DNA of 62,626 nt, the filler included, from Mycoplasmatota bacterium (GTDB lineage Bacteria; Bacillota_I; Bacilli_A; RF39; UBA660), in the NCBI GenBank assembly GCA_012727915.1. It is 7 parts of 7 records of this genome, joined end to end, with 100 filler letters (N's around TTAATTAATTAA, not from the genome) between each part and the next. Parts side by side here need not be neighbours in the genome. Positions count along the whole stretch, not along the records: positions 2,844 to 9,815 come from JAAYGD010000033.1; 6 more parts are not named here. One strand, 5' to 3'. A program made the position numbers and the translations under genes. The notes under the pieces were generated by a model, which was not told the origin of the DNA, ran no database searches, and saw nothing but the letters and a program-made list of their open reading frames with translations. Of this stretch, positions 1 to 62,626 are shown piece after piece; the stretch's first letter is position 1; each line of letters starts with the position of its first letter.

Positions 1-74
1 TCTAAAAGACCTAATTAATATATTGGGTTTTTTTATTAAAAAAAATGATATAATATAGAAAAGATGGTGATATT

Positions 75-1355
75 ATGAAATTTGTATCTATATTTCCTGT
101 TGATTCTTATGTAGTAATTAATAAATCTATATTAAATGATAGTGATAGAAAAATATTAAATATTCTTTATCAACCTATAGTTGGAGGAATTGCTATTAAT
201 TTGTATTTTTCTTTATGGGCAGATTTAAATAGGGGAGAAGTAGTAAGTAGTGAGTATACTCATCATCATTTAATGAGTTATACAAAACTTAGTTTAGATG
301 AAATAGTAAATTCTAGAAAAAAATTAGAGGCAATAGGTCTTATAAAAACTCATTATAAAGGTGGAGAATTAAATAATTATGTTTATGAGCTATATTCTCC
401 TTTAAGTGCATCAGAATTTTTTTCAAATCCAATTTTATCTTTTTCATTATTCTCATCTGTTGGCAAAAAAGAATACGATTCAATAATTAATTATTTTAAA
501 ATGCCTAAAATTAATTTTGAAGGTTTTGAAAATATAAGTACTAAATTTAGTGATATTTATAGAATGACAACAAAAGATATTGACGATGTTACTGTTAAAG
601 ATATTAAGAAAAAAGATAAGTTAGATATTATGGTTGATGATTTTGTCGATTTTTCTTTTATTGAAGCTTCATTATCTAAATCATTAGGTAATAACTTTTT
701 AACTGATAAATTAAAAAAATTGATTAATAAACTTGCGTATCTTTATAATTACGATAATATGATTATGTCTAATATAATATTAAATTCATTAAACGATAAA
801 GGAGAAATAAGCGAATCTGAATTAAAGAAGAATTCTAAGAATTATTATTTATTTGAAAATAAAGGTAAAACACCTAAATTAATATATTCTTCAAAAATAA
901 ATAAAGAGGAAAATAAACCGGAAAATACTAGAGAAGAATTAATTAGTTGTTTTGAAAATGCATCCCCATATGATTTTTTAAAAGCAAGATATAAGGGCGC
1001 AAAACCAACAAAAAGAGATACTACTCTTTTAGAAGGTTTATTAGTAGATCAAGAATTACAACCAGGTGTAATAAATGTATTAATAGATTATGTATTAAGA
1101 ACTAATGATAAAAAATTAAATAATAATTATGTTGAAGCTATTGCAAGTCAATGGAAAATGTTGGGTATTACTTCTGTTGAAGACGCTATGAAACAAGCTA
1201 AAAAGGAATTTAATAAAAAGAAAAAAGTAATTGAACCTACTGAAGGAAAAAAAGTAAATACTTTGCCTAATTGGTATGATAAAAAGATTGAAAGAAATGA
1301 TATGTCTATTGAAGAAGAAAAAGAATTAAAAGAAATGTTAAAGGAATTTGAATAG
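75..1355 (+). CDS. dnaB: Replication initiation/helicase loader DnaB (Bacillus-type, DnaD-domain)
   Basis: LYQPIVG...YVYELYSPLSASEFF N-terminus, C-terminal VINVLIDYVL...IASQW DnaD-like domain; directly upstream of dnaI. Confidence 0.9.
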   Translation: MKFVSIFPVDSYVVINKSILNDSDRKILNILYQPIVGGIAINLYFSLWADLNRGEVVSSEYTHHHLMSYTKLSLDEIVNSRKKLEAIGLIKTHYKGGELNNYVYELYSPLSASEFFSNPILSFSLFSSVGKKEYDSIINYFKMPKINFEGFENISTKFSDIYRMTTKDIDDVTVKDIKKKDKLDIMVDDFVDFSFIEASLSKSLGNNFLTDKLKKLINKLAYLYNYDNMIMSNIILNSLNDKGEISESELKKNSKNYYLFENKGKTPKLIYSSKINKEENKPENTREELISCFENASPYDFLKARYKGAKPTKRDTTLLEGLLVDQELQPGVINVLIDYVLRTNDKKLNNNYVEAIASQWKMLGITSVEDAMKQAKKEFNKKKKVIEPTEGKKVNTLPNWYDKKIERNDMSIEEEKELKEMLKEFE

Positions 1356-1363
1356 GAGGTATA

Positions 1364-2269
1364 ATGAAACAAATTAATGAAACAAAATTATTCGCAAAAG
1401 AAGACAAACTAAGATTAGAAACAGAATATAGAAAATCATTAAAAGAAAAAGATTTTGAAAATTATATATCTTCTATAAAATTACCTCACGATATATTAAT
1501 GAAATATACTTCAAGGATAGAGGAATGTGTTAAAGAATCTAATAATTGTAAAAATTGCAAAGGTTTAGAATTTTGTAAGAATGAAGTTAAAGGTTTTTTC
1601 TTAACAAATAAACAAGAAAAAGAAAAATTAGTTTTCTATTATAAAGCATGTAAATATAAAGAAAAAGAATTAAAAGAAAAGAATAATAATATTCATTTAT
1701 TTGATATACCTGAAGCTATAGCAAATGCTAAAATGAAGGATATTTATACATCTGATAAAAATAGAAAAGAAGTAATATTATGGTTACAAAATTTTGTTAA
1801 AACATATGATATTAAAAATCCTTCTAAAGGATTGTATTTACATGGAAATTTTGGTTGTGGTAAAACATACTTAATAGTAGCTGCCTTAAACGAATTATCT
1901 AAAAAAGATATAAAGAGTGCTGTTGTACATTTCCCCGAATTCTTAAGAGATTTAAAATCTTCATTTGAAGATGATTTTAAAGATAAGTTTAATTTGATTA
2001 AAAAGATTCCTATACTTTTAATAGACGATATAGGTGCTGAAAACGTTACGCCTTGGAGTAGAGATGAGGTTTTGGGATCAATACTTCAATTTAGAATGGA
2101 TTCTAAATTAACTACATTTTTTACCTCAAATTTAACAATAGAAGAATTAGAAATTCAATTATCAATGACTAGAGGAAGTGTTGATAAACTAAAAGCAAGA
2201 AGGTTAATAGAAAGAATAAAAACTTTAACATACGATATAGAAATGAATGCAGAAAATTTAAGAAAATAA
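1364..2269 (+). CDS. dnaI: Primosomal helicase loader ATPase DnaI
   Basis: Cys-rich Zn site (CKNCKGLEFC), Walker A GNFGCGKT, LLIDDIGAE, TFFTSN; RBS GGAGG. Confidence 0.93.
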   Translation: MKQINETKLFAKEDKLRLETEYRKSLKEKDFENYISSIKLPHDILMKYTSRIEECVKESNNCKNCKGLEFCKNEVKGFFLTNKQEKEKLVFYYKACKYKEKELKEKNNNIHLFDIPEAIANAKMKDIYTSDKNRKEVILWLQNFVKTYDIKNPSKGLYLHGNFGCGKTYLIVAALNELSKKDIKSAVVHFPEFLRDLKSSFEDDFKDKFNLIKKIPILLIDDIGAENVTPWSRDEVLGSILQFRMDSKLTTFFTSNLTIEELEIQLSMTRGSVDKLKARRLIERIKTLTYDIEMNAENLRK

Positions 2270-2302
2270 TATGCTATAATATTTTTATAAAAGAGGTGTT
2301 AT

Positions 2303-2743
2303 ATGTTTAATAAAAATGGTTATACTCTAGTTGAAGTTCTTGCTGTATTAATATTACTTGCAATAATATTTACTATAGCAGCTCCAAGAATGTTAGATTC
2401 AATAGATGAATCTAAAAAGTCTGCATTTAAGGTTTCTGCTAACACAATTATGGATCAATTGCAAAAAAGTTATGCAAAGGGCGAAATAGAAGTTCCTTCC
2501 AGTGGGAAATTATTTGTTATAGAAAACAATGCTTTTGTAGGTGATTCTATAAATGTAAGAGGAACGTTACCTGATTCTGGGAGCATTCATTTAAGTGAAA
2601 ATGGAGAAATAGCTTTTTCATTATATAAAGAAGATTATTGTGCAGTAAAAGATATTGGTCAAGATACAATAACGGTTAGTAATAATTTTGCTGCTTGTAT
2701 AATAAATATTCCACAACCAGTATCACAAGATTGTTTTTCAAGA
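2303..2743 (+). CDS. Type IV pilin-like (prepilin N-terminal methylation) protein, 3'-truncated by contig end
   Basis: G|YTLVEVLAVLILLAIIFTIAAP class III signal peptide. Confidence 0.8.
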
Positions 2744-2843
2744 NNNNNNNNNNNNNNNNNNNNNNNNNNNNNNNNNNNNNNNNNNNNTTAATTAATTAAN
2801 NNNNNNNNNNNNNNNNNNNNNNNNNNNNNNNNNNNNNNNNNNN
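2744..2843. other. Artificial contig linker (N-TTAATTAATTAA-N)
   Basis: 100-nt N run containing a six-frame stop; the same linker occurs six times. Confidence 0.98.
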
Positions 2844-2845
2844 CA

Positions 2846-5800
2846 AGCGATATAAAAAGTCAAAATCAATATTCATATAATATATGGATGGATAATATAA
2901 ATGAAATACCTACTGAAATAAATATGTTAACAGATAAAGATGGAGTGCCATGGATATTAAAAAATTATAAATCAATCGAAAAAAATAAATTAAATAATAC
3001 AAACATTTCATTTCAAAATTTAAAACCAGAACTTCAAACAAGAATAAGAGAATTAGAAATTAAGTTTTCATTTTTGAAAGATTTAAAACCCGAAGAAAAA
3101 AATGCTTTTTATGAAGAAGTAGCGTTAATGATGTGGTATGAATCACTATATATCGATTATGAAAAGAAGAGAAATGAAATATTAAAAGATTTAGAATATT
3201 TAAATAATGAAAAAAACAAAATAAAAGATAATATAGAATTTTCGATTGCAATATTAAATCCTTTTCTTTATACTAGGGAAGGACAATATGAAGAAGAAAA
3301 AAATATGCTTGAAACATTTACTGAAAAAGAATTTATTGATTACTATTTAACAAATAAAATAGATGATGATTTCAATGGTATGTCAGACCCATATGAATTG
3401 GATTTTAATATTCAACCTTACTTAATTGGAAAAGATTATTATGAATTAGAATCAAAAAAGAATGAAATTTTATCAAAACATTCAGAGTATGAATCTATTG
3501 AACAAATGGAAGAAATAGAAACAAAATATCAAATGTATAATGGAATAAAAGATGCCTTCGCTTATAATTATATCGAAAAAACAACAACTTATAAAGAATT
3601 TATGAATAATCTCGATTCTCATGGAGCGCTATCTTTAAATAATAAAGGATATGATTATAATTTATTAACACCAGAAGAAAAAGAAAGATATGATTTTTTA
3701 TATATTAATTATGGAACAAAAGAATCAGATGATTATTATAATATAGTTTTAGAACAACAATTAATAATGAGAAAAGGATATAAAGAAGGATATGATTTAC
3801 TTTCAAAACTTAAAGATAAAGTTTTTTTGTCTCAATGGATTATTACTGAATGGGAAGGAATTCAAGATGGTTTTGAACAAAGTATAGAAGGATTCAAAAA
3901 CATATTATTTCCAAGCGGAAAGCCAACATCTGACAGTTATAAAATGCAAGTAGTGGTTGCAGCATTAGAAAATGAAATTATTGATACATATTTTGATTCA
4001 GAAGAAGCAAAAGAAATTAAAGATAAATTATTAACTGGAGAATATACGCAAAACGATGTAATAAATGCTTTAAAGAAAAATGGAAAAAATTATAATGAAG
4101 TTTTAGATAGTTATTTTACTGCAAGTGGCTTAGATAATGTAAAAAATATGATTTTATCTAAATTGTATACAGGTTCTGTTTCAATTGGAAACATGGCACC
4201 ATCAATTGCATTATCTATAATTACTGGAAATCCAGTTATTGGTTCAATTGCCATGGGCTTATCATCAATGGGGAATGCTCAAAATGACGCTTTGATGAGT
4301 GGCGCAAGTAGATTATCAGCATTTATATATGGATCATTAATAGGGTCATCAGAAGCAGCTTTGGGATATTTTCTAGGAAAAACACCTTTTTTAAGTAAAA
4401 GTTCAGTAAATTTATTTAAAACAGCTGGTTTAGTAGCTACTTTAAAAGGAATGGTTTCAAATGCAAGTGGAGAATTAGTAGAAGAGGGAGCACAATTTAT
4501 ATTTGATAATTTGATATTTAGGCCATTATTATTAGGTCAACCAATAGATATAGAAGATTTGATAGGTGGTACAGCAGAGTCAGCTAGTATGGGCTTTTTT
4601 GTATCTTTACTTATGGGTTCTGGTCAAGTAGCTATAAGAATAGGAACGGATATAGTTAATTTATCTGCTGAACAAATAAAAACTGCATATGAAGCATATA
4701 GTATAAAAGATCCTGTTTTAAGAATGGAAAGACTAGAGGAAATATCGGGGCCACTTGGGATTGCCTTTAATTTGTTTGGTGAAAAAAATAATAATTATTC
4801 TCAACAAGTTGACTCTGAATTAATCTTTTCTGAAATTGGACTTCCAAAAGATAAAAAATCCAGGTTATCTATTTTACTTAAAAATACCTTTCAATCAGCT
4901 TTGTTGAAGCTTCAAAGAGTAATTAACAATTCTGAGGTGCATTCTGATTTGCATTCTGGTGAATCAATTGAAAATACTATTTATAAGAAATTAGATAATG
5001 TTTTAATACTAGAAGATGGACCAATAAAATCTAAAGAGATAAATTCTATAATAAATAATATATTAAGTATTGAAGACCCAAATATTAGAATTTCCATTCT
5101 AAATAACGTTTTTAATAACGATAAACAATATAGTATTATTGAATATAAATTAATCGCTTCAATATATGCTTTAGAGGATACAAATTTAAAAAACTCTATA
5201 TTAGATAGTTTTAATAATAATGTTATTGATATTAGTAATTATTATGGAGCTGGAGCGATATACATTTTATTAAATATTGGGAAACAATTTGGTGACATTA
5301 ATTTGGAAAATGTTGATTTTAGCAATCCTAATAATGATTTGTCAAAATTAGGAATTAATGCTCTTGAATTATTGTCTTGGGCTAATGAAAATAATAATAA
5401 ATTAATAATAAAATACGCAAATATAGGAGATCTAAAAGATTTATTGTTCTCGGGTTCAATTGACTTTGATGCATATGAAGAATATTATAAAGAAAGATTT
5501 AATATTATGCCAACAAACGAAATAGTATCCATTCTTTCATATAATGGAGATAATCCGAAAATCAAAAAAATGATTGCTGTGTTAATAAAATCGTGTTATC
5601 CAAATTTGCATAATTATTTTCCTGATTATACTATTTCGGGTCAAGCAACAACTAAGTCTAAAAGTCAAAATGTAAGTGTGTTTGAACTACTATCAATAGT
5701 TACAAATTTAGATTCATTCATAGCTTTTTTAAATGGTTCTTTAAAACTAAACAATCAAAATCAATACATATATTTAAATGCTTTAGAAAACTTATTAATG

Positions 5801-6475
5801 TTTATAAAGAATGATAATAATTCTATTGGATTGAATGAATATGAAATAAAAAGAATCGAATATTTGGTTAGAAATTATGATGAAGATATTAATGATATGG
5901 AGTATTTGGTACATCAAGCTCGTTTAGAATTAAAAAATAGAGGAGTAAATCAAATAGTAATAGAAGGATTAATAATTTCTAAACCAAAAAACTTTAATTT
6001 TAACTATCAAAATATTAGAGTAAAAGACTTAATAAAAATAATTAAAATTATGCCTCCAGAATTAGCTAAATCAATTAAAGGAATAAAATTATTCGATGTG
6101 GAAAACCCAGATGATTATTATTGGAAAATTGCATATAGTATTGATCATGTGAGCGCAGCATGTGGGGGAGATGGCTATATTTATATTTATTCTCCTTCAT
6201 CTTCAGAATGGAATTCCTCTTATCTTTCTGATATAATGTATCATGAAGCTGCTCATAATTTTGATAATCAAAATAAACGTAGAAAATATATGTATAGTGA
6301 AAGTAAAGAATGGATAGAAGCAATAGCTTTGGATAAAACTGCTCCTACAGAGTATGCAAAAACAAACAACGTAGAAGATTTTGCTGAATCAGTTGTTTTA
6401 TATTATAGTGATAGAGATAATTTTATTAAAAATTTTCCTCATAGAGCTGCTATATTAATGAAAATATTTAAATAA
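2846..6475 (+). CDS. Large polymorphic-toxin-like protein with C-terminal zinc metallopeptidase (HEXXH...E); 5'-truncated
   Basis: Frame is open from the contig edge; Gly/Ala-rich hydrophobic central region; C-terminal YHEAAHNFD...PTEYAKTNNVEDFAES...FPHRAAIL, resembling lethal-factor-like/Tox-MPTase zincins. Confidence 0.75.
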   Translation, partial: SDIKSQNQYSYNIWMDNINEIPTEINMLTDKDGVPWILKNYKSIEKNKLNNTNISFQNLKPELQTRIRELEIKFSFLKDLKPEEKNAFYEEVALMMWYESLYIDYEKKRNEILKDLEYLNNEKNKIKDNIEFSIAILNPFLYTREGQYEEEKNMLETFTEKEFIDYYLTNKIDDDFNGMSDPYELDFNIQPYLIGKDYYELESKKNEILSKHSEYESIEQMEEIETKYQMYNGIKDAFAYNYIEKTTTYKEFMNNLDSHGALSLNNKGYDYNLLTPEEKERYDFLYINYGTKESDDYYNIVLEQQLIMRKGYKEGYDLLSKLKDKVFLSQWIITEWEGIQDGFEQSIEGFKNILFPSGKPTSDSYKMQVVVAALENEIIDTYFDSEEAKEIKDKLLTGEYTQNDVINALKKNGKNYNEVLDSYFTASGLDNVKNMILSKLYTGSVSIGNMAPSIALSIITGNPVIGSIAMGLSSMGNAQNDALMSGASRLSAFIYGSLIGSSEAALGYFLGKTPFLSKSSVNLFKTAGLVATLKGMVSNASGELVEEGAQFIFDNLIFRPLLLGQPIDIEDLIGGTAESASMGFFVSLLMGSGQVAIRIGTDIVNLSAEQIKTAYEAYSIKDPVLRMERLEEISGPLGIAFNLFGEKNNNYSQQVDSELIFSEIGLPKDKKSRLSILLKNTFQSALLKLQRVINNSEVHSDLHSGESIENTIYKKLDNVLILEDGPIKSKEINSIINNILSIEDPNIRISILNNVFNNDKQYSIIEYKLIASIYALEDTNLKNSILDSFNNNVIDISNYYGAGAIYILLNIGKQFGDINLENVDFSNPNNDLSKLGINALELLSWANENNNKLIIKYANIGDLKDLLFSGSIDFDAYEEYYKERFNIMPTNEIVSILSYNGDNPKIKKMIAVLIKSCYPNLHNYFPDYTISGQATTKSKSQNVSVFELLSIVTNLDSFIAFLNGSLKLNNQNQYIYLNALENLLMFIKNDNNSIGLNEYEIKRIEYLVRNYDEDINDMEYLVHQARLELKNRGVNQIVIEGLIISKPKNFNFNYQNIRVKDLIKIIKIMPPELAKSIKGIKLFDVENPDDYYWKIAYSIDHVSAACGGDGYIYIYSPSSSEWNSSYLSDIMYHEAAHNFDNQNKRRKYMYSESKEWIEAIALDKTAPTEYAKTNNVEDFAESVVLYYSDRDNFIKNFPHRAAILMKIFK

Positions 6476-6485
6476 GGAGGAACAT

Positions 6486-6899
6486 ATGAAAGAAGAAGAG
6501 TTAATAAGAAACAATTATATGAAAACAACAAGTTTAAATGAAAATGGTTATTTTGAGACCCATTATTTTGATAATAGTTGGAATTATACTACTGAAGATA
6601 AATCTATTAATAAAATAATTAAATACTTCGATGAAAATGGAAATCAGATAGATGAAGACATTATTGATAACTGCGATATTAATAAATATAAAGAAAACAC
6701 AAATTTTGAAAGAATAAATAAAAAAACACCTTCTGGAGGAGATTATTCTGAAGCACATTTTTTTGATAATGATTGGAAATATACTACAAAAGATCAGGCG
6801 CAGAATATTGTTATAAGAGAGTGCAATAATGATGGTACTTTGCTTAGAGAAACTTACATGCATAAAAATAATACTGATGATACTCTTCAAAAAAAATAA
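6486..6899 (+). CDS. Putative immunity protein with an internal tandem duplication
   Basis: Follows the toxin stop with RBS AGGAGG; two similar halves (YFETHYFDNSWNYTTEDK...IIKYFDENG / YSEAHFFDNDWKYTTKDQ...VIRECNNDG). Confidence 0.6.
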   Translation: MKEEELIRNNYMKTTSLNENGYFETHYFDNSWNYTTEDKSINKIIKYFDENGNQIDEDIIDNCDINKYKENTNFERINKKTPSGGDYSEAHFFDNDWKYTTKDQAQNIVIRECNNDGTLLRETYMHKNNTDDTLQKK

Positions 6900-6916
6900 T
6901 ATATATATATTTTTTA

Positions 6917-6925
6917 TGTTATAAT
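6917..6925 (+). promoter_or_regulatory. Extended -10 sigmaA promoter for the T-box/hisS-aspS transcript
   Basis: TGTTATAAT immediately before the T-box stem I. Confidence 0.7.
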
Positions 6926-6928
6926 ACC

Positions 6929-7110
6929 TACATAAGATTAGTAGTAATTGTTTAATTTTTAGAGAGATGCGTTTGGTGAAAGCATTAATTATTAATTATG
7001 AATGACACTTATGTATAAAATTTATTATATTAAATTAAGAGCATTTGAAATAGGGTGGCACCGCGGGGTAACTCGTCCCTATATGATATGCTTTTTATTT
7101 TATAGGAGGT
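6929..7110 (+). promoter_or_regulatory. T-box riboswitch, Asp (GAC) specifier
   Basis: Stem I base TACATAAG/CTTATGTA, AGAGA and GGTGAAA motifs, GAA-T-GAC-A specifier loop (GAC at 7004-7006), T-box AATAGGGTGGCACCGCG...CGTCCC. Confidence 0.88.
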
Positions 7111-7113
7111 ACT

Positions 7114-8397
7114 ATGAAAGTAAAACCAAGAACATTATCAGGATATATGGAATTATTACCAAAAGATCAAATTAAATTTAATAATATGTTAGATATTATT
7201 AAAAGAAATTATGAATATTTTGGGTTTTTACCATTAGATACACCTATATTAGAAGCATCTGAAGTGTTGCTTGCTAAAGTTGGAGGGGAAACAGAAAAAC
7301 AAATATATAGAATAGATGATAAAGTAATGAGATTTGATTTAACTGTTCCTTTAGCAAAGTATGTAGTATTAAATTATGGTAATTTATCATTTCCTTTTAG
7401 AAGATATCAAATAGGTAAAGTATATAGAGGAGAAAGAGCCCAAAAGGGGCGCTTTAGAGAGTTTTATCAAGCGGATATAGATATAATAGGAGATAACGAA
7501 TTATCAATCTATAATGATGCTGAAATACCTTATATAATATATAAAATATTTAAAGAATTAAATATTGGAGAATTTAAAATAAAAATAAATAATAGAAAGT
7601 TATTAAATGGTTATTTTGAATATCTTGAAATAAATGATAAAGCTTCTAGTATTATGAATATAATAGATAAATTAAGAAAAATTGGAGCATCTGAAGTAAC
7701 TGAAGAGTTAATTAGTATAGGTATAAAAGAAGAAAAAGTAAAAAATATTATAGCATTCGTTACAATGAATGCCGATATTGAAGTATTAAAAAAATTTAAA
7801 TTAAATATTGATAACAAGAATTTTTCTGAAGGTGTAAATGAATTAGATCAAGTATTAAAGTATTCTAATAACTTGGGATTAGATAAAAAATATATTGAAA
7901 TAGATTTAACAATATCTAGAGGGCTAGATTATTATACTGGAACAGTATATGAGACATATTTAAATGATTATCCTAATATAGGTAGTATTTGTTCTGGTGG
8001 TAGGTATGATAATTTAGCAAGTTATTATACTGACAAAGTATTACCAGGAGTAGGGATTTCTATAGGAGTAACAAGATTATTTGATCAATTATTAGAACTA
8101 AATTTAATAAAAGATGAGGAAATTAATGTTTCAGATATACTAATTATACCTATGACAGAAAATTATGAATATATATCAAAGTGCTATAAAGAAGTTCAAA
8201 AAAATAAGAAGAAAACACAAATATTTTATGAAAAAAGAAGTATAAAAAGTATTATTAATTACGCATTGTCCTTAAATATAAAAAAAGTAATGTTTATTGG
8301 AGATGATGAAGTTAATAATAATACAGTTACTATTAAAGACTTAGATAAAGGTGAACAAAATACAATAAAAATAAATGAAATGAAGAGGTATTTATGA
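7114..8397 (+). CDS. hisS: Histidine--tRNA ligase
   Basis: MRFDLTVP, YRGERAQKGRFREFYQADIDI, RGLDYYTG, GGRYDNL. Confidence 0.96.
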   Translation: MKVKPRTLSGYMELLPKDQIKFNNMLDIIKRNYEYFGFLPLDTPILEASEVLLAKVGGETEKQIYRIDDKVMRFDLTVPLAKYVVLNYGNLSFPFRRYQIGKVYRGERAQKGRFREFYQADIDIIGDNELSIYNDAEIPYIIYKIFKELNIGEFKIKINNRKLLNGYFEYLEINDKASSIMNIIDKLRKIGASEVTEELISIGIKEEKVKNIIAFVTMNADIEVLKKFKLNIDNKNFSEGVNELDQVLKYSNNLGLDKKYIEIDLTISRGLDYYTGTVYETYLNDYPNIGSICSGGRYDNLASYYTDKVLPGVGISIGVTRLFDQLLELNLIKDEEINVSDILIIPMTENYEYISKCYKEVQKNKKKTQIFYEKRSIKSIINYALSLNIKKVMFIGDDEVNNNTVTIKDLDKGEQNTIKINEMKRYL

Positions 8398-9707
8398 ATA
8401 AAATATATATAAAAGATATTAAGAATTATTTTAATAAAGAAATTAATTTAGATGCATGGGTTGATAATATAAGAGATTTGCAATATGTACAATTTGTTAT
8501 TCTAAGAGATTCAACAGGTAAAGTTCAAATGACTATAGAAAAAAATGAAAATAATTTATATTTAAATAATTTAATTAGTTCATTATCACTAGAAAGTACT
8601 TTGTCAATTGATTGTAAAGTAATGGAAAATGAAAAAGTAAAATTAAATGGAGTGGAATTAATTCCTTCAAATATAGTAATTACATCTTTATCATTGCCAG
8701 AATTACCTATTGATATAAAAAATAAAGATAATGCTTTGAGAGAAACTAGATTAGATTATAGATTCTTAGACTTAAGAAGAGAAGATAATAATTTATTATT
8801 TAAATGTCAAACCTTTATAGAAGCAATGATGAGAGAATATTGGGTAAATAATGATTTTATTGAAATACATACTCCAAAAATTAGTGCATCTGCAGCAGAA
8901 TCTGGTGCCGAGATGTTTAAATTAGATTATTTTGGCCAAAAGGCTTGTTTATCTCAATCACCTCAATTTTATAAACAAATGACTATGGCATCAGGGTTTG
9001 AAAAAGTATTTGAAATAGGTCCTGTTTTTAGAGCGGAAAACTCTCATACAAGCTATCACGCTACAGAAATATTGATGATAGATTCTGAAATATCTTGGGT
9101 TAAGAGTGTAGATGATGTAATGGATATGGAAGAAGAATGGACTAGATATTATATGGCTAAATTAAAAGAAAAATATGGCGAAGAAATTAAAAAAGTATTT
9201 AATGTAGAAGTAACAGACGCAAAAAGTAAATTTCCAAGAATAAACTTTTATGATGCTAAAAAAATATTAAAAGAAGAATTTAATTATGTTGGAGTTGTTC
9301 CAGAAGATTTAGAAAGAAAAGAAGAAGAATTAATGTGTGAATATTCTAAGAAAAAATATAATAGTGAATTTATATTTATTACTAATTTCCCTTATTCTGC
9401 TAGAAGTTTTTATGTAATGAAAGATGAAAATGGAGTTACTCAAACATTTGATTTATTATTTAAAGGTGTTGAAATTACTAGTGGTGCTCAAAGAGAACAT
9501 AGATATAATAATTTAATTGATAACATTAAAGAAAAAAATATGAATCCAGAAGATTTAAGTTTTTATACAGAATTCTTTAAATATGGTTGTCCACCTCATG
9601 GAGGATTTGGATTTGGATTAGCAAGACTAATAATGAGAATATTTGAAATAGATAATATTAGAGAAGCGACTTTAATATATAGAGGTCCAACAAGATTAAA
9701 ACCATAA
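8394..9707 (+). CDS. aspS: Aspartate--tRNA ligase, short archaeal-like (probably non-discriminating) type
   Basis: 437 aa; RLDYRFLDLR, LSQSPQFYKQM, FRAENS, EITSGAQREH, YGCPPHGGFGFGLAR; too short for the bacterial GAD insertion. Confidence 0.88.
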   Translation: MNKIYIKDIKNYFNKEINLDAWVDNIRDLQYVQFVILRDSTGKVQMTIEKNENNLYLNNLISSLSLESTLSIDCKVMENEKVKLNGVELIPSNIVITSLSLPELPIDIKNKDNALRETRLDYRFLDLRREDNNLLFKCQTFIEAMMREYWVNNDFIEIHTPKISASAAESGAEMFKLDYFGQKACLSQSPQFYKQMTMASGFEKVFEIGPVFRAENSHTSYHATEILMIDSEISWVKSVDDVMDMEEEWTRYYMAKLKEKYGEEIKKVFNVEVTDAKSKFPRINFYDAKKILKEEFNYVGVVPEDLERKEEELMCEYSKKKYNSEFIFITNFPYSARSFYVMKDENGVTQTFDLLFKGVEITSGAQREHRYNNLIDNIKEKNMNPEDLSFYTEFFKYGCPPHGGFGFGLARLIMRIFEIDNIREATLIYRGPTRLKP

Positions 9708-9708
9708 T

Positions 9709-9734
9709 AAAACATGTAAACACATGTTTTTTTT
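9709..9734 (+). terminator. Intrinsic terminator after aspS
   Basis: AAAACATGT-aaac-ACATGTTTT followed by a T-run. Confidence 0.75.
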
Positions 9735-9815
9735 ATTGAATAAAATAATGTATAGTGTTACTATCAATATATATAATAGAGGATAGTATGAATGTAGAAA
9801 TTGATTTTTTTAATA

Positions 9816-9915
9816 NNNNNNNNNNNNNNNNNNNNNNNNNNNNNNNNNNNNNNNNNNNNTTAATTAATTAANNNNNNNNNNNNNNNNNNNNNNNNNNNNN
9901 NNNNNNNNNNNNNNN
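9816..9915. other. Artificial contig linker
   Basis: N-TTAATTAATTAA-N. Confidence 0.98.
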
Positions 9916-9917
9916 AT

Positions 9918-10346
9918 GAAAAGACTACTTTTCATATACCTGGTGATATTATTTTAATAAATGATTTTATTAGAAAATATGATTTAGATAACTTATATGG
10001 ATTGGATTATGTATTTATGCCCTTTGTTAAAACACCAGATAATCAAAGAAGTGATGTTGGAAGTTTATTTGTAAGAAATGATAGAAATAATTCTCCTTTA
10101 TTAGAACAACAGCGAGTATCAATTATGTCAAAGGCAAGTCAGTATGAATCCAGTGACTTTAATTTTACTATTAGAACTTCTAATGGAGAAAGATTACCTA
10201 GTAATGATCCAAAAGAAGTAATTGAATTTGATACTGAAGACAAGGCTAGGATGGCAAGCACAATAATAAAAGGATTACCATCATTAACTGATGCTGAATT
10301 AAAAGAAATACAAGATAGTATTATGACAAATACTAGAAATAAATAA
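9918..10346 (+). CDS. Hypothetical protein, 5'-truncated
   Basis: The frame of ORF 10002..10346 stays open to the contig edge. Confidence 0.6.
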   Translation, partial: EKTTFHIPGDIILINDFIRKYDLDNLYGLDYVFMPFVKTPDNQRSDVGSLFVRNDRNNSPLLEQQRVSIMSKASQYESSDFNFTIRTSNGERLPSNDPKEVIEFDTEDKARMASTIIKGLPSLTDAELKEIQDSIMTNTRNK

Positions 10347-10355
10347 GGAGGTATT

Positions 10356-10520
10356 ATGTATAATAAGAATCTAAAGAAGTCTATATACAATTTAAATCCA
10401 ATAGACAAGTATGAATTAAAATTAGAACTATCTAGGAAGATGCTTGATCAAGTAATGGGTCTTGTTGGAGAAATAAAAGAAGATGTTGTTAAGAAGTTAG
10501 CAAAAAATCCAAAAAAATAA
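10356..10520 (+). CDS. Small hypothetical protein (54 aa), not in the ORF track
   Basis: RBS AGGAGG; MYNKNLKKSIYNLNPIDKYELKLELSRKMLDQVMGLVGEIKEDVVKKLAKNPKK*; fills the gap between two same-strand genes. Confidence 0.65.
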   Translation: MYNKNLKKSIYNLNPIDKYELKLELSRKMLDQVMGLVGEIKEDVVKKLAKNPKK

Positions 10521-10536
10521 TTTGAATGGGGGAAAA

Positions 10537-11163
10537 ATGAACAAGTATAAAGAAGCATGGGATAAGATTCATAAACAATATTTTACTGGTACTATAAAGA
10601 CTGATGACTGGTTAAATAAATATGATGATATTATAAATTCAAGTAATGAAGAAGTAATAGATTTAGGCTGTGGAACAGGTAATAATTCATTATACTTATT
10701 GGAAAGAGGTAAACACGTTATAGCGTGTGATTATTCTGATGAAGCAATGAGAATAGTTAAAGAACATTTGCCAACAATAAAAACAAAACAATTTGATATG
10801 ACTGAAACCTTTCCTTTTGAAGATAATTTTACTGATTTAGTTATTGCAGATTTGTGTTTGCATTATTTTTCTAATGAAGACACTATTAAAATATTAAAGG
10901 AATTAAAGAGAGTAATAATTCCTAATAGTAATTTAATATTTAGAGTTAATTCAGTAAATGATGTTAATCATGGCGCAATGCAAGGAAAAAAGATAGAAGA
11001 ACATTATTATGAATTATCAGATATGAGAAAAAGATTCTTTGATAGAGAAGATTTTAATAAATATTTTAATGATTGGGATATTGTCGACTTAAATGAAGAT
11101 GTAATGACAAGATATGTTAAACCTAAAATACTATGGAAGGGTTTAGTAAAAAATATAAAGTAA
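10537..11163 (+). CDS. Class I SAM-dependent methyltransferase
   Basis: VIDLGCGTG motif I, ACDYS, DLVIADLCLHYF. Confidence 0.88.
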   Translation: MNKYKEAWDKIHKQYFTGTIKTDDWLNKYDDIINSSNEEVIDLGCGTGNNSLYLLERGKHVIACDYSDEAMRIVKEHLPTIKTKQFDMTETFPFEDNFTDLVIADLCLHYFSNEDTIKILKELKRVIIPNSNLIFRVNSVNDVNHGAMQGKKIEEHYYELSDMRKRFFDREDFNKYFNDWDIVDLNEDVMTRYVKPKILWKGLVKNIK

Positions 11164-11303
11164 ATAAAAAAAATAAATATAAAATCATTAATTAGTAGCA
11201 TAAATAATGGCATCTGCGTAAAAAAGTTGCCATTTTTTGACATAATTAGACATTTTTTGCAATGATGTGTTATAGTTAAAATACCAGAAAGGAGTGGATT
11301 TTT

Positions 11304-11672
11304 ATTAAAAGAGTAATTAAAAGTACTGAAATTAATGAAGGCAATGGATTCGTTGTAATATTTCCTACACTTATAAATACAATAACAGGAATTATTGAAT
11401 CACTATTGTTAATTAGACTTATTTTAAAATTATTTGGTGCTAATGCACAAAATGCATTCGTTAATTTCATATACTCAGTATCCGCATTTTTCGCAAGACC
11501 TTTTATGAATATATTTAAGAATGTTGAAATAAAAGAAAACATGATTTTAGAAATAAACACAATTATTGCAATGATAGTTTATGCTTTAATAGCGTGGATT
11601 ATTATAAGTATATTTAGAAATTTAAACAATAAAGAAGTGAAAGAAGAAATTGTAGATATTCATCATGAATAA
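11304..11672 (+). CDS. YggT-family membrane protein (probable ATT start at 11304; first canonical start is TTG 11406)
   Basis: LLIRLILKLFGAN...FVNFIYSVSAFFARPF...IF pattern; RBS AAAGGAG at 11288-11294. Confidence 0.7.
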   Translation: MKRVIKSTEINEGNGFVVIFPTLINTITGIIESLLLIRLILKLFGANAQNAFVNFIYSVSAFFARPFMNIFKNVEIKENMILEINTIIAMIVYALIAWIIISIFRNLNNKEVKEEIVDIHHE

Positions 11673-11699
11673 GGATTAGTTATTAACTAATCCTTTTTT
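11672..11699 (+). terminator. Intrinsic terminator
   Basis: AGGATTAGTT-att-AACTAATCCT followed by T-run. Confidence 0.75.
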
Positions 11700-11761
11700 A
11701 AATATTATATATTTGATTTTTTAAAAATAGATAGTATAATAAAAAATATAAGGAGCATATA

Positions 11762-12709
11762 ATGGAAAATAAGAAAATAACCAAGAATTTATATTGTGTT
11801 ATTTTAATGGGTTTGGTATTGTTTCTATCTTTATTTTGCTTGTACTTATTAAATGATAAATATGAATGGATTACCAACAATAAAGTTGAAAATACAATTG
11901 AAAATGTTATTAATGAAACAGAAGAAAAAGAAGAAAAAATAAACGATTTGTTTTATAATCAAAGAGCATTTTTAGATGAGATTGGAGAAAGTTCTAATAT
12001 TGATTTTGCAAAAACATTATCACCTTCTGAACAGACTATTAAAGATACATTTTTGAGTAAAATAAATCCTATAAATCTATCTTTAGAAAACAATATTAAA
12101 TTAAAAACAGATTCTTTATTAAATCAAAGCAGTATATCTTCTGACGATGTTTATAAATTAAGAAGAGAAATGATTTTATCAGCTGATAGTTATAATATAG
12201 CTTTAGGTAATTTAGCAAATGATACAAAAGGTTATGAATTGTTTACAATTATTACATATCAAGCACCTTTAATAGGTTATTATTATTTTGATGGTATTGA
12301 AGGAACTTATTTAATAGAAGTAAATTATGCTTATTTATATAATGTTATGAAAGAAAAATTAACACCTTCCACTAGAGCTTATTGTATTTTAAAAAACGAA
12401 GTATTTAAATATAATAATAGCAATTATCTTTATAAAGATGGTGGTTTAGGAATTACTTGGAATGAATTTAAAGAAGTGATATTACTATATGACGATTATG
12501 TAAAAAAATATCCTAATGAAACAGAAGTTAATAAAGAATATAAAACATTATTTGATATATATATAGGTATTATTGAATTACCAAATACTCCAATATATGA
12601 GAATAATATTATTAAAGAAGAGGTATTAATTACTTATAAAGATATTATAGATAATCATAAAGATTTTACTAAATATGGAGAATTAAAAAACAAATATGAA
12701 AACGATTAA
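11762..12709 (+). CDS. Hypothetical membrane-anchored/secreted protein
   Basis: N-terminal hydrophobic helix; RBS AAGGAG; hairpin terminator at about 12711-12738. Confidence 0.7.
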   Translation: MENKKITKNLYCVILMGLVLFLSLFCLYLLNDKYEWITNNKVENTIENVINETEEKEEKINDLFYNQRAFLDEIGESSNIDFAKTLSPSEQTIKDTFLSKINPINLSLENNIKLKTDSLLNQSSISSDDVYKLRREMILSADSYNIALGNLANDTKGYELFTIITYQAPLIGYYYFDGIEGTYLIEVNYAYLYNVMKEKLTPSTRAYCILKNEVFKYNNSNYLYKDGGLGITWNEFKEVILLYDDYVKKYPNETEVNKEYKTLFDIYIGIIELPNTPIYENNIIKEEVLITYKDIIDNHKDFTKYGELKNKYEND

Positions 12710-12777
12710 TAGAACTTAATTATTTAAGTTCTTTTTCTTTACTAATATAATAATAAGAGTATAATAATACATAAATT

Positions 12778-13065
12778 ATGGGAGAAGAAATGGAAGAAAA
12801 GTCATTGTTTGATTGTGAAGTTGGAGATATATTTACAATAAACAGAATAGAAGAAAATGATTCAACAAAGAATTATTTGTATTCATTAGGATTCTTAAAA
12901 AATGTAGATGTATTAGTATTACAAAAGTATGGAGATAGTGTAGTAATAAAAATATTTGAATCCAGATTGGGAATAGAATCAAATATTTCATCTAACATAT
13001 ATGGACATATAAAAGAAAATAATAAATCTAATCCGCATTCTAAATCTAAAAGAAAAGATCAATAA
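12778..13065 (+). CDS. FeoA-domain protein (stand-alone)
   Basis: SLFDCEVGD..I..I...YLYSLGF...V.VLQK...VVIKIFESRLGI pattern; no feoB adjacent. Confidence 0.7.
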   Translation: MGEEMEEKSLFDCEVGDIFTINRIEENDSTKNYLYSLGFLKNVDVLVLQKYGDSVVIKIFESRLGIESNISSNIYGHIKENNKSNPHSKSKRKDQ

Positions 13066-13122
13066 ATAAAAGTATATACAAATATTTTTTTTTGATATAA
13101 TAAATTTGTTTTTGGGGGTATT

Positions 13123-13653
13123 ATGAAAATTAATTATGATTTAATGGATAAAGTTATTACTGCTAATAACAAAATTAACCATAAGAAAAATCTTTTATTT
13201 GAATTAAAAAATGCTCATAAAGCATTATTAATTACATATTTGATAACCAGAATATTTGGAGATTCTAACAAGATTGTGTTAAAAGAAGGTATGTTTATTA
13301 CTTTAGGAATAGTATCTTTAAGATTATTGCTTAATACACTCAATCAATATAAAAAATTAAATATGAATGAGAATAGTGAAGATGCAAAATATGATCTATA
13401 TTTTTTAGTAGATAATATTAATAAAACATTTAATGAAAGTATTGATTCCCAATCAATAGAAAAAGCAAAAGTTGAAAAAGTTAGATATAAACCTATAATA
13501 ATAAATGGCTTGCCTGCTTTAAAACAAAATAAATATATATCTGTGCCATCTTATTCTGAATTAAATAACTTTGGAACCACTTCAATTCTTCAAGAACATG
13601 TCTTGTCTTCTTATGAATATGAATTAACAATAAATAAAAAAAAGAATCACTAA
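13123..13653 (+). CDS. Hypothetical protein with hydrophobic segments
   Basis: 176-aa ORF with RBS GGGGG and TGATATAAT promoter upstream. Confidence 0.6.
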   Translation: MKINYDLMDKVITANNKINHKKNLLFELKNAHKALLITYLITRIFGDSNKIVLKEGMFITLGIVSLRLLLNTLNQYKKLNMNENSEDAKYDLYFLVDNINKTFNESIDSQSIEKAKVEKVRYKPIIINGLPALKQNKYISVPSYSELNNFGTTSILQEHVLSSYEYELTINKKKNH

Positions 13654-14201
13654 TCATGTAATTCTTTTTTTAATTGTTGCGGTATATCTCGTTTTATTTC
13701 CATTGGATTTATATATGATGTTTCTATATATCCACAATTAGTGCATTCTCTCGTCCACTTAACATTTAAAAAGAATTTATCTTCTTCAAAATCTTTTTTA
13801 TCAATCCATTCTGTTTTAATCCAACCACTATTATTAAATTGATGCCCTTTTTCTCCACATTTAGTAATGTTTTCAAATTCTTCCATTTCTTCAATAGAAT
13901 CTAACAAATCTGGAAATATAGCGTGCATAACTTTTTCTTGACTAGAAGAAGAAAGATTTTTTAATTTATTTAACATATCAACAATATAATCTTTTTTTAT
14001 TTTATCCTCTAAACTATAAGCATAATCAGTTATTATTTCTCTTAATTCCTTTGATGCTACTATATCATAATTATCTGTTTTGTCTTGAGAAATCTCATTA
14101 AAATATAAATTATCTAATAGTGCTTTTGTAAATTCCAGTTGATCATTAGGTTCCATATCAATCAATTCATTAATTAAATATTGTTTTTTTTCTAAGCTCA
14201 T
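13650..14201 (-). CDS. Hypothetical protein with possible C-terminal Zn-ribbon
   Basis: RBS AGGAGG; CGEKGH...RECTNCG. Confidence 0.65.
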   Translation of the reverse strand: MSLEKKQYLINELIDMEPNDQLEFTKALLDNLYFNEISQDKTDNYDIVASKELREIITDYAYSLEDKIKKDYIVDMLNKLKNLSSSSQEKVMHAIFPDLLDSIEEMEEFENITKCGEKGHQFNNSGWIKTEWIDKKDFEEDKFFLNVKWTRECTNCGYIETSYINPMEIKRDIPQQLKKELHD

Positions 14202-14313
14202 ATTTCCTCCTTATATATTTATTATACAATATATTTATTGACAAAAGACAATATAGTGATACTATAATAATTAAATTATTAATTAATGGAGGAATATATA
14301 TACAGATATTGAT

Positions 14314-15129
14314 TTGAATAATAAAAAGTATGATGTATTGGATGAATTAGAAAAAGTAGTTAAACCTGTTTTTAATACTAATATAGATAGATGTTGGTAT
14401 TATGTAAATACAACTGGGTATTTAACTGATAAAAATGGAGAATTTCTTAGTTTTTATAATACTCAATCTAATTATGAAAGCGCGGAAAAAAAAGCATATG
14501 AAGACGGAGTAAAAGAAGCAAACGAGTATAATTCGGCTTTAAATATTAAGTTAGTAAATATTGCTAAAGAACATTTAAAATCAAATTTAAAAAAAGCTCA
14601 AGCACTATACTTAATTTTAGAAAACAAAAATATAAATATTGATTTAGGATTATTCTTGTTTGAAACACAATATAATATATTTTCAAATGACGCTAATAAT
14701 AATATTTCTTCATGGAATACAGTAAAAAATAAAATTATGCTTGCTATTGATTTCTTAATTTCAATTCAGAAATTAAGATATGATGGTGATGATTTAGAAC
14801 CAACAAAGTTTTTATTTGAGGCATTATCTGAAGATAAAAGCGGAAGTGAGTATAAAACACATATATTAGTAACTTATATAAAGGAATTAAAGAAAAAAGT
14901 GGATGATAAAACATATGAAAGCCATGTAATAAATTTATTAAGAGAAGGTTATAATCAAAAGTTGCTTGATGATATAAATAAAGAATCCGACCTAATGAAA
15001 ATAGCGGATACTCAAATATTGAGTGATGCGGAGAAGAATCCAATTATATCATCTGTTATGGATAAATATGGTCAAAAAAAATTAAGTCTTTACACTAAAT
15101 ATGTTAGTAATAGTTTTTTTAAATATTGA
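14314..15129 (+). CDS. Hypothetical protein
   Basis: 271-aa ORF followed by terminator AAGCGAT-aata-ATCGCTT plus T-run. Confidence 0.6.
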   Translation: MNNKKYDVLDELEKVVKPVFNTNIDRCWYYVNTTGYLTDKNGEFLSFYNTQSNYESAEKKAYEDGVKEANEYNSALNIKLVNIAKEHLKSNLKKAQALYLILENKNINIDLGLFLFETQYNIFSNDANNNISSWNTVKNKIMLAIDFLISIQKLRYDGDDLEPTKFLFEALSEDKSGSEYKTHILVTYIKELKKKVDDKTYESHVINLLREGYNQKLLDDINKESDLMKIADTQILSDAEKNPIISSVMDKYGQKKLSLYTKYVSNSFFKY

Positions 15130-15263
15130 TAATTAAATGAATAAGCGATAATAATCGCTTGTTTTTATTTGTTGAAAAATAATATGATATAATTTTTATA
15201 TAATTTTATGAATAGATATTTAAAAAATAAGAAAACAATATTATTAATATGGAGGTATTTTAT

Positions 15264-16451
15264 ATGTATGATGTAATTGTAATCGGAGGGGGACCTTCAG
15301 GAATGATAGCAAGCATTAAAGCTTCAATTAATAATAAAGTTCTATTAATAGAGAAAAACGAATCCTTAGGAAAAAAGCTTAAACTAACTGGTGGAGGAAG
15401 ATGTAATTTAACTAATTTAAAAAGTATAGATTATTTTATGAAAGAAATACCAATAAATAATAAGTTTTTATATAGTTCACTTAATAAATTTGGACCTAAT
15501 GACATTTATGAATATTTTACTAATCTTGGAGTACCTTTAAAAATAGAAGAAGATGATAAAGTTTTTCCAATGAGTGATAAATCAACAAGTATAATTGAAG
15601 CGTTAAATAAAGAGATGATATTAAATAATGTTGATATAAAATATAATGAAAAAGTAATATCAATAATAAATAAAGATAGTTATAAAGAAATAATTACTAA
15701 TAAAGATAAATATAAAACCAAAAAGGTAATAATTACAACAGGAGGATTAAGTTATCCTAATACAGGATCAACTGGAGATGGGTATAAATTTGCTAAAGAT
15801 TTAAATCAAGAAATAACAACTCTTTATCCGGCAGAAACGTATTTAATAACAAAAGAAACATTATCTTTAGCGGGAATTACATTAGATAATGTTAGAATAA
15901 ATTATAATAAAAAAAGAATAGAAGGCTCATTATTATTTACTCATAATGGTTTGAGTGGACCTTCTATATTTAAAGTTAGTGAATTTGTATATAAAGATTT
16001 AATAAATAATAAATATATTACTTTATCTATTGATATGGTTCCTAATTATAACGATAATGAACTATTTAATAAATTAAATGAATATGATCAAAAAAAAGAA
16101 GTAATAAGTTTTCTTAAAGAATTTATACCTAAAAGATTAATTGAATACATTTATAAAGAAATAGATACTAATAAAAAAATAGTTAATATATCTAAAATAG
16201 ATAAACAAAAAATAATAAGTATGTTAAAGGAATTTAAATTAGAAATAAAAGAAACTGGCTCTATAGATAATGCTTTTATTACTGGAGGTGGAGTAAGTAT
16301 TAAATATATTAATCCAAAAACTATGGAATCAACTATACATAAAGATATTTATTTTGCTGGTGAAATATTAGATGTTCACGGATATACTGGAGGTTACAAT
16401 TTAACAATAGCTTTTAGTACTGGTTATGTAGCGGGAATTAGTTGCAATTAA
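15264..16451 (+). CDS. HI0933/BaiN-family NAD(P)/FAD-dependent flavoprotein
   Basis: VIGGGPSG, GKKLKLTGGGRCNLTN, TGGLSYPNTGSTGDGY, LFTHNGLSGP, GEILDVHGYTGGYN. Confidence 0.93.
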   Translation: MYDVIVIGGGPSGMIASIKASINNKVLLIEKNESLGKKLKLTGGGRCNLTNLKSIDYFMKEIPINNKFLYSSLNKFGPNDIYEYFTNLGVPLKIEEDDKVFPMSDKSTSIIEALNKEMILNNVDIKYNEKVISIINKDSYKEIITNKDKYKTKKVIITTGGLSYPNTGSTGDGYKFAKDLNQEITTLYPAETYLITKETLSLAGITLDNVRINYNKKRIEGSLLFTHNGLSGPSIFKVSEFVYKDLINNKYITLSIDMVPNYNDNELFNKLNEYDQKKEVISFLKEFIPKRLIEYIYKEIDTNKKIVNISKIDKQKIISMLKEFKLEIKETGSIDNAFITGGGVSIKYINPKTMESTIHKDIYFAGEILDVHGYTGGYNLTIAFSTGYVAGISCN

Positions 16452-16640
16452 AAAGGAATTTTATGATTGTTTAATGAAAATGAAGTTGTCTAAAGTTTAT
16501 TCAGCTTTTTTTATAATTTCTAATTTTTTACATAAAACAAAAATTAATTTCTTTTATTTGTTAATATAATTTGATATATAATTGATTAATAAAAATCATT
16601 ATGTTATTATATAATTATAAAAATAATAGGAGGAAATTAT

Positions 16641-16970
16641 ATGGCTATGAATAACATGATGATGGCTGATGGTGGCGGCAGTGGTGGTTATGGGACTAAA
16701 GTTGATTGGATTAAGTTGAAAGAGGTTGGTACTGACACAGTAAATTATGCACAAAATGATATTTCTTCAAAAATTGAAGAACTAAAAAATTTAAAAAGTC
16801 AAACTGTATGGGAAGGCGAAGACAAAGATAAAGTAATGCAACAATATGACAATTTAATGAATGATTTACAAAAGTTGGCACAAATGATTGCAAAATATGG
16901 AGCATTTACTATAGGAGTAGCTGACACATATCAAAATGCATCAACAAAAATAAAGAATATGATGAGTTAG
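16641..16970 (+). CDS. WXG100-family (EsxA-like) protein
   Basis: 109 aa, helical-hairpin pattern with central WEG (TVWEGEDKDK) and C-terminal VADTYQNAS; RBS AGGAGG. Confidence 0.75.
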   Translation: MAMNNMMMADGGGSGGYGTKVDWIKLKEVGTDTVNYAQNDISSKIEELKNLKSQTVWEGEDKDKVMQQYDNLMNDLQKLAQMIAKYGAFTIGVADTYQNASTKIKNMMS

Positions 16971-16982
16971 AGGGAGGATAAA

Positions 16983-17342
16983 ATGAACGAGAATAATAGT
17001 AGTATATCTGGTACTGGAGTATTAATTAACAGTGCAAGTGTTGACAAATTAGGCAAAGATATAAGAACAAAAACTGAAGAATTGCTATCTATGATTAAAA
17101 CTGTTGAAGAAAAACTTAATAGTAGTGTTAATTACTATAATAGTCCTTCTGCAACAGAATTTAGAAATAAAATTCAAAATTTTACAGAAAAGGCAGAAGC
17201 CGAATCAAAGAAAACCTTGGAAAATGTTGCAAATTTCTTTGAAAGTGTAGCAAGACAATATAAAGTAATTGATGAAGAAATAATTTCTTTAGAATCAAAA
17301 TATTTAACTAATGATTCTGGACTTTTTGAAACTGTTGAATAA
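16983..17342 (+). CDS. WXG100-like protein (degenerate motif)
   Basis: 119 aa; central YYNSPSATEFRNK at the WXG position; C-terminal VARQYKVIDEE; RBS GGAGG. Confidence 0.65.
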   Translation: MNENNSSISGTGVLINSASVDKLGKDIRTKTEELLSMIKTVEEKLNSSVNYYNSPSATEFRNKIQNFTEKAEAESKKTLENVANFFESVARQYKVIDEEIISLESKYLTNDSGLFETVE

Positions 17343-17352
17343 GGCATAAGAT

Positions 17353-17661
17353 ATGGATCAATTTAGCGGATTTGTTAAAACAAGAGAACTAAATAAAGCA
17401 CAACAATTGGATACAAGTATAGAATTGTTAAAAGCTTCTAAGGAAACCCTCTTTAATTCAAAAGAAAAATTAAAAAAACTTAATGATGAATCATTAGAAA
17501 AAATTATTGTTGATCTTGATACACAAATTAACAATTTTGAAACTAGAATTTCTGAAATTTCTGCATTAAGAACAAAAATCGAAAAAGCCGCAAATACAAT
17601 TGAAATAGAAAGGCAAGCCGAAATAGAGAGGCTTGCTAAATTAGAAGTACCAGCTTTGTAA
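17353..17661 (+). CDS. Small alpha-helical/coiled-coil protein, putative T7SS effector partner
   Basis: 102 aa with heptad pattern; lies between the WXG100 pair and the large protein. Confidence 0.55.
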   Translation: MDQFSGFVKTRELNKAQQLDTSIELLKASKETLFNSKEKLKKLNDESLEKIIVDLDTQINNFETRISEISALRTKIEKAANTIEIERQAEIERLAKLEVPAL

Positions 17662-17715
17662 TTTTAAAAAAATCTAACAATATTTGATTTGTAAAATATG
17701 TTTTTGGAGTTGTCT

Positions 17716-19524
17716 ATGACAGAAATAAATTTAAAAGATTATGAAGAAGCAGGGATTGATTATGCTTCTGTTTCTGATAACCTTTCTAAGGTTATCAATA
17801 ATATTAATGGTGTAATAGACAAGTTACATTATAAAGTGAAGAACATCGTTACTGACGATGTTTCTTCAATTATGACTAAATTGAATATTGATAAATCTAA
17901 TATTGATTTAACTAGTGAAAATATAGCTTTAATTTATATAATATATCTTGGTGCTATTAATTCTATTGAAATAGATTTTGGTAATTTAGAAGACATTTTT
18001 TCTAATATTGATTTATTAAAACTTGGAGAAAAAATGGATCCTGAAACATATATACAGTTTTTAAGTATGCTTGGATTTAGTTCTTCTAGAATAAAAGAAT
18101 TAATTGAGGAAAATAATCGTATATTAAATGAATTTAATAATAATTCAACAAGTGTTTTTATAGGTTCTGACAGTGCATTGCAACAAATATATAATGTAAA
18201 TTTTAATGCTTTAACTATTAACTTGGATTATGATGAAAATTCAAATTATAGTGTAAATGGTAATTATGAGGGATTAAAAAGATTTGTTAATTTAACTCAA
18301 GACCGAATTGATATTATAAAAACATCGATGGATGAAGAGAACCCTGATTATAATTTATTTATAGAACAACAAAGAGGACTAGGTTATTTTTATGATACTT
18401 TTGATGGTAAAGATCTTACTGATAAAGAAAAATTCGAACTTTTATTATCTAATTTAGAAAATGGTGTAAGCTCTATAGAAAATGAAATTCAAAAAATGAG
18501 AAGTTTAGAATTACAAACTGTAAAACTACAAAACGCATTATATGGAGTAAACAGGTTTGAAGGGTTAGCTTCATTTGAAATTGAAAAAAATTCTGAGGGT
18601 TTTATTGAATTTTGTGAAACTAATGCTTCAAATGGTAATGAAGAACAGTTGTCTGTATTTTTAATTAATAAAGTTAAATCTTTTGCCCCCGATGAAGCAA
18701 ATCAAAATTATTTAATAGAACAAATAAATAAAGGTAACTATAGTGTTGTTGCATCATTGTTAGGTGGTTATGGATTTGGTGCTCAAAAATATATGTATTG
18801 GCCAAAAGATGATCAGGATAAAATGCAATTTGACTCTTTTACTACATTTTTAAATGAGGGACAAAGTTTATATTCTGTTGATAGCAAATATTTAACCGAA
18901 GAACAAAAGAATCTTTATATGTATTTTGTGTATAATGGTGAATTCGACAAAGCAAATAATTATTTTATTGCTTTAAAAGATGCGATAAACTCAAAAAAAG
19001 GTTATGAAGAAAAAGAAGATTTTAAACGAAGAATGGAAGAAAGCGGAGCTCCGCCTTTAACTGCTTTTGGAGAAGGTTTTGATGATGGAATAGAAGGTTT
19101 TTTTGAAGGAATAGTAAGTATTTTGGGATCGTCAAATATTAAGTCTCAAAACGATTATGCAAAATTATATAAAATGCAATATTTAATGGAACTTGCTGAA
19201 AAAGAAGGCGGATTAGAGAATTTTCTTTCTAATCATGGTTATAAATTTGGAGTTACAGCAGGAACTATTACTCCAACTATATTTCTTGCAGCTGCAACAG
19301 CAGGAACTAGTTGGGCAACGGCTGCTCCAACTCTTGCTTTTGGAGGGCAAATTTTTGGTACACAATTACATTATGATCATGTTAAGAATGGAGAACTAGA
19401 TTTTGGATCATATTTTTATGCAGGTATTTATGCTTTAACTGAAGTAGTAACTGAAAGAGTATTAGGTGGTTTACCGGGTTTATCAAATTCACAATCAGGA
19501 ATAATAACTAGAATGTTGAACGAA
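17716..19524 (+). CDS. Large putative T7SS effector / polymorphic toxin, 3'-truncated
   Basis: RBS GGAG then MTEINLK; about 90-aa helical N-terminus; distal part aligns by eye with the centre of 2846..6475. Confidence 0.65.
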
Positions 19525-19624
19525 NNNNNNNNNNNNNNNNNNNNNNNNNNNNNNNNNNNNNNNNNNNNTTAATTAATTAANNNNNNNNNNNNNNNNNNNN
19601 NNNNNNNNNNNNNNNNNNNNNNNN
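19525..19624. other. Artificial contig linker
   Basis: N-TTAATTAATTAA-N. Confidence 0.98.
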
Positions 19625-19752
19625 GATACATTAAAAAGAGATATAGAAAAATTAATAGAATATAAATTAGAAAAAGTATCTATAATTGATATGTTCCCGA
19701 ATACTTATCATATAGAAACAATTTGCTTATTAACTCAAAAACAGGAGAATTA

Positions 19753-20208
19753 ATGAAAAAAGAAATATTTGTTTTTAAAAGTTCTATTTTAATTGCTTGG
19801 ATAATGTTTTTATCAATAATTTCCATGAGTTATTATGAATTATTCCAATCTTCTTACTTAAATAGTAATAAAATGAATTTAGTTCTTTATAGTTTGGTTA
19901 TATTATATACAATATCATTTATATTCTTTTCATTTATATTATTTAATATAAACAAATTATTAAATAAAAACATTGCTGAAATTTGTTCTAAATCATCAAT
20001 ACCTTCTATAAATATTATGATTAATCTTTCAAAAATAATGGCTTTTATTCATTTTATTTCTATACCATTATTTTATATTATAGGAGAAGTTGATGATGCA
20101 GCTGGTTTAATAATTATTGGTTTAATACTATTTTCTTTTCCAATAATAATATTATCTATAGCGTCTTTCATAAAAAAAATTATATTAGTTCAAATAAAAA
20201 ATAAATAA
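19753..20208 (+). CDS. DUF2975-like four-TM membrane protein
   Basis: RBS AGGAG; four hydrophobic segments; IPLFYIIGEVDDAAGLIIIG motif. Confidence 0.65.
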   Translation: MKKEIFVFKSSILIAWIMFLSIISMSYYELFQSSYLNSNKMNLVLYSLVILYTISFIFFSFILFNINKLLNKNIAEICSKSSIPSINIMINLSKIMAFIHFISIPLFYIIGEVDDAAGLIIIGLILFSFPIIILSIASFIKKIILVQIKNK

Positions 20209-20293
20209 TTAAAAAAATTATTATATTAATATAAAATTTGTTTACTATTTACAATAATTAAATGTATGATATTATTAAATTAGGAGAGATAAT

Positions 20294-21070
20294 ATGGAAA
20301 CACTGTTACTTACATTAATAGTTGTATTTATTTATATGAATATTGTTTTTTTAATAGCTTTAAAACATAAAAACAATGGTTTAGTAGATGTCGGTTGGGG
20401 ATTTGGATTTGTTGTTATTTCTATTTTTAGTTTATTAATTAATATAGATAAGTTTTTAATAATTAAATTAATACCTACAATATTAGTAATGTTGTGGGGA
20501 TTAAGATTATCTTATTATTTGTTTAAAAGAAATTATAAAAAAGAAGAAGATTATAGATATAAAGATATGAGACAAAGATGGGGTAATAAAGTAAATATTA
20601 ATGCTTATTTTAAAGTTTTTATGTTACAAGGTTTATTAATGAGTACTATTGCACTACCTATAATATTTTTTAATGCAAGTAATCTTGAAAAATTAAATTT
20701 ATTAAATATTTTTGGAATAATTATATGGATAATTGGATATATATTTGAAGTAGTAGGGGATTATCAATTGAAAAAGTTTATTAAAAATCCAAATAATAAA
20801 GGTAAAATAATGACATATGGTTTATGGAAATATACTAGACATCCTAATTATTTTGGAGAATCTGTTATGTGGTGGGGAATATTTTTAATAACTATTAATT
20901 CTTCATTAAGTTACTATGGAATTATTAGTCCAATATTTATTACATTCTTATTAGTATTTATATCTGGAATTCCTTTATTAGAAAAAAAATATGAGAATAA
21001 TAAGGAATTTCAAGAATACGCTAAAAAAACAAGCAAGTTCATACCTTGGTTTGTTAAGAAAGGAGGTTGA
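20294..21070 (+). CDS. DUF1295-family membrane protein (steroid 5-alpha-reductase/ICMT-like)
   Basis: [43 protein letters not shown]. Confidence 0.9.
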
Positions 21071-21471
21071 AATTTAAATTGATAAAAATGTATCTGATTG
21101 CTCTTGTAATATTTGTAATAATTGATGGTATATGGTTAGGATTTATTGCAAAAGATCTATATAGAAAAGAACTAGGGCACTTATTAGCAAGTAATCCTAA
21201 TTGGACAGCTGCAATTATATTTTATTTATTATTTCTAGTTGGATTAGTTTACTTTGTAATAAATCCAGGAATTGAAAAAGAAAGTATAATGACTGTAGTA
21301 ATATCTGGAGCTTTATTTGGATTATTAACTTATGCTACTTATGACTTAACAAATTTAGCAACATTAAAGGAATGGCCTTTAAAAATTACTATTATAGATT
21401 TAATTTGGGGAACCTCATTATCTACAATAGTATCAACTGCAACTTATTATTTTTATATGTTATTTAAATAG
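21067..21471 (+). CDS. DUF2177-family membrane protein
   Basis: [37 protein letters not shown]...IDLIWG. Confidence 0.88.
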
Positions 21472-21479
21472 GAGGATAT

Positions 21480-22259
21480 ATGAAAGATAAATATGAAAAA
21501 CTAGTTAGATTTAATAGAAATATGGGGATATTACATCTTATACAAGCTATAATGATGTTATTCTTAGCTACAACTGTAATAGGTAAAATAGCAGAATTTT
21601 CACCTACAATAACAAAACTTTATTTAGAATTTAATACAACAACACAATCATTAGAACAAGCTTCTAAACCATTATTTGAATTACCATTTGGTGTATTAGT
21701 ATCATTATTCTTATTCATTTCTGCATTTGCACATTTCTTCATAGTATTTAAAAAGAAAAAATATGTTGAAGATTTAAAAGAAGGAATCAATAAATTTAGA
21801 TGGATAGAGTATGCTTTATCTTCATCTATAATGATAGTATTAATTGCAACATTATTTGGAGTATACGATATTAGTTCATTGATTTTAATATTTGTTGTTA
21901 ATGCTTCTATGAACTTATTTGGACTTGTAATGGAACAATTAAATGTAGGCCAAGACAAGAAGAAGGTTAATTGGGAACCATTTATTTGGGGTTCAATAGC
22001 TGGTTTAGCACCATGGATAGTAATATTAATATATATGTTTGGAAACGGAAATTTAGATATGGTTCCATGGTTTGTATGGGCAATAGTAGCAACATACTTT
22101 GTAACATTTAATACATTCCCAATAAATATGATTTTACAATATAAAAAGACAGGAAAATGGAAAGATTATTTATATGGTGAAAGAGTTTATATAATATTAA
22201 GTCTAGTAGCAAAAACAGCTTTAGCTTGGTTAGTATTATTTGGCGCAATGCAACCATAA
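21480..22259 (+). CDS. heR: Heliorhodopsin (HeR)
   Basis: Seven TM segments; LHLIQA and AFAHF histidines, NKFRWIEYALSSSIM counter-ion motif, YLYGERVYIILSLVAK retinal-binding Lys. Confidence 0.93.
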   Translation: MKDKYEKLVRFNRNMGILHLIQAIMMLFLATTVIGKIAEFSPTITKLYLEFNTTTQSLEQASKPLFELPFGVLVSLFLFISAFAHFFIVFKKKKYVEDLKEGINKFRWIEYALSSSIMIVLIATLFGVYDISSLILIFVVNASMNLFGLVMEQLNVGQDKKKVNWEPFIWGSIAGLAPWIVILIYMFGNGNLDMVPWFVWAIVATYFVTFNTFPINMILQYKKTGKWKDYLYGERVYIILSLVAKTALAWLVLFGAMQP

Positions 22260-22262
22260 CAT

Positions 22263-22290
22263 AAAACATTGATTATTCAATGTTTTTTTT
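22263..22290 (+). terminator. Intrinsic terminator ending the HeR operon
   Basis: AAAACATTGA-ttat-TCAATGTTTT followed by T-run. Confidence 0.8.
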
Positions 22291-22316
22291 ATGATATAAT
22301 TTATATAGGTGATAAT

Positions 22317-22946
22317 ATGATTTGTGATTTACATATTCATACTAATCTTTCAGATGGTAAAAGTACTTTTAATGAAGTAATTGAAAGATCAATGAAAAAT
22401 AATGTTAAAATTATTTCTATTACTGACCATAATAGAATTGATAATTATTATAATTTAATTAAACCTGCAGATTTAAAGATAATCAATGGTGTTGAAATTT
22501 CAGTATTATATAACAATTATGAATATCATTTTTTAATGTATGGATTTGATCCTTATAATAAACATATAATTAAATATAATAATGATTCTATTAAACATTC
22601 AAAGAAAAACTTTAATAATTATTGTATATCTTTAGAAGAATTATTTGAATTAGAACATAACACTAACTCAATTGTAGCTTTAGCACATCCAACTAAATAT
22701 TTTAATAATATTGATGAAATAGAGAAATTCATTTTATTTTTAAAAAAAGAATATAATTTGAGAGCTGTTGAATGTTATAATACAAGCGCATCAGTTGAAC
22801 AACAAGATAAATTAATTAAAATAAGTAATAAATATGATTTATATATAAGTGGAGGAAGCGATTATCATGGTAAACCTCCTAGAGAAATAGGATATGCTAA
22901 TAGATTAATATATAAAGAATATTTGAGTATATTAAATATATTATAG
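22317..22946 (+). CDS. PHP-domain phosphoesterase
   Basis: DLHIHTNLSDG, ITDHN, GVEIS, LAHP, SGGSDYHG. Confidence 0.88.
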   Translation: MICDLHIHTNLSDGKSTFNEVIERSMKNNVKIISITDHNRIDNYYNLIKPADLKIINGVEISVLYNNYEYHFLMYGFDPYNKHIIKYNNDSIKHSKKNFNNYCISLEELFELEHNTNSIVALAHPTKYFNNIDEIEKFILFLKKEYNLRAVECYNTSASVEQQDKLIKISNKYDLYISGGSDYHGKPPREIGYANRLIYKEYLSILNIL

Positions 22947-22955
22947 GGGTTATTA

Positions 22956-23798
22956 ATGAATAAAATAATTATAGATAAATTAAATAAATATTTTAATAAT
23001 GATGAAATTAATGAATTATTAAATAATCTTAATAATAAGCAAAGATCAAATATAATTAACAACAACTATTTTGCAAAAATAGGAAATAATTCAAATAAAT
23101 TATTTTTTAATAATTTAATAAAAGAAATTGATTTATATAAAAATAACAAAAATAATAATATTCCATTAATTGTTGACTCATATATAGATAGTAATTTTTG
23201 CTTATTGATATTAAAAAGAATTGAAGGAAATACAATTGGTTCTAATAGAAATCAATTTAATATAAATTTAAGCAAAAAAAAGAAATTGTTAATAATAAAT
23301 AATATTTTAAATATTAAAAATTTGAATGTTAATTTAGAGATAGATAAAAAATATAATAGAAAAGAAAAATTAGAAAAATATTTATCTAATACAAATAAAT
23401 ATATTTCAAAAAATACATTAAACAAAATAACAAATAACATCAATGAAATTTCAAAGGATACAGAAAATGTGATTTCACATGGTGATTTAATACCTAATAA
23501 TATTTTATTAAATAATGAACAAGTATATTTTATTGATTGGGAATATATTTCATATAAACCAATTAGTTATGATTTAACATATTTTTTATTGTTTTCTAAA
23601 AAATACAATTCTCTTGATATTATAGATTCAATTACTTTAAATTTTGATAAAAAAGACATTTATAGAGATGGAATAATCATCTGTTTAAAAGAAATTAATA
23701 ACTGGATAAAATTAATTGATAAAATTGATAATGATATTGTAGAAAAAAATATTAAAAGATGGAATAGAGAATTAAATTTTATATTAAAAAAATTATAA
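22956..23798 (+). CDS. APH/choline-kinase-like phosphotransferase
   Basis: Brenner motif SHGDLIPNNILL and FIDWEY. Confidence 0.8.
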   Translation: MNKIIIDKLNKYFNNDEINELLNNLNNKQRSNIINNNYFAKIGNNSNKLFFNNLIKEIDLYKNNKNNNIPLIVDSYIDSNFCLLILKRIEGNTIGSNRNQFNINLSKKKKLLIINNILNIKNLNVNLEIDKKYNRKEKLEKYLSNTNKYISKNTLNKITNNINEISKDTENVISHGDLIPNNILLNNEQVYFIDWEYISYKPISYDLTYFLLFSKKYNSLDIIDSITLNFDKKDIYRDGIIICLKEINNWIKLIDKIDNDIVEKNIKRWNRELNFILKKL

Positions 23799-23850
23799 TA
23801 TTTAAAATAAAACATATAAATAGAAAATAAATACTAAATTAGGGGGTAAA

Positions 23851-24807
23851 ATGAAAATAGATGATAATGAACGAATAAAGGATTTTTATAATTATATTAA
23901 TAATTATAAATTTATTGCGCATAGATTAGGATTTAAAATGGAAGGTTATCCTGAAAACTCAATTAATAATTTATATTCAATTTTAAGTAATAAAAGGTCA
24001 CTTAATACAATTAATGGATTAGAGTTTGATATTAGATTTTCTAAAGATCATATTCCAGTTGTAATTCATGATTCAAATACGTCTGATGTAAGTGAATCTA
24101 ATAAAATTATTGAAATAACTTATTTGAAAGAACTGAAAGAATTAATATTTGGTTATAGAAAAAGTGATTATAATAGTGATATTCCATGGATAGAAAATAA
24201 TACTTTTAATATTATAACATTAGATGAAATATTATCTTTGTTATATGAAAATAAAAGATTAATAAACGATAAAATTATAAAAATTGAAACAAAATCAATC
24301 AAAATAAATAAAGAAGATTTGATTGCTTTCAATAATATACTAAACAAATACAAATCATTAAATGATAATATAATTCATATTTCGTTTTTCCCTTGGAATT
24401 TAAAAATGCTTAGAATTTTACAAAAAAATAATAATGAAAGATTAACTAAAACTGAATTTTTATCTGACTTTCATTTTGAAAGAATAGCGGAAAATCATTA
24501 TAATTCATATTTTGATGGAATATCTTTAGGAGTAAAAGAAACAAAAGTTGATGGAAATATAAAAATAAATAAAGCAGCAGAAAAAATTTCTAATTTAACT
24601 GAATTTTTCAACAACAAGAGAAATGCAGTTGATCAAGATTGGCTTGAAAAAATAATTAAAAGTTATGGTTATGCTGGAATATATACAATTAATGATAGAA
24701 ATAGTATTTTAGAATTTGTATCTAGAGTATCAAGCGATTTTCTTAAAGAAAATTCAAACAAAATATATATTACTTCAGATAATCCTAAATATTTAAAAAA
24801 AATATAA
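23851..24807 (+). CDS. Glycerophosphodiester phosphodiesterase family protein
   Basis: IAHRLG...PENS...LEFDIRFSKDHIPVVIHD...KIETK. Confidence 0.82.
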   Translation: MKIDDNERIKDFYNYINNYKFIAHRLGFKMEGYPENSINNLYSILSNKRSLNTINGLEFDIRFSKDHIPVVIHDSNTSDVSESNKIIEITYLKELKELIFGYRKSDYNSDIPWIENNTFNIITLDEILSLLYENKRLINDKIIKIETKSIKINKEDLIAFNNILNKYKSLNDNIIHISFFPWNLKMLRILQKNNNERLTKTEFLSDFHFERIAENHYNSYFDGISLGVKETKVDGNIKINKAAEKISNLTEFFNNKRNAVDQDWLEKIIKSYGYAGIYTINDRNSILEFVSRVSSDFLKENSNKIYITSDNPKYLKKI

Positions 24808-24847
24808 ATTTATTTATGATATGTTATAATAATATAGAGGTGATAAA

Positions 24848-25000
24848 ATGAAATTTTTAAGTTGGTTAGGTGGAATAGTATTATTTATTTGGTTACTTGG
24901 CTTAATATTTAAAATAGGTGGAATATTTATTCATTTATTATTAATATTTGCAGTAATAGTATTTATTTATGACAAATTTATTGGATTAAAAAAGAAATAA
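24848..25000 (+). CDS. lmo0937/DUF5670-family small membrane protein (50 aa), copy 1
   Basis: RBS GAGGTGA; MKFLSWLGGIVLFIWLLGLIFKIGGIFIHLLLIFAVIVFIYDKFIGLKKK*. Confidence 0.8.
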   Translation: MKFLSWLGGIVLFIWLLGLIFKIGGIFIHLLLIFAVIVFIYDKFIGLKKK

Positions 25001-25040
25001 CACAAAAAAAGCTATATATTATATAGTTTTTTTTTATAAT

Positions 25041-25069
25041 TTGATTATTATTGACATATGTGCTATAAT
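25041..25069 (+). promoter_or_regulatory. SigmaA promoter of the ice-binding protein/sortase unit
   Basis: TTGATT-17 nt-TATAAT with extended TG. Confidence 0.65.
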
Positions 25070-25119
25070 TCAATCAATAAGAACTAATATTAAGTAACAA
25101 TTAAATAATAAAGATTATT

Positions 25120-25151
25120 AGAGAGGAGTGCACCCGTGTACTTCTTTTTTT
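25120..25151 (+). promoter_or_regulatory. Terminator-like hairpin inside the 5' leader of the ice-binding gene
   Basis: GAGGAGTGCA-CCCG-TGTACTTC followed by T7. Confidence 0.55.
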
Positions 25152-25202
25152 GGTATTAGAATTTTATTAAAATAATTATATATATAATAGAAAGGAAAAA
25201 AT

Positions 25203-26027
25203 ATGAAAAAAACTATATTTTATATAATATCTTTAATGCTTATACTTCCTATTTTAACAGTATCAGCATTAACAACAATCAACCAAGGAACAACAAAAGA
25301 TTTTGCGGTTTTGGCGGGTTCTACAATAACTAATACAGGTTCTTCTACGATTAATGGAGACATAGGATTATATCCAGGAACATCATTAATTAATAAAGAA
25401 GGTATTACTTTAGATGGAACGATACATTTAACTGATTCAGTTGCTGATGTAGCTAAAAATGATTTAACAACAGCATATAATCAAGTAAGTGGTTTATTAC
25501 CAGTTAGTAGAATAGCTACACAACTAGGTGGTCAAACATTAAAACCAGGTATATATGATTCCGCTGATGGAACATTTAATATTACTGGAACATTGATCTT
25601 AGATGCAGAAGGAGATTCAAATGCAATATTTATTTTTAAAACTAGTTCTACCCTTATAACTGCTACATCAAGTAAAATTAGCTTAATTAATAATGCACAA
25701 CATTGTAATGTCTACTGGAAAGTAGGTAGTTCAGCAACTTTAGGAACTAATTCAAATTTTGTTGGACATATTTATGCTTTATCTTCTATAACTGCAACAA
25801 CAGGAGCAAAAATTCAAGGACAATTATTAGCGAGAGATGGAGCAGTAACTTTAGATTCAAATACAATAATTAATACTGTATGTGCTGTAACAACAACAGT
25901 AAATGGCGGAGAATTACCAAATACATCTACAAATTTATATAATATGTTGATTATTGGTATATTAATGGTTACTATTGGTTTATCTTCTTTAGTTATAAAT
26001 AAACGTTATGTTAAAAATAAAAAATAA
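25203..26027 (+). CDS. DUF3494 ice-binding-family protein with LPXTG-like sorting signal
   Basis: Signal peptide; FAVLAGSTITNTGSS..GDIG, LGGQTLKPGIY, FIFK, NVYWKVGSSATLGT..F.G, GQLLARDGAVTLDSN; LPNTS plus TM helix plus basic tail. Confidence 0.92.
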   Translation: MKKTIFYIISLMLILPILTVSALTTINQGTTKDFAVLAGSTITNTGSSTINGDIGLYPGTSLINKEGITLDGTIHLTDSVADVAKNDLTTAYNQVSGLLPVSRIATQLGGQTLKPGIYDSADGTFNITGTLILDAEGDSNAIFIFKTSSTLITATSSKISLINNAQHCNVYWKVGSSATLGTNSNFVGHIYALSSITATTGAKIQGQLLARDGAVTLDSNTIINTVCAVTTTVNGGELPNTSTNLYNMLIIGILMVTIGLSSLVINKRYVKNKK

Positions 26028-26595
26028 TAAACATAATTTTATAACATTATTTCCATTAATCATTATTGTAATAGGACTTTGTTTTATGAATTGGGCAATA
26101 ATATCAATAAAAAAATATACATCATATCAAGTTGAATATAAAGCTCCTTCAAATAATAATGAGGTTAATAACGTATTAAAATATAAAGCTTATCCCGTAA
26201 AAGGAGAGCATATAGGTACAATATCAATTCCAATATTAAATAAAACGTTCCCAATTATTGAAGGAACATCTAATAATGAACTAAAACATGGGGTGGGTCA
26301 CTATATTGAAAGTGTACTTCCTGGAGTAAAAAACAATAGTGTTCTTTCAGCTCACAGAGACACACTTTTTGCTGAAATTGGAAAACTCAAAATAGGAGAT
26401 AGTATTATTATTAATATGGATAATCAAGAATATATATATGAAGTAATAAATACAAAAATAGTAAAAAAGGATGATAGAACAGTTATTGTTCCTACAGAAG
26501 AAGCTATATTAACACTAACAACATGTTATCCATTTAATTTTATTGGATTATCTCCTGATCGTTATATAATATCTTCAATATTAATTAATAGATAG
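26008..26595 (+). CDS. Sortase (class D-like)
   Basis: LKHGVGHY, NSVLSAHRDT, LTLTTCYPF...R; overlaps the 3' end of the ice-binding gene. Confidence 0.92.
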   Translation: MLKIKNNKHNFITLFPLIIIVIGLCFMNWAIISIKKYTSYQVEYKAPSNNNEVNNVLKYKAYPVKGEHIGTISIPILNKTFPIIEGTSNNELKHGVGHYIESVLPGVKNNSVLSAHRDTLFAEIGKLKIGDSIIINMDNQEYIYEVINTKIVKKDDRTVIVPTEEAILTLTTCYPFNFIGLSPDRYIISSILINR

Positions 26596-26618
26596 ATTGA
26601 GAAATGAGGTGATTAATT

Positions 26619-26768
26619 ATGGATTTATTAATATGGATTGGTGGAATAGTAGTAATAGTATGGTTATTAGGATTTTTACTAAACTTTGGTGGAAGTCTTA
26701 TCCATTTACTACTTATTATAGCTGCTGTATTATTTATAGCAGATAAAGTATTTGGAAAAAGAATATAA
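26619..26768 (+). CDS. lmo0937/DUF5670-family small membrane protein (49 aa), copy 2
   Basis: RBS GAGGTGA; MDLLIWIGGIVVIVWLLGFLLNFGGSLIHLLLIIAAVLFIADKVFGKRI*. Confidence 0.8.
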   Translation: MDLLIWIGGIVVIVWLLGFLLNFGGSLIHLLLIIAAVLFIADKVFGKRI

Positions 26769-26879
26769 TTAATTAAGATTGCATTAAAATGTAATTTTTT
26801 TTTTATTTTATTAAGATTTATTGACAATAATTTATAAATGGTGGTATTATGAACTTAATGGTAAAATAAAGGTGGTTTT

Positions 26880-29177
26880 ATGAAAAAAGGATTTACTTTA
26901 ATTGAACTACTTAGTGTTTTAGTTATCTTAGGAATTATACTTGTTATAGCAGTTCCAAGAGTATTGGATGTTATAGAAATCTCAAAAAAACAAGCTTTTG
27001 AATTGGATGTAAAAAATGTAATAAAAACTTTTGATTTGAAAAGTATGATATCACCAGACCCAAGTAATTTTATTGTTACTAATAACAATATGAGTGATGT
27101 ATTACACATGTCAGATGAGAATTATGAATTTTTAGAATTATCTAGTGATATAGATAATTCTTATGCTATAGTAGCAGGAAAAAATGCATGGGAAGGTTTA
27201 ATTATATGCGGCACCATGGAAAATTTGGCTTTTTTTGATGATATTGAAGATTGTAATAGATTTGTTGCAGAACCTGTATACACTTCAGAAGAGATTACTG
27301 CAAAAATTGCTTTAGGATATATACCAATTTCTACAGCCGACGAACTAAATAACATTAGAAATAATACTTCAAATACTTTTGGATTAAATACAGAATGGGA
27401 AAATACATATGTTGGTGGTTTAGATAAAAATTATATTCAAGTTAAAAGTATTAACCTTGGTGTTGAACCATATAATACTGGAGAAGGATGGGTTCCTATT
27501 GGAACTCATGAATATTATTGTGATGTAGTTGAACCAGTAGTAGGTGCATTCGAAGGTATTTACGATGGTGGTGGATATAAAATTAGTAATCTTTATATTA
27601 ATCGAAATATAACTATTTATCCTGTTGGATTATTTAGTACAAGTTCAGGAAGTTTTTATAATATAATTATTGATCAATCAAGTGTTACTAGTGGTTACAA
27701 AAATATTATGCTGAATGAATGGTCTTATGTTCGAGAAAATGAAATGCCTGTTGGAACATTAGTTGGGCTTGTAACAGGAAATAATATAAATATTGATAAT
27801 GTGAAAATACAAGGAAATACAAAAGCAATAACTGGTGTCAAAAGTATTTGGCCAACAAAAATCGGAAGTTTAATTGGTTATGTTCAAAACGTAAATATAA
27901 TTAATATTACTAATACTAAAGCAATAGGTAACGTAATAGGGTACTCAAGCTTTGTTGGTGGATTAATAGGACGTGTTTCAAAATACAATGAAATTCTTAT
28001 AGAAAATTCATCTTTTGACGGCAAAGTAATTGGAGGTTATAAAATAGCGGGTTTAATTGGTAAAGCAGCATATGAGAAAACAAGTAGTGACCCAAGTCCT
28101 TGGACAAATTCTGTTAAACTGACTATAAGAAACACTATTGTAAACGCAGATATTACTGCAAATGAAGGTATGGACATTGGTGGACTTGTTGGACAAACAA
28201 AGTTTTTAAATGATTTATTAATTGAAAACGTTACTTTCAATGGAAACATTAATTACTCGTTTCATAATACTGGTGGTTTAGTTGGTAATGTTGGTAGATC
28301 AAATTCACTTATCATTAAAGATTCGAATGTTAACGGAAATATTGTAGATAATTATAGTGGTAGAGCTGGTGGTGTAATTGGAACAATAAAAGAAGTTTCT
28401 TCAGTTTTATTAGATAATGTTCACTATATTGGGAATATTAATACTGATAGGCCATCATATCATCCTCCTTTACGTATTGGAGGACTAATAGGAAGTGTTG
28501 GAATTTTTTGGAATACAGAAGACCCTATGTTTTATACTTTAGTAAATATAAATAATAGTTCTGCTAAAGGAGATTTAATTGGAGCAACATCTAAAATGGG
28601 TGGTTTAGTAGGAGTTATTGATAGAAATGATCAAAAAATTGTTAATTCTCAACTTAATATAAATAATTCTTTTTATGAAGGAAATATTTATACAAAAACT
28701 AATTCTGATTTAAATCAAGGTAGATTTTTAATGCTAGGTGGTTTAGTAGGTGCTGGAGTAAATATAAATATAAATAATTCATATGCTAAAAGCAATATAT
28801 ATGGGGTGTTTAATTCAACAAGATGTAAAATAAATCTAATCACTGAACACGCCGTTGGTGGTTTAGTTGGAAAAATTATAACAAATGCAACTATTACTAA
28901 TTCATATTATGTCGGAGATATTGAAGTTAAATATGTAGATGTTGTACAAAATTTGAACACTTATGATTACATCAATGCAGTAGTGGGAGATAAAGATAAT
29001 GCTACTTTAACTGGAGTTTATTATGATTCAACAGTTACTAGTGTTCAAGATACATTAGCAATTCCAAAGACTACTATAAATATGAAAAGTGGTGTACCTA
29101 GTTTAGATATATATACAAACTGGGATACAAATATATGGAATTTTGATGATACAAATGCTTATCCTACTTTTAAATAA
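26880..29177 (+). CDS. Large pilin-like protein with GLUG-type (GGLVG) repeats
   Basis: KKG|FTLIELL class III signal; many xGGLVG/GGLIG repeats; ISTADELNNIRN, GEGWVPIG, YDGGGYKISNLYINR; W..NIWNF...YP C-terminus. Confidence 0.82.
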   Translation: MKKGFTLIELLSVLVILGIILVIAVPRVLDVIEISKKQAFELDVKNVIKTFDLKSMISPDPSNFIVTNNNMSDVLHMSDENYEFLELSSDIDNSYAIVAGKNAWEGLIICGTMENLAFFDDIEDCNRFVAEPVYTSEEITAKIALGYIPISTADELNNIRNNTSNTFGLNTEWENTYVGGLDKNYIQVKSINLGVEPYNTGEGWVPIGTHEYYCDVVEPVVGAFEGIYDGGGYKISNLYINRNITIYPVGLFSTSSGSFYNIIIDQSSVTSGYKNIMLNEWSYVRENEMPVGTLVGLVTGNNINIDNVKIQGNTKAITGVKSIWPTKIGSLIGYVQNVNIINITNTKAIGNVIGYSSFVGGLIGRVSKYNEILIENSSFDGKVIGGYKIAGLIGKAAYEKTSSDPSPWTNSVKLTIRNTIVNADITANEGMDIGGLVGQTKFLNDLLIENVTFNGNINYSFHNTGGLVGNVGRSNSLIIKDSNVNGNIVDNYSGRAGGVIGTIKEVSSVLLDNVHYIGNINTDRPSYHPPLRIGGLIGSVGIFWNTEDPMFYTLVNINNSSAKGDLIGATSKMGGLVGVIDRNDQKIVNSQLNINNSFYEGNIYTKTNSDLNQGRFLMLGGLVGAGVNININNSYAKSNIYGVFNSTRCKINLITEHAVGGLVGKIITNATITNSYYVGDIEVKYVDVVQNLNTYDYINAVVGDKDNATLTGVYYDSTVTSVQDTLAIPKTTINMKSGVPSLDIYTNWDTNIWNFDDTNAYPTFK

Positions 29178-29194
29178 TATGGAAGGATGTATTT

Positions 29195-29378
29195 ATGAAT
29201 AAAAAATTATTGAATATGTTTAATGTATTGAAAAAATACATAATAAAAAATAAAAGGATTTTTATTATAGGATTATTAATAATAATTCCTTTAATTGTTT
29301 TTGTAATTTTTACTGATACTTTAAATGAAAAATATAAAAACTCTAAATCTCCTTATATCAGTTTATTAGGAGAAAAGA
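29195..29378 (+). CDS. Membrane-anchored protein, 3'-truncated
   Basis: N-terminal TM helix then SPYISLLG (possible start of an Ig-like domain). Confidence 0.5.
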
Positions 29379-29478
29379 NNNNNNNNNNNNNNNNNNNNNN
29401 NNNNNNNNNNNNNNNNNNNNNNTTAATTAATTAANNNNNNNNNNNNNNNNNNNNNNNNNNNNNNNNNNNNNNNNNNNN
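29379..29478. other. Artificial contig linker
   Basis: N-TTAATTAATTAA-N. Confidence 0.98.
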
Positions 29479-32400
29479 CTTCTAAATACCATCCATTTAT
29501 TGCATAATCAAAAGTATTATCTTTAGTGTTTACTTTTATAAATGATAGTTTTTCTTTCCAAAATTCTACTACTTTTTGATATTCTAAATCAATATTCTCT
29601 AATTTTGAATACTTAGATATTAATTTACTATTATCTATACTAGAACCAATTATAAATGATAATTTCTTTGTTTCACCTTTTTTGATATTTAATCCAATTG
29701 AAATTGATTTAAAATCATTATAAATATCAAAATCTACTATCTTTTCTGTTGATGTAACAAATACTTCTCTATCTTTAAAAACTTGACTAGAATATCTATT
29801 ATATAACATCAAAGAATTTAATGTATTATTTGCTTCTGCTACTATATAAGGATAATTATATTCTTTAGATGTACCAAGTACTGGTGATAACATTAAACTT
29901 ATAGGTAAAGACTTATTATCTTTAAATTTATTAGTTACTTCTAATTCATATATTTTTACATTATCCATACCCACAAAAACTTTAGTATTTATTTCATAAT
30001 TATCATTCTTAGTAATAAACTTAGTATATCCAAATCCATGAATACATTCATCAATGCTAATGCTCTTATTATCTATAATAATATCTTCACTTCTAGGATC
30101 ACTAACACTATCATTGCTCCAAGATGTTATTTTATATTCTCTACTATTACCACTATAAGTAAAACCACCCATATTATTTGTAATAACTGCTCCGAATTCT
30201 CCATTTGTTAATACGTTTGACCAAGGTGCAGGAGTATTTATTGTATTAATTTTATATTCTGTTCCTTCGTTTATTAATTCTCCTATTACTTCAACCTTCT
30301 TATTATTTGAAACCATCCTTGGATACTTAAGAGGATCATATTTAACTATCTCTTTTTCAATTTTATTGAATATATTATCTGATGCTTTTAATAATGAAGT
30401 TTCAAAATATAATTTAGATACCAATTTAAACAATTTTTCATCTTCATAATTAAATTTATCTATTACAAATACTGTTCCAAATTCTTCTTCAAAATTATTT
30501 TGCGAATTAATTTTATAAATAATATCATATACATATTTATTTATAGTTTCTTTCTTAATAGTATTTTGTTCTTTATTTAAAATTACTATATCAATATATA
30601 TAGATCTCTTTTTATAATATTCATAAGCTTTTAATATTTGTTTTGCAACCCCAATTCCTTCAAAGTCATCTACCATTACAGTAATAATAGGCCAATTATC
30701 AGAAATTCCAAACTTCCATATTTCGTTTTTAGACATATTATTTTCCAACAACAATTTTTCATTTTCAAAATTATATGGCATATAATTATATAACTTCTTC
30801 AACATATGATTATATAAGAATATTTGATTAGAATTTAAATTTGAATGTCCATCTAATATAGCTCCAAATAATTCTGATTCCCTATAAGTTGCTTTCATTG
30901 TTTCTGTATTATCATATATATCTAAAATATCTAATACTTGTTCTTTAGATTTCCCAAAACAAGTAACTAAATATATTGTTTTTTGTTTATTAGCTTTTAA
31001 AGTGATATTTTTTCTTATACTCATTATAGGATCTAATAGAGCATTTTTATCGTTAGATAAACGTTTACTATCCACTATTACTTCTGCATTATTTAAACTT
31101 CTATTTCTTCCTATAAAATTTGATCTAGATGTTTCATAATCAGTTTTAGAATTATCATCTAATATTAGCATTCTATGCGCTACATAATATTCATTTAAAT
31201 CTTTAGTTCTAGAATGTCTTTTAAATATTAATGATGAGGTTTCTTCATCAAAGGTAGATGAAATAGATACCCCATTAAACGCTCTATGCGCAATATCTTC
31301 TTCAGCTCTAGCCATTATAAGTTCTCCATAAGAAGTTAGCTCTAAATCAACATCTTCAATGTTGTAGTTATTTATAGTTACTTTTCTTATTTCTACACTA
31401 TCTTCCTTCGATACTATTATTTCAGTTTTAGTTATTATTAAATTATCTTCTCTAATATATTTAATTATTCCAGGTTCAAAAGTTACATTATACTTATCGG
31501 GAGCTTTCATAAATGGTTCATAAGTATTGGTCCAAACTACATTACTAGATAAATTTTTAATATATAAGAATAAACCATATGGTTCTTCTGGTACATTTCT
31601 ATATCTATTAATTTGAAGATTTTTATATTTTGTAAAACCTATACCTCTATCATTTATTAGAGTAGTATATAGTCCATTAGATATTATTCCGTAATCCGGT
31701 ATATCTTTAATTCCTTCTTGAAATCTAATTAATACATCTTTACTATCTTTAGTATATTCATATTTTCTATACTTTTCTATTTTTAAATCAATATATGGTT
31801 TTAATTGAGTCTTTTCTTTAAGCAAAATCTCCATTGATTTAATTCTTCTATCTTCATTAAAATATTTTTGAATTATATTTTCTTTCAATAAATTTGTAAT
31901 ACTACATATAATCATACCTTGATGATGAGCATAATAAGTTTTTACAACTTCTTCTTCTTCAGCATCATAAGCTTCATAAAAACCATACTCACCTTCCATA
32001 TCATATTTTTTTAATTTATTTATATTGTTATAAACAGATAATGGGAATTTTGGAGCAGCCAAAATTGAACCATATGGAGAAATTACAACCCTTGGTTTTT
32101 TAGTATCTGCGAATTTTAAATAAGGCACACCAAATGCTTTATATTTGTAATTTTGCGAATCGTCCAAATCATTATAAGCAGATTCAGTAATTCCCCAAGG
32201 TAACTTAGAATTTACTTCTTTTATGAAATCTTTTTGAACATAATGGCCAAATGAATATGTTTCATCTAATAAAGTATATGGAAATGATTCCATAAATATT
32301 AATGGCATGAAATATTCAAAAGAAGTTCCATTCCAAGAAATAAGTCCTTTTCTAAATTTATGCTTTGTTAAACTTTTATCTAATAAGAACCAATGTCTAT

Positions 32401-35400
32401 AAGGAACTTGTTTCATACTTATTGCAATATAACTAACAAGTCTACTTTCAGATAAAAATTTATCATAATTATAATTAGATAATACATCATTACCTACATC
32501 AAATCCTATTGAAAACACATCAGAATCTTTATCATATAAATATTCAAAATTAGTATCACTAATTATTTTTTCAATTCTATTTGCTAAAACATCATATTCT
32601 TTTTTTGATTTTAAGAACTCTTTAACTACAAATAAACATCCTACAAAATTTCCACTATCTACTGTAGATACAAAGTATGGAGTCATCTTTTTCGAATCTA
32701 AAATATTATACCAATTATATAAGTGCCCATGCCATTTCTCTAATCCTTCTACACTATTTATTATATTAGAAATTTTGTCTATTGCTTCTTCTAATTTAAT
32801 AAATTTTAATTCATAAGCACATATAATCGATAATAACGAAAAACCTATGTTAGTAGACGAGGTTCTATAATCAAGTTTATTTCTTCTATTTAATTGATAA
32901 TTATCAGGTATTAAATAATTATATTTTTTTACTAAATAATGTTCAAAATATTTCCATGTCTTATACGCAATTTTTTCATATTCATCTAATATGTTTTCTG
33001 ATAAATGATCTTTTTTTCTTTTGAAATCTTTACTCAATAAATACATTAAAATTGGTGCGAATAACCATGCAAATGATAAAGGAAATACTAAATAATAATA
33101 CTCTGGTTTAAATAGCAAAGATAAAAATACAAACGAAACCGTAATAATAGTTGAATAATTAAAATTACTTATGTATGTTCTTATATCACCTTTAGATCTT
33201 TTTTCAACTTCATCTGCAGTAACCCAATCAAGTCTATGTTTTTTACTTACAAATAATCTATTGATTGTTCTTACTATAGCATCAGTATATAAATGAGTTT
33301 CAAATGGTAAAACAGATATTGCAACCGATGATTTAATTAAAATTGATAGAAAACCTCTAATTAAATTTAAATAATATTTTAAAAATATTGTATATTTTCT
33401 TTTTCTAAATAATGAAATTATATAAAATATTATAGGAATAGAAATTGTTAATAAAGCAAAACAAAGATATGCTGTTGGGCTTCCTTTACCAATTGTAAAA
33501 CCGTAAAACAAAAACAACATGAAAAACAAATGATTTATACTTCGTCTTAAATTATCAAATATTTTCCATCTTGATATTAAGTTTAATGGGTTATCAACGA
33601 GTTCATTGTTTTTATTTTTTGTTTTGTTTTTTAGCCAAAATAATATTTGCCAATCTCCTCTAGTCCATCTGTGATGTCTTGCAGTATCATTTAAATATTT
33701 TGAAGGAAAACCATCAAATACTTCTATATTAGATGCAAAACCCGACCTTAAATAGCTTCCTTCCAATAAATCATGACTTAATATTAAATTGTCTGGAAAA
33801 GTATTTTTTAATAACTTTTGAAATATTTCCAAATCATAAATACCTTTTCCAACAAAACTACCCTCATCAAACACATCTTGATATAAATCAAATGTAGTTC
33901 TAGAATAAACATCTAAACCACCCAAACCACCATATAATTGAGAATATTCAGATTTATCTGTAACTTCTATTTCTATGTTTACTTTAGGTTGTACCATAGC
34001 GTGCCCTAAAATAACCCTTGTTCCTTCTTTATTTAAAATTGGTTTATTCATAGGATGAATCATAACACCCACTAATTTTAAAGCTGTAGAAAGCACTAAT
34101 TTAGTATCAGCATCTAAAGTAATTATATATTTGATTTTTTTATTAAATTTTTTAAAAGTATTTACCTTATATCTTGTATTTATTTCCTCTTCACTAAGAT
34201 GACCTAATAACAAATCATTAAATTCAATTAAAGCTCCTCTTTTTCTTTCTCTACCCAAATAACATTCTTGGTCATCACTATAAAATCTATTTCTATAAGC
34301 AAAATAAAATATTTCATCTCCATACTTTTCATTTAATTCTTTTACAATCCTTATACCAGTTTCTACAACTTCATCATCATAAGGAGTACCTTCAGTTTTA
34401 GATGCAGCAGCATCTCCTAATAAAGTAAAATATATATTATCACTCTTGTTAGATAAATAAAACAATTCCAAGTTTTCAAACATGGCTTCTACTCTTTTTT
34501 TATCTTTAACAATAGTAGGAATAACAACCATTGTACTATGTTCTTTTTTAATATTATCTTCAACTTTTAATGAAAATAAAGCTTTGGCATCTATAAATCT
34601 AAGTAATATTTGAGTAATAATATCTACAGATAATCCAATCATCGGAATTAAAATTAAAATAAATGCCCATATATCAGTAAATAAATAAATAATACGAGCC
34701 ATAAAAATCGCTAATAAAACTACTGATGCTATATATAAATAAGCTTTAAAATTATTACATTTGTCATTGAACAAGTAAAAACCAACATGTTTATTTTCCT
34801 TATTTGCGGAATTTATAAGTTTTATAACATAATCATATTCATTATGGTATTTACTTTTCTTCTCTATTTCTTTTCTATATCTATACTTGCTATCATCAGT
34901 CATTTTACTATAAAATCCTGCTTTTTCTTCTAAAAGAAGCTTTTCTGAAAAACTAATATTAGAATAAAAATCATGACCTTCAACATCTATAGGATTCTTT
35001 GATGATTTTTTTATCGAAGAAAATATATTCATAATTAATATATTTTCATTGATAAGAGCTTCTTGTTGTTCAGTAATTATTTTATTAAGCTCAACACCTT
35101 TTTCTTTAAATATTTCTTCCATTTTTATTTGAACTTTTTCAGCAGAAACTCCAAGTTCTCCAAGTTTATAATTAAGTTCTTCTATATAATATGGTTTATT
35201 TAATATTGTTTCATCAATCTTAATTACATCATTAACATTAAAATTCTCATCAGCTTTTCTCTTGTTAATTTCTTCAAATAAAGTTTCTATTTCTCTTTTT
35301 TGAGTTAATTTTAAATCTAATACATTACATAGATCTCCCAATCTGTCTATAAGAACTAATCCTACTAGATTATAAATATATTCAATTTCTTTATAAGAGA

Positions 35401-35713
35401 AATAATGATTAGTTTCTTCTTGATATTTATTTAAAACATTAAATAAATGTTTATAATTTAATTGAAAGTTTTTATCTCTTAAAACAGAATAAACTAAATC
35501 ATATGTTTTTTCTTTATGTTTAATACTTTTATAATTGTCTGTACTCAAATAATATAGTAATCCTTTTTTTTGTGAATCGATAATATAATAATTATCTATA
35601 AGCCATTCTGTAGTACTACCAACACTTCTATTATCTTTGGTTAATTTTATTGCTTTCTTATAATAATTAAAAATAATTTTATTTTTATTAATAAATCTTT
35701 TTTTCAAATGCAT
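29479..35713 (-). CDS. Cyclic beta-1,2-glucan synthase (Cgs/NdvB-like: GT84 + glucoamylase-like + GH94 domains), 3'-truncated
   Basis: EWLIDNYY, ERKRG, ITLDADT, LSHDLLEG, HRWTRGDWQ, RWKIFDNLRRS, SWNGTSFEYFMP, WGITESAY, AHHQGM, APWSNVLTNGEFG; ATG at 35713 with RBS AGGAGG. Confidence 0.87.
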
Positions 35714-35812
35714 TAAAAAAATCCTCCTATTATTCAAGAAACATTATATCATAATTATCTAAATTAGTCATTATTCAAAAAGAATGGTATAATACTTATA
35801 GTAGGTGATAAT

Positions 35813-37168
35813 ATGAGTGAACATATATTTAGGGCATATGACATAAGAGGAATATACGGAAGTGAAATTGATCTAGATTTAGCATACAAAATAGGAAGAG
35901 CTTTTGGAACGAAATTAATACTTGAACAAAAGTATATTACTATTGTTGGTTATGATAACAGATCTTCATCTGTTGATATATATAATAGTCTATCAAAAGG
36001 CATAATAGATAGTGGAGTAGATGTTATTAATATTGGTTTAGTAACAACACCGATGTATTATTTTGCGCTTCATATGTTTAAGGCAACTTCAGGAGTAATG
36101 ATTACCGCAAGTCACAACCCAAAAGAATATAATGGTTTTAAAATATCATTTAATGGCAAATATAATGCTTATGGAGAACAAATTCAAGAATTTAAAGAAA
36201 TGGTAAAAAAAGGAGAATTTAAAAACGGTAAAGGTACTATAATAACTCAAAATATTAAAGAGAGATATATATCATTTACTTTAGCTTCTATTAGATTAGG
36301 AAGTAGAAAACTTAAAGTAGTAATAGATAGTGGAAATGGAACATCTTCAATTGTAGTTAAAGATATATTTGATCTTATGGATTTAGACTATATACCTTTA
36401 TTTACTGAATCGGATCCAAATTTCCCAAATCATCACCCAGATCCAAGTGTTAGAGAAAACACAAAAGATTTATCAGAAACTGTTATTAAAGAAAAAGCAG
36501 ATGTTGGATTTGCTTATGATGGTGATGCTGATAGAATAGGTGTAGTTGATGAAAAAGGGGAATTAATCCCAATAGATAAGTATATGATTATAATATTGAG
36601 AAATATACTAAACAAATTAGACGACAAAAGAATATTATATGATGTTAAATGTTCAAAAGCATTAGAAGACGAAATAGACAAATTAGGTGGAATAAAATTA
36701 TGTTCAAGAACAGGAAATTCATATTTAAGAGCAAAGATAGAAACAGAAAAAATTGAATTTGGAGGAGAATTATCAGGTCATGTATTCTTTAATGATAGAT
36801 TCCCAGGATATGATGATGGAATATATGCGTCATTAAGATTAATAGAAATATTAAGTAATACCGACAAAAAAGTGAGCGAATTATTAGATGGAATTGAATT
36901 ATATCATTCTACAGATGAAATAAAAATGGAAATTAATGAAAATAAAAAGCAATTCTTGATTAGAAACTTAATAGAATATTGCAAGGAAAAGAAATATAAT
37001 TATTTAGACATAGATGGTTGCAAAGTTATATTTGATGACGGTTTCGCGCTCGTAAGGCCTTCAAATACTGGCCCCAACATTACATTAAGATTTGAAGCTA
37101 AGACAGAAAATAGATTGCAAGAAATACAAAAAGAATTTGAAAATAAAATAAAAGAAATATTAAATTAA
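35813..37168 (+). CDS. Phosphomannomutase/phosphoglucomutase
   Basis: FRAYDIRG, MITASHNP, DGDADR, GELSGH, VRPSNT. Confidence 0.93.
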   Translation: MSEHIFRAYDIRGIYGSEIDLDLAYKIGRAFGTKLILEQKYITIVGYDNRSSSVDIYNSLSKGIIDSGVDVINIGLVTTPMYYFALHMFKATSGVMITASHNPKEYNGFKISFNGKYNAYGEQIQEFKEMVKKGEFKNGKGTIITQNIKERYISFTLASIRLGSRKLKVVIDSGNGTSSIVVKDIFDLMDLDYIPLFTESDPNFPNHHPDPSVRENTKDLSETVIKEKADVGFAYDGDADRIGVVDEKGELIPIDKYMIIILRNILNKLDDKRILYDVKCSKALEDEIDKLGGIKLCSRTGNSYLRAKIETEKIEFGGELSGHVFFNDRFPGYDDGIYASLRLIEILSNTDKKVSELLDGIELYHSTDEIKMEINENKKQFLIRNLIEYCKEKKYNYLDIDGCKVIFDDGFALVRPSNTGPNITLRFEAKTENRLQEIQKEFENKIKEILN

Positions 37169-37177
37169 ATATTTCTT

Positions 37178-38485
37178 TTATTTTTCTCCTCTATTTTTAA
37201 ATACAAGTATTATTGGAGTTCCAATTAAATCAAATGATTCTCTAATTTTATTTTCTAAATATCTTTCATAAGAAAAATGAATAAGATTTTTATCATTAAC
37301 TTGAAATAAAAACTTAGGTGGTTGTGTTCCAATTTGATTAACATAATATATTTTTAAACGTTTACTTTTATATGAAGGTGGTTGATTCAATGATACCGCA
37401 TCATGTATTACATTATTTAATGGACTAGTTTGAATTTCTTTATTCCAGTTTTCATAAGCTCTTAAAACTTCTGGCATCAAAGTATGAAGCCTTTTTTTAG
37501 TTAATGCAGATAAGAAAACTATTTGAGCATAAGGCATAAAAGCAAAATTATTTCTAATTTCTTTTTCAAATTCTTTCATTGTTTTTTCTGTTTTATCCCA
37601 TTTGTTAACTACTATTACTACTGCTTTTCCACTTTCTAATGCATAACCCACAATATGTTTATCTTGTTCTATTATGCCTTCTTCTACATTTAATACTAAT
37701 AAACAAACATCACTTCTATCAATAGCTTTTAATGATCTTAAAGCACTATATCTTTCTATGTTTTCATATACCTTACCACTTTTTCTAATGCCCGCTGTAT
37801 CAATAGCTACAAACTCTTTTCCATCATATTTAAAAGGCGTATCAACTGAATCCCTAGTTGTATTAGGAGTATTAGACACAATTAATCTATCTTCATTTAA
37901 AATAGCATTTACTAAACTTGATTTACCTACATTAGGTCTACCAATTACACAAAATTTCAATATAGATGAATCGTATTCTATATCTTTAATATTATCAAAG
38001 TTTGAAATAATTAGTTCCAACAAATTATTAGTATTATCACCATGTTCTGAACTTATAGAAATATAATCATCATATCCATATTTATAAAAATCATATATAT
38101 TTTCTTTTGCTAATTTATTATCTATTTTATTAATTGCAACTATAACCTTTTTATTAGATTTTCTTAACATCTCATTAATAATATCATCTTCTACTGTTAA
38201 ACCGGTTTTTCCATCAACAATGAATACTATAACATCTGCTTCATCAATCGCAAGCTCAGCTTGTATTTTTATATCCTTATTAAACTCTCCACTTTCTAAT
38301 GTTATACCACCCGTATCAATAAGATGAAATTTATGATCTCTATATTGACACATACTATATATTCTATCTCTTGTTACTCCTGGAGCATCATCTACTATAG
38401 AAATTCTTTTTCCAGCATAACGATTAAATAATGTAGATTTACCTACATTTGGTTTTCCTATTAATGCTACTGTTGGAATCCTCAT
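37178..38485 (-). CDS. der: Ribosome biogenesis GTPase Der
   Basis: Two G domains (GKPNVGKS, GRPNVGKS), GVTRDR, DTAGIRK. Confidence 0.97.
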   Translation of the reverse strand: MRIPTVALIGKPNVGKSTLFNRYAGKRISIVDDAPGVTRDRIYSMCQYRDHKFHLIDTGGITLESGEFNKDIKIQAELAIDEADVIVFIVDGKTGLTVEDDIINEMLRKSNKKVIVAINKIDNKLAKENIYDFYKYGYDDYISISSEHGDNTNNLLELIISNFDNIKDIEYDSSILKFCVIGRPNVGKSSLVNAILNEDRLIVSNTPNTTRDSVDTPFKYDGKEFVAIDTAGIRKSGKVYENIERYSALRSLKAIDRSDVCLLVLNVEEGIIEQDKHIVGYALESGKAVVIVVNKWDKTEKTMKEFEKEIRNNFAFMPYAQIVFLSALTKKRLHTLMPEVLRAYENWNKEIQTSPLNNVIHDAVSLNQPPSYKSKRLKIYYVNQIGTQPPKFLFQVNDKNLIHFSYERYLENKIRESFDLIGTPIILVFKNRGEK

Positions 38486-38543
38486 AATATCACCCCAAAA
38501 CTTTATAAATTATAGCACGATTATAAAAAAAAACATAGACTAA

Positions 38544-39140
38544 TTAATCATCTATGAAATCTAAATATTTACCTATTATATCATGTGCTTCTTTTCTTCC
38601 TTCTTTTGAAACACTAGAAAATATTAACAAAGAATCACCTACTACTAAATCAATAGTATTTTTAATTTGTTTAATATTTTTATCTCTTAAGTTTTTCGAT
38701 ACCTTATCTGCTTTAGTAGCAACTAATACCACTTTCAAATTATAATACTTTAAAAAATTATACATAATAATATCATCTTTAGTAGGTTTATGTCTAAAAT
38801 CAATTAACATGAATACTTCTTTTAAATTCTCTCTATTTTCAATATACTCTTCTATCATTTTCCCAAACTTTAATTGTTTCTTTTGAGTAGTTATAGCGTA
38901 TCCATATCCCGGTACATCTACTAGATAATAATCTTTATTAATTAAATAAAAATTTAATGTTTGAGTTCTTCCGGGTTTATTAGAAGTTCTTGCCAAACTT
39001 TTTCTATTCATTAAAGTATTAATAAAACTACTCTTCCCTACATTAGATCTACCAACCACTAAAAATTCCGGCAATTTTGCTGGAGGATATTGACTTTGTC
39101 TAACTGCACTTATTACTATATCTGCACTTATTATTTTCAT
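38544..39140 (-). CDS. engB: GTPase EngB/YsxC
   Basis: GRSNVGKSSFIN, KPGRTQTLNFY, DVPGYGYA, TKADK. Confidence 0.95.
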   Translation of the reverse strand: MKIISADIVISAVRQSQYPPAKLPEFLVVGRSNVGKSSFINTLMNRKSLARTSNKPGRTQTLNFYLINKDYYLVDVPGYGYAITTQKKQLKFGKMIEEYIENRENLKEVFMLIDFRHKPTKDDIIMYNFLKYYNLKVVLVATKADKVSKNLRDKNIKQIKNTIDLVVGDSLLIFSSVSKEGRKEAHDIIGKYLDFIDD

Positions 39141-40090
39141 AAATTCTCCTTATATTTTTTTGCAGCCTCATCAAGTTCTTTGACTATTTCTTCAACTTGA
39201 TCAAAACTTTTAATTCTAATACCACTCGCAAATTTATGTCCACCACCGTTATATTTACTTGCAATATCATTAATTACAGGTCCCCTTGACCTAATAGATA
39301 CCCTTATTAAATTTTGTTTAACATCTTCTGAAAATGTAACCCAAACCAGTAACTCACTAACAAAAGAAAAATTACTAACCATATTTCCAGCACTGGCAGC
39401 ATCTACTTTATACTCTTTAATTATATCATCTGTAATACATATATATCCAACATTATTTTCCGTAATAATCATATTCTGAGATATATATCCTTGCAATTTT
39501 AATTCATTTAAATCTCTCATATATACTTTTTCATAAATAATATTTTTATCTATATCATATTTATCTATTAAATCACATACTAATCTAATTGTTTTAGTAC
39601 TAGCATTTTCATATAAAAATCTATTAGAATCAGATATTATTCCAATCATTATATGTTCTGCTGCTTCCTTATTCATTTCTAGTTTAGTATTTAAAGATAG
39701 ATCCGCAATCATTTCACTTGCACTTGAATAATTATCATCTATCCATTCTATTTCACAAAATTTCTCATCAAAAGGATGATGGTCTATTTTTATAGTATTA
39801 TTATATTTTTCAAAATTTTCAATATCTATTCTTCTCTTTATTGGAGTATCCAATACTATTAATAATGCTTTTGAATAATCAAAATCTTCATCAATATTAT
39901 CTGTCTTACCAATAGACTTAAACTTAGCAGATCTACTACCTGCTGCGTATACTTTCTTTTTAGGAAAAGCATTCAATATGATTGATTTCAAAGCAAATTG
40001 TGCCCCCAAAGCATCAGGATCTGCTCCAATATGTCTTGCAATTACAATATTATTATAATTCTTTATTTCTTTGTATATTTCTTTATACAT
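39137..40090 (-). CDS. nrnA: DHH-family oligoribonuclease/pAp phosphatase NrnA
   Basis: RH..ADPDALG, IDHHP, GIISDS, GGGHKFASG. Confidence 0.88.
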   Translation of the reverse strand: MYKEIYKEIKNYNNIVIARHIGADPDALGAQFALKSIILNAFPKKKVYAAGSRSAKFKSIGKTDNIDEDFDYSKALLIVLDTPIKRRIDIENFEKYNNTIKIDHHPFDEKFCEIEWIDDNYSSASEMIADLSLNTKLEMNKEAAEHIMIGIISDSNRFLYENASTKTIRLVCDLIDKYDIDKNIIYEKVYMRDLNELKLQGYISQNMIITENNVGYICITDDIIKEYKVDAASAGNMVSNFSFVSELLVWVTFSEDVKQNLIRVSIRSRGPVINDIASKYNGGGHKFASGIRIKSFDQVEEIVKELDEAAKKYKENL

Positions 40091-40099
40091 GGTACCTCT

Positions 40100-41275
40100 C
40101 TAACTAATTAATTCATAAGTTTCTCTAGCTATCATAAGTTCTTCATTAGTAGGAATAATATAACATAAAATATCAGAATTTTCACTAGATATCTTTTGAA
40201 TTTTACTTCTTACATTATTTTGTTCTTTGTCAATATATATATTTAAACAGTTTAACTTATTTATTATTTCTTCTCTTACCATAGATGAATTTTCACCAAT
40301 GCCCGCAGAAAAAACAATTACATCTGGTTTATCCAACAAAACATAATAATAAGAAACAAATGATACAACCCTATTTACAAATATATCTTGAGCTAATCTA
40401 CATCTATCGTTTCCTAACGCAATTCCATCTTCTATTTCTCTAGAATCTCCACTTATTCCACTTATTCCTAAAAAACCACTTTTTTTATTTAAATCATTAG
40501 TAACTTCTTCTATAGATTTGCCCGTATTTTTCATTATATAAGACAATATTGATGGATCTATATCTCCACATCTTGTACCCATTGCTATTCCACCTAAAGG
40601 AGTAAATCCCATAGAAGTAGCAATAACTTTTCCTTTATCAATTGCAGTTATACTTGAACCACTTCCCAAATGACAAGTAATCACTTTTAAATCTTTACCT
40701 ATTAATTCTTTAATAGAATTATATAAATATTTATGACTTGTTCCATGAAATCCATATCTTCTTACATTATATTTCTCAAACCATTCATATGGTATTGGAT
40801 ATACATATTGATTAGCATCCATTGTTTGATGAAAAGAAGTATCAAAAACCGCAACATTTTTAATATTAGGTAATAATTTTATTGATTCACTTATTCCCAT
40901 TAAGTTAGCCGAATTTTGAAGAGGTGCCAAAGGAATATAAGATTCAACATCTTTTATTACATCTTCATTTATAATTACACTTCCTGAGTACTTACTTCGT
41001 CCTTGAACAACTCTATGACCAATACCTTCTATTTCATCATAATTAGATATTACTTTTAAATTTATTAATTCATTTAAAAAAATGCTTGTAGCAACTTTGT
41101 GATTTTCTAATTCAATTTCTTTTTTTATTTTCTCTCCATTTATTTTAAATGAATAAAAACTATTAGATTCTCCAATTTTTTCAAAATTAGCGGACACTAA
41201 CACTTCTTCTTTAGGCATCTCAAATAATTGAAATTTAATTGTAGAACTCCCAGCATTAATACATAATATTTTCAT
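40100..41275 (-). CDS. ackA: Acetate kinase
   Basis: INAGSSTIKFQL, GHRVVQG, VFDTSFHQT, RYGFHGTSH, PTNEELMIA. Confidence 0.95.
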   Translation of the reverse strand: MKILCINAGSSTIKFQLFEMPKEEVLVSANFEKIGESNSFYSFKINGEKIKKEIELENHKVATSIFLNELINLKVISNYDEIEGIGHRVVQGRSKYSGSVIINEDVIKDVESYIPLAPLQNSANLMGISESIKLLPNIKNVAVFDTSFHQTMDANQYVYPIPYEWFEKYNVRRYGFHGTSHKYLYNSIKELIGKDLKVITCHLGSGSSITAIDKGKVIATSMGFTPLGGIAMGTRCGDIDPSILSYIMKNTGKSIEEVTNDLNKKSGFLGISGISGDSREIEDGIALGNDRCRLAQDIFVNRVVSFVSYYYVLLDKPDVIVFSAGIGENSSMVREEIINKLNCLNIYIDKEQNNVRSKIQKISSENSDILCYIIPTNEELMIARETYELIS

Positions 41276-41303
41276 ATTTCCTCCATAAACATTATACCAT
41301 ATT

Positions 41304-42488
41304 CTATAGTAAATCTTTGAATGTATTATGTTCAGAAATAGTTAATGTTATTAAATTAGATATACTTTCATCTATTAGTTTTTCATATTCTATTTTTGAT
41401 TCATATTCAATACACTTATCCAAACTTGGATTAATAACTGGATGAATAGGAACAAATATTGTACAACAATCCTCAAAAGGAAGAATACTTGTATCATATG
41501 TACTTATTCTTTTTGCTATATCAATTATTTCTATCTTATCCATACACGCTAAAGGCCTAATAATAGGAATATTAGTAACCTCATTAATAACACTAATATT
41601 AGATAAAGTTTGACTAGAAACTTGACCAATGCTCTCACCATTTATAATTACTTTTAAATCATACTTTTTAGCAATTATCTCTGATATTCTATACATCATT
41701 CTTCTCATTATAGTTATTGCATAATTATTATCTACTTTTTTATATATTTCTTCTTGTAACTTTGTAAAAGGTATTACAAATAAATTTATATCATATGAAT
41801 ATTCATTTAATATTTTACATAATTTAATTACTTTATTTCTGGCTTCCAAGCTTGTATGAGGTAATGATTCAAAATATATAGCGTTTATTGATATGCCCCT
41901 TCTAATAGATAAATAAGCCGCTACAGGAGAATCAATTCCCCCACTCATCATAAGTAGTGCTCTTCCATTACTTCCTACTGGATAGCCTCCTAAACCTTTA
42001 TATTCGTTTAAATAAATATAAGTATTAAAAGAATCTCTTATTTCAACATTTATTGTTAATTCGGGATTATGAATATCAACCTTTTTATTATAAACATCTA
42101 TTACATTACTTCCAATTATTCTAGACACTTCCATTGAAGTATATTTAAATCCCTTATGAGTTCTCCTTGTTTCAACTTTAAAACTATTAAACTCTTCTTT
42201 TTTTAGTATTTCCATTATAGAATTAGATATTTCTAATAAATCAGTATTTACAACATAAGATAAAGAAATTCCAATTATTCCAGGAATTTTAACTAATTTA
42301 CTTATTATTAAATTTTCATTTTGTTCATTAGCAACATCTATATACATTCTAGATTTATATTTATTAATTTTTATCTTATATTCATCCAATGATTTTTTTA
42401 CATTAGATTCTAATTTATCTAAAAAATAATTAATATTATCTTTCTTTGTAGATAATTCTGCATATCTAATCATAATAACTTTTTTCAT
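41304..42488 (-). CDS. thiI: tRNA 4-thiouridine synthase ThiI
   Basis: THUMP domain, SGGIDSPVA, GESIGQVSSQT, EDCC. Confidence 0.95.
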   Translation of the reverse strand: MKKVIMIRYAELSTKKDNINYFLDKLESNVKKSLDEYKIKINKYKSRMYIDVANEQNENLIISKLVKIPGIIGISLSYVVNTDLLEISNSIMEILKKEEFNSFKVETRRTHKGFKYTSMEVSRIIGSNVIDVYNKKVDIHNPELTINVEIRDSFNTYIYLNEYKGLGGYPVGSNGRALLMMSGGIDSPVAAYLSIRRGISINAIYFESLPHTSLEARNKVIKLCKILNEYSYDINLFVIPFTKLQEEIYKKVDNNYAITIMRRMMYRISEIIAKKYDLKVIINGESIGQVSSQTLSNISVINEVTNIPIIRPLACMDKIEIIDIAKRISTYDTSILPFEDCCTIFVPIHPVINPSLDKCIEYESKIEYEKLIDESISNLITLTISEHNTFKDLL

Positions 42489-42553
42489 AATTAATCAACT
42501 CGTTACAATTATATCATTATAAGTCAATAAAAAAAAGAGATTTCTCTCTTTAA

Positions 42554-43828
42554 TTATGCAGCTTTTTGAAGGCCACCATCCGTTTCTTTGATAGCATCTT
42601 GTAAACCATGAAGAACATAATCTAATTGGTGTTCAGCTTTTTCAGCTCTATTTTTTAGTTCATCTACACTATTAGCAACATCATTTAACTCTTTAACTTT
42701 ATTTTCCATTATTGTTAACTTGCCTTTTAATAAAGATGTTTCTTGATTATACTTTTCTTGAAACTCGCTTAATTCACCCTTTAATACAGTTAATTCGCCT
42801 TTTAATGCCACATTATTTGATTGGTGCTCTTCAACTTTACTAGTTAGTGTAGCTTCTTTTTCATTTAATTCATTAACTCTTCCATGCAAATATTTATTTT
42901 CATTAAGAGCGTCATCTCTTTCTTTTTTTATTCTTGCTACATCCGCAAACATACGTTCAATCATACCATTTGGTCCAATAGCAGACAAATTATCTTGATC
43001 TTTTGGTTTTTGAACTTGTTCAGTTTTTGTCTCACTCTCTTCAGCAGCAATTGGTTCTTCAACTAATGGTGCTTTTTCTTCAGCAACAATTGGTTCTGCA
43101 GCAACAATTGGTTCTTCAACTAATGGTGCTTTTTCTTCTCTATCAATTACTTCTTTTGATTTTTTAAAGTAAACTTTATAAATATGTGGAACACGAACAG
43201 TTCTTTGTTCATTTGTTTTTAATACGTATCTTGTTATATTAGTTGTTTCTTCATCTGCTGCAGTCATTACTGTTTCTTGAGTAGGTACTTCAACATTCAT
43301 TGCTGCAATTTCAACTTCTGGAGTTGGTGTTGATTCTTCAACTACTGCACTTATTACCAGTTCTGGGGTTGACACTTCAACATTCATTGTTGCATTTACT
43401 TCTTCAGATGAATTAGAATCTACAGGTCTTGAACTCATTACTGGCTCTGGAGTTGGCATTTCAGCATTCACTGGTGCAATTTCAACTTCTGGAGTTGGTG
43501 TAGTTGAAGTTGCTACAGTTATCTCCGGCTCTGGAGTTGGCATTTCAACATTCATTGCTGGAATTTCAACTTCGGGTACCCGTTCTTGGTCTACTGCAAC
43601 TATTACCGATTCTTGAGTAGGTAATCCCATATTTTGCATAACTGGAGTTTCCACTTTTTTCTCTACAATTAAAGAAAGATTTGCTAAATAATTTTTTAAT
43701 AAACCTTTCATAGCATTTAATCTAGATAATATAGATCTAGCAGTTGATAAAACAGCCTTTTCAAAAGAACTTATTTTATCACTAATATCTATATAACTTA
43801 CTCCTTCAATTACTAATGTACCTCCCAT
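42554..43828 (-). CDS. Hypothetical protein with Pro/Glu/Val-rich repeats and C-terminal coiled coil
   Basis: RBS AGGAGG; repeated EVEI.AMNVE.PT.E and EEKAPLVEEPI units; long heptad region. Confidence 0.75.
   Translation of the reverse strand: MGGTLVIEGVSYIDISDKISSFEKAVLSTARSILSRLNAMKGLLKNYLANLSLIVEKKVETPVMQNMGLPTQESVIVAVDQERVPEVEIPAMNVEMPTPEPEITVATSTTPTPEVEIAPVNAEMPTPEPVMSSRPVDSNSSEEVNATMNVEVSTPELVISAVVEESTPTPEVEIAAMNVEVPTQETVMTAADEETTNITRYVLKTNEQRTVRVPHIYKVYFKKSKEVIDREEKAPLVEEPIVAAEPIVAEEKAPLVEEPIAAEESETKTEQVQKPKDQDNLSAIGPNGMIERMFADVARIKKERDDALNENKYLHGRVNELNEKEATLTSKVEEHQSNNVALKGELTVLKGELSEFQEKYNQETSLLKGKLTIMENKVKELNDVANSVDELKNRAEKAEHQLDYVLHGLQDAIKETDGGLQKAA
43048..43625 (-). repeat. Intragenic imperfect repeats
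   Basis: CAATTGGTTCTTCAACTAATGGTGCTTTTTCTTC twice; CAATTTCAACTTCTGGAGTTGGTGT twice; TCAACATTCATTG three times. Confidence 0.8.
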
Positions 43829-43882
43829 TTTGCAATCCTCCTTTTAAATTAATTACTTGTTTCTTCTTGACCAGCTTTAGCC

Positions 43883-43982
43883 NNNNNNNNNNNNNNNNNN
43901 NNNNNNNNNNNNNNNNNNNNNNNNNNTTAATTAATTAANNNNNNNNNNNNNNNNNNNNNNNNNNNNNNNNNNNNNNNNNNNN
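43883..43982. other. Artificial contig linker
   Basis: N-TTAATTAATTAA-N. Confidence 0.98.
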
Positions 43983-44060
43983 AAAAAAGAACCAGTAAAG
44001 AAAGTAGCATCAAAAAAAGAAACTACTACAAAAAAGACAACTAAAAAAGTAGGTAATTAA
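43983..44060 (+). CDS. 3' end of a gene with a Lys-rich tail, possibly ribosomal protein S16
   Basis: ...KEPVKKVASKKETTTKKTTKKVGN* directly before khpA; rpsP-khpA is the usual Firmicute order (positional inference only). Confidence 0.45.
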   Translation, partial: KKEPVKKVASKKETTTKKTTKKVGN

Positions 44061-44061
44061 T

Positions 44062-44307
44062 ATGAATTTAGTAGAGTTAACTGAAACATTGATAAAAGCT
44101 ATTGTTAAAGATCCTGATAGTGTATCTGTTAAACAATTTGAAACTGAAGATGATAGTATTCAAATTGAAGTATTAGTAGATTCTGAATCAATTGGGGCAG
44201 TAATAGGAAAAAATGGTAAAATAGCTAAAGCTATAAGAACTATAGTAAGAGCAAGTTCATATTTAGATCAAAATAAAAAAGTAACTATAAATATTGATAG
44301 CATTTAA
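44062..44307 (+). CDS. khpA: KH-domain RNA-binding protein KhpA
   Basis: IKAIVKDPDSV...IGAVIGKNGKIAKAIRTIV. Confidence 0.9.
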   Translation: MNLVELTETLIKAIVKDPDSVSVKQFETEDDSIQIEVLVDSESIGAVIGKNGKIAKAIRTIVRASSYLDQNKKVTINIDSI

Positions 44308-44394
44308 TCTATACATTATGTATAGATTTTTTATACTTGACAATTATTAAATTTTATGTATAATATTATACACAAAGAAAAGGGGGAGTATAAT

Positions 44395-44817
44395 ATGGAA
44401 GAAATTAAATTAAATCAAATAAGAATTGCTCATTTGTTTCATTATGTTAATGAAACTAGATCACCTTTTGCTGTAAAAGCAAGTAATTACGGAAATTCAT
44501 CTTTGACAGTAGGATATTTGGATGAAGATATATTTGTTAATAAAAACGGAGAAAAATATAACATTTATAAATATAGTGTAATAAACGATAGCCTTTTTGG
44601 AAAAGTAGTTTTTGATAAAAAACCAAACTATAATGAAACTTTTGCATCAATAATAGAAAAGCCTTTGACAAAATCAAGAAATAGTATTTCAAGAGAAAAA
44701 ATTGGCTTACTTTTAGATGAAATTGAAAAGATGGTATATTCATCTAATTTATGCTCAAATAATAATGAAAATTATACTTTATTAATTAATAAAGTATATA
44801 ATAAAATAAAGAATTAA
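44395..44817 (+). CDS. Hypothetical protein
   Basis: TTGACA...TATAAT promoter, RBS GGGGAG. Confidence 0.6.
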   Translation: MEEIKLNQIRIAHLFHYVNETRSPFAVKASNYGNSSLTVGYLDEDIFVNKNGEKYNIYKYSVINDSLFGKVVFDKKPNYNETFASIIEKPLTKSRNSISREKIGLLLDEIEKMVYSSNLCSNNNENYTLLINKVYNKIKN

Positions 44818-44824
44818 AAAAACA

Positions 44825-44953
44825 TTAATTACTAATGTTTTTTTTCTTTTTCTTTTTATCATATAAAGAATTTATTACTTTAACTTTTTTACCAATTTTA
44901 ACAATAAATTTCTTTCTTACCCCTTCAGGTAATTTTCTTTTAATAATTTTCAT
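44825..44953 (-). CDS. Small basic protein (42 aa), not in the ORF track
   Basis: RBS GGAGGTGA, TGATATAAT upstream; MKIIKRKLPEGVRKKFIVKIGKKVKVINSLYDKKKKKKNISN*. Confidence 0.6.
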   Translation of the reverse strand: MKIIKRKLPEGVRKKFIVKIGKKVKVINSLYDKKKKKKNISN

Positions 44954-45000
44954 AAGTCACCTCCGAGTCCTATAAAATTATATCATTAAATATAAAAAAT

Positions 45001-46005
45001 TCAATCGTTTTTTGAAAACAAATTAAATACTATTCCTCCAATTGCAACCGGAGCATAGTAAGTAATGAATCTCCAAACAATTAAACCTGATGTTAAAGCA
45101 CCAGTTGTGGTAAAACCTTTAAAGAAAGTTAAAAAACTATATTCAACACCACCAGTTCCTCCAGGAATAGGTATATAACTTCCTACAATAAAAATATATG
45201 TGCTAATTATAGAAGTAACAAATAAATTTAGATTGTGTTCTATACTTAAAGCATTAAATATACATTGAGGAATAACAAATAATATTACTAAACTCAATAA
45301 TTCTAATAAAAAACATTTTATAAACATTTTTTTATTACTTCTTAAATGACAAAAACCTTCATAATATTCAGTAAAATATTTATTTATATTTGATGCTTTT
45401 TCTTCTTTATTTTTTATAAATTTATTTTTATTAATAATTCTATTTATTAATCTATTTATAAATTTATTAGCGTTTTTATTACAACTAATTGTATATACAA
45501 GTGTAAAAGCTATAATATTTAAAGTAAAACCAAATACTAACATCCAAAACATAAGAGGAGTTAAATGAAATAAATTAAAAACTATATTTAAAATAACAGA
45601 AATAATACCCAAAATTATAATTGAAAATTGAAATATTAAAAATGATTGAACAATTGCCATTGTACCTTTTGTGGGTTTTATTCCTTCTTTACTCAATTCA
45701 TATATTTGAAGTGGTTGTCCACCTGATGCAAATGGAGTTATTCCATTAAAAAATTTTGTCATTACTTGTAACTTAAAAAGATTTTTAATGCTATAGTCAC
45801 TCTTATATTCTTTTATTATGTTTTTTAATATATAAGCTTCTAATAATACATAAATATAAAAAAGTATAAATGATAATATAATCCAAAGTAGATTGGCAGA
45901 TCTAATTAACATTACTGTTTCTATAAAATTATCTTTAACAATAAAATATACAAAAATAATAGATATAATTAATAATATAATAGTATTTTTTTTAAAATTT
46001 TTCAT
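45001..46005 (-). CDS. Lysylphosphatidylglycerol synthase TM/flippase-like protein (UPF0104)
   Basis: FFNGITPFASGGQP, IPIPGGTGGVE, WRFITYY. Confidence 0.88.
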   Translation of the reverse strand: MKNFKKNTIILLIISIIFVYFIVKDNFIETVMLIRSANLLWIILSFILFYIYVLLEAYILKNIIKEYKSDYSIKNLFKLQVMTKFFNGITPFASGGQPLQIYELSKEGIKPTKGTMAIVQSFLIFQFSIIILGIISVILNIVFNLFHLTPLMFWMLVFGFTLNIIAFTLVYTISCNKNANKFINRLINRIINKNKFIKNKEEKASNINKYFTEYYEGFCHLRSNKKMFIKCFLLELLSLVILFVIPQCIFNALSIEHNLNLFVTSIISTYIFIVGSYIPIPGGTGGVEYSFLTFFKGFTTTGALTSGLIVWRFITYYAPVAIGGIVFNLFSKND

Positions 46006-46059
46006 AAATTAATCTCCAATATGCTAATTATAACATAATATTAATAAGTATAAATCTAT

Positions 46060-46399
46060 TTATTTTTTGGTTCTTTCTAATAAAGAAATAATTTTAGCAT
46101 TAAATTTAATTTTTCCATTTTCAACAAATATTTTATAAAAATCTGATCCTGTTTTAAAATTAAAGTCTGACATAAGTTTATCTATTCCTGATGATATGGT
46201 ACTTATAGCTTCATTAGTATCATAAATAGTAGAGGGTAGTGGAATGCCTTGAACTGAAACATTTTGCATATTTAAAGTGCTTTTATTGTCTTCTATTGAA
46301 CCACTAACTTTTAAATATAAATTTACTTTACTAGGTAATATTCCCAAAGCAGGTATTTCTTCTTTTATTTGCTCTTTAGAATATTTTTCCGATAAAACA
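46060..46399 (-). pseudogene. Probable 3' remnant of a gene with no start of its own
   Basis: Protein-like frame (...IPALGILPSKVNLYLKVSG...) whose only upstream ATGs lie out of frame inside the ABC-F gene. Confidence 0.5.
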
Positions 46400-47899
46400 T
46401 TATTTAAGAAATAGTACAACATCAGTTGCAATTTTTTCGGAAAACAATTCATCATGCTCAACAAAAATCATAGTAGGGCGATAATTCAAAATTACATCTT
46501 CAATTTGAATTCTTGAAAGAAAATCAATATAATTTAAAGGTTCGTCCCAAATATATAAGTCAGCTTGTTCACATAAACTTTTTGCAATTAGAACTTTTTT
46601 CTTTTGACCTTCACTATAATTTTCCATATTCTTATCAAATTGAATTCTTGCAAAATCAAACTTACGAAGAATTGATTTAAATAAACTTTCATCAATATTA
46701 CTTTCTCTTGCAAAATCTGTTAAATTTCCCATTAAAAAAGAAGTGTCTTGTGAGACATAAGATATTTTCATTTCGTTTGCCACAAATACATTTCCAACAT
46801 AAGAAATATTTTGACCTAATATTAGTTTTATAATACTTGATTTACCACAGCCATTAGGCCCCTTAAGATGTATTCTATCACCATTTTCAACAACAAAATC
46901 AACATCTTCACAAACTTTGTTTTCACCATAAAATATAGATAGATTGGAAATATCTATTAATCTATTATTTTTATAAGTTAAAGGATTTAATTTTAGACTT
47001 TCAGCAGTTTCTATATTTTTTAAAAGTTTAGATTTATCTTCAACCGCTTTATCTCTACGATTTTCTGTGTTTTTAGCTCTTTGGGCCATTTTAGCAGCTT
47101 TAGCTCCAATAAATCCTTTATCTACTCTATTATCGCTTTGAGCAGTATTACGAGATTTTGAAGCTTCTATTTTATAAGACCAGTCTGTTGCTTGTTTTGC
47201 TGACTGCTCTAATCTCGAAATATCTCTTTTTAATTTTTCGTTTTCTGCTAATTCAAAAATATCTTGTCTTTCTTTATTTTCCAACCAAGAAGAAAAGTTC
47301 CCTTGTTGAATTTCAATATTAGTTTTATTTATTGAAAGTATATGATTAACACAATTATTAAGAAAAGTTCGATCGTGAGAAACTAAAATAAAACTTCTTT
47401 TACCATTTAAATATTTTGCAACGATAACGCGAGATTGTGCGTCTAAATGATTTGTAGGTTCATCAATAAGTAGAAAATTATTATCTCTTATAAATAGAAT
47501 TGCTAGTAAAACTTTAGTTTGCTCACCTTTACTTAATGTTTCAAAAGGTCTATTTAATATATCTTCAGGTTCCATTTCTAAAAGTGAAACTTCACGATCT
47601 AATTTCCATTTTTCATATTCTTCAAAAGCCGAGTTTATTTCATAAGCTATTTCATAAGTGGTTTTACTTTTATCATTGATTTCAAAAGGAAAATAATCAA
47701 AATGCACATTTGCAGAAATATTTCCACTATATTCATATTTCCCCATCAAAAGGTTTAAAAAAGTTGTTTTACCTCTACCATTACGGCCAATAAACCCCAA
47801 TTTCCAGCTAGTATCAATTGAAAAAGAAACATTTTCAAAAATGTTGTCATAACTTTCATCGTAGTGAAAGGATAAATTTGAGACAGTAATTGTAGCCAT
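46400..47899 (-). CDS. ABC-F ribosomal protection protein, Lsa-like
   Basis: IFENVSFSIDTSWKLGFIGRNGRGKTT, FDYFPF, LSKGEQTK, DKGFIGAKAAKMAQRAK linker, YSEGQKKKVLIAKSLC, WDEPLNYID; no TM segments. Confidence 0.88.
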   Translation of the reverse strand: MATITVSNLSFHYDESYDNIFENVSFSIDTSWKLGFIGRNGRGKTTFLNLLMGKYEYSGNISANVHFDYFPFEINDKSKTTYEIAYEINSAFEEYEKWKLDREVSLLEMEPEDILNRPFETLSKGEQTKVLLAILFIRDNNFLLIDEPTNHLDAQSRVIVAKYLNGKRSFILVSHDRTFLNNCVNHILSINKTNIEIQQGNFSSWLENKERQDIFELAENEKLKRDISRLEQSAKQATDWSYKIEASKSRNTAQSDNRVDKGFIGAKAAKMAQRAKNTENRRDKAVEDKSKLLKNIETAESLKLNPLTYKNNRLIDISNLSIFYGENKVCEDVDFVVENGDRIHLKGPNGCGKSSIIKLILGQNISYVGNVFVANEMKISYVSQDTSFLMGNLTDFARESNIDESLFKSILRKFDFARIQFDKNMENYSEGQKKKVLIAKSLCEQADLYIWDEPLNYIDFLSRIQIEDVILNYRPTMIFVEHDELFSEKIATDVVLFLK

Positions 47900-48173
47900 A
47901 AAATCACCTCATAACCATAAATTCCAATTGAAATTTCATATATAATAATATAATTTGTGAAAATTTGCGAAAAATTTCTACTTTAGTAAGAAATTCATGC
48001 CACTATTATAACATTTTATCTTAATTTTCAATAGGGACAATAGTAAAAAACGACTTAGCAAACAATATACTATCGTTCAAATAATAAACAATATTTGTTA
48101 AAGAATATAATATTATCATTATATTAACAGCGAACCCAACTACAAAATAGAAAATGTTCGCATAATCACTAAT

Positions 48174-48247
48174 TGGCAGGGGTGGAGAGAATCGAACTCC
48201 CAACAAAAGTTTTGGAGACTCCTATTATGCCATTTAACTACACCCCT
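48174..48247 (-). tRNA. tRNA-Trp (CCA)
   Basis: AGGGGTGTAGTTAAATGGCATAATAGGAGTCTCCAAAACTTTTGTTGGGAGTTCGATTCTCTCCACCCCTGCCA: acceptor stem, CT-CCA-AA anticodon loop, GTTCGA, encoded CCA. Confidence 0.93.
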
Positions 48248-48318
48248 ATGCCTTTTAATTTAAACAAATAAATTGACTTTTGTCAATCTAAATAGTATCA
48301 TCAAATTATGGAGAAATT

Positions 48319-49299
48319 ATGAAAAGATTATTAACTGGATTTAAACCTACTGGAGAGTTAACTATTGGAAATTATATTGGAGTTATAAAACAAATATTAG
48401 AATATCAAAAAGAATATGAAACATATGTATTTGTTGCAGATCTTCATTCTTTAACTGTTGATAATAATGTTGAAGATCTTAAAAGAAATATAAGAGATTT
48501 TGCCGCTTTATTTATTGCTACTGGTGTTTCTAATAATAATTCAGTTTTATATGTTCAATCCGATTGTCCATATATTACAGCGGTATCATGGTTATTAGAA
48601 TGTAGTACTTATTATGGTGAAATGAGTAGAATGATTCAATTTAAAGAAAAAAGTAAAAATAATGATAATTTTACTGTTGGTTTATTTACATATCCAGCAT
48701 TGATGGCATCCGATATATTAGTTGTTGATTCAGAAATAGTACCAGTTGGAATAGATCAAAAACAACATGTTGAATTAACAAGAGATGTTGCGATTAGATT
48801 TAATAATAAATATGGTAATACTTTTGTAATTCCTGAAGCTAAAACTAATGATGTTGGTATTAAAATAATGGATTTGCAGGATCCCACTAAAAAAATGAGT
48901 AAAACTGAAGAAAGTAAAAAAGGAGTAATATCTCTTTTAGATAGTTTAGAAGACGCTAGAAAAAAGATTATGGGTGCTACGACAGATAGTGAATCAATTA
49001 TTAAATATGATGAAAAAAACAAACCTGGTATTTCAAATTTATTAAATATATATTCTGGTTTAACTGATATTCCGATAAAAGATATAGAAAATAAGTATAA
49101 AGGATCTAATTACGGAGAATTTAAAAAAGCATTGGCTGATATTGTAGTATCATTTTTAGATGATTTACAAACTAAATATAAATATATAATTGAGAATAAT
49201 GAAGTTGATTATATATTAGATACTGGATCTAAAAAAGTAAATGAAATGGCTAAACAAAAATACGAAACAATGAGAAATAAAATGGGAATAATTAGATAA
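48319..49299 (+). CDS. trpS: Tryptophan--tRNA ligase
   Basis: TIGNYIG, YPALMASDIL, VPVGIDQKQHVELTRD, KMSK. Confidence 0.96.
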   Translation: MKRLLTGFKPTGELTIGNYIGVIKQILEYQKEYETYVFVADLHSLTVDNNVEDLKRNIRDFAALFIATGVSNNNSVLYVQSDCPYITAVSWLLECSTYYGEMSRMIQFKEKSKNNDNFTVGLFTYPALMASDILVVDSEIVPVGIDQKQHVELTRDVAIRFNNKYGNTFVIPEAKTNDVGIKIMDLQDPTKKMSKTEESKKGVISLLDSLEDARKKIMGATTDSESIIKYDEKNKPGISNLLNIYSGLTDIPIKDIENKYKGSNYGEFKKALADIVVSFLDDLQTKYKYIIENNEVDYILDTGSKKVNEMAKQKYETMRNKMGIIR

Positions 49300-49327
49300 A
49301 ATAGAAATATATAAGTGTGGAGGATAA

Positions 49328-50404
49328 GTGACAAAACTTGAATTTAAAAATGTATACAAAAGTTATGATAAAGATAAGTTTGTTATAAAAGATATATCAT
49401 TTACAATAAATGATAACGATTTTTTAATATTATTAGGAAGTTCGGGTTGTGGAAAGACAACGATATTGAATTTAATTGCTGGACTGGAAGAAGTTACTAA
49501 AGGTGAAATATATATTAATTCTCTATTAGTAAATAATGTTGAACCTAAAGATAGAGATGTTGCAATGATATTTCAAAATTATGCTCTTTATCCTCACATG
49601 AATGTATATGATAATATTGCTTTTTCTTTAAGAAATAAAAAAGTTGATGAACAAACGATAAATAATAAAATTATTGAAGTTTCAAAAACTCTAAAAATTG
49701 AGGAATTATTATATAAAAAGCCCAACAAAATATCAGGAGGTCAAAAACAAAGAGTATCTATTGCAAGAGCAATTATTAGAGAACCCAAAATATTTTTAAT
49801 GGATGAACCTTTATCAAGTTTAGATGTTTCTCTAAGAAATGAAATGAGAGAAGAATTGAAGAAGTTACATAATAAACTAAATAAAACAATAGTATATGTT
49901 ACTCATGATCAAATAGAAGCACTTACTTTAGGAACTAAAATTATAGTTATTGAAGAAGGCAAAATATTTCAAGTAGGCACACCAAAAGAAATTTATGAAA
50001 GACCAAGTAATGAATTTGTTGCTCAATTTATAGGAGCGCCTAAAATGAATATAATCAAAGATTTGAAAATCAATTATAAAAATAAAGAAAAATATATTGT
50101 TTTTTTTGATAAAAAAATAAAAATAAATACTAATATAGAAGCAAATAGTCTTGATATTGGTATTAGAGCAGAACATCTATTTTTTGACAATAGAAATAGA
50201 GATATTAAAATTAATTCATCAATTGATTATTATGAATTAATTGGTTCCGAGTATATTGTCCATGGAAAAACAAATTATGGAGATTTAATATTTAAATTAC
50301 CATCAACATTTAATATAGATGACAAAAAAACAATTTCTCTCAGTTTAAGTGTTGAAAAAATCCATTTATTTGATAATATAACTAAAGAAAGGATTTATTT
50401 ATGA
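49328..50404 (+). CDS. Sugar ABC transporter ATPase (MalK-like)
   Basis: GSSGCGKT, FQNYALYPHM, ISGGQKQR, LMDEPLS, YVTHDQIEA. Confidence 0.93.
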   Translation: MTKLEFKNVYKSYDKDKFVIKDISFTINDNDFLILLGSSGCGKTTILNLIAGLEEVTKGEIYINSLLVNNVEPKDRDVAMIFQNYALYPHMNVYDNIAFSLRNKKVDEQTINNKIIEVSKTLKIEELLYKKPNKISGGQKQRVSIARAIIREPKIFLMDEPLSSLDVSLRNEMREELKKLHNKLNKTIVYVTHDQIEALTLGTKIIVIEEGKIFQVGTPKEIYERPSNEFVAQFIGAPKMNIIKDLKINYKNKEKYIVFFDKKIKINTNIEANSLDIGIRAEHLFFDNRNRDIKINSSIDYYELIGSEYIVHGKTNYGDLIFKLPSTFNIDDKKTISLSLSVEKIHLFDNITKERIYL

Positions 50405-51675
50405 AAAAAAAATTAGGAATTGGATTAATTGTAATTGGTTTGTTAATTGGTTTGTTTTTTATGCTAAACAAGAAAGAGGAAGATGACAAAAAAATAGTAA
50501 TATGGGCATATGACAATGTTGCAAATATTGCGGAAAAAGCAGTTGAAATATACAAAAAAGAAAATAAAGATTTAGATTATGAGTTTGAAGTAGTTAAAAT
50601 TGGTCAAGAGGATATGGTTGAAAAAATAAAGGTATATTTATCTACAAATTCATTAAACAACTTGCCTGATGTTTTTTATGATGAAGATTATAATTTTTTA
50701 GAGTTTATTAAATATTATGAAAATAATTTTGTTGATTTAACAGAATATGTAAATTTAGAAGACTATGCTATTTTTAAAAGAATAAATGTAACTTACAATG
50801 ATAAAACATATGCTATTCCATTTGATTGTGGTGTTGGTGTAATGTTTTATAGGGTGGATTTAATTAAAAAAGCAGGATACGAAGAAAAAGATATGGAAAA
50901 TTTAACATGGAATCAATTTATAGAAATAGGAAAGAAAGTTAAGAAAGAGACTGGAATAGATATGATTACTGTTCTTCCTGAAGGTGACATGGAAGGTAGA
51001 TTATTGTATCAATCTGCAGGTACTTGGTTTTTTGATGAAAATGGAAAAGCAAACATAGAAAATAATCAAGCATTTATAGATTCATTTAATACTATTAAAA
51101 GGGTTTTAGATTCAGGAATTGTATATAAAACAACCAGCTGGGATGATATTATATCATCAATAAGCAATGAAAAGATAGTAAGTTTAGTAGGAGGTTCTTG
51201 GTGGAGTCCAATAATTGAAAGTTATAAAGAACAATCAGGAAAATGGAGAGTAACTACAATGCCAAGAATGAGCGAATCTAATGATTATAGTAATTACTCT
51301 AACCTTGGAGGGGGAAACTGGTTTGTTATAAATAAAAGTAATAAAGAAATAGCAATTGATTTTGCTGTAAGTACTTTTGGAAAAAGTCAAGAGTTAATAG
51401 ATTATTCTGCAGAAACATTTGCTATTGTTCCCGTAAATTTAAATCTTATTAAGAATTTAACTGTTAATGATAATGATTTTTTTGGAGGAGAAAAAATAGC
51501 AAAAAAAATGGCTGAATACTCAGAATATATAAAACCAGTTAAATATGGTTTGCATACTTATGAAATTACTTATTATGTAGGAACAGTATTTCAAGAGTAT
51601 TTGGACGATAAATTATCTTTTGAAGATGCAATAAAAAAGATGCAAAAAGAAGCAGAAAAAGTTTCAATGGAATAG
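50401..51675 (+). CDS. Sugar ABC transporter substrate-binding protein (TM-anchored)
   Basis: N-terminal TM, IVIWA, YAIPFD.G...FYRVDL, LTWNQF, SNLGGGNW. Confidence 0.88.
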   Translation: MKKKLGIGLIVIGLLIGLFFMLNKKEEDDKKIVIWAYDNVANIAEKAVEIYKKENKDLDYEFEVVKIGQEDMVEKIKVYLSTNSLNNLPDVFYDEDYNFLEFIKYYENNFVDLTEYVNLEDYAIFKRINVTYNDKTYAIPFDCGVGVMFYRVDLIKKAGYEEKDMENLTWNQFIEIGKKVKKETGIDMITVLPEGDMEGRLLYQSAGTWFFDENGKANIENNQAFIDSFNTIKRVLDSGIVYKTTSWDDIISSISNEKIVSLVGGSWWSPIIESYKEQSGKWRVTTMPRMSESNDYSNYSNLGGGNWFVINKSNKEIAIDFAVSTFGKSQELIDYSAETFAIVPVNLNLIKNLTVNDNDFFGGEKIAKKMAEYSEYIKPVKYGLHTYEITYYVGTVFQEYLDDKLSFEDAIKKMQKEAEKVSME

Positions 51676-51679
51676 CACT

Positions 51680-52537
51680 ATGTTAAAAGAAAAGAAAAAC
51701 AGAAAATTCATCTTCATTTTACCAAGTATTCTATTTATTATTTTCTTAGTATATATTCCTTTTATATATTCTTTGATTATGTCTTTATACTACGGTAGAG
51801 GAAACAATTTAAAGTTTTCTTTTTTTAAAAACTATTCTTTACTTTTTAATGATGATGTTTTTAATAAAGTAATATTAAATTCATTAACATTTACTATTAT
51901 AATAGTTCCAATAATAATATTATTTAGCTTATATGTTTCATATATATTATTAAATATTAAATCGGAAAAGACAAAGAACATTTTCACTACTTTGTTGTAT
52001 ATTCCTTGTATTACTTCTCCAGTTGCTTACTCATTGTTTTTTAAACAATTGGCTTATAATGACGGAATTTTATCAAGTATATTTAATAATTTTAATATTC
52101 TTGGAAATGTTTGGTCAGCAAGGTTATATATTTCTTTAATATGTATTTGGGCATGGTCAGGTTATTATATATTATTTTTATTTACTGCGATTAAAAATGT
52201 TGATGTTAATTTATATAAGGCAGCTAAACTTGATGGTGCATCAAATTTTAAAATATTTAGAAAAATAGTAATTCCTTTAGTAAAACCAGTTTTAATTTTA
52301 ATGACTATATTAGTAATAATTGGAACATTTCAATTATTTGTTGAGTCATCATTAATTACTAAGGGAGGCCCATCAATGGGGACATATTCTATAGTACATT
52401 ACTTATATAATAGAGCTTTTGTTTATGTATCACAATATGGTTATGCTTCTGCTTTAGGAATATTAGTTTTTCTTTTCTGTTTAATAGTAAGTATTCCATT
52501 TGTAAAAAGGATGATAAAAGATGAAAACACTCTTTAG
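51680..52537 (+). CDS. Sugar ABC transporter permease
   Basis: LYKAAKLDGAS EAA loop, GTFQLF.E, YGYASA. Confidence 0.9.
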   Translation: MLKEKKNRKFIFILPSILFIIFLVYIPFIYSLIMSLYYGRGNNLKFSFFKNYSLLFNDDVFNKVILNSLTFTIIIVPIIILFSLYVSYILLNIKSEKTKNIFTTLLYIPCITSPVAYSLFFKQLAYNDGILSSIFNNFNILGNVWSARLYISLICIWAWSGYYILFLFTAIKNVDVNLYKAAKLDGASNFKIFRKIVIPLVKPVLILMTILVIIGTFQLFVESSLITKGGPSMGTYSIVHYLYNRAFVYVSQYGYASALGILVFLFCLIVSIPFVKRMIKDENTL

Positions 52538-53339
52538 CAAAAAATTTAATATATTTATATTAATAATTATTTCTTGTCTTTTTTTAGTACCATATTTTAT
52601 AATGCTGATATCATGTTTTAGTACTAATTCTGCAATTAAAGGCAATGATATATTAAATAATATTTCTTTAAATAATTTTATTTTTAATTTCAATTTATTA
52701 ATTAAAGAAAAGTATTTGATTAATTCCTTATTAAATTCATTTATAGTTTCTATATTTGCGTCTCTTTTGAGCGTATTTATGTCTTCCATGGCTGGATATG
52801 GTTATATGATATGTGAAAAAAACAAAAAAATAAAAAAACTATACTTATTTTCGTTTTTTCCAATGTTGATTCCATCTTTTATACTGATAATCCCAATATT
52901 TTTAATTTTTAATTCTTTAAATTTAATAGATACATATATAGCTCTAATTATTGGATCAATATCTGTATCATTTAATATATATTTATTTAAACAAAATTCA
53001 AAACTTTTACCGATTGAACTATTAAAAATAGCGAGAATTGATGGTTTATCTGAATTTAGTATATATAAAAAAATATACATTCCATGTATGAAACCTGTTT
53101 TTGTTACTGCTTTATTATTATCTTTTTTAGAATCTTGGAATGCATTATTAATTCCTTCGGTCATAGCAAGATCTAAAGAAATGTTTACTAATACTTTATT
53201 TTTGAATAGTTTGGGTACTATTTGGTCTAGTGATTATGGCTTATTAATGATATCTTTAATTTTTTCTACTATTCCAATTATTGTATTATTTATAATATTT
53301 CAAAAGAATTTCAAGAGTGGAATAAATATATCAAATTAA
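52521..53339 (+). CDS. Sugar ABC transporter permease
   Basis: ELLKIARIDGLSEF, FLESWN, IFQKNF..G. Confidence 0.9.
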   Translation: MKTLFSKKFNIFILIIISCLFLVPYFIMLISCFSTNSAIKGNDILNNISLNNFIFNFNLLIKEKYLINSLLNSFIVSIFASLLSVFMSSMAGYGYMICEKNKKIKKLYLFSFFPMLIPSFILIIPIFLIFNSLNLIDTYIALIIGSISVSFNIYLFKQNSKLLPIELLKIARIDGLSEFSIYKKIYIPCMKPVFVTALLLSFLESWNALLIPSVIARSKEMFTNTLFLNSLGTIWSSDYGLLMISLIFSTIPIIVLFIIFQKNFKSGINISN

Positions 53340-53349
53340 AAAAGACATA

Positions 53350-54219
53350 TCAATATATATGTCTTTTTTTATTAGGATTATGCATTTTTGAAATGCTTTT
53401 TTGTTTTGAAATAGTTCTTTTATATGATCCTTTAACTGTTTTTTTAGAGCCTTCAGATGCATAATTAATATAAGAATTATAAATTTTTATCCATTGTTCA
53501 TATCTTAATGAAGTAATATTTTTATTCCAATCTATATTTAAATCTTTTCTAATCTTTTTTTGTTGCTCAAAAGTAAATATATTTGATGTAGCATCTTTGA
53601 AACTAGTATTATTTATATATAAATACGAAATAAAATCCAAATAAGTATATATGTCATTGTTTTTTATATCACTATATGTTTTTTTATGATAATGAACTAA
53701 CACTATTTTTACATTAGGTATAGGATAAAAATCGGTTTTTATAAAATTGAATATTATTTTTCCTTCATAAATTGGTTTATATAAAAGTGACTTGCTTGTT
53801 TCCATACAATAAGGATTTCCTAAAAATCTATATGCTGTTTCTTCTTGCATAATAAGATAAAAATCATCTATGTATTTGTAATTTTCGATTAGTTTATTAA
53901 ATATTTCAGTTGTAAGATTAAAGGGTATATTGGAAAATATTTTAATATTTTGATTATAATTAAAATTGTATTTTAAAAAGTCCATATTATAAATAGATAC
54001 ATTTTCAAATTTTTTTTCGACTAAATTATTATATAATCCTTTGTCATATTCAATAGCAATAACATGTTTTGCTTTTTTTGACAAAGCATCAGTTATAATT
54101 CCTTTACCTGGTCCTATTTCTAATACAACATCTTCCTTTGAAATATTACTTAACCCAACAATTTTGTTGACAGTTCTAGGATTATGTAAAAAGTTTTGAG
54201 ATACCTTAATATTTATCAA
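53350..54219 (-). CDS. rRNA adenine N6-methyltransferase, Erm-like
   Basis: SQNFL, VLEIGPGKGIIT, AIEYD, FSNIPFN, DFYPIPNV; C-terminal helical extension; KsgA normally shows GQNFL and NLPY. Confidence 0.75.
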   Translation of the reverse strand: MINIKVSQNFLHNPRTVNKIVGLSNISKEDVVLEIGPGKGIITDALSKKAKHVIAIEYDKGLYNNLVEKKFENVSIYNMDFLKYNFNYNQNIKIFSNIPFNLTTEIFNKLIENYKYIDDFYLIMQEETAYRFLGNPYCMETSKSLLYKPIYEGKIIFNFIKTDFYPIPNVKIVLVHYHKKTYSDIKNNDIYTYLDFISYLYINNTSFKDATSNIFTFEQQKKIRKDLNIDWNKNITSLRYEQWIKIYNSYINYASEGSKKTVKGSYKRTISKQKSISKMHNPNKKRHIY

Positions 54220-54322
54220 ATTTAATCACCCAAGTTAATTATATCATGATAGTAGAAAAAACATTAATATAATAATTTGACAATAGCATAATAGAAAGTA
54301 TAATATATTTGTTGGGGGATTT

Positions 54323-54988
54323 ATGGATAAAGATAAATTATATAGAGAATTATTGAAAAAACAATTTATAAGTGCTAAAGGAATAAGAAATGAAGATGAA
54401 TCTGATGCATTTAAGATTGACTTAGAAGATTGGTTATCTTCTAGACTTGGATTAGCGGAAGATGTTTTTTCTTTTTTTGATTATTTGGGTTATGAATATG
54501 AAGGAGTAAATAATATTGAAGTTGGAAAAGGATTAAATGATTCTATATTTTATAATAGAATAGAGTCAACATTGATTACTCCATTTGTTAAAGGATTAAA
54601 AAATCAAATTAATCCTATAATTGAAGGGGATATAAAGGTATCTGGAGATAATCCAATTATAGTAAATAAGAAAAAAACTTTGATTGAAATTTCACAAATA
54701 AATAGTGATAAATTTGATAACTTAATAATATATAATCCATATAATATTGAAGATTTAAATAAATGGGATAATATTCATAATTATAATAAAAAAATTAATA
54801 TAATTGTGGGTATATTTGGCTTTATAAAAGATAAAGATAAAGATATTAAAATAAAACAATTAAATGATTTTAAAAGTTTATTAAGTAATAAAACATATAA
54901 ATATGCTTTAGAAACTAACGATTATACTTACTTAGGTGCTATAGGGCCTGATGAATGGGATAAAGAGTTTAAAATACTTAGAAAATAA
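54323..54988 (+). CDS. Hypothetical protein
   Basis: TTGACA-N-TATAAT promoter, RBS GGGGG; 221-aa ORF. Confidence 0.65.
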   Translation: MDKDKLYRELLKKQFISAKGIRNEDESDAFKIDLEDWLSSRLGLAEDVFSFFDYLGYEYEGVNNIEVGKGLNDSIFYNRIESTLITPFVKGLKNQINPIIEGDIKVSGDNPIIVNKKKTLIEISQINSDKFDNLIIYNPYNIEDLNKWDNIHNYNKKINIIVGIFGFIKDKDKDIKIKQLNDFKSLLSNKTYKYALETNDYTYLGAIGPDEWDKEFKILRK

Positions 54989-55065
54989 AGAATAAATATC
55001 TTTTTTTTTATTTATATGATATAATTTATAAAGTTAAAAACTTTTAATTAAAAAAAGGAGAAAAA

Positions 55066-56712
55066 ATGAGCAAAATTAAAATTTTTAGTTTAGGAGGACT
55101 AAACGAAAAAGGCAAAAATATGTATGTTATTGAAGTTGATAAAGATATATTTGTATTTGATGCAGGTTCAAAATATGCAGAAGGGCACTTATTAGGTATT
55201 GATTATGTAATACCTGATTTATCTTATTTAAAGGAAAATGTTGATAGAGTAAAAGGAATATTTATAACACACCCACATGATGAACATATTGGAGCTTTAC
55301 CTAATGTTATTAATGAATTACCTAATGTTAAAATATATGGAACAATGTTTACTATTGATACTATAAAAAGAACATTAGAAGAAATTAATATACCTACTAC
55401 TAATATTGTTGAAATATCACCACATAAAAAAATTGTATTTGGAGAAAACAGTATATTTCCAATTAGTTTAACACATTCAGTACCAGAGAGTGTTGGATAT
55501 GTTTTAAATACTAAAGACGGCGCAATTTTTTATACTGGAAACTTTGTTTTTGATTCTACTATGAGAGGTTATTATAAAACAGATATTGGTAAACTTGCTT
55601 ATGTTGGTAAACAAGGAGTACTTTGTTTATTGTCTGAATCATTATATTCAGGTAGAAAAGGATACACTTCACCTAATCATAGATTATCAAGTTTAATTAA
55701 TGAAATGTTGATTAGAAAAGAAGAAAGAATAATATTTCATGTAATATCTACAAATATATATAGACTTCAAGAGTTATTTAATGAAGTTTTAAAAACACAA
55801 AGAAAAATAGTAATAATGGGTAAAAAATTACAAAAAATAATTAATTATGTATTAGAAAAAGGTTATGTTAAATTTGATAAAAGTAGAATTGGTGATTTAA
55901 CTAATATTAATGATAGAGATGTATTAATATTAACATCATCAGATAATGATAAACCATTTGTTAATATTGAGAAAATATTAAGTGGTTATGATAAATTTAT
56001 TACAGTTAAACCAACAGATACTTTTATATTTTTAGAACCAATTAGTGATGATTTAGAGAAATCCGCAGTTAAAATAACTGATAAAATTGCTAAAATTGGA
56101 CCAGATGTAATTATATTATCCACTGATAAATATTTATCACATCATGCATCTAGTGAAGATTTGATGTTGATGTTAGATTTAATTAATCCTAAATATTATT
56201 TTCCTGTAATAGGAGAGTATAGACACCAAGTTGAAAATGCTGATATAGCTTCTATTATAGGTATTCCAAAGGATAACATTCTATTAAAAGAAAATGGTGA
56301 TGTAATAACTTTTGAAAATGGCAATTTGATTGATAAATTTGAAAAAGTTAAAGTTGGAAATATAATGATAGATGGAATATCTACTGAAGATGTTGGAGAA
56401 TTAGTAATTAAAGATAGAGAAATGTTGTCAGATAATGGAATAGTAATAATATCTTCAACTTTAGATAAAAAAACCAAACAACTTTTAGCGGGTCCTGAAA
56501 TTATTACAAGAGGTTTTATATATGTAAAAGAGAGCTCTGATATGATAAAAGAAATAGGGGAAATATCACTTAAGATTCTAAATGAAAATATTAGTAATAA
56601 TTATGTTGATTATAATAATGTAAAAAATTCAATTAGAGAAGAAGTTGGTAGATATCTATATATGGAAACTGAAACTAGACCTATGATAATAACTGTAATG
56701 CAAGAAATATAA
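55066..56712 (+). CDS. rnj: Ribonuclease J (J2-like, divergent metal motifs)
   Basis: LGGLNEKGKNMY, THPHDEHIG, THSVPE, DREMLSDNG, GPEIITRGF, TETRPMII. Confidence 0.9.
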   Translation: MSKIKIFSLGGLNEKGKNMYVIEVDKDIFVFDAGSKYAEGHLLGIDYVIPDLSYLKENVDRVKGIFITHPHDEHIGALPNVINELPNVKIYGTMFTIDTIKRTLEEINIPTTNIVEISPHKKIVFGENSIFPISLTHSVPESVGYVLNTKDGAIFYTGNFVFDSTMRGYYKTDIGKLAYVGKQGVLCLLSESLYSGRKGYTSPNHRLSSLINEMLIRKEERIIFHVISTNIYRLQELFNEVLKTQRKIVIMGKKLQKIINYVLEKGYVKFDKSRIGDLTNINDRDVLILTSSDNDKPFVNIEKILSGYDKFITVKPTDTFIFLEPISDDLEKSAVKITDKIAKIGPDVIILSTDKYLSHHASSEDLMLMLDLINPKYYFPVIGEYRHQVENADIASIIGIPKDNILLKENGDVITFENGNLIDKFEKVKVGNIMIDGISTEDVGELVIKDREMLSDNGIVIISSTLDKKTKQLLAGPEIITRGFIYVKESSDMIKEIGEISLKILNENISNNYVDYNNVKNSIREEVGRYLYMETETRPMIITVMQEI

Positions 56713-56744
56713 AAAAAATCTACTTAGTAGATTTTTTATTTTAA

Positions 56745-57641
56745 TTATATATCTTCATTAAAATAATGGTCATTATCTAAATCTTGTAATTTTTTTGGAG
56801 TTATTAAAAAATAATCATTTCTTTTGAAATCAGACTTATCTTGTGTAACAGGATCGTCATAAGTAATATCTATTACTAAGGTTTTATTATCTAAATATAC
56901 CATATTCCATGTATGTGTTTCATTAGAAACTCTAATATTATCTATATTCATTTTATATAAAAATAAAGCCATTAAATCAGTATATCCACTACATATTGCA
57001 TATCCATCAAATAATGGAGCATATGCTGTATTGGATTTTCTATGTGTAGTTTTTTCAACATACTCAGTATCATACTTAGTGTTATCTATTATATAATCAT
57101 GTATTTTTTGAAGATTTTGTTTTACTGTTTTTTCTTTATCATATAATTTATCAAATAATTTGTTTTTTTCTTCTTCAATTAGTTTAACTAAATCATCACT
57201 ATATAATCTAAGAACCTTAACTGTTATTTTACCATTATTTTTAAATTCAGTAGATATTGATGTATATGAGTTATATACATGGACAAAACCATTTATGTGA
57301 GACAAAATCATATCATCTTTAGTTAATTCTTTAACATCGTTGATACACTCTTCATACTTTAAATCACAATAAAAAGTAAATTCATCCATTCCTGATGCAA
57401 GAATAGTATAAAAAATATTTAATAATTCTTTAGAATTTTCTGGAGAAAAATCATTTGTTAATTCAACATATTTATTAGGATTATTTATTTGCCATTCATT
57501 ATATTCAATATTAGAACCTTTTCTTGTATAATATTCAACAACTGCAATCATTGATTCATTTTCTTTAGATAATTTATATAATGTTAATATTCCTACAACA
57601 ATAATTATAAGTGCAATCAAAGTTTTTATTAATTTTTTCAT
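56745..57641 (-). CDS. Membrane-anchored transglutaminase-like protein
   Basis: N-terminal TM; IHDYII..TKYD, AICSGY, HTWN, DITYDD Cys-His-Asp triad. Confidence 0.82.
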   Translation of the reverse strand: MKKLIKTLIALIIIVVGILTLYKLSKENESMIAVVEYYTRKGSNIEYNEWQINNPNKYVELTNDFSPENSKELLNIFYTILASGMDEFTFYCDLKYEECINDVKELTKDDMILSHINGFVHVYNSYTSISTEFKNNGKITVKVLRLYSDDLVKLIEEEKNKLFDKLYDKEKTVKQNLQKIHDYIIDNTKYDTEYVEKTTHRKSNTAYAPLFDGYAICSGYTDLMALFLYKMNIDNIRVSNETHTWNMVYLDNKTLVIDITYDDPVTQDKSDFKRNDYFLITPKKLQDLDNDHYFNEDI

Positions 57642-57689
57642 ATTGTCTCCTAAGTATATATTATTATTTATACAAAAAAAAAACAAGGA

Positions 57690-57935
57690 TTATTTTTCCT
57701 TGTTTACTTTTTTTGCCAATCTTGATTTTTTTCTAGCAGCAGTTTGTTTTTTAATAACACCTTTTTTAGCTGCTTTATCTATATCTTTAGTAGCTTTTCT
57801 TAATGCTTCTTTTTTGTCTTCAGCTTTAATTAATTTTTTAACTGAAGATTTTACTCTTGCTTTAACAGGAACATTAGATGCTCTTTTTTTAGCATTAGTT
57901 TTAATTCTCTTTATAGAACTTTTTATGTTAGCCAA
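57690..57935 (-). CDS. rpsT: 30S ribosomal protein S20
   Basis: MANIKSSIKR...DKAAKKGVIKKQTAARKKSRL. Confidence 0.96.
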   Translation of the reverse strand: MANIKSSIKRIKTNAKKRASNVPVKARVKSSVKKLIKAEDKKEALRKATKDIDKAAKKGVIKKQTAARKKSRLAKKVNKEK

Positions 57936-58026
57936 TTTGTTTCACCTCCCACTTTATATTTTTAATTATATCAAACAATTGTAAAATTACAAGAATATTT
58001 ATGATAAAATGTATTTGGTGATTAAA

Positions 58027-58640
58027 TTGGACAGATTAGAGGTTGAAAGATCAATTATAAAAAAACATAGAAAAGGTATATGGACTAAATTTATTAAAGC
58101 AATACAAGATTATAATTTAGTTGAAGAGAATGATGTTATTGCGGTTTGTATGAGTGGAGGAAAAGATTCTTTTTTAATGGCTAAATGTTTTCAAGAATTA
58201 AAAAGACACGGAAAATATAATTTTGATATAAAATTTATATCAATGAATCCAGGATATAATGAGGAAAACTTAGAACTTATCATTAATAATTCTAAATATT
58301 TAAATATACCTTTGGAAATATTTAATTCTGATATTTTTGAATATTTAAACAAATCAAATAATAATCCTTGTTATATGTGCGCAAGAATGAGAAGAGGTCA
58401 TTTATATTCAAAAGCAAAAGAACTTGGTTGTAATAAAATTGCGCTTGGTCATCATTTTGATGATGTAATAGAAACTGTTTTATTAAATATGTTTTATAAT
58501 GGTGTATATGGAGGAATGCCTCCCAAATTAAATAGTGATAATTTTGAAGGTATGGAATTAATAAGACCTATGTATTATATTAAAGAAGAAGATATAAAGT
58601 ACTGGGCAAATTCTAATAATTTAAAGTTTTTAGATTGTGC
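58027..58640 (+). CDS. TtcA-family tRNA thiolase, 3'-truncated
   Basis: SGGKDS, PCYMCARMRRG, IALGHHFDD, LIRP. Confidence 0.88.
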
Positions 58641-58740
58641 NNNNNNNNNNNNNNNNNNNNNNNNNNNNNNNNNNNNNNNNNNNNTTAATTAATTAANNNN
58701 NNNNNNNNNNNNNNNNNNNNNNNNNNNNNNNNNNNNNNNN
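58641..58740. other. Artificial contig linker
   Basis: N-TTAATTAATTAA-N. Confidence 0.98.
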
Positions 58741-59454
58741 AAAATAAAAATTATAAGTATAATTTTTATTTTATGCACATCTTTTATAGTTTATTATAAA
58801 ATAGGAATGAATAATCGCATTGAAAAAGATTATTTTGAAAGTACGGGTGAGATTTTAAAAGACCCCGATTCAGAAATGCTAGAATATGGAAAATTTTCTT
58901 CTGCTATTGAAAAGGAAAAAAATATATTTTCCTGGCTTCCTAATAAAATTAAATCTCCGCTTATGTACATAACTAGTTATTTAACCCACGGATATATGGG
59001 TTTAAGTATGGCTATGGAAGAAAAATTTACCAGTTCATATGGTTTTGGTTTTTCAACCTTTTTTCGTCATAATTTTTTAAAAATAATAGGAAAAACAGAA
59101 ATAGAAGAAAAATTATACGAAAGAACTTATATGAATAAGATTCATTCAAAAGGTTGGTATACAGGAATGGTTTGGTCAAGTTTTTTTATATTTTCAGCTT
59201 CTGACATTGGCTTTGTCGGCACTTTAGTTTTGGTTTTAATTATAGGATATTTTTTTGCTATTAGTTGGAAAGATACTTTAGTTTCTAAGAACGCTTTTGC
59301 ATGTATTTGTTTTTTTAATTTTTGTACAATGATATGTTATTTTTCAGCTAATAATCAATTATTTCAAAGCGGGGAATTCTTTATGAGTACTACGGTATAT
59401 TTATTTTTATGGGCAATGTCTAAAACAACTTTATTTAAGAAGGTGAAAAATTGA
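58741..59454 (+). CDS. Wzy-like polysaccharide polymerase, 5'-truncated
   Basis: Frame open from the contig edge; SYLTHGY...W.S.F....SDIGFVG followed by TM helices. Confidence 0.6.
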   Translation, partial: KIKIISIIFILCTSFIVYYKIGMNNRIEKDYFESTGEILKDPDSEMLEYGKFSSAIEKEKNIFSWLPNKIKSPLMYITSYLTHGYMGLSMAMEEKFTSSYGFGFSTFFRHNFLKIIGKTEIEEKLYERTYMNKIHSKGWYTGMVWSSFFIFSASDIGFVGTLVLVLIIGYFFAISWKDTLVSKNAFACICFFNFCTMICYFSANNQLFQSGEFFMSTTVYLFLWAMSKTTLFKKVKN

Positions 59455-61001
59455 AAAAAGATAAGATTATGTCAACTTCAATCATTTTAATGTTGGTTGT
59501 TAGTATTAGCAAAGCATTTGGTTTTATCAGAGAAATGATTATTGCTTCTTATTATGGGGCCTCACTGGAAATGGATGCTTTTAATGTGGCTCAAAGTATA
59601 CCTTTAGTATTATTTGCGGCAGTTGGTGCTTCCGTAACTAGTGCTCTGCTCCCGATTTATACAGAATTATTTAATAAAAATAAAAACGATAGCCATAAAT
59701 TTGTTTCAAATTTATGGAATATATGTTTATTAATTTCTGTTATAATTGTAATTATATGCATTGTTTATTCGTCCTCTTTAGTTAGGTTATTTGCTCCCAA
59801 TATGTCTTTAGAAGGAATAAAATTAGCTTCTAGGATAACAAAAATAATTTCCTTTGTTATAATTCCTACAATTTTATATAATTTATTTTTAGGAGTGCTA
59901 AATGTTCATAAAAAATTTTATATTTCTCAAATTGCAGCTATCCCATGTAGCTTAATAATAATAATGTTCATTGTTTTGGGTTATAGCAAAATGGGTATAT
60001 GGGCTGCAGTAATTGGCACCATAGTAGGAACTGTTTTTCAAGTTTTAATTCAATTACCATATATAATAAAAAGAATCAAATATAAGCCAATAATATTTTT
60101 AAAAAATAAAGATTTTAAAAGATTTATTGTATTAGCAATTCCAATGATTATTAGCATAAGCTTGCAACAAATTAATGGAATAGTAGATAAAATAATTGGG
60201 TCTTCATTAGAAATTGGAAGTATTTCTGCGTTAAATTACGCTTATAAATTAATTAGCTTTGTTTATGGGGTTTTTGGCTTATCAATTATGACTATTTTAT
60301 ATACTAAATTTAGTGGCTTTGCTGCTTTTTCTAATAAAAAACAAATTGGTATATTGTTAAAAAAAGGCTTAATAATTGTATTTGCAACATTATTGCCAAT
60401 TACTATTATTACAATGACATCTTCTTTAGAAATTGTTAGTATCATATATGGACGAGGTGAATTTAATAAAACCGCTATTAATTTGACTACTCTTGCATTA
60501 TTTTACTATGCTATTGGAATGATCCCAATGATTTTTATAGATATTATTAATAGAGCTTTTTATTCATTAAAAAACTCAAAAACAACCTTAATTATTACAA
60601 GTATCGGAGTTATAATCAATGTAATTTTAAATATAATTTTAACTAAATATTTAGAAATAGGAGGTATTGCCCTGGGAACTTCAATATCAACGTGGCTCGT
60701 ATCTATAATTTTATTGTTGCTTATAAACAAAAGAGTTAATTTTAATTTTAAAGAATTCCTTATAGATATTACAAAATTAATTATTATATCAATTCCAACA
60801 ACTATTTTAGCCATATACTTAAATAATGTTTTACAAATTAAGTATGTATTTAAATTTACAGTAATTTCACTTGTTGTTTTTTCTATATATATGGTGTTAA
60901 TAATGGTAGTAAAAATAACTGATATAGAAACAGAATTAAAAAAACTTAAAAAAAATATGCCAATAGTATATGAAAATGTCTCAAATTTTCATAAACATTA
61001 G
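59451..61001 (+). CDS. MurJ/MviN-family flippase
   Basis: SKAFGFIRE..IASYYGA...DAFNVA, ISALNYA..L, RGEF, RAFYSLKN.KT. Confidence 0.87.
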   Translation: MKKDKIMSTSIILMLVVSISKAFGFIREMIIASYYGASLEMDAFNVAQSIPLVLFAAVGASVTSALLPIYTELFNKNKNDSHKFVSNLWNICLLISVIIVIICIVYSSSLVRLFAPNMSLEGIKLASRITKIISFVIIPTILYNLFLGVLNVHKKFYISQIAAIPCSLIIIMFIVLGYSKMGIWAAVIGTIVGTVFQVLIQLPYIIKRIKYKPIIFLKNKDFKRFIVLAIPMIISISLQQINGIVDKIIGSSLEIGSISALNYAYKLISFVYGVFGLSIMTILYTKFSGFAAFSNKKQIGILLKKGLIIVFATLLPITIITMTSSLEIVSIIYGRGEFNKTAINLTTLALFYYAIGMIPMIFIDIINRAFYSLKNSKTTLIITSIGVIINVILNIILTKYLEIGGIALGTSISTWLVSIILLLLINKRVNFNFKEFLIDITKLIIISIPTTILAIYLNNVLQIKYVFKFTVISLVVFSIYMVLIMVVKITDIETELKKLKKNMPIVYENVSNFHKH

Positions 61002-62462
61002 CGGGGAAATAAATTAAGCATATGCCAATTTGGAATGTACTTTTTTAAATTGTTTATTGTAATACTCAATTTTCCACGGATGAGTCATTGGAGGGATGTA
61101 TTTTTTCTTTTCCTTTATAACAGGAATTTCATCAAATTCTTTTGAAAACCTTTTATTTCTTGATAGCTCTTTTAATTCATAAACGCTCTCATCAATTGCA
61201 ACAACTAAATTGCCATCAAATGCTTTTATAACTAATACTTCAGTTTTAGGTAAGAAACATTTTAATTTGCCATTTAAATATGGTTGGTAGTATTTATTAT
61301 AATATTTAATAGAGTTGCCATTATCAATCTTTCTTTTAGTTAAAACAGCAAGTGTATAGTTGATCCTTTCTTCAGAGGGAATAGCTTCCATGACTGATTC
61401 GAATTTTTTGTAATTTAGAGCAAACTTTCTATTAAATTTAGGAACAAAAACATTTATTAAATAATCATTAGCTTCTTCTATTGTATTAATATTATTTAAT
61501 CTTAGTTCTTGAATTAATCTTCCTTGAAAAGTACCATTAGTTCTTTCTATAAGTGCTTTAACTTGTGATATAGATGAAGTTATAAGGTTTATCCCAAATT
61601 GTTTACAAGCATAATTAAATTGAGTTAAAACATCTTTTTCCGAAGTTCTTTTATCAGGATTTAAAGACATATAATTAAATATAGTTCTGTTGTCAGTAGT
61701 AAAACTATAGGGAATTCCATATGTTGTTAATATTTGATAAAAAGTATTATAATAACCTTTTAAAGTTTCTTGTTCTTGAAAATAAGCACCAACAACAGTA
61801 GAAGTAGCTTTATCAATAGCTAAGTGAAGACAATACTTTTTATCTCCGAACCAAAGATGGATAGAACCATCCATTTCAATTACTTCCCCAAAATATTTTG
61901 GCTTAGATAGTCTTGGATGTGAGTCTTCCAAAGCGATTTGATGATTAACAATTACTTCAATTTCCTTTTCCGTCTTATCTAGTAATTTCTTTTCTTTAAG
62001 TATTTTTTTCTTAGCAAATTCTTTTTTGGTTTTCTTTCTAGCTTTAGGGGATAAAATACCTTCTTTAGTTAAAGTGTTATAAATAAATTTATAAGATACT
62101 TTAATATTTTCCTCTTCTTCTAAATACTCTTTAAAATGATTGAAGTTAAAATCATAGTATTTGTTTTTATAAAATAGTATAATATCTTCAGAGAGAGATT
62201 TATCAAATGTTTTAACTGGTTTTCTATTGCGATTCCCATGAATAAAACCTGATTTACCTTTCTCTTTATAAATGATAGTTAGGCGATCTATTTGCCTTCT
62301 AGATATATTAAGTTTAGTAGCAGCTCGTATTTTGTTTCCATTATGATCAACTAACTCTTTAATAACCTCGTATTTTTCTTGTTCGTTCATTCTTAAACTT
62401 ACCTTTCTCATTGATAACTCACCTCAGTGAATTATTATATATTAATTTTGAGACATTATCAT
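60970..62462 (-). mobile_element. ISNCY (IS1202-like) insertion sequence; exact ends uncertain
   Basis: Imperfect inverted repeats ATGAAAATGTCTCAAA (60970-60985) and TTTGAGACATTATCAT (62447-62462) flank a transposase. Confidence 0.7.
61014..62411 (-). CDS. DDE transposase, ISNCY/IS1202-like
   Basis: HTH N-terminus, HGNRNRKP, EMDGSIHLWFG, AIDKAT, TDNRTIF, IERTNGTFQGRL, HPWK. Confidence 0.9.
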   Translation of the reverse strand: MRKVSLRMNEQEKYEVIKELVDHNGNKIRAATKLNISRRQIDRLTIIYKEKGKSGFIHGNRNRKPVKTFDKSLSEDIILFYKNKYYDFNFNHFKEYLEEEENIKVSYKFIYNTLTKEGILSPKARKKTKKEFAKKKILKEKKLLDKTEKEIEVIVNHQIALEDSHPRLSKPKYFGEVIEMDGSIHLWFGDKKYCLHLAIDKATSTVVGAYFQEQETLKGYYNTFYQILTTYGIPYSFTTDNRTIFNYMSLNPDKRTSEKDVLTQFNYACKQFGINLITSSISQVKALIERTNGTFQGRLIQELRLNNINTIEEANDYLINVFVPKFNRKFALNYKKFESVMEAIPSEERINYTLAVLTKRKIDNGNSIKYYNKYYQPYLNGKLKCFLPKTEVLVIKAFDGNLVVAIDESVYELKELSRNKRFSKEFDEIPVIKEKKKYIPPMTHPWKIEYYNKQFKKVHSKLAYA

Positions 62463-62500
62463 GGAATAATCATAATTTAAAAAATGAACATAAAAAAACA

Positions 62501-62626
62501 TTGACATATTATTTTAATAGTGATATATTAACTTTGCGTTTAATTTAAGTTTTGCTTATATGCAAGACTTAATTTAAGAATTAAAAAGATACACCCGGAT
62601 ATGTGTAAGGAAGGAGAATTATTTTA
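62501..62626 (+). promoter_or_regulatory. Promoter and structured 5' leader of a gene beyond the window
   Basis: TTGACA-17 nt-TATATT; hairpins TAAGTTTTGC/GCAAGACTTA and TACAC/GTGTA; RBS AAGGAG at the edge. Confidence 0.55.

Follow-up and report, generated by a model that had tools for sequence, protein, structure and literature searches.

Closest Described Systems

The closest described counterparts of the proteins reported here are the LXG toxins of type VIIb secretion (TelA-TelE, YxiD, and TspA, which have Lap partners and DUF4176 chaperones); in passages of PMC10765036, the way in which type VIIb toxins get to their target cells and into them is presented as an open question. The LXG toxins have a constant N-terminal region followed by a variable C-terminal toxin, and the middle domain of TelA and TelB has been proposed as a translocation element; in the relevant passages of PMC12478183 this is the sole region proposed for such a role, and it is described as disordered and chaperone-bound. 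Other points of comparison are the large polyvalent proteins of phages (Iyer et al. [quoted passage not shown]

The DNA analyzed here, called the window, is a stretch of 62,626 nucleotides from a Mycoplasmatota bacterium (GCA_012727915.1), and it consists of seven contigs joined by N runs. It encodes two large proteins, effectors A and B, and the first codons of a third one, paralog C (Table 1). The unnamed domain that they have in common marks out a family of polymorphic effectors that are T7SS-linked but non-LXG. Like the LXG toxins, these effectors join a constant N-terminal region to a variable C-terminal tip, with a small downstream gene, small helical upstream genes, DUF4176 neighbors, linkage to EssC, and a middle domain for which translocation can be proposed. 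They differ in having no Pfam LXG domain, in their larger size (750-3,900 aa), and in the EssB, EsaA, and YukD components, which are unmatched in the source genome; moreover, the middle region is disordered in the LXG toxins, whereas here it is a conserved, confidently folded (predicted) helical domain of ~330 aa. The phage large polyvalent proteins have one half of this domain, rich in Gly and Ala, in common with the effectors, and exchangeable conflict enzymes lie behind it; in contrast to the effectors, they carry the module near the N-terminus and among virion genes, without the full helical half and without a downstream gene that tracks the tip. The MuF toxins and the T7SS-linked Rhs toxins also combine polymorphic tips with immunity genes, but the effectors scanned here have no MuF or Rhs repeat match and lie outside prophages.

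The gene set described below matches none of the T7SS subtypes c-j as they appear in passages of PMC11217815, and the passages of PMC5512222 used here describe neither the module nor a T7SS link. No account of the domain, the effectors, or the phage link was found in the literature searched, the scope of which excluded subscription papers and the supplements of Iyer 2017. Our main reading, to which we give a probability of roughly 0.6, is that the proteins are T7SS-linked effectors whose phage-shared, membrane-inserting module would carry the tip into the target cell.

Genomic Setting of the Effectors

The source genome (G000) amounts to 873 kb in 76 contigs, with ~24% GC and a completeness of 93.8%. 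Matching DNA occurs in metagenomes from digesters, landfills, bioreactors, manure, and wastewater (20 rows, 10 studies, none of the rows an RNA dataset), and long pieces matching G000 are present in three of the four sequencing runs compared.

Effector A has no start and effector B no end because of contig breaks. The full-length form near-identical to A measures 1271 aa; A is 97% identical to P0001, a protein of an independent assembly that gives A the same N-terminus as C has. The missing tip of B was looked for in the assembly and was not found. Paralog C (G000:C12:100-3798) is 1233 aa long, ends in a tip that is papain-like by motif, and is followed by a 233-aa gene. As for the joins, contigs C30 and C14 both end in the 127 bp with which C12 begins, and C14 itself begins with sequence that is 96% identical to C12:290-410. 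The simplest order, with these joins assumed, would be relA, dtd, a 229-aa WXG100 gene, a 138-aa gene, A, the 137-aa gene, hisS, aspS, C, the 233-aa gene, and uvrC, with relA, dtd, hisS, aspS, and uvrC as putative housekeeping names. In this order, A most likely lies behind a WXG100 gene of its own, upstream on the neighboring contig C30, and the 229-aa WXG100 protein encoded there exceeds the Pfam cut-off. Comparison of C12 with the contigs of four sequencing runs did not reveal the contig upstream of it. The hisS-aspS/uvrC site carries effectors in four congeners too, with differing tips. On C12, a loose end supported by a single contig falls at position 2285, the boundary of the tip.

The original prediction held that the two loci, one with its upstream and the other with its downstream context, jointly outline a full system. 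The WXG100 genes and the tip with its downstream gene are indeed present; neither locus has to be completed by the other, as A, judging from the contig overlaps, most likely has its own WXG100 gene.

Table 1. Positions in the window of the effectors, their domains, and the adjacent genes
Feature	Position	Strand	Remarks
Effector A	2846..6475	+	5' end lost at contig start (contig C14)
Shared domain in A	3611..4714	+	All-helical model, pLDDT 77.3, pTM 0.72
Helical half in A	3650..3990	+	Profile positions ~10-126; full match seen only in effector-type proteins
Motif pairs in A	3662-3787, 3854-3946, 4163-4204, 4319-4396
Gly/Ala/Ser-rich low-charge half in A	4163..4660	+	Also in large polyvalent phage proteins at the ejection position; candidate module for membrane insertion
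Zincin metallopeptidase-like tip of A	5873..6472	+	HExxH 6242-6256; conserved acidic motif 6374-6388
Candidate immunity protein, 137 aa, internal repeat	6486..6899	+	Its family follows terminal zincin tips
Paralog C, first codons	9788..9815	+	Continues on contig C12, whose first 127 bp are also the last of C14
WXG100-like protein upstream of B, 109 aa	16641..16970	+	Pfam WXG100 E 0.023; NCBIfam ESAT6_2 E 6e-5; below cut-offs
WXG100-like protein upstream of B, 119 aa	16983..17342	+	Pfam WXG100 E 0.007; NCBIfam ESAT6_2 E 4e-9; below cut-offs
Coiled-coil protein, 102 aa	17353..17661	+	By position only, a candidate for a Lap-like targeting partner; generic coiled-coil matches only
Effector B	17716..19524	+	3' end lost at contig end (contig C15)
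Shared domain in B	18850..19524	+	Helical half whole; Gly/Ala half truncated roughly midway
Motif pairs in B	18889-19011, 19072-19164, 19237-19263, 19408-19485

The Shared Domain

That A and B have one domain in common, as was first noticed by eye, is borne out: the four motif pairs are present in both proteins and stand in register in multiple alignments. The match of the pair alone is marginal, as the BLASTP E-value is 2e-5 for 112 columns that cover the first two motif pairs only, the score is equalled by 2 of 500 full shuffles and by 7 of 300 local shuffles, and phmmer with A or B as the query did not retrieve the other protein. The homology is instead secured by paralog C and by the family profile. 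The A/C and B/C scores (545 and 366) were reached by 0/200 and 0/300 shuffles each, and a profile of 152 family members, with B not among them, scores B at 149.8 bits (E 4.5e-45), the 152 members having originally been found with an alignment that included B. Since the same domain occurs in both, A and B are paralogs and not the halves of one gene. The domain was first estimated at ~250 aa; it is longer, about 320-370 aa, and A carries a ~50-residue insertion relative to B within it.

AlphaFold2 predicts the domain as all-helical, with pLDDT 77-79 and pTM 0.72-0.73. It has no match in Pfam or NCBIfam, and three profiles run against the PDB by sequence returned nothing under E 0.2; Tse5, a row at E 0.92, was dismissed as a relative. 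By fold, Foldseek found no PDB match at E 0.001, and so none to known pore-forming or translocation folds such as colicin, diphtheria T, and T7 gp16, and when solved structures were compared with the domain model the best VIA Z was 7.0, on a ~65-residue hairpin only.

The Gly/Ala/Ser-rich half corresponds to profile positions ~170-340 and contains three low-charge Gly/Ala/Ser stretches that are conserved in effectors and phage proteins alike. The first of them, about 40 residues long, has a mean hydropathy of 1.0-1.2 with 1-3% charged residues in the effectors, and of 0.7 in the phages; these segments are on the whole moderately hydrophobic (mean 0.7-1.2).

Exchangeable Tips and the Genes Behind Them

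A profile of 11 sequences finds 2,370 representatives at E 0.001, 437 of them at 1e-30, and has matches in 48 of 401 genomes of the bacterial family. The expectation of variable tips with small downstream genes is borne out by paralog pairs, tail clusters, and co-varying downstream families. Two paralog pairs display the exchange directly: that of G002 is 99.9% identical over aa 1-741 and then unrelated, and that of G005 is 97.4% identical over aa 1-734 and then unrelated, so that the swap point falls in both just past the shared domain. The 146 tails taken from the best 150 of the 2,370 representatives, plus two earlier matches, form 52 tip clusters, and by profile 13 of these tails have a zincin tip and 46 a papain-like one. 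The label papain-like is our assumption, made from conserved Cys, His, and Trp columns; PDB and Pfam gave it no support.

Tips over the Pfam cut-off include EndoU, TNT NADase, and ADP-ribosyltransferase (ADPrib_exo_Tox), which are recognized toxin families, and metallophosphoesterase, HD, transglutaminase-like, and GNAT domains, and many of these would, by family, act on cytoplasmic targets. The peptidase tips may instead work extracellularly or process the protein that carries them. A Pfam scan of 41 representatives recognized no family in 30; among the 41 there is one whose end is an Ig-like domain and one with a dockerin at the N-terminus. The tip of A resembles the Pro-Pro endopeptidase/Zmp1 and ATLF-like zincins in its HExxH and downstream acidic motif (Pro-Pro endopeptidase/Zmp1 profile match, E 4e-4; Pfam ATLF, E 0.0017), but the match is short, 60 columns, and below the Pfam cut-off.

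Among the 37 effectors with the downstream gene in view, one cross-contig row having been dropped, a small close gene (<=300 aa, start within 45 nt) follows in 25 and is absent in 12. One downstream family occurs after 8/8 papain-like tips and another after 4/4 terminal zincin tips, a set that includes the 137-aa gene of A, and the two are never crossed; a third follows 3/4 transglutaminase-bearing tails, and an ADP-ribosylglycohydrolase gene follows one effector. The 137-aa protein itself has no match over the cut-off among the curated families of Pfam and NCBIfam.

This co-variation bears on the role of the module. If the module itself formed pores or damaged membranes, with the tips as added payloads, as in the glycine-zipper T7SS toxins, its Gly/Ala-rich helices would find their counterpart in those of membrane-active toxins; passages of PMC10765036 describe the glycine zipper of TelE as destabilizing membranes. 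Such a role appears improbable in that the downstream genes vary with the tip and not with the constant module, and no constant membrane immunity gene was seen. A module that serves the delivery of the tip is the reading followed below.

Link to Type VII Secretion

The EssC of G000 exceeds the NCBIfam cut-off, has an N-terminal FHA domain, and adjoins small genes. EssC is present in 30/30 inspected effector genomes, versus 183/401 overall, in 3/10 genomes with a phage-type match only, and in 8/8 genomes left unclassed, counts that are inflated because the genomes are kin. The essC gene lies inside 14 of the 39 fetched effector loci, a conserved 82-aa gene stands beside it in 10 loci, and WXG100 and DUF4176 genes occur upstream of many effectors. 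A search of G000, complete to 93.8%, for the EssB, EsaA, YukD, and LXG families gave no match in its 76 contigs.

The N-termini of 38 effectors have no LXG match (PF04740; 0/38 at E 0.05), and therefore the effectors would work like LXG toxins without being members of that family. WXG100 was found in one of the 38 (E 0.012), the effector N-terminal profile reaches 21% against the WXG100 profile, the N-terminal helices are predicted at pLDDT 50-70, and a search of the ESM Atlas with the N-terminal 300 aa gave no usable match. A and B are very probably T7SS-linked polymorphic effectors, and the genomic linkage suggests EssC-dependent export.

Relation to Phage Proteins

The profile has a second class of matches, in which the Gly/Ala half alone is found near the N-terminus of proteins of 1,600-2,400 aa. 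In 10 of 11 such loci the gene comes after genes of ~190, ~590, and ~330 aa and before tail-like genes, and a major head protein is encoded in 2/2 loci tested. LPD38, LPD3, LPD23, MuF_C, or PBECR3 is over the cut-off in three of eight of these phage-type proteins. Their gene layout, that of podovirus-like prophages, resembles the ejection-gene operon of short-tailed phages as it is described in passages of PMC8954989, and this position suggests that the phage-type polyvalent proteins are ejection proteins.

The effector and phage alignments match by hhalign at 99.6% (E 7e-24, 138 columns), with reversed and shuffled controls blank. The 17 distinct phage-type proteins, five of which were classed without sight of the gene context, score 26-76 bits, and the maxima of the controls are 6.3 (529 reversed ORFs) and 8.3 (local shuffles). 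This phage set had originally been collected with the effector profile. In further searches, a phage-only profile run on G000 retrieves A (E 1e-13), C (1e-6), and nothing else, so that B is not retrieved, while B has 20 bits with this profile in a separate scoring; the nearest ESM Atlas clusters are viral (0.95-0.96); and the top Foldseek match is a Podoviridae MuF-C protein (BFVD), with modest E-values. The Atlas and BFVD searches do not depend on the phage set collected here, and viral proteins came first in both. Thus, of the link to polyvalent phage proteins that was first suggested, the part concerning the Gly/Ala half stands, on the evidence of profiles run in both directions, of a language model, and of fold comparison, and the part concerning the helical half does not.

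Two tape measures, T7 gp15/gp16, and P22 gp20/gp16 have <=3.7 bits. A tblastn search of isolated phages gave no match, one row being a tape measure at E 0.2 that is below zero or off the list with profiles. A motif scan of viral contigs with a three-sequence alignment gave 597 candidates and 0 confirmed, and a single phage-side query of viral contigs found one contig with the same layout; a PHROG scan of the phage-side alignment found nothing under E 0.006. Outside the bacterial family, matches occur in 3 of the 384 genomes sampled from the phylum, all in frames of 2,000-3,000 aa, and the phage form thus seems to be more widespread than that of the effectors.

A further match came from the N4-like vRNAPs. 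An independent alignment, for which the N-terminal regions of eight Schitoviridae vRNAPs were gathered with N4 as the query, matches the effector-only profile, in the Gly/Ala half, at 86.5% (E 4.6e-6, 88 columns, N4 ~347-446), with the reversed control at 0.2%. Against the mixed profile it scores 43.6, the shuffle maximum being 18.6, and the best match of the vRNAP profile among 579 ORFs is an effector domain (27.8 bits). Per sequence the match is weak (9-19 bits); the single sequences of N4 and DEV did not exceed 8 bits with the first profiles and as a pair reached 9%, and a clear match came with the eight-sequence alignment only. Six of 11 members match PHROG 2206, with E 3e-4 at best. According to passages of PMC13434306, the N-terminal domain of N4 gp50 enters nanodiscs and tethers the polymerase to the inner membrane, its predicted membrane helices spanning residues 224-278, outside the aligned ~347-446. 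The similarity is thus partial, the long hydrophobic hairpin not being aligned, and unlike the bacteria studied here the hosts of these phages are diderm.

Could the resemblance reflect a convergent composition of Gly/Ala-rich helices and not common descent? The gathering of the phage set with the effector profile, the absence of isolated phages from the tblastn results, and the modest Foldseek E-values would fit with it. Convergence is nevertheless very improbable, given the ordered motifs that align over 138 columns, the controls at or below 8.3 bits, the tape-measure, T7, and P22 scores of <=3.7 bits, and the independently built vRNAP alignment, for which an effector domain is the best of 579 ORFs. 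The Gly/Ala half is very probably homologous to the phage segment on this sequence evidence.

In a quick, unrooted tree, from which B and three duplicate rows were left out, three effector-type rows group among the phage rows. Repeated recruitment from phages was considered and rejected as a conclusion, as the AU test does not reject a single effector clade (p 0.284). The tree and the homology to prophage proteins could also be read to mean that the effector genes have nothing to do with secretion and are remnants of prophages or domesticated phage proteins. This is largely refuted and hardly credible: A, B, and C have no phage genes alongside, their neighbors being housekeeping, WXG100, and small genes, EssC accompanies all 30 inspected carriers, and the effector frames are intact over 750-3,900 codons. 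The effectors are better regarded as probable secreted proteins with a phage-shared segment, and a transfer in either direction between phage and effector may account for it. The terms membrane-crossing and phage-derived, used in the original prediction, stay conjectural, as no solved fold matches and the tree cannot be rooted.

Proposed Mechanism

In the mechanism that we propose, the variable helical N-terminal stalk would pair with the adjacent WXG100/Lap-like proteins for export via EssC, as the genomic linkage suggests. The shared domain comes next, as a predicted helical bundle that probably shields three helical segments rich in Gly, Ala, and Ser and almost without charge. On arrival at the target cell, the segments may insert into the cytoplasmic membrane, so that the C-terminal tip, presumably toxic, would reach the cytoplasm; this entry is modelled on the phage ejection proteins, whose homologous segment is thought to carry cargo domains across. 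The tip would be exchanged by recombination just after the domain, as the paralog pairs indicate, and the matching downstream gene, which travels with it, most likely confers immunity, judging from the co-variation observed.

The main rival is that the shared domain is a producer-side spacer, or a scaffold for oligomerization or partner binding in export or surface display, with the phage homologue likewise an assembly element. The confident, soluble-looking helical bundle of the prediction and the modest hydropathy agree with such a role, as does the position of the N4-aligned stretch outside the predicted membrane helices (passages of PMC13434306); furthermore, the 59 of 146 tails with peptidase-like tips (13 zincin, 46 papain-like) do not require cell entry. 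It is less easily reconciled with the 1-3% charge over the conserved 40-residue stretch, with the NADase, EndoU, and ADP-ribosyltransferase tips that the module precedes, and with the location of the module directly before the swap point, and we consider it unlikely. Since the module lies between the export stalk and the swap point, and before enzymes with cytoplasmic targets, it is best read as a module for membrane insertion, kept folded away, that would deliver the tip. That the Gly/Ala half itself is the entry device is somewhat favored.

Biological Meaning

The family, which counts thousands of members, has a conserved domain, folded according to prediction, between stalk and swap point, and one half of it has homologues in phage proteins that are believed to traverse the host membrane or to be anchored there; the domain can be cloned and tested alone. 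The genomes of these uncultured bacteria, of 0.6-1.6 Mb, keep EssC (183/401 sampled) together with a diverse set of weapons, which includes many tips of no assigned class and candidate families of immunity genes. A broader scenario, which we offer tentatively and hold to be somewhat doubtful, is that a lineage of small-genome walled bacteria took a phage ejection-protein segment, possibly more than once, as the entry device of non-LXG type VII toxins served by a stripped-down secretion machine, the same segment family being present in the anchor domain of the N4-like vRNAPs. If the proposed mechanism is true, the domain would be a defined, folded candidate for the entry of type VII toxins into target cells, and phage protein injection and bacterial toxin delivery would be tied to one ancestral module.

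T7SS Locus and a Putative Second Substrate Class

The T7SS locus of the source genome (G000), which is divided between two contigs, encodes an FHA-EssC protein, one conserved 82-aa gene product, two helical ones of ~90-100 aa, and a ~1,380-aa protein that spans contigs C75 and C11 and ends with a hydrophobic helix. No match to the EssB, EsaA, or YukD families was found at this locus, which is possibly a minimal T7SS subtype undescribed so far. EssC itself occurs in 183 of 401 genomes from the bacterial family.

The same genome encodes a further class of putative T7SS substrates, in at least four copies, with a WXG100-like N-terminus followed by a Thr/Pro linker and a C-terminal domain, either hydrolase-like or CHAP-like.

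T7SS locus and second-class substrates of G000
Feature	Location
T7SS locus	L015 (G000:C75:2616-10585) + L019 (C11)
WXG100-like/Thr/Pro-linker substrate	L015:1-2504
WXG100-like/Thr/Pro-linker substrate	L017:7386-7691
WXG100-like/Thr/Pro-linker substrate	L018:2679-3887

Other Genes and Prophages

The window also encodes a 2,100-aa GH94/glycoamylase protein similar to cyclic beta-glucan synthases (29423-35737, minus strand), in a genome of 873 kb, and prepilin-like N-methylation proteins (2303-2743 and 26880-29177), one with a GLUG motif. Several unannotated ORFs (12778-14201 and 14314-15129) are located between housekeeping genes upstream of the effector B locus; the ones that were scanned matched no family over the cut-off.

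A group of podovirus-like prophages of monoderm hosts (L047, L098, L103-L110, L113, L117, and L131), to which no isolated phage matched, have what appears to be an ejection module of two genes.

Effector Hotspot and Unusual Family Members

The hisS-aspS site, preceded in the window by what we take, from its motif, to be a T-box-like leader (6990-7100), is an effector hotspot throughout the genus.

One family member, P0050, has an N-terminal dockerin domain (Pfam match over the cut-off) and a tip that, by eye, is RelA/SpoT-like. In another effector (L083:8124-11228), the zincin domain is degenerate and the C-terminus resembles the downstream gene family associated with zincin tips, so this protein is possibly a toxin-immunity fusion. 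Finally, a 476-aa short form (L044:686-2377), followed by an 80-aa gene, joins the family N-terminus to a zincin tip without the shared domain and offers a natural test case of whether that module is needed.
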